A stretch of 46,119 bases of DNA from Octopus bimaculoides (Eukaryota): the NCBI RefSeq assembly GCF_001194135.2, contig NC_068981.1, positions 114,169,827 to 114,215,945 of the forward strand, read 5' to 3'. The translations under genes and the position numbers were made by a program. The notes under the pieces were generated by a model that was not told the origin of the DNA, did not search any database, and saw only the letters and a program-made list of their open reading frames with translations. Positions 1-46,119 of this stretch are shown in pieces. Position 1 is the first letter of the stretch. Every line of letters starts with the position of its first letter.

Positions 1-59
1 TATATATATATATATATCTGTATGTATGTATATATGTGTATATATATGAAGGACCTCGT

Positions 60-520
60 GTCAGTTTCGACGTATGAGGATACGATCACCTACACTTTCT
101 TTGTCAGTCATAATGCTTATGTCGAATGTAACATTGAATCCTTCCGACGATTTGCCAAGAAACCCGCAGATGTTGCAAATATGAGAATTACGGGTCAACG
201 GTATATTTGTAGCCACTTTTCACCAAAGTCTCTTATACCATTTTGACACAAGATCTCCATTTTGTTCACTCCAAGGCTGTTTGCTCAAAGGTGATGTGAG
301 CTATATTGACTGCTGAGAGGTTACTCTTCAGCTTGTCCTTATAGCGAAGCCATGGTCGACCAACATTCCTGTGTCAACTATCAATCTGGCTGTACGTATG
401 GACTTTTAATATTCTTTCGTCACTCATTCTGACGACATGTCCAGCGCAGCACAATTGGAACTGCATAAGGAACTTTCGATTCCACCAATCTTACACTTGC
501 TAAGCAGGTCGACGATAAAC
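60..520 (-). mobile_element. RTE-clade LINE, decayed 3' part of ORF (RT C-terminal region)
   Basis: Minus strand reads ...ESSLMQFQLCCAGHVVRMSDERILKV...NVGRPWLRYKDKLKSNL, matching the RTE/BovB consensus QLRWAGHVxRMxDxRIPK...GRPxLRYKD. It contains in-frame stops. Confidence 0.8.
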
Positions 521-1185
521 TCTCTGTCTTTTAGTGAATAACCGCATCGTAGTGTTATCAAGTACATGCTGAAAAATAGTTTAGCCTCCAAAGACATTCA
601 TGCTGACATAGTTGCTACATTAGAGGGTGATACTCCAGCTTTATCAACAATGCAAGAGTGTGCACCTGAATGTAGGATATGCAGAGAAAGTCTTGAAGAT
701 GACCCATGGTCTGGAGTCCTACAACTGCTATCACTGAGGAAAATATTGATTGTGTTCACCACATGGTGATGAATGACAAGCTATTGATTATAAATCAAAT
801 TTCCAATGCTATTAGCATATCGGTGCAAGAGCTGAGAATATTCTGCACTATGAACTTGGCATGACGAAGTTTTCTGTTCGGTGTACGCAACGTCTTCTCA
901 CAACTGATCCAAAACACATCAGGCTGATCCCATCACGCGAAAATCTGACATTGGTTGAGGCAGATACAGAGAGTTTCCTTGAACATTTCCTAACCCAGGA
1001 TGGGTTTTGGTTTCCATCATTTTGAGCCATAGACACAAAAGCAACTAATACGATGAAAACATGCCCCTTCATTTGCCCCAACCACGGCCAATCTCATTTC
1101 ATGCGCAGGGAAGGTGATGGCCTCAGTCTTTTGAGAAGCAAAAGACATTGTGTTTATTGACTATTTTCAGAAAAGCCAGACCAAC
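520..1185 (+). mobile_element. mariner transposase remnant (N-terminal HTH to first catalytic Asp region)
   Basis: ORF 566-769 (SKDIHADIVATLEGDTPALSTMQ...RESLEDDPWSG) matches the mariner HTH and RESLEDDPRSGRP motif. Downstream frames give FLTQDG..HHFEP and AGKVMASVF..AKDIVFIDYFQKSQT. Frameshifted and cut by a gap. Confidence 0.85.
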
Positions 1186-1615
1186 AATGTATATACATAT
1201 ATATATGTGTGAGTGTGTGTATATATATATGNNNNNNNNNNNNNNNNNNNNNNNNNNNNNNNNNNNNNNNNNNNNNNNNNNNNNNNNNNNNNNNNNNNNN
1301 NNNNNNNNNNNNNNATATATATATATATATATATAGATGTGTGTGTGTTTGTGTGTATGTAAATATACAGTGTACATATATATATGTGTGAGTGTGTGTA
1401 TATATATATGGTTGAGGAGGGTATTGGATTTAACCAAACCCAAGAGGATACAGGTAATACCGAGTAAGTGCTGTATACCGACTAGTATGCCCCAGTCGTT
1501 GTATGAACAAGATTGGGGATTATAAGTCGCGTATTAGCGTGTGTATATGTAAATATATAAAAATAAAAAGATAAAGAGAGCAATGGTAAGGTTGGTGAAG
1601 TATTTTATGTATAGA

Positions 1616-1664
1616 GTCTTACAGCTGTTTCTGGGAAGATCCAGTACTTCCCTTCATCGGAGAC
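1616..1664 (-). ncRNA. Minimal type I hammerhead ribozyme-like motif (inverted copy)
   Basis: Exact reverse complement of 1965-2013. Confidence 0.7.
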
Positions 1665-1964
1665 AGAAAAAATAAAGTAATCTATTATTATATCCATAGG
1701 CGGATATGTTTAGTATGAAGTGGTAAAGAGTGTGATGCGCTGAAAAACAAGAGAACAGTACTTGAAGTGTAGTTTCATTCCATCTCTCCCTTTATCTCTG
1801 TCCTTGGTTTATCACTCATACCCACACCACCTATATGCTACATACGCGCATTCTTTCCTACTCACTAGACCTGTTCTCTCTTTTTTCAGCGCATCACACT
1901 CTTTACCACTTCATACTAAAAATATCCGCCTATGGATATAATAATAGATTACTTTATTTTTTCT

Positions 1965-2013
1965 GTCTCCGATGAAGGGAAGTACTGGATCTTCCCAGAA
2001 ACAGCTGTAAGAC
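1965..2013 (+). ncRNA. Minimal type I hammerhead ribozyme-like motif
   Basis: GTCT-CCGATGA-a-GGGAAG-tactggat-CTTCCC-a-GAAA-C-AGCT-G-TA-AGAC. Stem I is GUCU/AGAC, the core is CCGAUGA...GAAA, stem II has 6 bp, and the 2-bp stem III has a palindromic AGCU loop before a GUA cleavage triplet. Core variant U4C. Confidence 0.7.
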
Positions 2014-2214
2014 TCTATCCATAAAATACTTCTCCGACCTTACCATTGCTCTCTTTATCTTTTTATTTTTATATATTTACATATATATGTATATGTATAT
2101 ACGTATGTGTATACGTATATATATTAGTTACTATGAAGATATTTAAACCTCTTATAATAAGGATAGTTTTGTCCCAGTTACACTAGTTAAATATATTTTG
2201 AATTATATCCTCAA

Positions 2215-2630
2215 TCTATATATATGTAAAAATGAGAATATCTGTCTGTCTGTGTGTGCGTGTGTGTCTGTGTGATTCCCTAAAACTCGAGAACTACACA
2301 ACCAATTTCCTTCAAATTTTACACATGCCTTATTTAGGGTCCCGGTTATGATTTGGTCAAAAACAATTTTAACTTCTTGCATAGTTCGAGCCCACAGCAA
2401 CATCATATCTCTTCCACTATTTAACTATTACGTGTCAAAAGTGAAACAAAAACACTCATGTCAAATACTTTCACTTTAAAAATGAAACTATTCCACTAAC
2501 TGAAACAATCACATCTCGATACTGTAATGACAGATACTTTCACTTTAATGGTTTCATTTTCATACTGAATCTACTACAGTGAAACTATACTCTCACATAT
2601 ATATAGGCATACATACATATATACATACAT
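2215..2630 (+). mobile_element. Non-autonomous Helitron-like element, 5' part
   Basis: Begins A|TCTATATATATGTAAAAATGAGAATATCTGTCTGTCTG (5' TC after A, then a (GTCT)n tract). Homologous to the copy at 4162-4917. Runs into microsatellite and a gap. Confidence 0.65.
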
Positions 2631-3603
2631 ACATGCATATATATATCTGCACAAATGTATCAATATACATGTATATACATACATGTATATATATAGATAT
2701 ATATAGAGAGAGAGACAGATGTATATGTTTACATGCATACATATNNNNNNNNNNNNNNNNNNNNNNNNNNNNNNNNNNNNNNNNNNNNNNNNNNNNNNNN
2801 NNNNNNNNNNNNNNNNNNNNNNNNNNNNNNNNNNNNNNNNNNNNNNNNNNNNNNNNNNNNNNNNNNNNNNNNNNNNNNNNNNNNNNNNNNNNNNNNNNNN
2901 NNNNNNNNNNNNNNNNNNNNNNNNNNNNNNNNNNNNNNNNNNNNNNNNNNNNNNNNNNNNNNNNNNNNNNNNNNNNNNNNNNNNNNNNNNNNNNNNNNNN
3001 NNNNNNNNNNNNNNNNNNNNNNNNNNNNNNNNNNNNNNNNNNNNNNNNNNNNNNNNNNNNNNNNNNNNNNNNNNNNNNNNNNNNNNNNNNNNNNNNNNNN
3101 NNNNNNNNNNNNNNNNNNNNNNNNNNNNNNNNNNNNNNNNNNNNNNNNNNNNNNNNNATAAAGTAATATTTCTAAAATTTCTTCTTAGAAGTTACAAAGA
3201 CCCCTTCATGGGGACTTCACACCCACAATTTAGTCATTTTTTTTTTCAAGCAAAGACGAATACAGTTGTACTATTGGAAGCTATAGGGTCACCCGAACAT
3301 AACAGATGAGCATTATTTGTAATTCAACGGTACAACAGTGTAAGACTATCCTTTCAGATATACTTACATTGTGATTTCTGCAATGTGGTGCATAAATTGT
3401 CAAGTAAATGAGACGCATCTTTGCCGCCACTGATTTACTTGCAAAGTGTTGAGTAAAATTATTTCGTTGCAGACCTCTTTGAGTATTTTTATTATCACTG
3501 CGACACATATAGTCCCCAGTTGGTAACATTTATTTCAAGGCCTTCCCGGATGAGTAACTGGTTGTTCTAAGACATTTATTGATTGTATATTTTTTCTGTA
3601 GTT

Positions 3604-3665
3604 ACCTATCGGCATAGTGGTCATTTGAAACTCTGGAGTTTCAAATGACCACTATGCCGATAGGT
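3604..3665. repeat. Perfect palindrome with 30-bp arms and a 2-nt loop
   Basis: acctatcggcatagtggtcatttgaaactc-tg-gagtttcaaatgaccactatgccgataggt. Confidence 0.95.
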
Positions 3666-3949
3666 GACACTTTCATTTCCCTTTACTCCAAACGTCACAC
3701 GTTGATATTTCAATTGGGTCATGCCCTTCCAATTGCTATAGATCCGTAATGCATCTTACAGCTGTGCCTATCGCCTGTATGGTGAGGAATCCTACATTGG
3801 GGAGTAGTAACGACTAGGCTAGGGTAGCTGACTGATTATCGTGATCATTCGTCTTTTGGTTTCCTGTAACTTTACTCTCTTTTACAAACCCAGTGAACAT
3901 ACATATATTTCCTATGTCAAAGAAATTCAAACAATACATATTTCACACA

Positions 3950-4039
3950 AGTTAAAAAGATTCCCAACAATTCAACTTCTCTGGTTGACATTAACACCCC
4001 CACCCCCAATAGGGGCCTTAACTCCCACATTTTTCAGCT
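3950..4039 (+). mobile_element. Internal fragment of the same Helitron-like family
   Basis: caagttaaaaa(g/c)attcccaacaattcaacttctctggttgacattaacac...ccccaataggggcctt is shared with 4561-4650. Confidence 0.7.
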
Positions 4040-4161
4040 NNNNNNNNNNNNNNNNNNNNNNNNNNNNNNNNNNNNNNNNNNNNNNNNNNNNNNNNNNNNN
4101 NNNNNNNNNNNNNNNNNNNNNNNNNNNNNNNNNNNNNNNNNNNGGAATGTTCGCATAAATA

Positions 4162-4917
4162 TCTGATATATAAAGATGAGAATGTGTGTTTGTATGAATC
4201 TCTAAAACTCGAGAACTACACAACCAATTTCATTCCAAGTTAACATATGCCTTACTTAGGGTCCATGTAGTGTCTTTGGAGAAAAACATTTTTAACTTCT
4301 TGCATAGTTCGAGCCCACAGAAATATCATATCTCCTCCACTATTTCAGTATTACGTGTCAAAAGTGAAACAATAACATCACTGTACTGTAATGTCAGATA
4401 CTTACACTTTAACACTGAAACTATTCCACTATTTCAGTATTACCTGTCTAAAGCGAAACAATAACATGTCGCTATTGTAATTTCAAATACTTTCAATTTC
4501 AGACTCAAACTATTAAAGTGAGGCTGTACTCTCACATATATACAGGCATACTATAAGACTCAAGTTAAAAACATTCCCAACAATTCAACTTCTCTGGTTG
4601 ACATTAACACACCTATCCCCAATAGGGGCCTTCGTTCCCACATTTTAGCGCTCCATGAGCTCCATTTTTCAGGAGCAAAATCCTTTTTACAGGTTCCAGA
4701 AGACTGAAATTTTGGAATATGCGCATAAAGATCAATAGTATGGGATACATGTCTCATGATTAGATTTTTTTAGGGAGTGTAAAGAGGGAAAGAACCCTCA
4801 TGTGCAATTTTTTTCAAATTCGAATCATATGTATTCCAGTTCCTTACAGAAAATATAACAGAAAAGTCTCATTCTTCAATAGCATTTAACACGGGCAACA
4901 CCGGGTATCTCTGCTAG
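4162..4917 (+). mobile_element. Non-autonomous Helitron-like element, apparently complete
   Basis: 5' A|TC at 4161/4162. The 3' end has a degenerate GC-rich hairpin (acgggcaacaccgggt) followed by CTAG|T at 4914-4918, the Helitron terminal signature. Confidence 0.75.
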
Positions 4918-5109
4918 TTAATAAAAGATTAGATATTTTTTTATAACAATCAAAATTTGAGTAATAAAGATGTTAATATATTTTCTAATAATAGGAAGGA
5001 AACAACCCATATTGACTCCCTTTCTAACCTAAGGAGTATGAATAATAAAAATAAAAATAATAGAAATTATAAACGTAAGAGTTACATAAACAATGATGTA
5101 AATAAAATT

Positions 5110-5510
5110 GTGATTGTATGATTAGGGGAAGTTGTAAACGTAATAAAAATTGTAAAAAAATTACTCTAGTATATAGGTGCATGGTTGAATCTGAAGAGAA
5201 AAGAACACCGTTATATAGGTTCAACCGAAACAATTTAAACGTCGAATTGCGAACCATGAGACTTATTTTAGGAATAAGCATAAAATTAACAATACTAGTT
5301 TCAGCAAATTTATATGGATGTCAAAATATAATGGGAAAAATATAAAATTAAATGGGAAATTATAAACCATACCAGAGCTTATAGAATTTAGGATAAGAAA
5401 TGCCGTTTGTGTACAGAAGAAAATTTTCAGATATTAACATCTAAATGCAATTTGATTAACTCGAGAAAAGAGAATATTTCAGCTTGTTGTCATTTCTCTA
5501 ATTATGTTTT
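5110..5510 (+). mobile_element. Penelope-like element, GIY-YIG endonuclease remnant
   Basis: Joined across frameshifts: GSCKRNKNCKKITLVYRCMV...HRYIGSTET/QFKRRIANHETYFRNKHKINNTSFSKFIW...KCRLCTEENFQIL. This matches the PLE pattern VY...YIGxTE.FKxRxxNH...TSLSKYIW...CxLCxEEK. Confidence 0.8.
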
Positions 5511-6267
5511 TAGAAAATTTAATTAAAAAGATAAAACTGAACGTTAAAAATATGAGCATAAGATATTAAGTGTAACTTGATTTATAAATCAAACATAAGA
5601 TATAAAGAATATAAATATGAATAATAATATATACTATACATTATATAATATGATACTTAACTGTCCATTTATTAATAATATTGAGTATTAATCTTTATTA
5701 ATTAATCAGATAATACATCTTATTTTAGATGGCAATATTGTAAATCCATCGATAGCTCTAATTTTGATGACGAGTACACTTAATATATATATGTACTAAT
5801 TTCAAATGCGTATAACATAAGTACGTATATGTATTCTCACACACACTTAAATGAATATATAATGGTATATAAAATAGATTTCCAATCAATAACTATAAAA
5901 GTTAACTCTTCCTTAGATCAATATACGCATATAAATATAATTATTAATATACTCTAATACAATATAACGATAAGCGTTTTCATTTTTATTATTTTATTTT
6001 CATTTTATTATTATTTTTATCTTCACTTTATTTTTATTTTCAAATAATAACATACACGAAAGTGCAAATGTAATTACTTTACTAATTATCTTACGGTTTC
6101 ATATAATAATTACGATTGACTTTTATGATTGACTTTTTCATACAAACATANNNNNNNNNNTATATATATATAAACAAGCAGATTTGATTTGATAACACGT
6201 TACTAACATTCATACACACTGACGTACACACAAGTCAAATTAGGCAGTAGATAACTATGTACGCGCG

Positions 6268-6305
<38 letters not shown>

Positions 6306-6675
6306 GATAAACTGAAGTAAAAGACGGACATCCAAACGCATATATAAATAATGATTTGATTCGATAACATCCTAACACACATACACGCATACGCACACAT
6401 CAATTAACTTAGGCGGTAAGCATCCGTATATACACAGAGGAGCACACACATATACACATGAACATACACTCACTCACACACACACACACACACTAAAATA
6501 GACCATAGAATCCATGTTTTGTAAAATTTTAATCTTAATTTTATTGATTTATTATTATTTTATTATTTTCAATATTCATTTTTAATCTTTATTTTTATTC
6601 TTTATTTTTATTTCTATTCTTATGCACTTCATTATTATTATGCTTCCAGTAGAAAGGATTATTATTATTATTATT

Positions 6676-8233
6676 GTATGTTTGACTTTAGCTTTGCATT
6701 TGTATGATTTGGTTCCAAGTTTCACCCAGAGAACTCAAGAGACAAACAAGTTAGGATTTCATGTTTGTGTTATGCCTAGGGTGTCATATATTTGGTTTTG
6801 CACATAGTATTGTTCTAGAGAATGTTTAAGAAAATATAAGAAAATTATGAGTTTGTTTTAAAATTTGAGATTACATAGTATGTTATGTAGGATATGGGCA
6901 GTTCCCATGAGCACTATCTTTTGAATTTCTGCCATTTTGGGGTTTCCTGGTATATGAGCTAGGTAGCAATCAGCCCCTTTTGCTATCATCCCTAGTGCAC
7001 CTAGGACAACAGGGATTGTTTTAGTCTTCAGGTTCTACATTTTGCCAATTTCTATTTCAATATCTTTATACTTGCTCAATTTTTGGTAGATCTTGATAAA
7101 TACATTTATATCGATTGGGACGGTCATATCAATGAGGAGGCATGATTTTTGTCTGAAGTCTTTCAATATGTCTGTTCTATTCGCATCTATCTTTCTCTCA
7201 GTTTGAACGGTAAGGTTCCAGAGTAGTGAGATGTGATAATTTTCAAGTACTGGAGGTGGTTTGTATTCCCACCAGTTTTAATCATGAGGCAAGTCCAGGT
7301 TTTTGCAAATTACCCAGTTAATATATTGTGCTAGCCTATCATGCCTGTTGAGATACTCTGTAGTCGCAAGAAAACTGCACATAGAGACAACATGATCAAT
7401 GGTTTCATTTTGCTATTGACATTCACGACATGTTGGGCAGCTGCCGTTCTTTAATATATTGGCCTAGTAGTTTCTTGTCGGTAGGAATTGATCTTGGACT
7501 GTTATGAGAAACCCTTCTGTTTCTGATTTTAAGCCAGAAGCCACTAACCATTGATGGGTAACGGCTTTGTCAACATCGGTACTATTAGATCTCTTTAAGT
7601 ATTTGCCATTGATAGGTTTTATCAGTAATAATATCTAAGGCAGCAGTTTTAGCACGGATTTTCATACGCTTAGCTTTTCTGTGCTTTTTTCCAGTACGTC
7701 TAAATCTGGAATTTGTTGTATTTGGAATTCACATAGATATTCGTTTGCCTGTTTTGTTACTTAGTATGATGCTTTCTTGTTTTCATGCTTTGAGACAAGT
7801 TTCAACATCCAGTCTTCAGAATTTTTCAGGTAGGTGTCTAGACCAATTGTGGCAATCTTTATAGTTAATTCCAGTTGTAAAAGTCTACGGCTACCCTCTT
7901 TCTTGGCAGATAAAGTCGTTCTATATCTGCCTTAATGTAGTTCATTCTATGCATTGTCAACAATTTTCGTATTTTTCTGTGAAGATTACATATTTCAGTA
8001 ATTGACCAGTTAACGGTATTGAAACCGTAAGTTACGACTGGTATGGCTAAAGTATTGATCGCTTCGATCCTGTTTCTTGCATTCAGCTCTGTCTTGAGTA
8101 TTGCCCTTACCCAGCGATTACATTCTCTTCTGATCCTTTCCCTCATCATTGAATGTTTGACTCCGTCCCCTTAAAATACTCTAGGTATTTGTAGCTCTCC
8201 GCTGGTTCTAATTCCTTTATCACATTCTGCTGG
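6676..8233 (-). mobile_element. RLE-type (R4/Dong-like) non-LTR retrotransposon, 5'-truncated, flanked by (ATT)n on both sides
   Basis: ORF 7865-8149 (ILKTELNARNRIEAINTLAIPVVTYGF...ADIERLYLPRK), followed by a CCHC knuckle (CPTCRECQ..IETIDHVVS) and an NRPDI-type RLE region. The 3' end abuts (AAT)n. Confidence 0.85.
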
Positions 8234-8250
8234 TTATTATTATTATTATT

Positions 8251-8308
8251 TTATGTTTGACTTTTGTTTTGCATTTGTACAAGTTGGATCCAAGTCTCAC
8301 CCAGAGAC
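8251..8308 (-). mobile_element. Short 3'-end fragment of the same R4/Dong-like LINE between two (ATT)n tracts
   Basis: tatgtttgactttt..tttgcatttgta....ggatccaagtctcacccagaga resembles 6677-6731. Confidence 0.7.
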
Positions 8309-8339
8309 TATTATTATTATTATTATTATTGTTATTTAC

Positions 8340-11050
8340 TTTTAATCTACATGTTTGTTACAATCACTCACCGAGACACATCCAACTTCCTAGGGCGAGT
8401 GAAGGATAGATGTTACAGTATGACTGAAAGTTTAGGGGAGTGGCAGGTGCAGTAACGAAATATCTTCATGTAATACAACACATACATTTAAATTGATTGG
8501 ATTTTTCTAAAGATGTGGGCAGTACTTATCAGCAAAATCTTTTGGATTTCTCTGAGACATGTTTATCTTGGGATATTATCTAGATGTTTCTGGCATCCCT
8601 TTCGTAACATACCTAAGGCACCTACAATAACAGGAACAGTTCCCGCTTTAAGATGCTACATCTTTTGTATTTCAATTTCCAGGGCCTTATATTTATTTCA
8701 TTTGTCAAATTCCTTTACAGATATATCTTTATCAGTGAGAACACTTACATCTATTAGTCTAAAAGTATTTTTCGTCTGTGTCTTTCATGACTATGTCTGC
8801 TCGATTAGCTTGGATAGTTCTGTCGGTGCTGGCTGGAAAATCCCAGAGGACAGTGACATTTTTACCTTCAACGACTGGCTCAGGATGATGCTCATACCAG
8901 TAAGTAGGAATGCTGATTTCGTAGTATTTACATATTTTCCAATGTAAATACTGTCCTAAAATATCGTGGTGATCTTTCTATTCCTTTGGTGTCAGCACAG
9001 GACATTCCGAGATGAGATAGTCAATTGTTTCAAAAAATGTATCGCAGATTCTGCATTTAGTGTCAGAACCGTTTTGATGAAAGTTAGCCTGGTAGTTTTT
9101 GATAAGTAAGCTTTGATCTTGTGCAAACAATATGTAACTTTCAGTCTCTGCTTTCAATTCTGAACTCCTCAACCACTGCTGGGCTGTTGCTTTGTCTACA
9201 TCAGCATTTCGGCATCGAAGATTATACTGTCCATGCAGAGGTTTCTGGCTCTACTACTCCTGAATTTGTTTCGGCTCATTCTATTTTTACATTCTGTTCG
9301 ATCTGTTTTGCTCTTTCTCGTGGCAGTGGTTCCAGGTTCTTCATCGAATTCAGAGGTAATGCCAATTTCCTTGCGAATTTACAAGCTTTCTTAACAATAG
9401 AATGTGATTTTTTGCTACTTTTGTGTTTGCACACAAGCCGCGGCATCCAGTCTTCTGTACTAGATAGGTACTAGTTCATTGCTATTGTCGGGGCCTTACA
9501 GCACAGTCCTACATGCATCATTCCTCCTCCCCCATTACGTCTAGGTAGGTACAGACGATCAACGTCTGCTTTTAGGTTGTGCATGTTCTTAGATGTTAGT
9601 AGTTTTCTTGTCTTCCTGTCCATGCGTTGAAGCTGTGTAATATTCCAGTTAATGATGTTAAAACTGTATAGTACTACTGGAAGTGCTAGGGTGTTAATGG
9701 CTTCGATGCAATTTTTGGTGTTGAGTTCAATTTACTTCATAGTAGCATGTTGTATGCTATCGTCTTCGTTTATCCCCAGGTGTTTATAACTTTCTTGTGG
9801 ATCAAACGTCTTGATAGTAGTGTCGCTATCTAATTTAATGGAAGCTGTTTGCTTGAGCATGCCTCTTTAAAAAGTTGCTTTAGCACACTTATCAAGGCCA
9901 AAATCTATCCCGATCTCATTGCTGAACTCTTTAACACTTGTTAGCAGCCCTTCTAGCTCTTCGTCATTTCTAGCAAACAGCTTCAGATCATCCATATAAT
10001 AGAGATGATTTACTGTAATATTACACATTTTAAACTCATACCTCGTATTGCTCAGTTCGTTTGAGAGTGGGATCAGTACCATGCAAAAGTAACGGTGAGA
10101 GGGAGTCATCTAGAAAGATGCTTCGTTTCATGTTGGTGTTGTTAGATTGGCTCATCCAATTACTATGGTGTAGAAGGAGACGTGTATTCTACTTGGTCAT
10201 GCTACATTGTAAGAATTTGGAGACAACAGGAGAGATCCTATATGTCTCAAGGGCCTCGAGTATCCAATTATGTGGGAGACTATCAAACACTTTCCTGTAG
10301 TCTATCCATGTCACACTCAGGTTCTTCTTTTTGCTCCGGCAATTCTCTACAATCATTTTATTTATAAGTAATAGATCTTTGCATCCATAAGAATTCCTTT
10401 TACAACCTTTTTGAGCTTGTGGAAGGATAGAGTCCTGTTCCAGGAAAGTGTATATCCTTTCAGTATGGATGTGAGGATCTTGTAGGTGGTATTGAGAGAT
10501 ATTGTTAGTCGGCAGTTCTTTGAATTTTCCGTTTCATCAATTCTTGGTAGAAGGTATGTTGTTCCTTCGGTCAGCCAGGTAGGTATTTGCTCTGGATTCT
10601 GGATAACATCAGTTAAGGATGCAGCTAAAATTTTGGTGTACTTCTGCGAAACAGTTTAGCCAGAAGCTAAGGATCTGGTCCAGTCCTGGAGTTCTGCATT
10701 TGTGAGACTTTCTAAGAATATATCTTAGCTCTTCTACTCCTATTGCCTCCCATTTCTACTCTCCAACTTCATCCAGTTTCACTTTCTCACGTTCTATCCA
10801 GTGAGCTTCAGCATTATATTCTTTTTTGTTGCTCTATATCTTCTTCCCGAACTCTTCCATTTCCTCAGTCTCAGGTGGCTCCTTTACTTGCTTTTGTAAG
10901 TTTCTCCATAAAATGTTTTGGCATCCGTCTTGAATACATTTTGTTGATAAAATTTAAAGCTTTTGTCAAACTTTTGAGCCGTTCGTATTTCAGTTGTATT
11001 CGTTTTTTCACGAATTTATTTGGGTTCAGTCTCACTGCGTGGCACCTTGA
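8340..11050 (-). mobile_element. RLE-type (R4/Dong-like) LINE, about 2.7 kb, decayed
   Basis: RT motif VNHLYYMDDLKLFARNDEELEGLL...IGIDFGLDKCAKATF (9867-10109) and ETESYILFAQDQSL...KCRICDTFFETIDYLISECPVL (8978-9172). The RLE region lies near 8500-8900, and the 3' tail runs into (AAT)n at 8309-8332. Confidence 0.9.
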
Positions 11051-11119
11051 CTGGATTACGCAGTAGCTGATCTACGTTACCGATCGCGGTAACATGCCGG
11101 ACAGATCTTCTTGGAGACG

Positions 11120-11205
11120 TGGCATCTTGAGCAAGTGTCTTCTACTATAGCTTCGGGCCGACCAAAGCCTTGTGACTGGATTTGGAAACTGAAAGAAGCC
11201 CGTAC
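11120..11205 (+). mobile_element. SINE fragment (3' part of the family at 21055-21221)
   Basis: tctactatagcttcgggccgaccaaagccttgtgactggatttggaaactgaaagaagcccgta is the reverse complement of the 21055-21125 sequence. Confidence 0.7.
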
Positions 11206-11254
11206 TATATATGTATATGTGTGTGTATGTGTGTGGGGTGGGGGTGGTGTGTTC

Positions 11255-11437
11255 ATTTATCCCCCCACCCCAGCATCACTTGACAAACAATGTTGGTGTG
11301 TTTACCTACCCGTAAATTAGCGGTTCGGCAAAAGAGACCGGTAGAATAAGAGCTAAGCTTCCAAAGAATGGGTCGATTTGTTCCCCCAAAGGCGGTGCTC
11401 CAGCATGGTCGCAGCCAAATGGCTGAAACAAATAAAA
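11255..11437 (-). mobile_element. SINE (family with core gcggccatgctggagcaccgcc)
   Basis: Homologous to the copies at 20795-20975, 41418-41487 and 43200-43335. Confidence 0.8.
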
Positions 11438-11456
11438 GAATATATATGTGTGTGTG

Positions 11457-11500
<44 letters not shown>

Positions 11501-12439
11501 GATGAATGTATGTATGCATGTATGTATGTATGTATGCATGCATGTATGTATGTATGTATGTATATAAGTATACAGTGTTGGATTAAGTTATGAGATCAAG
11601 ACTGTATTATGCAGTAGCTGATCTATGTTATCGATCGCGGTAGCAAGCAGCGAAACTGTCCGTCAAGAAAAGCCATCCATGTTGATGTTTTACTGCTCTC
11701 CAGTAGCATAAAGAGAATGTGGATATTTGTAACATTTTTTTTTTCACTTCTGATATTTGGGATGTTGTGTGTATCTGTATATTTATATATATTTGTATAT
11801 ATGTACATGTATGTCCATATATAAGTATATGTATGTGTATGTAAAGAGAGTAAATGACAGTGAGAGAGATGTTGATATTAATATTCTTTTGAACACGCAT
11901 TGTCATTAGGAATATATTTTTCCAACAGTGCGATATAATATATCTATTCAAAAGCAATGCGTTTATTTGTTCTTCAATACATGTGCGTATTTATGATACA
12001 ATGAGATTGTTCTACGTGGTTAAATATTCAGGATGAAAAACAATTTCTTAAACAGTGCGAATTGAATAAAACCTATCGGCACACAAAGAGATTCAGAAAA
12101 TGCAAATAAAAGCTTCTATCCAATTATTTCTTTGTATATGCATATATATCTAAATCAATGTACACCGTTGTACGTGGTTTCTAATACCAAGACAATGCTA
12201 CAAAAATTTAGCTGTACCTTGGGCAAAGTCACCTTAAGGTATAGAAAAGCGAATAGTATCTTGTATATTACCGATTTTCTGCTTGTTTAATTGCTAATAT
12301 AACACAGCTATTTACTTATACTTGGTATAACCACTCACACTGAAACTTGAAAACGAATAAAAAAAATTTAATACAAATTCATACGATATCAGTCCGCGCG
12401 CGCAGGTGTGTGTGTGCGTGTGTGTGTAAGGATTTAATG

Positions 12440-14640
12440 ATCGTTATGTATGTTTTTTTTCGTGTTTTGTTCGGATGGTAACCGCTCCTGAAGAAGTGCC
12501 AAATNNNNNNNNNNNNNNNNNNNNNNNNNNNNNNNNNNNNNNNNNNNNNNNNNNNNNNNNNNNNNNNNNNNNNNNNNNNNNNNNNNNNNNNNNNNNNNNN
12601 NNNNGAAAACAAAACAAGGCAGCAAAATATATGAAAATGAATGGAAGGAGGACAGAATTGACCCCCTCCAAGTGACGTGTTTGAAGGAACAACTAAACGG
12701 ACAGTTATCTACAGGTGTGTGAACACAAAGACAAAGAAACTCGAAAACGCTAAATGCGATCAGGTGGAAAAAGCCTTGAAAGACATATGGCAGGATATCC
12801 ACCACAATGCGAGAGCGAGGCAGTACGGCGGAGTATACGTCCTTTTTAAGACCAAGAGGCCGTACCGAGGAAATCACCCACGTCTCAACGTACATGGTAA
12901 GAAGGGCGGTACGAATTACGGTACCTGGAGTCTCACCAGGCCTGGATCTATGGTGTATTTTCGTTTGTGTTTGTACGGACGAGGGAGAGAATCTCCTGGA
13001 TGTTAAAAGATCGAGGAAGGGAGAATTGGGTTGGGACTAATTTGGCGTTTCTTCTCCACGTAAAGCCAGAACAGTTAGAGAAAGTCCCAGACCCGATTTA
13101 CCTTTCGAATGGAGTAGAATTAAGGGTGAATATGGAGAGTAGAAGGCCGAGGTGCCACGATTGTGGTTCAATACGCCACTTACGGTTTTTCTGCGTACAT
13201 AAGGGCAGAAAGAAGTGACAAAACGGAAGCGCCACAACCCATGAATCGACAAAAACAACAAGAACAACAAGAACAGAAATGCAGAGCAACAGAAATAGAA
13301 ATTAAACCCAAGGAGACAAAACAGGTAGGTGTTACAGAGAAGGTGGAAGAGGGAGTAGCACCAGCAGCAGTGGCGGAAGCTACACTAGCAGGGGCAACAA
13401 CAACAACAACTACAAGAGAACCAGAACAAACAACACCAGAAGAAAGCATACAAGACATGGACTCCTCCACGCATCCAAATGATAATGGGGGGAAAGCCCA
13501 AAAGGCAAAAAGAAAAGAGAAATCCAAGAAACGACAAACACAGACACACTGATGACAACACCAACACTACAAGCACCACAACCACCAAAACCATCACAAA
13601 CATCCTTAACATAATCAAAAACACAACAAACTCTACAAAGAAAATGTCACAACAACAACAACGACCATCCGCACAGCAGCGGAATTTTGTGCTAGTGAGA
13701 TGGGCGAAAGAAAAGCTGATGGCTCGCATAGCACAAAACGAGAACATTGAAACAAAGTGGTGGTGGTGGTGGGGGGGGGTTATTGATCTGAAGCCCCAAC
13801 ACTTTCAGAGTATCGGAGAGCCTAACTGTGACTTTTAAGGGGTTCCTTGAAGAACTCAAGAAAACAGACAGGGTGGGAGAACCAATCGACCACAAACAGC
13901 ACCAGGAGGGTAAGTGACACACTTTCCTTTCCTTACTTCCTGGCCAGCATGGCAGTTTTTAAATAGGTTGTATAAATGTACCATGCTGGGAATCATCGTA
14001 GAAGTAAAGACGCTTGTGCAACAACATCAAATGGCTACGTCTGGATGTAATAGCCGTCAGTGAGACCAGGATCGCGGACACAAATATTTGGTGACTTTGA
14101 GATTTTCGCATCGCTTAGTCGACTGGGAAAGGGGGTGGGTGGTGGCAGGGCTCTTCAGAAAAGGCCTGAATCTCGGTATACGGTCGGTCTTCCTCGACCC
14201 GGAAGGTAAGTCAGTGGTACTGGATGTAGCCGATAACGAAGGCAGTGCTTTTAGACTGGTCGCAGTGTGCGCACCGATTGGAGCAGGATAGCCAGAGTTC
14301 TTCAGACTCCTGGATCCCTTTCTACGGACATCTCGTTCTTTATTGCTAGTGGGAGATTGAAACACCATTTTGGATGCACGTGTGGATTGGATGGGGCTAG
14401 TAGATAGGAAAGGTAGGTACGTAAGCCTCGCAAACCTGCTCAGTCGTTTCCAGCTGGTGGATAAGTTCAGACTGGATTTCCCGAATATTTCAGTGTGAAT
14501 ATGGAGAAAGAGTGTAAATATTTTGTAAGCAAGCAGATAGGAATAGTATAGGTTGTCCACAATTTGAATTGGCTGGTCTCTTCCGGAGGACTTTCGGGCC
14601 GGGCACTATGGACAGCACCCAGAAATCCCTGGCTTGGCAG
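12440..14640 (+). mobile_element. Tx1/L1-like LINE, 5' half (ORF1 with zinc knuckle plus AP endonuclease), decayed
   Basis: ORF1 knuckle RPRCHDCGSIRHLRFFC (CX2CX4HX4C, 12967-13218) and a low-complexity linker. APE motifs KSVVLDV..FRLVAVCAP..FFRLLDPFLRTSRSLLLVGDLNTILDARVD (14088-14500). No RT follows. Confidence 0.85.
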
Positions 14641-14706
14641 TGCTATCGAGGGTCAACTATGAAAATTGAATTTGAATGTTTTCTATTTTTATTGGCTGCA
14701 TATTAC

Positions 14707-14769
<63 letters not shown>

Positions 14770-14776
14770 TAATAAT
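14707..14776. repeat. (TAA)n microsatellite
   Basis: About 23 units, read directly. Confidence 0.95.
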
Positions 14777-16044
14777 GGGACCCCGAGGAGAAGTAGTATC
14801 CCATATTTTATAATATGTATGAATCGTTCTGTATGTTGCATCGAAATGTTCATAGGTCATTTTCATTATTATTATTATTATAAAGTATTTTCAATTNNNN
14901 NNNNNNNNNNNNNNNNNNNNNNNNNNNNNNNNNNNNNNNNNNNNNNNNNNNNNNNNNNNNNNNNNNNNNNNNNNNNNNNNNNNNNNNNNNNNNNNNNNNN
15001 NNNNNNNNNNNNNNNNNNNNNNNNNNNNNNNNNNNNNNNNNNNNNNNNNNNNNNNNNNNNNNNNNNNNNNNNNNNNNNNNNNNNNNNNNNNNNNNNNNNN
15101 NNNNNNNNNNNNNNNNNNNNNNNNNNNNNNNNNNNNNNNNNNNNNNNNNNNNNNNNNNNNNNNNNNNNNNNNNNNNNNNNNNNNNNNNNNNNNNNNNNNN
15201 NNNNNNNNNNNNNNNNNNNNNNNNNNNNNNNNNNNNNNNNNNNNNNNNNNNNNNNNNNNNNNNNNNNNNNNNNNNNNNNNNNNNNNNNNNNNNNNNNNNN
15301 NNNNNNNNNNNNNNNNNNNNNNNNNNNNNNNNNNNNNNNNNNNNNNNNNNNNNNNNNNNNNNNNNNNNNNNNNNNNNNNNNNNNNNNNNNNNNNNNNNNN
15401 NNNNNNNNNNNNNNNNNNNNNNNNNNNNNNNNNNNNNNNNNNNNNNNNNNNNNNNNNNNNNNNNNNNNNNNNNNNNNNNNNNNNNNNNNNNNNNNNNNNN
15501 NNNNNNNNNNNNNNNNNNNNNNNNNNNNNNNNNNNNNNNNNNNNNNNNNNNNNNNNNNNNNNNNNNNNNNNNNNNNNNNNNNNNNNATATATATATATAT
15601 ATATATACAGGTATAAGTTAGAGGTGTTAAAGCCCCTAAGGGATAGATATATCCAAAGGCATTTATGGTAATTACCTCAGTAGGTATATTCCTTGCTAAA
15701 AGGTATATGGCAGCAGGTAACTTAGCGGATAACTGTAGTTTGATTTATATAGGCAAGAAGAAAATAGAGGACCTAGTTTCATATATATAAACTTCCCAAT
15801 TTCGCCCTGGAATTAGTGCTAACTTAAGTTAAGCTTACAATTGGAATTCATAATCAATCGAATTTCAGCATATCGTTAATCACTCCCTTTTGTATTTTAA
15901 ACAGACTAGAATAAGGAATTATACTCGCCATGAATAAATAAACTCTGTTCGTATCTAACCACGCTTGTAGAAAGAGCCAGAATGTAGAGCCAGGAGATTA
16001 TGCCGGGTTTCATACACAACTACACACACACTAACATACACACT

Positions 16045-16080
<36 letters not shown>

Positions 16081-16759
16081 GACGCACACACATATACACA
16101 CTCTCTCTCACACACATCAACACTTACACATGTATGTATAGATATATGTATGTATGTACACACACACACACATATATATNNNNNNNNNNNNNNNNNNNNN
16201 NNNNNNNNNNNNNNNNNNNNNNNNNNNNNNNNNNNNNACACACACACACACACAGTGACGCACACACATATACACACTCTCTCTCACACACATCAACACT
16301 TACACATGTATGTATAGATATATGTATGTATGTATGTATATATACACACACATACATATATACACATATTTAAAATGGAATTGCTCCTGAGAAAGAATGT
16401 AAATAACTCGTACGTGCCACAAGCAACAGCGCACTTTTTGAAATTACGAAAACACAGGAAATATGTTACCTTAAATGCATAAAACTATCAACGCCAATTT
16501 TTAAGCATACAAGACGGTATATATTTTCATGAAACAGGTGTTCAAGACGTTCTAGAATAAGAAATTTTCTTGTAAGAGGGAACAAGAACAGTGAAATGAC
16601 GAAAATGTGTATAAGGACTCGATTACTAAACTCAAAAAGAGGAACGAGAGAAGGAAATAGCGTCGGACAATGTTCAAGGAAATATTTATAAGAATGATAG
16701 AAAGAAGCAATGCACTGGCGATGCGTGAAAGGTTGAAGTTTAAAGCTACCAATACACTG

Positions 16760-17190
16760 ATCTCAAGCCCCTACCTCCTTTATCTCTTCATAGGTGGAAC
16801 CTGTTGATATCACTATTCTTGTGGAGATTTCCAGTTGATGTCATAATCTTTCAGGTTTTAATGTCTATAGAGTGGATTTCTTCTAAAGACCAGTCAAGTA
16901 TCCCAAGTGTTGGAATTAGCACTAGTACTGAAAATACATTATGAGATATTGTCTAGTGAGAGGAGAATTAGGATTGCTATATCTTTCTTAGTCTGGTGTA
17001 ATATTCTTGGGTCACAGTACCTTGGTATGATATATTTTCATCAATGCCAAGGTAGCATTCTTTGTGCGAGATAGTGAAACCGTTGATGCACAGGTTGTGT
17101 GCCTGTGAGACTGATTTTCCCCATTCAACAATTAAATAAGAACATTTCTTTTGGCCAGATTCCATTCATATGTCAGATGAAAATTCCAGT
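16760..17190 (-). mobile_element. RLE-type LINE fragment (RT C-terminal part)
   Basis: YLGIDENISYQGTVTQEYYTRLRKI...IPTLGILDWSLEEIHSIDIKT...GGRGL on the minus strand. Confidence 0.75.
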
Positions 17191-17249
17191 CGTTTTTTGA
17201 CATTGTTATGTCGTCTCTTTCTATTTTTAATTTAGTGTATATTTTGACC

Positions 17250-18672
17250 GGCTACCAGCTTGAAGTAACAATTTAACCGTCATCCTTTATAGCTTAAGAA
17301 GGTCTTGCAGATTTTTTATAGTCTAAGATATCGTGATCATTTGAACCTTATGAATTAAGGATTTACATTCTCTACCCAAGATTCCAAGTTCAGCCATACT
17401 CTGCTTCAGATGGGTTGGTATGTATCCTGGTGCTCCAATAATAATAGATATGAGGCTGGAAGTGTATCTTGAGTACTGGATGGATTTGCAAACTTCTAAT
17501 CAATGGTCCATAGATGACCTCTTTCTCTTGTATTTTTCTAACCATATTTGTGTCCAGAGGACAGCTGATTTCCGCAACAGAACATGTCTTTACTTTGTGG
17601 TCTCACACAACAATATCTGGCCGGTCGTGTTTTAACTTGATAGCTGTTTAAATTTACAGGTTCCATCTGAAATTTATTTTGACTCATCGGTCTCAATATG
17701 GTCAACTTAGTTTGAAGGTACTCTCTTCTTTGTTATCCTGTTCCAGATCTTTCTGGCCACCGTATCATGCTTCATTGAAAGATAATATCTGGAAGATATT
17801 GGTCTTGGTCTTGCACAGCCTACGTTTGTTGTGTACCAACGTTTTCTGCCTTTTAGGTGGTAGGTGCTTCGTGGGGAACTCTTGTTCTTGGATTGCATGG
17901 ACGTAACCTTTAAAGTGGGATGTCATAAACCCGTCGTTACTCTATGCCAAGCTGTTCCACATTATCGATCCCTTCCATGGTTTTTATTTATTGTGCCAAG
18001 TACCCCCGTACTACCTTCTCAGTGAACTGGTTCATTTTCCGCCTCTTGTTCTGATAAGTAGACTTTATCAATGCTCCTTTAGGAGAAATTTGTATCAGTT
18101 CTTATTTCATATCCCGCTCTAGTTCATTAGCTATTCTAATAATGCTGTTGGTTTCATGGTCACAAACTCGGGCAAGATAGTAATTGATCTCCTTTCCTTT
18201 CTGCAGATGTTGTTTTAGTGTCACAATCTGTGCTTTATATGACATCAGTACAGATCTGAGATCTGAGACTACGGCCACCTTCCTTGCATGGAAGCCTGTC
18301 TCAATTGATGTTGAAGTTTCCTGTAACACTGAGCGGCTTGCGAGTTCGAATATCTGTCACATTTAGTTCTTGTAGTGACCAGTTCAAAAGCCCAAATGTA
18401 GGCGTGAGAACAGGCACTGCAAAGGTGTTGTGGGCAATGTGTTTGTTGTAAGCTGAACGTTCTGATGACCATATTCTCTTTACTCTCTCGAGGTACTCAG
18501 TTCTAGCCCTCTCCTCATTTATGGTTCTAACATTCTCATCCTGTCCGAGATAACTATAATCGTGAGCAGATTGTAGAGGTTGTATTGTCAAACCATTCAT
18601 TTTTAGGCTTTCAGAAGGAGGGCACAGCTTTTCCATGTCATAGAAGCACATTTAGACTCAAAACTTTATCCC
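17250..18672 (-). mobile_element. RLE-type LINE fragment (RT C-terminus, CCHC knuckle, RLE)
   Basis: ORF 18301-18651 (YSYLGQDEN...EYLERVKRIWSSE.SAYNKHIAHNTFAVPVLTPTFG) and SSRYYLSMKHDTVARKIWN (17707-17898). The 5' junction enters (TATG)n. Confidence 0.85.
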
Positions 18673-18867
18673 ATATATGTATACATGTATGTATGTATGT
18701 ATGTATGTATGTATGTATGTATGTATNNNNNNNNNNTATATGTATACATGTATGTATGTATGTATGTATGTATGTATGTATGTATGTATGTATGTATGTA
18801 TGAGGCTGGAAGTGTATGTATGTATGTATGTATGTATGTATGATGCTGGAAGTGTATCTTGAGTACT

Positions 18868-19184
18868 CCCTGCCATGCTGGAATTCAATTACCCAGTGTT
18901 TGACTGTTACATATGAAGGAGCATTGTCTGTTAAGGTTCTCACCATATCTTTATAGATTTCTGATGGTGTCATGCCTTTCAAATGAAGGTACTTTATGAC
19001 AGCACGATACACGAACCTCGACACTTGTTTATTCTAAAATCTGCAACAAAAAAATTAAAATATCAGAATCATAAAAATGAGCAAGAATACTCCGAAAAGA
19101 CTGTACTTACCAGAAAAAATTGTTTCAGCTACCTAGTAGCCCCGTTTCTAGGTTAGGCTCAAAACTTTTCATATACTCCTCGTT
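18868..19184 (-). mobile_element. mariner element 5' fragment with left TIR and transposase N-terminus
   Basis: The minus strand starts acgaggagtatatgaaaagttttgagcct (mariner-type TIR). The ORF reads MSRFVYRAVIKYLHLKGMTPSEIYKDMVRTLTDNAPSYVTVKHWVIEFQHGRE. Confidence 0.88.
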
Positions 19185-19199
19185 TCTATAGGTGCAGAT

Positions 19200-20608
19200 T
19201 TGTATGTTTTGTTTTAAGTATGTCTTGTCATGCATATACTTGCATATTTAGGCATGCTCACATATACTCATATGATAAAATTCTAGAAAGTTCTACAGAT
19301 TTTTACAGTTCCAGTGATAGTTTGAATCTGTAGTCTTCGAATCAGCTTTCTCCTTTCTCGTTTTGAGAAGCTTAATTTCTCAAGATTGCTATTTAGGCAG
19401 TATGTTACTTATCCTAGTGCCCCAATAATTACAAGTATAAACCTGAACTTGTAATCTGGATAGATTAATTGCAGATTTCTCAATAGTTCAGCGTGACTAT
19501 TCTCTTTTCACTGAACTTCAGCTTTATGTTAACATCCGCTGGGCAGCTGATTTCCACAACAGTACAAAATTATATCAGGCCTATGGTTTCCCCTATGCTG
19601 TGGTTCTCATATCTCTATTCTCGGGATTATCCTTTTGCCGGATCTCGTTATACGGTGTCCTAGCTACAACATCATGTCTCATCGGTAGATAATACCATGA
19701 TGACATTTTCGGACAACTGCTTATGATGTGGGCGATATCTGTATCAGTTGTCACATTTTACTGCTTGTCCTGCATCTCTATCACTTTTGTGCAACTGTTA
19801 TTTGGTCGATATTTACTGTTCCTGGAATGCAAAAGCGTTTCCTTCAAAGTGAGTGGCAATACTCCGGTTGTTGATTCATGTTAGACTGCTTTGATGCTCA
19901 ATGTTACTATCATCTCTGAGCTTTATACTAACATATCCATGCTCATATACACTCACCCTTTCATCATCGTTGCGCTAGTCATGCGACTTCTGTGGTATTC
20001 AAGGTTAACAGGAATGCTGATCAAGGGCCTGCCTTCCAAGTCTTATGATGTTATCAGCCTCATGTATGCAAACTTGGTCAAGGGATATATTTCGACACTT
20101 GAGTATTGAAAGATGTTGGCGAAGGGATATGATAAGACATTCAAAGGCATTTTGGATTAAATTTAAGCCTCTGCCGCCTTGTTTTCGTTTTAGGTAGAAG
20201 TAGTCTACATAACTGTGTATGTGGAAATTATGTGTGCTTGTTAGTATTTTCCGGGTTTCCACATCAATGGCTCGGATCTCATCAAGCGTCCATCAAACAG
20301 CCCACATGTTGGCATAAGTACTGGTACTGCAAACACATTGTGGGTCACTGTTTTAATGAATGCAGAGAGTTCTGAGGTCCTAATTTTCTTTATTCGGTTG
20401 TAATTTTCTTTAGTGACATGTGTTTTGTTACCGGTGCCATTGATATGTCTTCATCCATCCTTAGATACCTGTAACATTCTTAATCAGACACAGGAGAAAC
20501 AGTCAAGTCATTGATGGAAATGTCGCTAGTCTGGTTTACAGTTTTTCCTCCTTTCTCAACCATATAATAACACTTATTCCGACAAACTTTAATCTTATAT
20601 ACTTTGAG
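19200..20608 (-). mobile_element. RLE-type LINE, 5'-truncated copy of the family at 21327-23786
   Basis: ORF 20005-20262 (ETRKILTSTHNFHIHSYVDYFYLKRKQGGRGL) is nearly identical to part of 21982-22581. The 5' junction ctttgag|tatgtatg enters (TATG)n. Confidence 0.88.
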
Positions 20609-20794
20609 TATGTATGTATGTATGTATGTATGTATGTATGCATGTGTGTGTATGTATGTATGTATGTCATTATTCTGTTGATTTCAAAATTTTTTGCCAA
20701 TAAAGAAAGAACCGGTCTCTGACCTAGATCCAAGGTTCCTTTGGAATTTCTGCATCAACAACAAACTAGTTTTGTTTGTATTCTTTTATTCTTT

Positions 20795-20975
20795 TATTTG
20801 TTTTAGTCATTTGACTGCAGCCATGCTGGAGCACCACCTTTAGTCGAACAAATAGACCCCAGGATTTATTTTTTTGTAAGCTTAGTACTTATTCTATCGG
20901 TAGTTTTTGCCGAACCACTAAGTTACGGGGACGTAAACACATCAATATCGGTTGTCAAGCGATGGTGGGCGCCAA
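20795..20975 (+). mobile_element. SINE (gcggccatgctggagcacc family)
   Basis: ttagtcatttgactgcagccatgctggagcaccacctttagtcgaacaaat...gccgaaccactaagttacggggacgtaaacac. Confidence 0.8.
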
Positions 20976-21054
20976 NNNNNNNNNNACACACACACGCACA
21001 CACACACACGCACACACACATACGCACACACACACACACACACATACATGTATA

Positions 21055-21221
21055 TACGACGGGCTTTTCAGTTTCTGTCTACCAAATCCACTCACAAAGC
21101 TTTGTTCGGCCCAAGGTTGTAGTAGAAGAAACTTGCCCAAGGTGCCACGCAGTGTGACTGAACCCGGAACCATGTGGATGGTAGGCAAGCTACTTACCAC
21201 ACACAACCACTCCTGCGCCTA
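21055..21221 (-). mobile_element. tRNA-derived SINE
   Basis: The minus-strand head aggcgcaggagtggttgtgtgtggtaagtagcttgc...ggttccgggttcagtc carries A/B-box-like elements. Confidence 0.75.
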
Positions 21222-21326
21222 TGTATGTATGTATGTATGCGTATAGGTATGTATGTATCTATGTATGTATTTTGTATGTATGTATGTATGTATGCATGTA
21301 TGTATGTATGCATGTATGTATGTATG

Positions 21327-23786
21327 TGCAAATTTGTTTTATGCATGTATTCTCAAGCATATGGTTACAGGTTTTTACAGTTNNNNNNNNNNATGCATGT
21401 ATTCTCAAGCATATGGTTACAGGTTTTTACAGTTCCAGTGATGGATTGGATCTGTAGTCTTCGAATTACATTTCTCCTTTCTGGTGTTGATAAGCCTAAT
21501 TTCTCAAGATTGGTATTTAGGCAGTGTGTTACTTATCCCAGGGCCTCGATAATTACAGGTATAAACCTGAACTTGTAATCTGGATAGAGTAACTGCAGAT
21601 TTCTCAAGAGTTCTGCATCGGTGTTTTGTTTTTCACTGATCTTCAGCTTTATGTTAACATCCGCTGGGCAGCTAATTTCCACAACTGTGCACAGTTTCTC
21701 TTCTCTATCCCAAATCATTATATCAGGTCTCTTGTGCTTACATTATAATGATGTCTTCACTGGTACATTCCACCAGTATTCCTTCTACCATATTGTGAGC
21801 TTTTATTTCTTTGTCCTCGGTATTTACCTTCCAACGGATTTCATTATAGTGTCCTATCTACAACGTCTTGTCTCATCGGTAGATAATACCGTGATGACAT
21901 TTTCGGACAACTGCTTATGATGTGGGTGATAGCTTCGGTGTAAACTCCACAAAGTCTACATCGGTTGTCACATTTTACGGCTTATCCTGCATCTCTATCC
22001 TTTTTGTGCATCAAGTATTTGGTTGATATTTCCTGTTCTACGATTGCAAACACATACCCTTCAAAGTGAGATGTAGTAATCAGGCTGTTCGTCCATGATA
22101 AACTGCTTTGATGATCGATGCTACTATCAACACGGAGCTTTCTACTAACATATCCATGCATAGTCTTCTGCTCATATAGACTCATCCTTTCATCTGATGA
22201 TATGTTGCGGTAGAGTCGTGCGACTTCTTTGGGCATGTATTCTAGGTTACTAGACAAAGAGTGTTGCTCAAGGAGCTGCCTTCTAAGTCTTATGATGTTA
22301 TCATCTTCATGTATGCAAACTTGGTCAAGGGATGGACTTCGACATTTGGTGGTTAAAAGATGTTGCCGAAAGGATATAAGACATTTAAAGGCATTTTGGA
22401 TCGATGTTAAGCCTCTGCCGCCTTGTTTTCGTTTTAGGTAGAAGTAGTCTACATAACTGTGTATGTGGAAATTATGTGTGCTTGTTAGTATTTTTCGGGT
22501 TTCCACATCAATGGCCCGGATCTCATCGCGCATCCAATCAAGCATCTCAAATGTCGGCATAAGTACTGGCACTGCAAACATATTGTGGTCTACTGTTTTA
22601 ATGAATGCAGAGAGTTCTCAGGTCCTAATTTTCTTTATTCGCTTGTGACACGTGTTTTGATATCGGTGCCATTGTAAGATATATTTTCATCCACCCCTAA
22701 ATACCTTTAACATTCCTCGTCAAATACAGGGGAAACAGTCAAATCATTGATGGAGATGCTACTCATCTGATTTATAGTTTTCCCCCTTTTCACAACCATA
22801 TAACAACATTTATCCTGACCAAACTCCAAACTTACATCCTTTGAGAATGTAACTATGTCAAGGCTCTTTTTCATCTCACGCATATTCTTTGCATAAAGTT
22901 TGAAATCATCCTCAAAGAAATATTGTGTAATTTTGGTATATCTGTATCCTTGTGAACAAGTGAGATATACTTCAGCCTTCCTTAACATGAATGACAAGGA
23001 GCTTACAGAAAGTATAAACAACATCACAGAGAGGCTGTCTCCTTGGTATATGCCTTTGCGATATTGTATTCTATCGGTGATAATGCTGCCACTCTTTGCA
23101 TTTAATTTCAAGATGGTGGCCCACGATGAAGTAAAGTCGACTATGGCTTTGACTATTCTCACTGGAACTTTAGCAAGTTGAAGGGCTTTTAGCATCCATG
23201 AGTGGGGAACAGAGTCAAAGGTTTTCTTGTAATCTAGCCGCATTGACACTAAGTTCCTCCTATGCTCTCGCACCTCTGACATCACAGTTTTGTTGATTAA
23301 CAATTGCTCGGCACATCCCCAGATTCCCTTCCTCCTAGTTGCTTGTTCTGCCGTGATAAAGTTATTGGTTTCCCAATGGTCCCGGAGAACCATTTAATGC
23401 TGTATATATTTTATACATTACGTTCTGGCATGCAATTGGCCGGTAGTTTTTTTTTTTGTTTTCTTTTTCCCATGTGGGTGGTTCTGCATTTGGGTATCAA
23501 TTTTGTCTCTGTTAGAGAAAAACCAGCGGGGTATGCAACTGTTCCCAATGAAAGCTTGCCGGTACAGATTGATAAAATATGGTAGAATGTTAGCTTCTTG
23601 TACCAATATTCAACAATCAGGTCTTTTTCAAGTGTTTTTCCATCCTGGAGTTTCTGTATCATAGTTGCAAAAGTTTCACCATCAATGTTATGTCTTGGGT
23701 GTAACGCAGGAGCAATCACTTTTTCGGATTTCTTCCAGCCACAGAGCATCTTGGTTAAATTACTCCAGATTTTCCTCGAGAAGGAG
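21327..23786 (-). mobile_element. RLE-type LINE, about 2.45 kb, 5'-truncated, embedded in a (TATG)n array
   Basis: RT motifs GIWGCAEQLLIN, LDYKKTFDSVPHSW, GIYQGDSLS and YFFEDDFKLYAKN (22707-23393). RLE motif VVEISCPADVN...IPVIIEALG (21533-21718). (TATG)n lies on both sides. Confidence 0.92.
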
Positions 23787-24019
23787 TATGTATGTATGTA
23801 TGTATGTATGTATGTATGTATGTATGTATGTATGTATGTATGTGTGTGTGTGTGTGCACGTGTATGTGTGTGTGTGTGTGTGTGTGCATATGATATAGAA
23901 ATATATATATATGTATTTGTACATATGATATACAAATATATATTTGTATATAGGGGCGGGAGGTATTTGAGGACATACTTGGTAATCTCTAATTTACTAT
24001 GATCCAAATATGTTTTTTA

Positions 24020-24900
24020 ATAAACATTTGTGTAAATGCTGTCGATTGTTCTATGAATCCGATTTCAGTTTCGGACATCACTTGGAGAATGGCGACATTC
24101 GGTGAAGCTAAGGTATTGTGAAAATATCGAGTAGTCTCCTTTTCAGCAACGCTCCAAATGTAGTAGTCAATGGGAAATATATCTAGCAAGTTTGGAGGTC
24201 ACAAGTTAGGTATTATACATTGTAATATATGAAATTCTTTAGATGATGTTGAGTTTTATCGAAATACTTGTGGCCTTCTAATCCCTACATAATCCATGCA
24301 AAGCTTAACAACTGTCACCAGCACGTCAGCGTACGCAACATAAATTCAAGGACCCTTTGGAAAGATGTGAGGTGGCATGAAACGAGCTACGTTATTCACC
24401 TCTCCTAAAATCATCACAGTTGCTGGAAACTTAGTGGCATCACTATGGGGACATCGGAATGATCTGCACTTAACTATCAGTCATCTCTCCTGTTAAACAT
24501 TTAGTCTTGGTTGAAGATTGTCTGATCAGAGAAGAATCAAAATATGTGCGTGACTGTTTTAACCTTCGCACGGATCAAACGGTTTTCGCGTGTCTTTGCA
24601 AACAAGAATTGGCCTCTTCTCAGTAATATATCCTCATGAACTGCAATTCAGGTAGAACACTCCGATATCTAAAGTTCTTTGGTGATGGCCCTCATTGATA
24701 TTTCAGGACCATCGATTATGCTTTGAAGTCGTTAGACGAATTGCGGTGTCTCTATATTGTCCGGACATTTAGGATGTTTTCTTTTCCTTTGATACAGTTG
24801 AAACATTCCTGTAAGAAGCTTCTAATTCCACCCGAACTTTGAGTACATTTTATAATATTTAGAAATTTAGCAATTTTTAAATGGCCATGTTTCACACGTA
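24020..24900 (-). mobile_element. Tc1/mariner (maT/DD37D-like) transposase remnant
   Basis: Minus strand gives FFSDQTIFNQD..NRRDD...VPIV..KFPATVMILG and, C-terminally, LDIFPIDYYIWSVAEKET..HNTLAS (SPDLNPLDY-type motif). Confidence 0.75.
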
Positions 24901-25799
24901 AGATATCAATGATTGTATGTCTTTTCATTTCTTGTGTCAGCCTTTTATGGTGGATTCGAAATAAATAAAACTCCGTTAATTAGTTTGAAGAAAGTAATAT
25001 ACTGATAATTAAGTATCCTCAAATACTCGTCGCACTCTAAATATAAGAACATCATTCCCTTGAACATTTTACATAAAAACACGAATATTCGAGTTTAATA
25101 TTTTTTTGTTTAAGTATTTTCTCACTTCCTAGTTATTCCCTTATGCTTAGTTTGAAACAATAGCTTTCCTAAGTCCCTCAACATCTCAAACGTTCCTCAG
25201 CCGTATTATTCAAGTAAAATGATTATATTTGTAGCATTGTTATTTAGCCTTTGTCATAGATGTCGAAGGACCTTGGGAATAATGAAAAAGCAGTAACTTC
25301 CTCTTGATTTTATTATCAATTTTACGTATGTCGTATCTGTGTAACCATTTCTGCTTCGTAATTTGATATCAATATGTCTTCTATAGCTATGACTCCTTCT
25401 ATTTTATGCTTGCATTCAACTAAAGTTATGCAAATATTTTTTTTTATGTGTCATGTGCTTATAATATGTTACCATGTCTTGATGTAAATACATAGAAAAC
25501 CTATCAAATTGTCGATGTTTGTCTTATGATGTTCACGACTCGGATGTTTTCATTTAAATTCGTATAGTATATTGTTTGTGTGAAGCATTTCTCAGGTTTC
25601 GGCTTTGGTTTTTTATGTCGATGCGTAAGTTTTTCATTCTGGTGTTCTTGAAATATATTGTAAGGACAACGATTTGGTTAAGTGTGGTATATGTATTATT
25701 CTGTTTTATGTTTTTTTTATGTTTTTTTTTATATGTCACCCATTATTTAACTATGGTTAATTTGGTTCATGTACTATATGTATATGCAGGATTTGTGTA

Positions 25800-26160
25800 T
25801 TTTCAATGAGTGATGCATCTGCTGCTTCTGCATGGCTCAAGTTAATCATATATTCATCCTTAGTCTGTTCTGCTAATGCATTTGTGTAACCGATGTTAAT
25901 GTTCCTTTCACTTGCACGTGTTTTGTGACTGTAGGGACACTCAGTATTTTTTAGTATGGGACGGCCTCTGCTGCTGTACACTCAAATATCCTGATCACTT
26001 TCAAAGAAAGAAAAGCCGCTTCACAACTTGTGTTCAGTCTCGCCCATAGGCGTCGTACTGATCATTACACCCAGGCTTTCCTTCCCAGAATATTTCTCCA
26101 TCTGGAATTCCACCCATGTCGATGTCTTTCCTGTACTAAATGGTAATTGCCATTGCCTCT
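25800..26160 (+). mobile_element. CR1/Jockey-superfamily LINE 3' end remnant
   Basis: RRRTDHYTQAFLPRI../WNS.HVDVFP at about 26050-26135 matches the R..HY..SFxPRT..LWNSLP..VFP terminal motif. Confidence 0.55.
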
Positions 26161-27042
26161 AGATCCATCAAATTAAAGATGTATTAGTTGACGTTTTTAT
26201 CAATAGTTATATCTATATAATCATGTTTCATACATTCCTATATATTTATATCACTTTTTTGTGTTAAGTTATCAGTATCCATGGAAAACCTTTCAAGAGA
26301 CATGTGCTTATTTGCCTTTTTAGTTTTATTCAGTTTTACTTACAAGGCTAATATTACAATATGTTCAGCACTTTCATTCATAGATTCTAAATTCCTGGGT
26401 TATAAATATTGCTACAAAATATCTTTTAAACATTTTCAACAGTTTCAGATTCCAAATCGATAGATCTAAAATATTTTAATAGAGATTAATGCAATCAGAA
26501 AAAATTCTATAGCCAAAAGAACGCGATCGAAGCAATATATATATATATACATTGCATTTGGAAACGATATTTAGTATAAATAAGTGAAATTTTAATCGAA
26601 TTACTGTCGAATCTCACATTCCAGGCTCTCTTTGTAATTTTCATTAGAGTCTGAATTTCAGTTCTTAAGATTTTTTTTCCATGCTCACGCTACTGAAAAT
26701 ATATTTAGCTCATTAGTTTGAAATTTCTAATCTAAATTTTGAAAGTATAAATTATAAATTTTGCGACAATATGTTTATTATTTTAAGGGAAATTTGTTTA
26801 CAGCATTTATTCATTACACATGAAATATGATTTTGCTTTTGTTACTCATGCAGTAAAGCGATCCAAAAGATTTTCGTATGATATAACTTCGATAACTTAA
26901 AAGATTTGCCTTTCGTAAAACTTTTTCATCTATTTGTTTTATTTCTTGTTATCGGTCAGACTTGTCTCAATCTAGAATATATAAATATTTAATAATTTAT
27001 TAAATCTGTACATTTTTATGCCAATACCTATTTCAATTTCAG

Positions 27043-27286
27043 GCGAAACTTCATTTCTGCTGGAGCTGCTGCTGGTATTGCTTCAGCATTTGGAGCGCCA
27101 ATTGGAGGCCTTCTTTTCTCAATGGAAGAAGTTTCTTCATTTTGGACGAAATCTCTGTCTTGGCAAATATTCTTTTGTTGTATGGTAGCCACATTTGTGA
27201 CTGACCTTTTGAACTCAGCTTTTCATGGGTATCAACATGTCGGCACCTTTGGACATTTTGAGAAAGAACACTATGTATTATTTCAT
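27043..27286 (+). CDS. CLC-family chloride transporter (ClC-6/7-like branch), internal exon covering helices G-I
   Basis: Acceptor tttcaatttcag, donor gtatgt. Encodes RNFISAGAAAGIASAFGAPIGGLLFSMEEVSSFWTKSLSWQIFFCCMVATFVTDLLNSAF...YVLFH, with the CLC signature FGAPxGGxLFxxEE. Enters after a phase-2 intron and exits in phase 0. Confidence 0.95.
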
Positions 27287-28839
27287 GTATGTATAGTTAA
27301 ATATTTATTTTGTGATTGTGTACATCAAAGCATGTTCTTTAACATATGATGCTATTAGTATTAATATGCAGTACAAGACGGCTTCATTAAACCTCAATTC
27401 CATTTTTTTTCTTTTTCTTTGGTAACCTATAAGATATTAATGCATGTTCTTACATGTTTTATCTAAGTTTTGTAATTGATAAAATACGAAACGCACTAAA
27501 TTGTTTGAATCGCAAAATAAATACTTTTAGTGGGTGGTCTATAAGAGTCGTATCAATATCTTCACTCATAGATGTTAGATGTCATTCATAGATAAAGCTC
27601 ACAAAAGTAGTAAATTTTATAAGATGAGTATTTGTTTTGGGAGCATGTTCGAAGTTCTGGGCTCGTAGTAATCTGTTACACTAGGTAACAGATTTTTATG
27701 AATGTTATATTTTACTCCCAATGTTTGTGCTTTTCTATCACGTTTGATATGCTGATCACAATAAACTGACTTTAGTTTTTATATACGAAAAAAACTTACA
27801 TGAAAAATCCTAAAAATATTTATTATAACACAATTAATTGTACTTTCAATTACATCATGTAGCATATAGAAATCGCATTATATAACATGAAGAGCAATTA
27901 CGAATAATGCAACAAAACTGCAATAATCACGATATATGGTGATACAATGACTCAGAAGCATCAATAAACTAAGATGTGGACATTGGACTGTCGCTGCCTC
28001 TTGTGGTCTCAACTATTTTCCCGAACTAAGTTTTAAAAGTAATCGGCCAATCATTGCTTCATTACACCTTCCTTGATATCATTTCTCCATCAAATGTGTG
28101 ATCTAATGGAACCGATAACCACGCGCTTCTGACTGAGCGTCAAGGTTTAAAGAAACGAAGTCCAAATGAGAGTAAAAATAAAAAAATAATATTTTGCATC
28201 CTATTTGATTTGTTTTCAATCGAATTAATCTCCCCACACATAGCAAAAGCACGTAGCCGATATATTGCAGTGTATAGAAGTTATCATTATACTATATGTA
28301 ATAACACTTTGTAACAAACTATTAATTTTTTTTTTTGTCTTTTATCAGTAAGTGTTATTTCCTATTTGTTTCCCATTTCAAAGGAAATGACAACTCTGCT
28401 TTTGTGACCGGGACATCAATGTTTTGAAACTTACCTATATTTTATTACATTTCAGACATATTCAACGCTGAGATGCTGAAGCAGAAATATTGTTATAGTA
28501 AATATTCTGCTCAATACTATACATTTGCTTGACCTTAACCAGATGAGCATGTCCCTCAGTGGTTGACAATATTTGCATCTCTGATCATGAGCTGAAATAG
28601 TGGGAGAGCAGCATAGCCATGTTTTGAGAGATATTTTTGAGCTTGAATAAATGTAACAAAAGCAAAGTTTAAAGGAAATATTAACCATTTTTCATGCTTT
28701 CTAGAGGTAAGCAAATAGGAAATAACAGTTGCTATCCAGGGATAAAAATCGCGTTACACGGTGTAATCAAACAGAAAAATCAATGCAAAGTTTTAAGGGA
28801 AACAAATGTGACACGTTTAGATTATTAAAAAGCACCGTA

Positions 28840-28876
28840 GTAGCTGCTGCTGTTTCTGCTGCTGTTGCTGCTGCTG

Positions 28877-28932
<56 letters not shown>
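28840..28932. repeat. Compound (GCT)n-(ACT)n microsatellite
   Basis: Read directly. Confidence 0.95.
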
Positions 28933-30127
28933 GAAATGGATACGAAGGCATAATCTTTAAGAAAGCAAAATCCCTATGCATCTTATAATTCCCTAGTAGT
29001 GTTTCACGGAAGCTATTCTGTGCAGTTTTTAAAGCAGAATGATGAAACAAATGGAAATAGAAAATGAGACCCCTATTGTCAGTAAATATAGTAACCATCT
29101 ATTTCGAATCAATGCTTTTAAAAAATCAAACACATTTATGTTCATACACATGATTCACATATCGATTTCAATCGAAGCGAATGAAATAGAAATATTTTTT
29201 CGTGTAATTCTTATATCCATGAATAGATTTAAGGCATTTTGAATAAAACTGAATAGCAGCAAACTACATCCATCATTTAATACTCCCAATCTAAATAACG
29301 AACTATGGTTAGAAACTGTAGAGGACAAAATACAGCTGTTCTCTTCACAAAATCTGAAGCATGTCGCTACTGAAAACCTGATTTTTCCTTTCTATGCTGG
29401 AGAACACAATAATAAGCGTCCAAACAGCAGACATAGGTCAGTTCTGCCAACTGCAACGGCATTCACGAAATTCCATCCGGATGATGCAATTTTAATCAAC
29501 AAACCAGATTGGACTGTATAAAGAAATCAAGAAAACATTAGTGAATGTCATCAGCTATGATGAAAATTGAATATGTGCCGTGCGCCACAACAAATTTCAG
29601 AAAAAGTTAGACAGAAATGTAAAAATTCTAGACAATTGACATTGTCTAGAATTTTTAAGCAGAAAATTCAAGGACGTAAGGTTTGTAGATGTTATACCTA
29701 GTAGTAAACTAGTATAGAGTATTCGAAAAGAAAATAGGTTGGACTAATGAACTACCAAGTCGTACCCAGTTGTTGAATCATTCTGTATTCATAACAGCTG
29801 CAATAAAATCAACATATAATATAGCTGAGGTATTCGTGTTGATGCAAGGAAAAGAATGCGCTTTCTATCACGTAACACGTTCTAAAAAATTAATGACTCA
29901 GGATTGATAAATAAAATTGATATATAACTTCTGTCTACAGCCTCTTAAGATCCGATAGGACGATAGGCTGTTTACTGCATTCGTATCGAAGGGCAGAAAT
30001 AGTCTCAATAAGAAATATTATGACCACGTTGGATATAATAGAATAAATTGCTGAACATTGCTGAAGACAGAGCAGAATAGCTGGCTCTAAAATAGATCGA
30101 TAGACATATGAATAATGAGGTCGACTA

Positions 30128-30280
30128 TGAAGGCGGCGAGCTGGCAGAATCGTTGGTACACCGGGGAAAATGCTTAGCGGTATTTCGCCGGTCTGTACGT
30201 TCTGAGTTCAAATTCAGCCGTGGTTGACTTTACCTTTCATCCTTTCGTGGTCGATTAAATGAGTATTAGTTGCGCACTTA
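30128..30280 (+). mobile_element. tRNA-derived SINE (ggcggcgagctggcagaa family)
   Basis: A-box-like ggcgagctggcagaatcgtt, B-box gagttcaaattc, body ctttcatcctttcg.ggtcgat. Homologous to 32910-33131, 35714-35910 and 38320-38452. Confidence 0.85.
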
Positions 30281-30399
30281 TATGTCACGCATCGGAAAAG
30301 CCTATGTTTGAATCTGTCTCACTCAGTAGTGGGTACATGATAGACATGATGCATGATAGGGTGCACCCTGCAGCAGTATCTCATCCTCAATAACAAAGG

Positions 30400-32790
30400 A
30401 TATCGGCGTGACGATCACACGGCAACATTCTTCATACGAATCGTACGATGGGCATCGCATGGAATGCACTGGGGACATTTGGCTTACTGTGAAACGTGTA
30501 GGTCAGCAATTACTCCATACTTTCAAAATAATTAAAGGTGACTGCAGGTATGGTCTACTAGGTCGTGACCTGCTCAATACTGAAACAATTTGCGGCGTTG
30601 AGTAATTTCTGCCGACAATAAAAGGAGTGCAAGCTTCTGTTAAATAAATACCTAATGCCTCTGATAAATTCTGTGCTGCCAGAATCGTACCTATTACTCT
30701 CGAGGAAGATGTAGTACAGGAAATAGATGCATTGGAAGGTGTAATTAAAAATACGCTCCGAGTGGCATAGTGTTACTTCTCCAGTCATGTGTGTTAGAAA
30801 GAAAAATGGATGACTGCATATGTGTCCCAACTTCAAAGTTCACCTAAATGAAAAGATATGCACGGAAGCTTATCCTTTGCCACAAACAGAAACCACGTTC
30901 AGCAAGATCAGCGGTGCAAGATTCTTCGGTAAGATTGACTTAACCGACGTATATTGGCATATCGAGCTCGATGAGAATAGTCAGAAGCTCTGTACCATCA
31001 CTACTAAAAGAGGGGTATGCTTGGTTATGTGATTACAGAGTCAGGGCATTAAATCATCCAAAAAAATACTGAGGAACTTTAATCCTTTCTTGCACTAATC
31101 GGATACTTGGGCGATTCATTTCAAATTTCAGTAAGAAAACAACTAGCATACAGAAACTAACTACTGCCGATCGTTTTCAGTGGACAGACAAGTGCCAACA
31201 TGAATTTGAGAATATTAAAGACGAGCTATACAAAGAACCAGCGTTGAAGTCAGTTGATCCTAAATTACCTACCGAGCTGACGATGGATGCCTCAGTGAAC
31301 AGTATTGTGGCAATACATCCACAAAATGGTCACGCTGTTCTATATGTGTCGAGATAATTGACACCTGCTGAATCTAATTGGTTAAATATCGAGCGCATTT
31401 GGCATCGTATGGGCCGTCACCGGTCTCCAACAATTCCTGCTAGGTAAAAGGCTCAAACTCAATACGGATCATAGACCTTTAAGATATATCTTCCACGAAT
31501 GTTTCTGAAAGAAGCAGACGATGGGCTATTCAACTGATAGCGTTAGATTTTGACATGTCGCATATCTTTGGCTCTAAAATTCCTTATGTTGACGCAATGT
31601 TGAGATTGCAAGCAGCGAACAAGAGGGAATTGTCTTTGCAGTTGAGCAAGTGAGTGACATTCCATTCGGAGCCACGTACATCGATCATGTGAAAAATATT
31701 ACTGAATATGACAGCGAATCAAACGTAGAATCATAACCGCAAAATGGACATCGCGAAACAAGTGCGACCTCCCTTTTGAAACGCATGAGTGATAAACTAA
31801 CAATGGAAGATGGAATTCTATATTTGCGAACGAGAATGTTTGTTCCCTAACAACTACGCTACAGTGTACTTAGCGATAGTTATGATACACATTTGCTCAA
31901 TAAAATTTTTCTTGATTATTGTGGCCAAACATGTCTTGGGATGTGACTACCTTCATTCCTAACTGTGTTGCTTGTCAACAGAATCGAAGTACGAAAGCTG
32001 ATTCGACACCGACGTGGAATAAGGATGGTCTTTGGGAACGTACTCACATGGATTGGGTTTTCATGAACCGCGTTAGCAATTTACTCATTGTTGTCAATTC
32101 GTATTCCAATTACATCAATGCCATCTCTTGCACCTCACGCGAGAAGGAAAATATAAAAATATGCTTCATGCATCCTTTCGGTCAGAGACCTGAATTTACA
32201 GCAATGAAAGGTTGGTTATCGATCCTTAGCATAGAGAGTATATATACACCTACTTATCATCCACAGTCAAATGGGCAAGCCGAGCGAAACTCTCCAACGT
32301 GCCTCATCTGCATGGATTCCTGTCGTTGACGATTGGTATCCTTACTTACAGCGAGTTCTACTCAATCATCGTTCTTCATCAAGCGGGAAAGCTGCTTCTC
32401 TTGGGGAAAGGTTATTTGGATGACCATTACGTACCAGCTGCAATCCACGATTCATACCGTTTACTAACGTCTGGTACTGCAACAAATGCATGAAAAAAGC
32501 AAGTCTCGTTATATATCTGGCACAGAAAGGTGCGAATATAGCGACCGTCGCAAACGAAAGCAAAAACTGGGTAACTAGTTTCGACCAATTGCTCCCGTCA
32601 ATGGACAGTTGTCAACCCGCCCAAGTAGGAATTGACTCGAGATTAAGCAATAACAACTATGGCGTCAAGTTAGAGAAACCCGAACCACAAACGCATAGAG
32701 TCGACGAGATGATGATTGGAGTAAACTGGCGATCCGGCAGAAAAAGAAACCCACTGAATCGACTTTCTTATTGAAGTGGCGAGTGTCATG
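30400..32790 (+). mobile_element. Ty3/Gypsy LTR-retrotransposon pol remnant (protease end, RT, RNase H, integrase)
   Basis: YGLLGRDLL; SPVMCVRKKNG..MCPNFK..LNEKI..AYPLP...GARFFGKIDLTDVYWHIELDENSQKLCTITT; ELTMDAS...LTPAESN; WPNM..DV...CVACQ...WERTHMDW...YHPQSNGQAER. Many stops, and no LTR pair could be identified. Confidence 0.88.
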
Positions 32791-32909
32791 TATTGAACTC
32801 CTAATGAACATATAACAAATGCTCTATATTTGCTTAAATAATTAAAAAATCACACGTCACATGGTATCTATGACCTTTGTGTGGACTCACCGGTTTTTTT
32901 CTTAATATG

Positions 32910-33131
32910 TATTTATTTCTCTATTGACCACAGGGAGCTAAACATAGAGGGGACAAATAAGGACGGACAAAGGGATTAAGTCGATTACATCGACTCAGTG
33001 TGTAACTGGTACTTATTTAATCGACCCCGAAAGGATGAAAGGCAAAGTCAACCTCGGCGGAATTTGAACTCAGAACGTAACAGCAGGCGAAATACTGCAA
33101 AGCATTTCGCCCGGCGTGATGACGATTCTGC
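32910..33131 (-). mobile_element. tRNA-derived SINE (ggcggcgagctggcagaa family)
   Basis: tcgaccccgaaaggatgaaaggcaaagtcaacctcggcggaatttgaactcagaacgta is the reverse complement of the family body and B-box. Confidence 0.85.
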
Positions 33132-33436
33132 GTCATTTCAGAAAATGAGGAGAGTATGCACAAGACTTTCAAGCTGTGTTTCATTTATTATTACTATTAT
33201 TATTATTGTTATTATTATTATTATTATTATTATAAATTGAGGCTTTGTTGTAACTCCTGGAGTCTTGCATGCGTAGCTGCCTACAGTACCATGCTATTTC
33301 TTCTTTACAACTACATAATACTTTCCTAGTTATTCTGGTTGTACCAATGAGGCAAATCTTTTGTGACAGTTCTGCTGAACACTATTCTTATTTCCTTTAT
33401 ATTCCTCTCGATACCTTCTGATACTGTTTTTTTCCC

Positions 33437-33489
<53 letters not shown>

Positions 33490-33500
33490 GTTATTATTTT
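33437..33500. repeat. (ATT)n microsatellite directly upstream of a splice acceptor
   Basis: About 20 units ending ...attgttattattttgtag at 33504. Confidence 0.95.
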
Positions 33501-33504
33501 GTAG

Positions 33505-33699
33505 ATTGCTACAGGGATAAATATCAACTTGCTGCTGTTTATACCAACTATAATTATTGGGATAATTGGTGGGATTTTAGGCGCGTTCTTTACATTTTTC
33601 AAACTGAAGATGGCGAGAATGCGGAAAAGGATATTTTTCAAATTGCCGAAACCAATAATGGCTAAAATTATTCACTGCATCGAACCTATAATTTGCATG
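33505..33699 (+). CDS. CLC transporter internal exon (helix J to start of K)
   Basis: Acceptor ttttgtag, donor gtatgg, 195 nt, phase 0/0. Encodes IATGININLLLFIPTIIIGIIGGILGAFFTFFKLKMARMRKR...IEPIICM, with the CLC helix J pattern GxxGGxxGAxF. In frame with the previous exon. Confidence 0.9.
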
Positions 33700-34219
33700 G
33701 TATGGAAACACCCTTTCGTTTTTTCTTCTTTATACAGATATAAACAATAATTTCGTTAGCATAAAATGTTGTTCATACACAGGATCTGCTTGATATGAAT
33801 TGTGCACGATTGAGATCTTGAATCAATTATAAGTGAAAATCTACCTTACATGATAATCCAATAAATGCATTTCATGCCGCAGGTCTTGTGTAAGAGGTAC
33901 AAATAATATTAGTCTGTTATACAATAGATTTTTTATCTCTATGTTACATGAAAATGTTGGATTGATTTGAATTGTTTCTTCACTTTTACACTTTTGCCAG
34001 CGAAAGTATACTAAATTTGTGTGTCTGGACAAACAAACAAGTGGGAGCTATTTATAATGTATTCCAAATTTGATTCAGCTAAATATTTCTTTCCTATTTG
34101 TATAAAAGTGTGTACACTCTGCGTGGTTAATTACTATGTAACTATACAACCTTTGGGGGATATTTTGAAAGGAGTGCAAGTTGTCTACACTAACGTGTAT
34201 TCGGGTGCATAGATGAATG

Positions 34220-35186
34220 TATAAATGAACAAAATAATGGAAACACCAGTGCTGTATTTTCTAATCAAAATTATTCGTTTATCACAATTTGGAATGCTTG
34301 CAAGAGATATGTAAATGCACTTCTGGCATCTAGAACTTAATGTTTATAACCTTATACCTTATCTTTTTTCAGTTAATTGTACTTATATATAATGTGCGAC
34401 CTTACTGATTTTAAACAAGGGAAATTTGTTCGAACTCGGAGGGCTGGTGCTTCAGTTTAATTATTACATTCCAAAAGCAAGGGAAAGTGAACTCTGAAAA
34501 GAGTGATTCAGGTTAGAATATCATCAGAAGTGGCCAATAGATCAACGGAAGATGAATAGTCTTTCATGCTTTTCCCAAGCTCTGGACGGGTTTAAGTCTG
34601 GAGGCAGCCCAAAGAAGCTTATCGTCCTACTGCTTGGTCCCTGCCGTTAAGTATGGAGGTGGGTCTGTTATGATTTGGAAAGCGATATCTTGTATTTCAC
34701 TTGGTCCTACAGTTGCACTGAATGGCAGGATGAAATTTCAGACGTATTTACAAATCTTGGGCGACCAAGTTCATCCTATGGTGCAGCCATTATTTCGTAA
34801 TGGTGAAGTAATCTTCCAAGACGATAATGTGCCAATTCACACTGCTGCAGTGATTAAAAATTGGTTTCAAGAACACAGACGTGAAGTGGAACACTTACAT
34901 TGGCCCATACAATCACCAGATCTAATCATTATTGTACATTCATGGTGTTACTTTCGAGCAACAAGTAAGGAATCACTTCCCTCCTCCAATGTCACTGAAG
35001 GAGCTGGATTTTTTTTTTTTTTTGTTGATGGTTGGCTGAAAATATCTCTCGCAACTGTTCAAAAGCTGTATGAGTCTTTTCCTGGACGTATCACAGCAGT
35101 TATTGCAGCCAAAGGCGGGTCAACTCCTTACTAAATAATAAAACTCTTATTTAGTAAGGCGTTTCCATTAATTTGTCCAACCCATA
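34220..35186 (+). mobile_element. Tc1-like (DD34E) DNA transposon, internally deleted
   Basis: ORF 34634-35134 (VKYGGGSVMIW...IFQDDNVPIHTA...WPIQSPDL...KGGSTPY). Imperfect TIR core acaaaataatggaaacacc (34229-34247) pairs with ggcgtttccattaatttgt (35158-35176). Confidence 0.88.
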
Positions 35187-35713
35187 TATATTTTATAAAA
35201 ATATAGTACAGTATTTATTATCTCTCCATGTGACATATTTTTCGACAAACTAGATTCAGTCGCAACAGTTTCCGGTGCCTTTTAAGTTATACTTTATTAT
35301 AGAACATGTTTCACTGACATGATGGGATTTAATATTCAAAGCTTTTGAATACAAAAATGAACTTTGCAGAAACTACATCTTGCGTAAATAACAACACATA
35401 AATTAATATTACAATTTTCATAATTATTGAAGAAGATTATGGTACATCAGATGATTCATTTCTTATCTACTTAGTCGAGTACGACAAAGTTTATGCGTTG
35501 ATATGGAGGTTTAATAAAACCAAAACTTATCTGAATTTTATCTTCCATACTAATGTTTAAATGCTTAAAATAATATTAATTATTGCCTTTTCTTCATGGC
35601 ATAATTTTCTTTATTTGTTTTGCTATTACTCACAATGTTAAATATTTCTATACTAAACGTTTTGATTCAAGTATTACAATGACAAGTTAGACAACAATAT
35701 TTTAATTGAGAAA

Positions 35714-35910
35714 AAAGCTGCAGAATAGTTAACATGCCGCGTAAAATGCTTTGCGACATTTTGTCCGTTTGTACGCTCTTAGTTCAAATTCCACCGAGGT
35801 CCACTTTGAGTTTCATCCTTTCGGGGTCGATAAAATAAGTATCAGTTGAACACTAGGGTCGATATAATCGCATTTCCCTCTAACCCCAAATCCCTGACCA
35901 AAATATGAAA
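35714..35910 (+). mobile_element. tRNA-derived SINE (ggcggcgagctggcagaa family)
   Basis: agttcaaattccaccgaggtccactttgagtttcatcctttcggggtcgataaaataagta. Confidence 0.82.
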
Positions 35911-36014
35911 CCAATATTTTAATAAAGATACGTACTATTTTTAGCTGATTTGTTTTACATTTATATCTATATAAGTATATAGTTATGTACTAATCCATAT
36001 ATATTCTTGACTAG

Positions 36015-36100
36015 GTGATAATATCGACAGTGTATATGTATGTACCTGACAGCTTCGGTTGCACACATTTCACCTGTTTAACAAAAGACGGAAATACAAC
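36015..36100 (+). CDS. CLC transporter small internal exon (end of helix K, start of luminal loop)
   Basis: Acceptor attcttgactag, donor gtaagt, 86 nt, phase 0 to 2. Encodes VIISTVYMYVPDSFGCTHFTCLTKDGNT. It is the only candidate I found that supplies the phase needed between the flanking exons. Not in the ORF track because it is short. Confidence 0.82.
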
Positions 36101-36859
36101 GTAAGTAAAAATATGTGATTGTAACAGTAAAATACAATAAAAATATAAAGAAAGTGAAAGTTTAATGATTAAAACGTAATTTCTGTGCACTGGTATTTTT
36201 ATTTGACGTCATTTGTCTGGAGACGGATTTGTTATCCCAATGGTTATGATATTTTTTTAATATTTAGAATTCTTCTTATAAAACGAACATGTCACTTACA
36301 GAGAAACAAAGTTCCATGAGTAGTATTTTCATTATAACAATGGTGAGTGTAAAAGTTAGCTTATAACTTCATGATATTGTTTTAAGGTTTTGCTTCGCAG
36401 AATCCAAACTTGAATTTTAGTCATTAGAGTTCTTGGGGTTTGTGGATATGTAAATGAATTAGTGTGTACATAAATGTAGGTGCTCATGGAAATAAACTTG
36501 CAATTATCTCGTGGTTCTGCATATCACTTTAGTACACATATGTTTGTGCTTCGTTAATGTTTATATCTGTGTGCGTATTCGTGTGTTCCATATGTAAATG
36601 TAACAGTAAAGAATATCTGAAATTTTACGAATCGGGTTGTTTTTTCTTAGCAAACCCAGCATTTCTAAGCTTTAATGTTAATCTGTTATTCAGTACATCT
36701 AAAATAATAGGTACAACTGAAAGTCAATAATCTGGATATAAGAACTATAATTTCACTATAGAAGTTGTATCTATTTTCAATCTTAGACGAGTCATTCATC
36801 CACCGAGCAGCTGATCTCTACAAAAGTATACGTATTTTGCTCTGTAACCCGTTCAACGA

Positions 36860-37430
36860 TACTTGACTTATGTGTTTACATCAGGTTCCATCATTTTTCG
36901 TTATGATTAAAGCTATAGACACACACTGTTTTTGTTGAGCCTTTAGTATGGCCGTTAGAACAATCCTTCATTTGGATTGGATTGTGAAAGATTTTTGCAA
37001 AAATGTCGTATCTCATGGGAAAGTAGTACCCTGCGAAAATTTGTGGACAGCTGCTGGTGGTATCGTCTATGTTGGTAGGCACAATCGATATTTTGTATCA
37101 CAACTTGGGGGGGTTGCATGTATCCTTGCTCTACTTGTTAATCGGGGACTTAATAATTGTATTTGTTCCAGGTTATCGAAGGCATGAGTACCATGTGCAA
37201 TGCAAACTATTGTGTCAATGTTGTTCATATTCTCAAGCTTGCAGGATATGTACCAACACACAACTTGCAGAATATGTAGCCATGTTTCTCTACCAAATTC
37301 CTGCCCAGCTGCACTTTGTTCACATGGAGCAGCTGTATACTCGGAGTATCTATTCATATATTCTTTACCTAAAGTTATGATATTAGTATTTTTTACTGTT
37401 GATTACACACATGCTGCAAGTACTGATCTG
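36860..37430 (-). mobile_element. Highly decayed RLE-type LINE fragment (CCHC knuckle region)
   Basis: Minus strand gives KYRLCL../DDTTSSCPQIFAGYYFPMRYDIFAKIFHN, which resembles SSRYYLSMKHDTVARKIWN at 17707-17898. Confidence 0.55.
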
Positions 37431-37658
37431 TAGCTAAACAGCAGCTAGTTAACTACGCTCCAGGTATTACTGACTTGTCTCTTATCATTCATACACGGAT
37501 TTCCAGACCAAGAGTTCTAACAAAAACTACAAAGTTCAAGTAGATATCCTAATTAGGCTATCGCCATAGTTTCGTTGAGTCAGAGTATCCAAGTCAACAA
37601 ACCTAAGCCTGTACGAATGACAGATTGTATATTTTATTTGTCATAATTAATTTCGCAG

Positions 37659-37786
37659 TTATGGATGTTATAATGACACCAGGGCAGATCCTGAAGCAGA
37701 ACCAAATGTGATACGTTATAAATGTAACAAAGGCTCCATGAACAAAATTGGAACTATTTGGTACACTAATGGAACATATAATGAAG
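37659..37786 (+). CDS. CLC transporter internal exon (luminal loop)
   Basis: Acceptor taatttcgcag, donor gtacgt, 128 nt, phase 2 to 1. Encodes (T)YGCYNDTRADPEAEPNVIRYKCNKGSMNKIGTIWYTNGTYNE(V), with the CLC loop end C...YNxxA. The phases fit both neighbours. Confidence 0.87.
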
Positions 37787-38319
37787 GTACGTGGTATATT
37801 GTTTCTTATGTCAAGATAAAAGCGAACCGATTCCGATAAAATTGCGAAAGAGTTAGAATATTGAAAGGAATTTAAAAAAGGTCTAAAGGTTTCATAATCA
37901 CCGGACCTTTCAAACACTTTAGGAGACATACATACATTGCAGCATAAAGTAACAATGCAAAGAAGCTCTTTGATTTTAGATAGAAGACCCCCCTCCTCAA
38001 GAAAAGATATGAACTAAACACACGTTTGCTTTACTGAAAACACAATGGGAAATTTTAATCAAGTCAACATTACAAACAAGGTGTTTAATTACCTACAACC
38101 TGCAATCTGTGGCAATAAGGAATTGTTTGGAAATTTAAAACTTGAAGATATCTAGTAAGGAAGTAGAATAAACGATAAGAAAACGGCAAAAGAAGGATTT
38201 CAGAGCCTCTAAAGACTGAAAAGCTTATCTGTCACTTGCAAGTTGTAGCTTGTATTTTTAAGCACCTATGTTGTCGCAGGCACTTTGTAGGTTCTCCCAG
38301 CGCTCGACCTTATGGAATA

Positions 38320-38452
38320 TTCTTTTCTACTCTAGGCACAAGGTCTGAAATTTTAAGGGAAGGATGAAAGGCAAAGTAAACCTCGGTGGAATTTGAACTC
38401 AGAGTGTAAAGATAGACGAAATGCCGCTAACGTTTCTGCCAGCTCGCCGCCT
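38320..38452 (-). mobile_element. tRNA-derived SINE (ggcggcgagctggcagaa family), partial
   Basis: aaggatgaaaggcaaagtaaacctcggtggaatttgaactcag...ttctgccagctcgccgcc. Confidence 0.82.
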
Positions 38453-39810
38453 TACACCTTATGGCATATTGAAAATGCGATATCAGGACAGATGGAGAGC
38501 TACATCAAAGTACTAGTAATCTTTTTCAAGTGAGTATCTTGGAGCAACGTGAATTGATGTTCCTTGCTCGAGAACACAACATATCGCCCAGTCCAAAAGT
38601 CATTGAAACGAATTCGACGGCGGCTTATATCTACATTGTTGGTTGTGCATTCACTATTCTTTGCATTTAATAACAGACTTTATCTGTAGTGTTCTCAAGG
38701 GATGATAATAATAATTTTTATACAAAAGAGCAGTAGCAGTGAGAGGAAGATCATAGATCTGGTCAGAAAGACACAAGGACTTTTGATGTCTTGATCGGTT
38801 TTACTTGATAAAAGATCTGGTCAAGACGGGGGATTAAGGCTTTGCCTTAAGATGCAAACCACTAAAATTATAAAAAAAAAGGAGCCAGAATTCCTTTCTG
38901 AAGGTATTGTAATGTTGCAGAAAACTCTTTTGTAGAACCGCCTGTGCTTTGCATAAAGTCTGAAAAGTCTTCATGCATGAAGGTGATGATGGTTATATGA
39001 ATTGTATCTGTGATACCGTAATTCAACAAAATATGTAAGGAGATCCTTCTAGTGACACTGTGAAAATACCTTGGAAATATTCACAAGTACAATTGATACT
39101 ATTTACTTAGAAATTCTGAGCTTTTCTATGATTCTTCAAGAACAAGGTTCTGCTATGACTCATTAAGGTGTTTACAAAGAGCTCAGTTCCTACACTGAGC
39201 TGTACAAAGAGACACCAAACTATTTCTGCGCCTCTCAAATAGATGGTGGGGATGATGAACTATACGAGAGAAGACAGTGTTCCTCGTCGCCCTAGAAACT
39301 CTCATTCCCCCACTCTCACGGAGCCATAATTTTTATGGTAAGAACGTACCCTATTTATCTTATTTATAATTATTTATTCTTAAAAGCATTCCTCTTCAAT
39401 TGCTTTCATGTGTACATACAGTACCATGTCCCTTTAGAAGTTGATATTTTCATGCATAAAAGTGGATGTGTTACTGTTTTGTTTTTTTCTTTCTGCAAAC
39501 CTCCATCGGTACTATTATCATCTTATAACATTCAGATCAACGCGAAAATATGTTGTTTCGATTTACGTGTTTTCATGTTACGGCAAGTTTCGGGAATGCA
39601 TTACTTCCACAAAACGAGAAATTCTTGCACATATGTATGATGATTTCATTGACATGCATCTCACATATGCTGTTTTATCTAATTCTTCATATTTAAGTCG
39701 TTTAAACTTGAAACCAAAGTTGTTCTACATTTAGTTGTAGAATTGTAGTTTATTAGTGTGAAATAAATTTATGTATGGCAAGAACAAATTCTTTCATATT
39801 TGCATTGCAG

Positions 39811-39982
39811 TTGCCACCTTATTACATCTAGCTGGAGAAGACGCAGTGAAAAATTTATTTTCAAGAAATACACATCTTAATTTCGGATTTGCTTCTTTAA
39901 CATGCGTACTGTTCCTGCATTTCTTTTTTGTTAGTTGGGCGTCAGGAACAGCTGTTGCATGTGGCATCCTCGTCCCAGCTGT
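39811..39982 (+). CDS. CLC transporter internal exon (helices L-M to start of N)
   Basis: Acceptor tttgcattgcag, donor gtaagt, 172 nt, phase 1 to 2. Encodes VATLLHLAGEDAVKNLFSRNTHLNFGFASLTCVLFLHFFFVSWASGTAVACGILVPA, comparable to the ClC-6/7 pattern ATL...ExAIxxLF...G..V.SG.FxP. Confidence 0.93.
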
Positions 39983-40398
39983 GTAAGTTGTCGTCTTTTG
40001 TCATAATATGATATTGTTATTAATATTTTGTTCTGCAGAAAATTTAAACCAATGTATTTAATCGCGTCTTCACTGACACATTGGTGGCTATCGGTAGTTT
40101 TCTGTGAGGTGTAAAGAAAGATACTTTTAACCTGTATTTTTTGCAGTTACAGTCTTGTTAGATAGCTGTATAATGGCTACCTCAATATGTTATAGTATGC
40201 AAAATTGTGGTTTAATAAGTTTGATATTTGTTAGATGTTAGATGCTAAATTCTCACAATACCAATTAATATTTGAACAATATAGCTGACAATCATGAAAT
40301 AGATTATACTAGTGTGCTGAGTTATGCTATTTAAATCTATTAATACTCTCATCTCATCTCATACCTTTATGCATGCACACATACATATGTACGTACGT

Positions 40399-40429
<31 letters not shown>

Positions 40430-40453
40430 CGCACACGCATGCACACATATGCG

Positions 40454-40518
<65 letters not shown>

Positions 40519-40535
40519 GTATATATATACACATA

Positions 40536-41360
40536 TATTTGGAAAGGAGATTTTTTCTCAAAGAGTTAAGACTGAGAAAAGAACCTTTTGAGAAAGTCAA
40601 AAGACACTAACTAACCTTTGGGAAGAGATTTCACAAACAGTATGTGGGCTTTGTCCCCATGTCTCCGACAAATAATCAAGGAAAAGCAAATAATCAACAA
40701 CCGAAGGCAACCACCAAATCTGAAGAACCTTCTAAGAAAAGCAATGTTTGCATCAAAGGAAGAAATGATGTAAGTTACCAAATGTGGAGACCCCCGGTGT
40801 GGGACATGTGATTTAATAAAACAAGGAACAGCCAAAAAATTAAAGAATGGAAAGAATTAAAGCCGAATGCAAATATGAACTGTAAAAGCAAAAACCTGAA
40901 ATATTGTATCACATGCCTACGATGCGACGAACATTATATTGGGGAAACAAAAACGAAACTAACCAACCATGTAAATGTGCAGACTTCAAATAATACATCC
41001 CGTACTCAGATGCATACCATGTAGTGGTCATCTGAACACCAGTGCACAAGGAAAATTTAGAATTTTCCCTGTTCATAAAATAAATGAAGAGAACGACCTT
41101 CTCCGGAAAGCAAAAGTAGAACATTTCATAAGATTTCTGAGTCCGAAACTAAACTGGAAATAGTCAACAACAATTTTACTGAAAACAACTTACACGTGCT
41201 TGAAAACGTTAAGAACTGAAAGCGCGTGCACATCTCTAAAAGCAAAACCCACACACGTTTTGTGAAATCTCTTCCCAAAGGTTAATGTCTTTCGACTTTT
41301 CTCAATCTTAACTCTTTTCTCAATATTAATACTTTGAGAAAAAATCTTCTCACCAAATAT
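40536..41360 (+). mobile_element. Penelope-like element 3' part (GIY-YIG) with inverted terminal arms
   Basis: IINNRRQPPNLKNLL, TKCGDPRCGTCDLI, NCKSKNLKYCITC..CDEHYIGETKTKL...CSGHL...RKAKVEHFI...PKLN. The arms 40536-40653 and 41243-41360 are imperfect reverse complements. Confidence 0.88.
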
Positions 41361-41417
41361 TATAACTGTATCAAGCAATTTCCAAAACACTCTAAATATA
41401 TATATATATATATTCTT

Positions 41418-41487
41418 TTACTTGTTTCAGACATTTGACTGCGGCCATGCTGGAGCACCGCCTTTAGTCGAGCAAATCGATTCCAGG
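41418..41487 (+). mobile_element. SINE (gcggccatgctggagcacc family), cut by a gap
   Basis: tttacttgtttcagacatttgactgcggccatgctggagcaccgcctttagtcgagcaaatcga. Confidence 0.78.
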
Positions 41488-42075
41488 NNNNNNNNNNNNN
41501 NNNNNNNNNNNNNNNNNNNNNNNNNNNNNNNNNNNNNNNNNNNNNNNNNNNNNNNNNNNNNNNNNNNNNNNNNNNNNNNNNNNNNNNNNNNNNNNNNNNN
41601 NNNNNNNNNNNNNNNNNNNNNNNNNNNNNNNNNNNNNNNNNNNNNNNNNNNNNNNNNNNNNNNNNNNNNNNNNNNNNNNNNNNNNNNNNNNNNNNNNNNN
41701 NNNNNNNNNNNNNNNNNNNNNNNNNNNNNNNNNNNNNNNNNNNNNNNNNNNNNNNNNNNNNNNNNNNNNNNNNNNNNNNNNNNNNNNNNNNNNNNNNNNN
41801 NNNNNNNNNNNNNNNNNNNNNNNNNNNNNNNNNNNNNNNNNNNNNNNNNNNNNNNNNNNNNNNNNNNNNNNNNNNNNNNNNNNNNNNNNNNNNNNNNNNN
41901 NNNNNNNNNNNNNNNNNNNNNNNNNNNNNNNNNNNNNNNNNNNNNNNNNNNNNNNNNNNNNNNNNNNNNNNNNNNNNNNNNNNNNNNNNNNNNNNNNNNN
42001 NNNNNNNNNNNNNNNNNNNNNNNTATATAAAGAAAGAGAGAGAGAGAGAAAGAAAAAAGAAAGAAAGTGACTGAT

Positions 42076-42089
<14 letters not shown>

Positions 42090-42141
<52 letters not shown>
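42090..42141. repeat. (GATA)n microsatellite
   Basis: Read directly. Confidence 0.95.
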
Positions 42142-43120
42142 TTATATTGCTTTTCATTAGGATCTGTTTTAACAGCTTCAATATGTTTTTTTTAACTCTA
42201 GCGTCCCATTATCTCATTCCAAAGTCATTAGTGAATAACTATCATTTTATTTATAGCCACTTCAACATGGCTGTCTGATCGAACGTACTGTACTGCGATC
42301 TTTTAACCCCAAGAGAATATCTCTAGCTAGTTAACGATGCAGAGCTGCGTCCAATAAATTGCAAGCAGGGGAGCGAACCCCTACCATCTTCTAGCAGACC
42401 AGTCCTGGTTTCAGGTTATTTTTGTCACTCATAAGTACTGGAAACCTCGTATGCTAGAGATGGTAGTAGCTCGCCTTTGCTTGCACTATATATATATATT
42501 TCAAGCGAACACATAGTCGCTGATTTTGCAACAAGCAACATGCAACATGCAATAGAGTCTGTTCGAACGGATAGCCATGCTGAAGTGATTAAGGATATTA
42601 TTTGTCATCACAACTACTGCGTTGATCTCTTAGAGAGATTTTAGAACTATCATTTTTTTCTCTGCTTTATTTATTTTCCCCCAAACCATGTTGTGAAGAT
42701 GTGGCCGCTGCTTCTTTCATGTTCTTAAAGTTTCAACTTGCGATGCATAATGCTAGGATGTCGTCAATGATTTTAACTTGCAATTCTTGCTAAACATTTC
42801 TGATGACTTTCGTTGCATCACATCACCTTGTTGTTGTTCATGAGTGATTTAGTGTCTTCACCTGCAAATTTAAGTCAACCTGCAACTTCATTATATGTAT
42901 AATACTTAAAAAATATGAAGGACGTGAATCGACATCAGCTTCACCAATTTTCGGAGAATAAAGTAACTTACACCATGATGGATTGTAACTTCTCATGAAG
43001 ATAATTAAGATATCAGAACTACAGAGTAAATGCACTCTGTAAGACTGAATGTTCTTTTTAATACATGCAAGGAATAAGAACATTAGAAATAAAATAGGGA
43101 TTTAAAATATCATGACGTTT

Positions 43121-43213
43121 CAAAGAAAAGATGTTTAACATAACGGTTCGGCAAAGAAAAGATGTTTAACATAGCGGTTCGGCAAAGAAAAGATGTTTAA
43201 TCTAGCGGTTCGG
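43121..43213. repeat. Three tandem 31-bp units at the SINE junction
   Basis: Three copies of caaagaaaagatgtttaa(ca/tc)ta(a/g)cggttcgg. Confidence 0.9.
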
Positions 43214-43335
43214 CCAAAGGGACCGATAGAATAAGTACTAAGCTTCCAAAGAATAAGTCCTGGGGTCGATTTGCTCGACTAAAAGGCGGTGCTCCAGCAT
43301 GGCCGCAGGCAAATGACTGAAACAAGTAAAGGAGT
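43200..43335 (-). mobile_element. SINE (gcggccatgctggagcacc family), truncated
   Basis: gaccgatagaataagtactaagctt..aagaataagtcctggggtcgatttgctcgactaaaggcggtgctccagcatggccgcag. Confidence 0.82.
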
Positions 43336-44159
43336 AAAAGAGTATAAACTGACTAGAGCAGGTCCCTGCATTAACAATTATAGCAGGTAATGAGAGAGTT
43401 CAATTTGACCGTAATGTACACATATTAGTGAAATTCTGTTAAAAAATACGTTTCATTTGAATAAAAAGTATACTGAAGTCACTTCGTTCCCCTTTCAAAA
43501 CCACTGTTGACACGTACCAATGACACGTCCTTCAATAATTTACCATAAATAAGTACGCAACCTCGGAGATAGCATGAATATGAGAATTTCCGACCCATTC
43601 ACTTACCGCAACATTTTCAAACGTACTGTCGTCTATTATCACGGCACACTAACAGAAAAGAGCTTCACTGGTAAAATAATATATACGGATTATAACCTTA
43701 AATAAATAACAGAAACAGAAAGAGAGACGTAATTTTCCTCAAACGTTCTTATAGTATAAGTGTAATCACCGACGTAGATAGGAAATTCATGTCTGTTAAG
43801 TAACAATTTCCCGTCACTCATAAATATGACAAGCTCTTGAAAAGGAGAAACGTTAACATTAGTTGTGGTTCTTTGGATAGCATTGCTTTCAAGTTTTTAG
43901 ATTATAGTTTAAGAGATAAGCCAAGTCATTTACCTTCCAGTGTATAAACTATAACTGCAGAAGCTTCGAGAATTGCTCATTTAAAGGACCAATTTCTCTA
44001 TGGTTGTAGTAAGCAAAGAGTATTAAACAGATGGTATTTGAAGAAATTGCACGAGAGTGAAAGCAGCTTCTTTAAGAATAAGGTGCCACCAGTTCACACA
44101 GTCATTTAGTTGAAGAGATAGAATTACTACCACCCCTTTATTGTATGTCAGGACATTAT

Positions 44160-46000
44160 TGGGGAATCATATATACATATCTACATACATGGTAGCTTTT
44201 GCTGCCTGATGAATACGAGAAGTGATTTCCGCATCTAAGTTGCCATCAACATGTACCATGGTACCCAGGTATTCAAAAGAAATTACCACTTTAAAGACAG
44301 TACCCTTAACCAGTATCTGAGGTGCGTTGAATTTTTTTTCCAAAGGGCAGCTTAATGCATTACAACAGTTTTTTTTTATATTCAAATTAATTATGTGACC
44401 AAATATGTCACTTGAACAATCAAACGTACTAATTAGGTTCCGTGTGTGATTTACGAGGTCACAGCTGCCCGTGTATAAGAGACCACGAGGCAGAGGGGTA
44501 AAGGCCTTGGATTTGGAGTTCATTTTTGTCACATTTAACACACTACCCGAAGAACGATATCATATTTAGATATCACCTGTTGAAGTTGCAAATGCATTTG
44601 AAAGCATAGCAGCAAAATATATGGAGAAGTGTCTCGGTGCTTCGAGATTACCTTGCTTTACTCCATTTTCAACTAGAAATGATTCCAATAAAGGTCCACC
44701 ATAGTTAACCCAAACCGTTATGTCCCTATGGAAAGCCTTGATTATATTCACACTTCTCAGGATAGCTAAATTTCTTCAGCAGCAGCCACAGGGCCTTCCT
44801 ATTAACTGTTTCAAACTTTTTGTTAAGATCCACAAAACAATGGTACAAGCCCATGCTTTGACAATTGCATTTATCTTGTAGCTACCAGATAATAAATATC
44901 ATACCATCTGTCCCTCTAGAAGTGCGATAGCCACATTGTGACTTCGATACATCTCTCGAGACAATGAATTTATAAAGGTGCCTTAAGAGAACACGAGAAA
45001 GCACCTTTCCAACAACTGACAACCAATGTATTTTAATACATTTCCACATAGTGATTTGGGACCAAATTTATATCAAGAAATGAGGATAGCGTCAACCCAG
45101 TCTTGAGGCAACCACTCTTTTCTCCAGTTGTATACAAGTTAGAAATGAAGTAATTAGGTAATTCTTTCCCCACGAAACTTCAACATTTCCAAGCTAATGT
45201 CATGAATGCCCGGAGCTTTATTATTATTATTGAGCTATTTTGCAGCTGCTGGAATAGACATTTCATTCACAACAGGAAGGTCTACTATTTCATCAATTAT
45301 TCTTGTTTACATTTGATCATGTGTTGAGAAGATCAGAATAGCACTGTACTCATAATTTTTGTATGAATGTGACATCAGAAAAGACCAGTTAGTTAGCAAC
45401 TGGAGCTATAGACGCTGATGCAGGGCCAAAATCCTATTTTACAAAAGGAAAGAAGTGTTTTGTATGTTTATGCTTGCGCGTCTTTGCCTTTTGGTGTCAC
45501 CGCTTATCTTGCATTTTCGGAAATTAAACTGAATCTTTGATTTGATGGGTTTATATTTCATGTCTTGGTGAGAATTATTTGACGCAAAATTTTTTGGTTG
45601 GTTCTTGCATTTCGTGAAGAAGATTAGGAATTACTCAGTCATTGTCAATGAACTAGTTTGCTACATTTTTTTAATTTGTAGCACAGAGTAGAAGATGCTG
45701 CATTATAGACTTTTAATTTGAAATTCTCCCATGGATTTTCTCGTTGAAGTGAGACACCTCTTATTACATCACGAAAACTTTGCAATAAGGTTTGCTTTGT
45801 TAATTCCTTTTGGTACGCTAAATCCTTCCTTTCTAGTTTTTGGCTGGATTCAAAAATTAAACTTCTCTCCCACTAGCGTATGATCCGTCCAGCATACCTC
45901 TCCTCTGAAAGCTCGGATATTGTGGATATCTTTCAAAACTGATTTGCGTACCAAGTCTTAGCAATAAGATGCCAATGTTTATATGCACTACTATTAGTAG
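44160..46000 (-). mobile_element. RTE-clade LINE remnant (APE C-terminus and RT)
   Basis: IIKAFHRDITVWVNYGGPLLESFLVENGVKQGNLEAP..FSIYFAAML (44566-44751); FEYLGTMVHVDGNLDAEITSRIHQAAKA (44167-44541); an LVRKSVLKDIHNIRAFRG..CWTDH-type APE end near 45870-45960. Confidence 0.85.
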
Positions 46001-46077
46001 TATGAAGCAGTTATAGTAATATTAGCCTCTCATTAGACGGAGTACTCTTCTTGTTGATTTTTACATAAATTAAATTC

Positions 46078-46119
<42 letters not shown>

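Follow-up and report, generated by a model that had tools for sequence, protein, structure and literature searches.

The window, a 46,119-nucleotide stretch of Octopus bimaculoides DNA, contains the remains of single-ORF non-LTR retrotransposons of the R2/R4/Dong type. Judging from the sequence, their target site is very probably the (CATA)n microsatellite, read in the sense strand of the element. A family of this kind, bearing a restriction-like endonuclease (RLE) and targeting (CATA)n, had been proposed in a sequence-only reading of the same DNA, and it is supported by the anatomy of the element, by the statistics of the window and chiefly by independent relatives with (CATA)n on both sides. 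These relatives, which lie outside the window, are the strongest evidence for (CATA)n targeting and decide the matter.

Copy A and its protein

All RLE copies in the window lie on the minus strand in one orientation, where the repeat reads (CATA)n in element sense and (TATG)n on the plus strand. Given this strand, positions 23786, 20608 and 18672 are truncated 5′ junctions and 21326 is the 3′ end of the longest copy, A. Its features are as follows.

23787-23855, minus strand: 5′ array of A, (CATA)17 (TRF 23786-23855, 98% matches)
21326-23786, minus strand: copy A, a dead 5′-truncated RLE-type LINE
23448-23422, minus strand: reverse transcriptase (RT) motif NYRPIA
22922-22893, minus strand: motif YFFEDD
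22838-22859, minus strand: CATA-like motif inside A, gACATAgtTACATt/ctcaaagg, 10/14 bases in (CATA)n register
22428-22408, minus strand: motif GGRGL
21960-21904, minus strand: CCHC knuckle, CRLC...H...C
21730 to ~21536, minus strand: RLE, starting at RPD (RPD...E.SCP.D...EK, 21730-21623)
21341-21434, no strand: assembly artefact, gap 21383-21392 (10 N) between exact 42-bp copies
21220-21325, minus strand: 3′ array of A, (CATA)~27 (TRF 21220-21327)

The element encodes a single ORF, in which the RT precedes a CCHC knuckle and a PD-(D/E)XK RLE forms the C-terminal part. By the numbering of P0001, an intact relative of 1158 residues, copy A begins near residue 351. It keeps the RT, CCHC and RLE motifs with their catalytic residues, together with seven in-frame stops and at least four frameshifts. 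Pfam RVT_1 is recognized in it (E=1.4e-16), its closest relative in the protein search shares 43-44% identity, and the solved structures closest to it by sequence are R2 proteins. An AlphaFold model of P0001 (pLDDT 86, pTM 0.77) matches the structures of R2Tg, R2Pm and R2Bm throughout its length, with some 900-1200 columns aligned and LINE-1 ORF2p ranking lower.

The window copies lack the N-terminus. In the relatives it is predicted by AlphaFold to form a three-helix bundle (residues 25-78, pLDDT ~85) with spaced conserved W/Y residues; no Cys/His zinc finger was seen in these N-termini and no Myb/SANT family was detected there with Pfam (hmmscan). Eleven full-length relatives gave no ribozyme in Rfam at E<=1, a search to which the HDV-like type is hard to detect, and the window copies have no 5′ ends. 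The sole Rfam hits in the relatives were spurious miRNA matches on microsatellites.

Copy A terminates in ...AAACAAATTTGCAC (last base 21326) and passes into an array that is both tail and target. The (CATA)17 array upstream is taken to be a 5′ flank derived from the target; further upstream lie (CA)n and unrelated DNA, with no 3′ end of another element. The repeat had been described on either side of this LINE, and TRF places it there at 21220-21327 and 23786-23855.

Two of the three assembly gaps have matching flanks. The sequences on the two sides of gap 18727-18736 share a 53-bp exact suffix-prefix overlap, and those beside gap 21383-21392 one of 42 bp. Both gaps are unmerged contig overlaps and the sequence is continuous, so that the true A is 52 bp shorter and the true 5′ array of copy C 63 bp shorter than assembled. 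The artefact at 21341-21434 sits in the C-terminal coding part and 3′ end of A. At a third gap, 20976-20985, inside a SINE between A and B, no overlap between the flanks was found; the A-B distance is therefore provisional, and all junctions are independent of this gap.

A head-to-tail cluster of dead copies

Downstream of A in element sense lie three further RLE copies and a mariner-like fragment.

20609-20667, minus strand: 5′ array of B, (CATA)~15
19192-20608, minus strand: copy B, same family as A (79-94% nucleotide identity to A; bootstrap 99)
18868-19191, minus strand: mariner-like fragment (HTH_48, PF17906, E=1.2e-8)
18673-18867, minus strand: (CATA)n arrays 5′ of C
17213-18672, minus strand: copy C, of a family other than A/B (closest to an Argonauta hians element, bootstrap 100)
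16755-17212, minus strand: copy E, a fourth fragment, truncated at both ends

Copy B is 5′-truncated at about residue 654 and has nine stops; copy C is truncated at about residue 656, within a GACATA motif, and has 14. The 3′ terminus of B reads ...ACAAATCTGCAC (last base 19192) and that of C ...AAAGAGAC (17220-17213), the latter matching the termini of two relatives, L001 and L002. The start codon of the mariner-like fragment lies 166 nt past the 3′ end of B. Its border with B reads ...GCACC/TA/TAGAAACG, and the fragment was probably inserted at a TA in what would have been the former tail of B; no terminal repeat is definable from the one copy within the window. The arrays 5′ of C are broken by a 28-bp piece (18867-18840) homologous to the RLE region of C, by a repeat of the last 15 bp of that piece and by the gap at 18727-18736. 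Copy E, which was not in the earlier list of fragments, opens with GACATAAC directly after the 3′ end of C and has no array at its 5′ end. E-C-B-A is a head-to-tail cluster of dead 5′-truncated copies from at least two related families. A further fragment, F (37073 to 36688), has no array and is too heavily decayed for use.

(CATA)n stands at both ends of A and at the 5′ junctions only of B and C, with no array directly 3′ of B (19192) or of C (17213). The third fragment that had been seen to enter (TATG)n is copy C, at 18672. Outside the finding, (TATG)n makes up 0.26% of the window; with the finding included, the figure is 1.0%. Against this background, 4 or more of 6 junctions would fall inside (TATG)n arrays by chance with a probability of 7e-10 to 2e-7. 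Copies A, B and C all lie within 7 kb; A/B and C belong to separate families and are truncated at unlike points, so that the insertions are independent.

Truncation at CATA-like motifs

The 5′ junction of B, ctttgag/tatg on the plus strand, is present at 20608 as first read; at this place A reads ctttgagaatgtaactatgtc (22838-22859). B breaks directly after ACATAGTTACATT, and the slash in the CATA-like motif of A, gACATAgtTACATt/ctcaaagg, marks its exact truncation point. The microhomology to the array that had been suggested for this junction is borne out and extends to other copies: C breaks inside GACATA and the truncated copies of a relative, L028, at GAACATA/TTCTGG. Breaks at CATA-like motifs, seen in B, C and the L028 truncated copies alike, are as expected from joining to a (CATA)n target end. 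Copy A shares its break codon with the L028 copies.

Relatives outside the window

Eight related families, seven found in public metagenome assemblies and the eighth in the genome of Argonauta hians, have sense (CATA)n directly 5′, and among them every 3′ end in view carries it as well, in decayed form in Argonauta. A 5′ array is present in all 11 of the loci with a visible 5′ junction of a CATA-clade copy. (CATA)n occurs at both ends in L001, L006, L007, L013, L014 and L022; in L013 unique DNA follows the 3′ array, and L022 lies within a 68.8-kb contig. In L003 and in L002, the Argonauta hians locus, (CATA)n at the 5′ side is preceded by non-element DNA; the 3′ array of L002 is decayed, and L023 has no array at its 3′ end. 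L028 is one contig with four copies head to tail and (CATA)n at the joints.

Most relatives are ~4 kb metagenome contigs that end within arrays, short of their outer flanks; such a contig may be a collapsed consensus, and L013-L016 may be a single family found four times. L004, L009, L011 and L012 were left out, their contigs being too short or without flanking repeat. A scan of viral contigs gave nothing.

Sister families and possible target switching

The nearest relatives of the CATA families are flanked by other repeats. In L027 a 5′-truncated copy has (ACTT)n at both ends, and the DNA outside the arrays is unique and free of any long duplication; (ACTT)n also flanks L005, L008 and L017; (AC)n flanks L024-L026. 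(TAA)n flanks L019-L021 and L010, and the (TAA)n families, which include lepidopteran and cnidarian proteins, form the sister group (bootstrap 99) in a tree of the window copies and these relatives. The window copy D groups with these (TAA)n-flanked relatives.

6665-10851, minus strand: (TAA)n-type Dong-like cluster (D1, a ~70-bp 3′ fragment and D2, head to tail with (AAT)n joints)

Two specificities at this one locus, as first suspected, are present, with (TAA)n-joined Dong-like copies at 10851 to 6665 beside the (CATA)n copies. The accompanying idea of a direct switch from TAA to CATA is conjectural: the (TAA)n group is the sister, yet the families closest to the CATA ones insert into (ACTT)n and (AC)n, and the change may have run either way. 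ACAT and ACTT families share 45-55% protein identity with a target unit that differs by one base of four; one position in helix 3 of the N-terminal domain is Asp in the ACTT families and Glu or Gln in most of the CATA families. Protein identity between the present clade and the (TAA)n group is only 26-30%. Tentatively, and with somewhat more reserve than belief, we suggest an undescribed Dong/R4-like clade of cephalopods and other marine animals, repeatedly re-targeted among (ACAT)n, (ACTT)n and (AC)n, with a (TAA)n sister group.

Proposed insertion mechanism and alternative explanations

By analogy with R2 and Dong, the element protein would bind the array and nick its (TATG)n strand, presumably at TATG^TATG. 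The freed ...TATG-3′ end would pair with the CAUA repeats in which the element RNA terminates 3′ and prime reverse transcription, and the upstream (CATA)n end would be joined to the cDNA, often at an internal CATA-like motif. Joining at such motifs would give 5′-truncated copies whose 5′ border lies within the array. Every insertion would keep the array upstream and renew it downstream, so that repeated hits in the same orientation could build the E-C-B-A series. The nick position, priming by the paired tail, the order of the insertions and a possible reading of the target by the N-terminal domain are all modelled on the analogous systems.

The repeat might instead be the element's own 3′ tail, as in CR1/L2-like LINEs, the 5′ arrays being tails of older neighbours or coincidence. 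The repeat does occur on the 3′ side in every family, head-to-tail elements do exist (L028 and the window cluster), and the missing 3′ arrays of B and C indicate that arrays can be gained and lost. However, non-element DNA lies upstream of the 5′ arrays in A, L003, L022 and L002, as it does in the ACTT-type L027 and L005, the 5′ array accompanies every visible 5′ junction of the CATA clade, and breaks at CATA-like motifs require a (CATA)n upstream end. We consider this explanation improbable. A CR1/L2/RTE-like LINE with a repeat at the 3′ tail only was likewise rejected on the 11/11 visible junctions with 5′ arrays.

Slightly less probable again is that the arrays travel inside the transposed unit, for example as co-transcribed leader and tail repeats, with integration elsewhere and a long target-site duplication. 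L022 provides the case for it: a segment of 108 bp occurs twice (4397-4504 and 8765-8872, 90.7% identity), each copy abutting the outer edge of one of the arrays. Among 68 unique positions the two copies disagree at 4, whereas the enclosed ORF of ~3.5 kb has only one frameshift, so that the duplication seems to predate the insertion. The outer flanks of L027 and of A are moreover unique and not duplicated, and a 5′ leader array is impossible for 5′-truncated copies. Chance adjacency, or segmental duplication of one accident into A, B and C, would suit a repeat that the earlier reading called common in this genome and copies within 7 kb on one strand, but is contradicted by the window probability (P <= 2e-7 at a background of 0.26-1%), by the unlike truncation points of A and B at 79% identity, by the different family of C and by the same flanks in unrelated samples and Argonauta, and can be given hardly any weight. 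Insertion into (CATA)n thus remains the preferred reading.

Comparison with known elements

Dong is an RLE-type non-LTR element of the R4/Dong clade known from Bombyx mori, Anopheles, the snail Biomphalaria, ostracods and cnidarians (PMC7998251, PMC3812793). Like Dong, the present elements have a single ORF with RT and C-terminal RLE, the microsatellite on both sides, 5′-truncated head-to-tail copies and, as predicted for the relatives, a short helical N-terminal domain with no zinc finger seen; the (TAA)n-flanked group (P0070 and window copy D) is the sister of their clade. They differ from Dong in the target, which is the tetranucleotide (CATA)n rather than (TAA)n. The single ORF in RT-CCHC-RLE order and the target repeat on both sides (A, L001, L006, L007, L013, L022 and L028) agree with R4/Dong, a clade described as having a divergent N-terminal Myb/SANT-like domain and no zinc fingers (PMC7998251) and, at its 5′ terminus, a self-cleaving HDV-like ribozyme (PMC3774820).

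The best sequence and fold matches are to R2 (structures 8gh6, 9dou, 9nl2/3), with the same RT-CCHC-RLE order, and target-primed reverse transcription is the presumed mechanism. R2 itself occupies a unique 28S rDNA site and carries an N-terminal zinc finger and Myb, whereas the present elements lie in a microsatellite with no zinc finger seen; R2 membership was rejected on the microsatellite flanks and on the N-termini of the relatives, in which no zinc-finger pattern appears.

Waldo elements of the R1 clade (WaldoAg1/2, WaldoFs1) target ACAY repeats (PMC3812793); (ACAT)n, equivalent to (CATA)n, is one of these. Unlike these APE-type elements with their N-terminal AP-endonuclease, the present ones carry an RLE at the C-terminus and show an R2-like fold, which excludes membership in Waldo, and the shared ACAY-type target is convergence, not relatedness. 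For Dong/R4, the earlier statement that no (CATA)n family was known agrees with the literature searched, but Waldo sets a precedent for the tetranucleotide target (PMC3812793). Togen, which is (TG)n-specific and near NeSL, and microsatellite-specific HERO families are RLE-type LINEs too (PMC4640811); likened by description, they similarly combine an RLE with a microsatellite target, with other repeat motifs. A (CATA)n- or (ACTT)n-specific Dong/R4 family was not found in the literature searched, which did not extend to Repbase Reports, where prior annotation is possible. As a target of this established type of site-specific element, (CATA)n is apparently new.

Implications

R2 and other site-specific RLE retrotransposons are under development as tools for gene insertion at a chosen site. 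How RLE elements acquire new targets is poorly understood, and a clade with near-identical targets is a compact natural experiment for locating the determinants of target choice. This one is well supported and holds intact, apparently active families, with targets as close as ACAT and ACTT; if the targeting is real, the series would allow one to learn how an R2-type enzyme reads its target.

In Octopus vulgaris, 1,129 recent near-full-length insertions of the 'Dong-R4' class have been reported (PMC13282606). The present finding implies that insertion of the abundant 'Dong-R4' LINEs of cephalopods is not random. Targeting of microsatellites would account for copies lying head to tail, for (TATG)n arrays that are interrupted and renewed, and for assemblies that break at such places; if true, it may also lie behind the very high 'Dong-R4' copy number and some of the (TATG)n content of octopus genomes.

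Copies of the element and their junctions

The element lies on the minus strand, and the flanking repeat read in element sense is (CATA)n. Further copies were sought by tblastn, using the stitched protein of copy A and the intact relative P0001 as queries. The additional copies (E, F and D) lie on the minus strand in every case, as do all LINE fragments of the restriction-like endonuclease (RLE) type found in the window:

23787-23855, (CATA)17 immediately upstream of copy A
23786 to 21326, minus, copy A, 5'-truncated, 3' terminus ...AAACAAATTTGCAC
21325-21220, (CATA)~27 immediately downstream of copy A
20608 to 19192, minus, copy B, of the family of A with 79-94% nucleotide identity in blocks
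18672 to 17213, minus, copy C, 5' start within (CATA)n at a GACATA motif
17212 to 16755, minus, copy E, directly after the 3' end of C
10851 to 6665, minus, cluster D, separate from A, B, C and E
37073 to 36688, minus, fragment F, decayed

The sequence-only reading had placed three 5' junctions and one 3' junction in this repeat, and all were confirmed: the array on both sides of A (23787-23855 and 21325-21220), the entry of C into the repeat at ~18672, and the 5' junction of B with microhomology to the array. B starts at (CATA)n/CTCAAAG, and A at exactly that point reads gACATAgtTACATt/CTCAAAGG. In the window sequence, 3' arrays are absent at B and C and a 5' array is absent at E; the terminus of C, ...AAAGAGAC, is followed without spacer by the start of E, GACATAAC.

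Chance adjacency, raised earlier as a caveat, is very unlikely within the window. Arrays of (TATG)n with at least four units cover 0.26% of the window outside the finding and 1.0% with it included. Of the six termini that A, B and C present, four fall within such arrays, always in identical orientation, with a chance probability of 7e-10 to 2e-7. All ten (TATG)n-class arrays of at least four units in the window share one orientation, with TATG on the plus strand. Local duplication as the source of A/B and C is ruled out: A groups with B (bootstrap 99) and C with an Argonauta hians element (bootstrap 100) in our neighbor-joining tree, and these different families with their distinct truncation points represent independent insertions.

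The 3' end of B (19192) adjoins, at a TA, a mariner-like fragment (18868-19191, minus) with a Mos1-type HTH_48 domain (E=1.2e-8), whose start codon lies 166 nt from the end of B and which ends after ~330 bp; it probably landed in the tail of B. A 28-bp piece at 18867-18840 matches the RLE-coding part of C (17477-17450) at 27 of 28 bases and runs into (CATA)n through a CATA common to both. The final 15 bp of this piece appear once more inside the array (~18796-18810), and a deletion from an internal CATA motif to a tail array may have produced the piece.

Two assembly gaps are unmerged contig overlaps across which the sequence is continuous. The flanks of gap 18727-18736 share a 53-bp exact suffix-prefix overlap (within 18674-18789), which inflates the microsatellite, and those of gap 21383-21392 share 42 bp (within 21341-21434), duplicating the C-terminal coding end of A. 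Corrected for these overlaps, A loses 52 bp of its written length and the array 5' of C loses 63 bp. No overlap was found across gap 20976-20985. This gap interrupts the (TG)n tract within a SINE that lies between A and B; none of the junctions rests on it, and the A-B spacing is provisional. This tRNA-headed SINE, of a kind common in octopod genomes, occurs twice (20790-21219, minus, adjoining the 3' array of A; ~11060-11440, plus, with (TA)n(TATG)n after it on that strand at 11441-11571). At the 58-N gap 16180-16237, 97 bp of the right flank is repeated within the left flank in a similar pattern.

Protein and structural model

The stitched reading of A (803 residues) contains RVT_1 (E=1.4e-16) with the reverse transcriptase (RT) motifs NYRPIA, LDYKKTFDS, QGDSLS and FEDD, the thumb motif GGRGL, a CCHC knuckle (CRLCGVYTEAITHIISSCP) and an RLE of the form RPD...E.SCP.D...EK. 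R2 proteins are its top matches among solved structures. The best protein match found for A has 43-44% identity, and the nearest full-length relatives comprise 1130-1160 residues. All window copies are dead: A is broken by 7 in-frame stops plus 4 or more frameshifts, and the stops number 9 in B and 14 in C.

P0001 was modeled with AlphaFold from an alignment of 49 sequences (pLDDT 86.4, pTM 0.77). The model matches R2Tg, R2Pm and R2Bm over ~900-1200 columns, ahead of LINE-1 ORF2p. Its N-terminus forms a three-helix bundle at residues 25-78. No zinc finger was seen in the N-terminal region of the model or its relatives, and hmmscan called no Myb domain in the relatives' N-termini; the three-helix, finger-free arrangement fits the published R4/Dong N-terminus (PMC7998251).

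Flanks of related elements

Flank evidence comes from DNA around relatives, mostly short metagenomic contigs that end inside arrays. Sense (CATA)n is found at both ends of L001 (intact 1158-aa ORF), L006, L007, L013 (with unique DNA past the 3' array), L014 and L022 (a full-length copy in a 68.8-kb contig). Non-element DNA lies upstream of the 5' (CATA)n in L003 (41 units) and in the A. hians locus L002, whose 3' tail has decayed; L023 has no array at its 3' end. The 5' junction lies in (CATA)n at 11 of the 11 loci where that of a CATA-clade copy is visible. L028 (1-12978) carries four CATA-type copies head to tail with (CATA)n at the joins, resembling the window series E-C-B-A. Its junction (CATA)7/AGATTCTGG is identical in three of the four copies, which therefore probably arose by tandem duplication of a single truncated copy. 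Within the L028 3' UTR lies a minisatellite of 15-bp units, (GTCTATATTGTCTGR)n, with a (CATA)50 block inside (9845-10044).

L022 has two copies of a 108-bp segment made up of (TAGA)n and 68 unique bp, one immediately beyond each array (4397-4504 and 8765-8872; 90.7% identity). They could represent a target-site duplication of unusual length. Since 4 of the 68 unique positions differ, against a single frameshift in the ORF between the segments, an older local repeat already present at the site is the more probable reading.

Several full-length relatives share a conserved motif, GGACGTGT (L008: GGCGGATGTGT), that lies 20-80 nt downstream of the 5' array and has a short hairpin before it (L006 ~150-170, L007 ~135-155, L013 ~115-135, L008 ~75-95). 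The motif is not recognized by Rfam; it could belong to a promoter or to an element for 5' processing.

Target diversity

Neighbor joining on 662 columns spanning RT to RLE, with 100 bootstraps, splits a (TAA)n-flanked group from the A/B/C clade with a bootstrap of 99. Members of the group include window copy D, proteins from Lepidoptera and Cnidaria, and P0070, whose locus L019 carries (TAA)n on either side. The A/B/C clade itself divides into a subclade that is CATA-flanked throughout (bootstrap 92) and a second one in which CATA families (A/B, P0002, P0004, P0005 and P0013) are intermixed with (ACTT)n-flanked families. Among the latter, (ACTT)n borders L005 and L008 on the 5' side and lies on both sides of the 5'-truncated L027, whose outer flanks are unique and not duplicated. 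On deeper branches, P0017 has (ACTT)n at the 3' end, P0037 has (AC)n there in three samples, and P0023 has a mixed 5' array, (ACAT)n(ACTT)n(ACAT)n. Microsatellite targeting is therefore a property of the clade, whose target has changed several times, in one direction or the other.

In the third helix of the N-terminal domain (P0001 ~20-80), three ACTT-flanked families read LRDQA(S/D)RV; at the Asp position, six of seven CATA-flanked families have Glu or Gln and P0001 has Thr. With only three sequences against seven, this is a candidate specificity position.

Cluster D consists of head-to-tail (TAA)n-type Dong-like copies and has the organization of the CATA cluster with a different repeat:

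10851 to ~8331, minus, D1, ending in (AAT)8
~8307-8235, minus, ~70-bp 3'-end fragment of a like element plus (AAT)n, between D1 and D2
ending near 6665, minus, D2, 5'-truncated at ~residue 729, ending in (AAT)n

Arrays of (TAA)23 and (TTA)16-21 that are long and clean (14707-14776, 33185-33233 and 33437-33498) have no element next to them and would be potential unoccupied targets for Dong-like (TAA)n families.

Proposed insertion mechanism

Every 3' array (A, L001, L006, L007, L013, L022 and L028) can be read as CATA starting right after the last element base, and 5' arrays mostly end in a complete ...CATA (B, L003, L006, L007 and L028). Together with the truncations at CATA-like motifs described below, such junctions are consistent with target-primed reverse transcription. 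As in R2 and Dong, by analogy, the (TATG)n strand would be nicked and would prime by pairing with the terminal CAUA repeats of the element RNA; at the 5' side, the upstream (CATA)n end would anneal to the cDNA.

Truncation hot spots are recurrent. A (23786) and the truncated L028 copies (456, 3549 and 10378), from a different organism, break at one codon, ~residue 351 of P0001, and the truncation points of B and C both lie no more than 3 residues from residue 655. In three cases the breakpoint coincides with a CATA-like motif: in the L028 copies (GAACATA/TTCTGG), in B (after ACATAGTTACATT) and in C (inside GACATA). The single orientation of E-C-B-A is best explained by successive insertions into a single array, where every insertion would leave target upstream and the array could be hit again.

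Relation to known elements

Among known elements, Dong targets (TAA)n, also in snail, Togen targets (TG)n, and some HERO families are microsatellite-specific; of the APE type, Waldo targets ACAY, Mino AC, and Kibi and Koshi TC and TTC (PMC3812793, PMC4640811). Octopus repeat surveys found Dong-R4 elements abundant and recently active (PMC13282606, PMC8967140), and one of them counts five families in O. vulgaris, with 1,129 insertions close to full length (PMC13282606); these surveys say nothing of a microsatellite target. In the literature, Repbase Reports lying outside the search, no RLE family specific for (CATA)n or (ACTT)n was found described.

The observation is confirmed, and the main interpretation of the sequence-only reading, a repeat-targeting RLE family, is supported for (CATA)n by both the window junctions and independent relatives with (CATA)n flanks. 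Placement in R4/Dong rather than HERO is putative. The kind of site-specific retrotransposon is known; what is new is the target variant.
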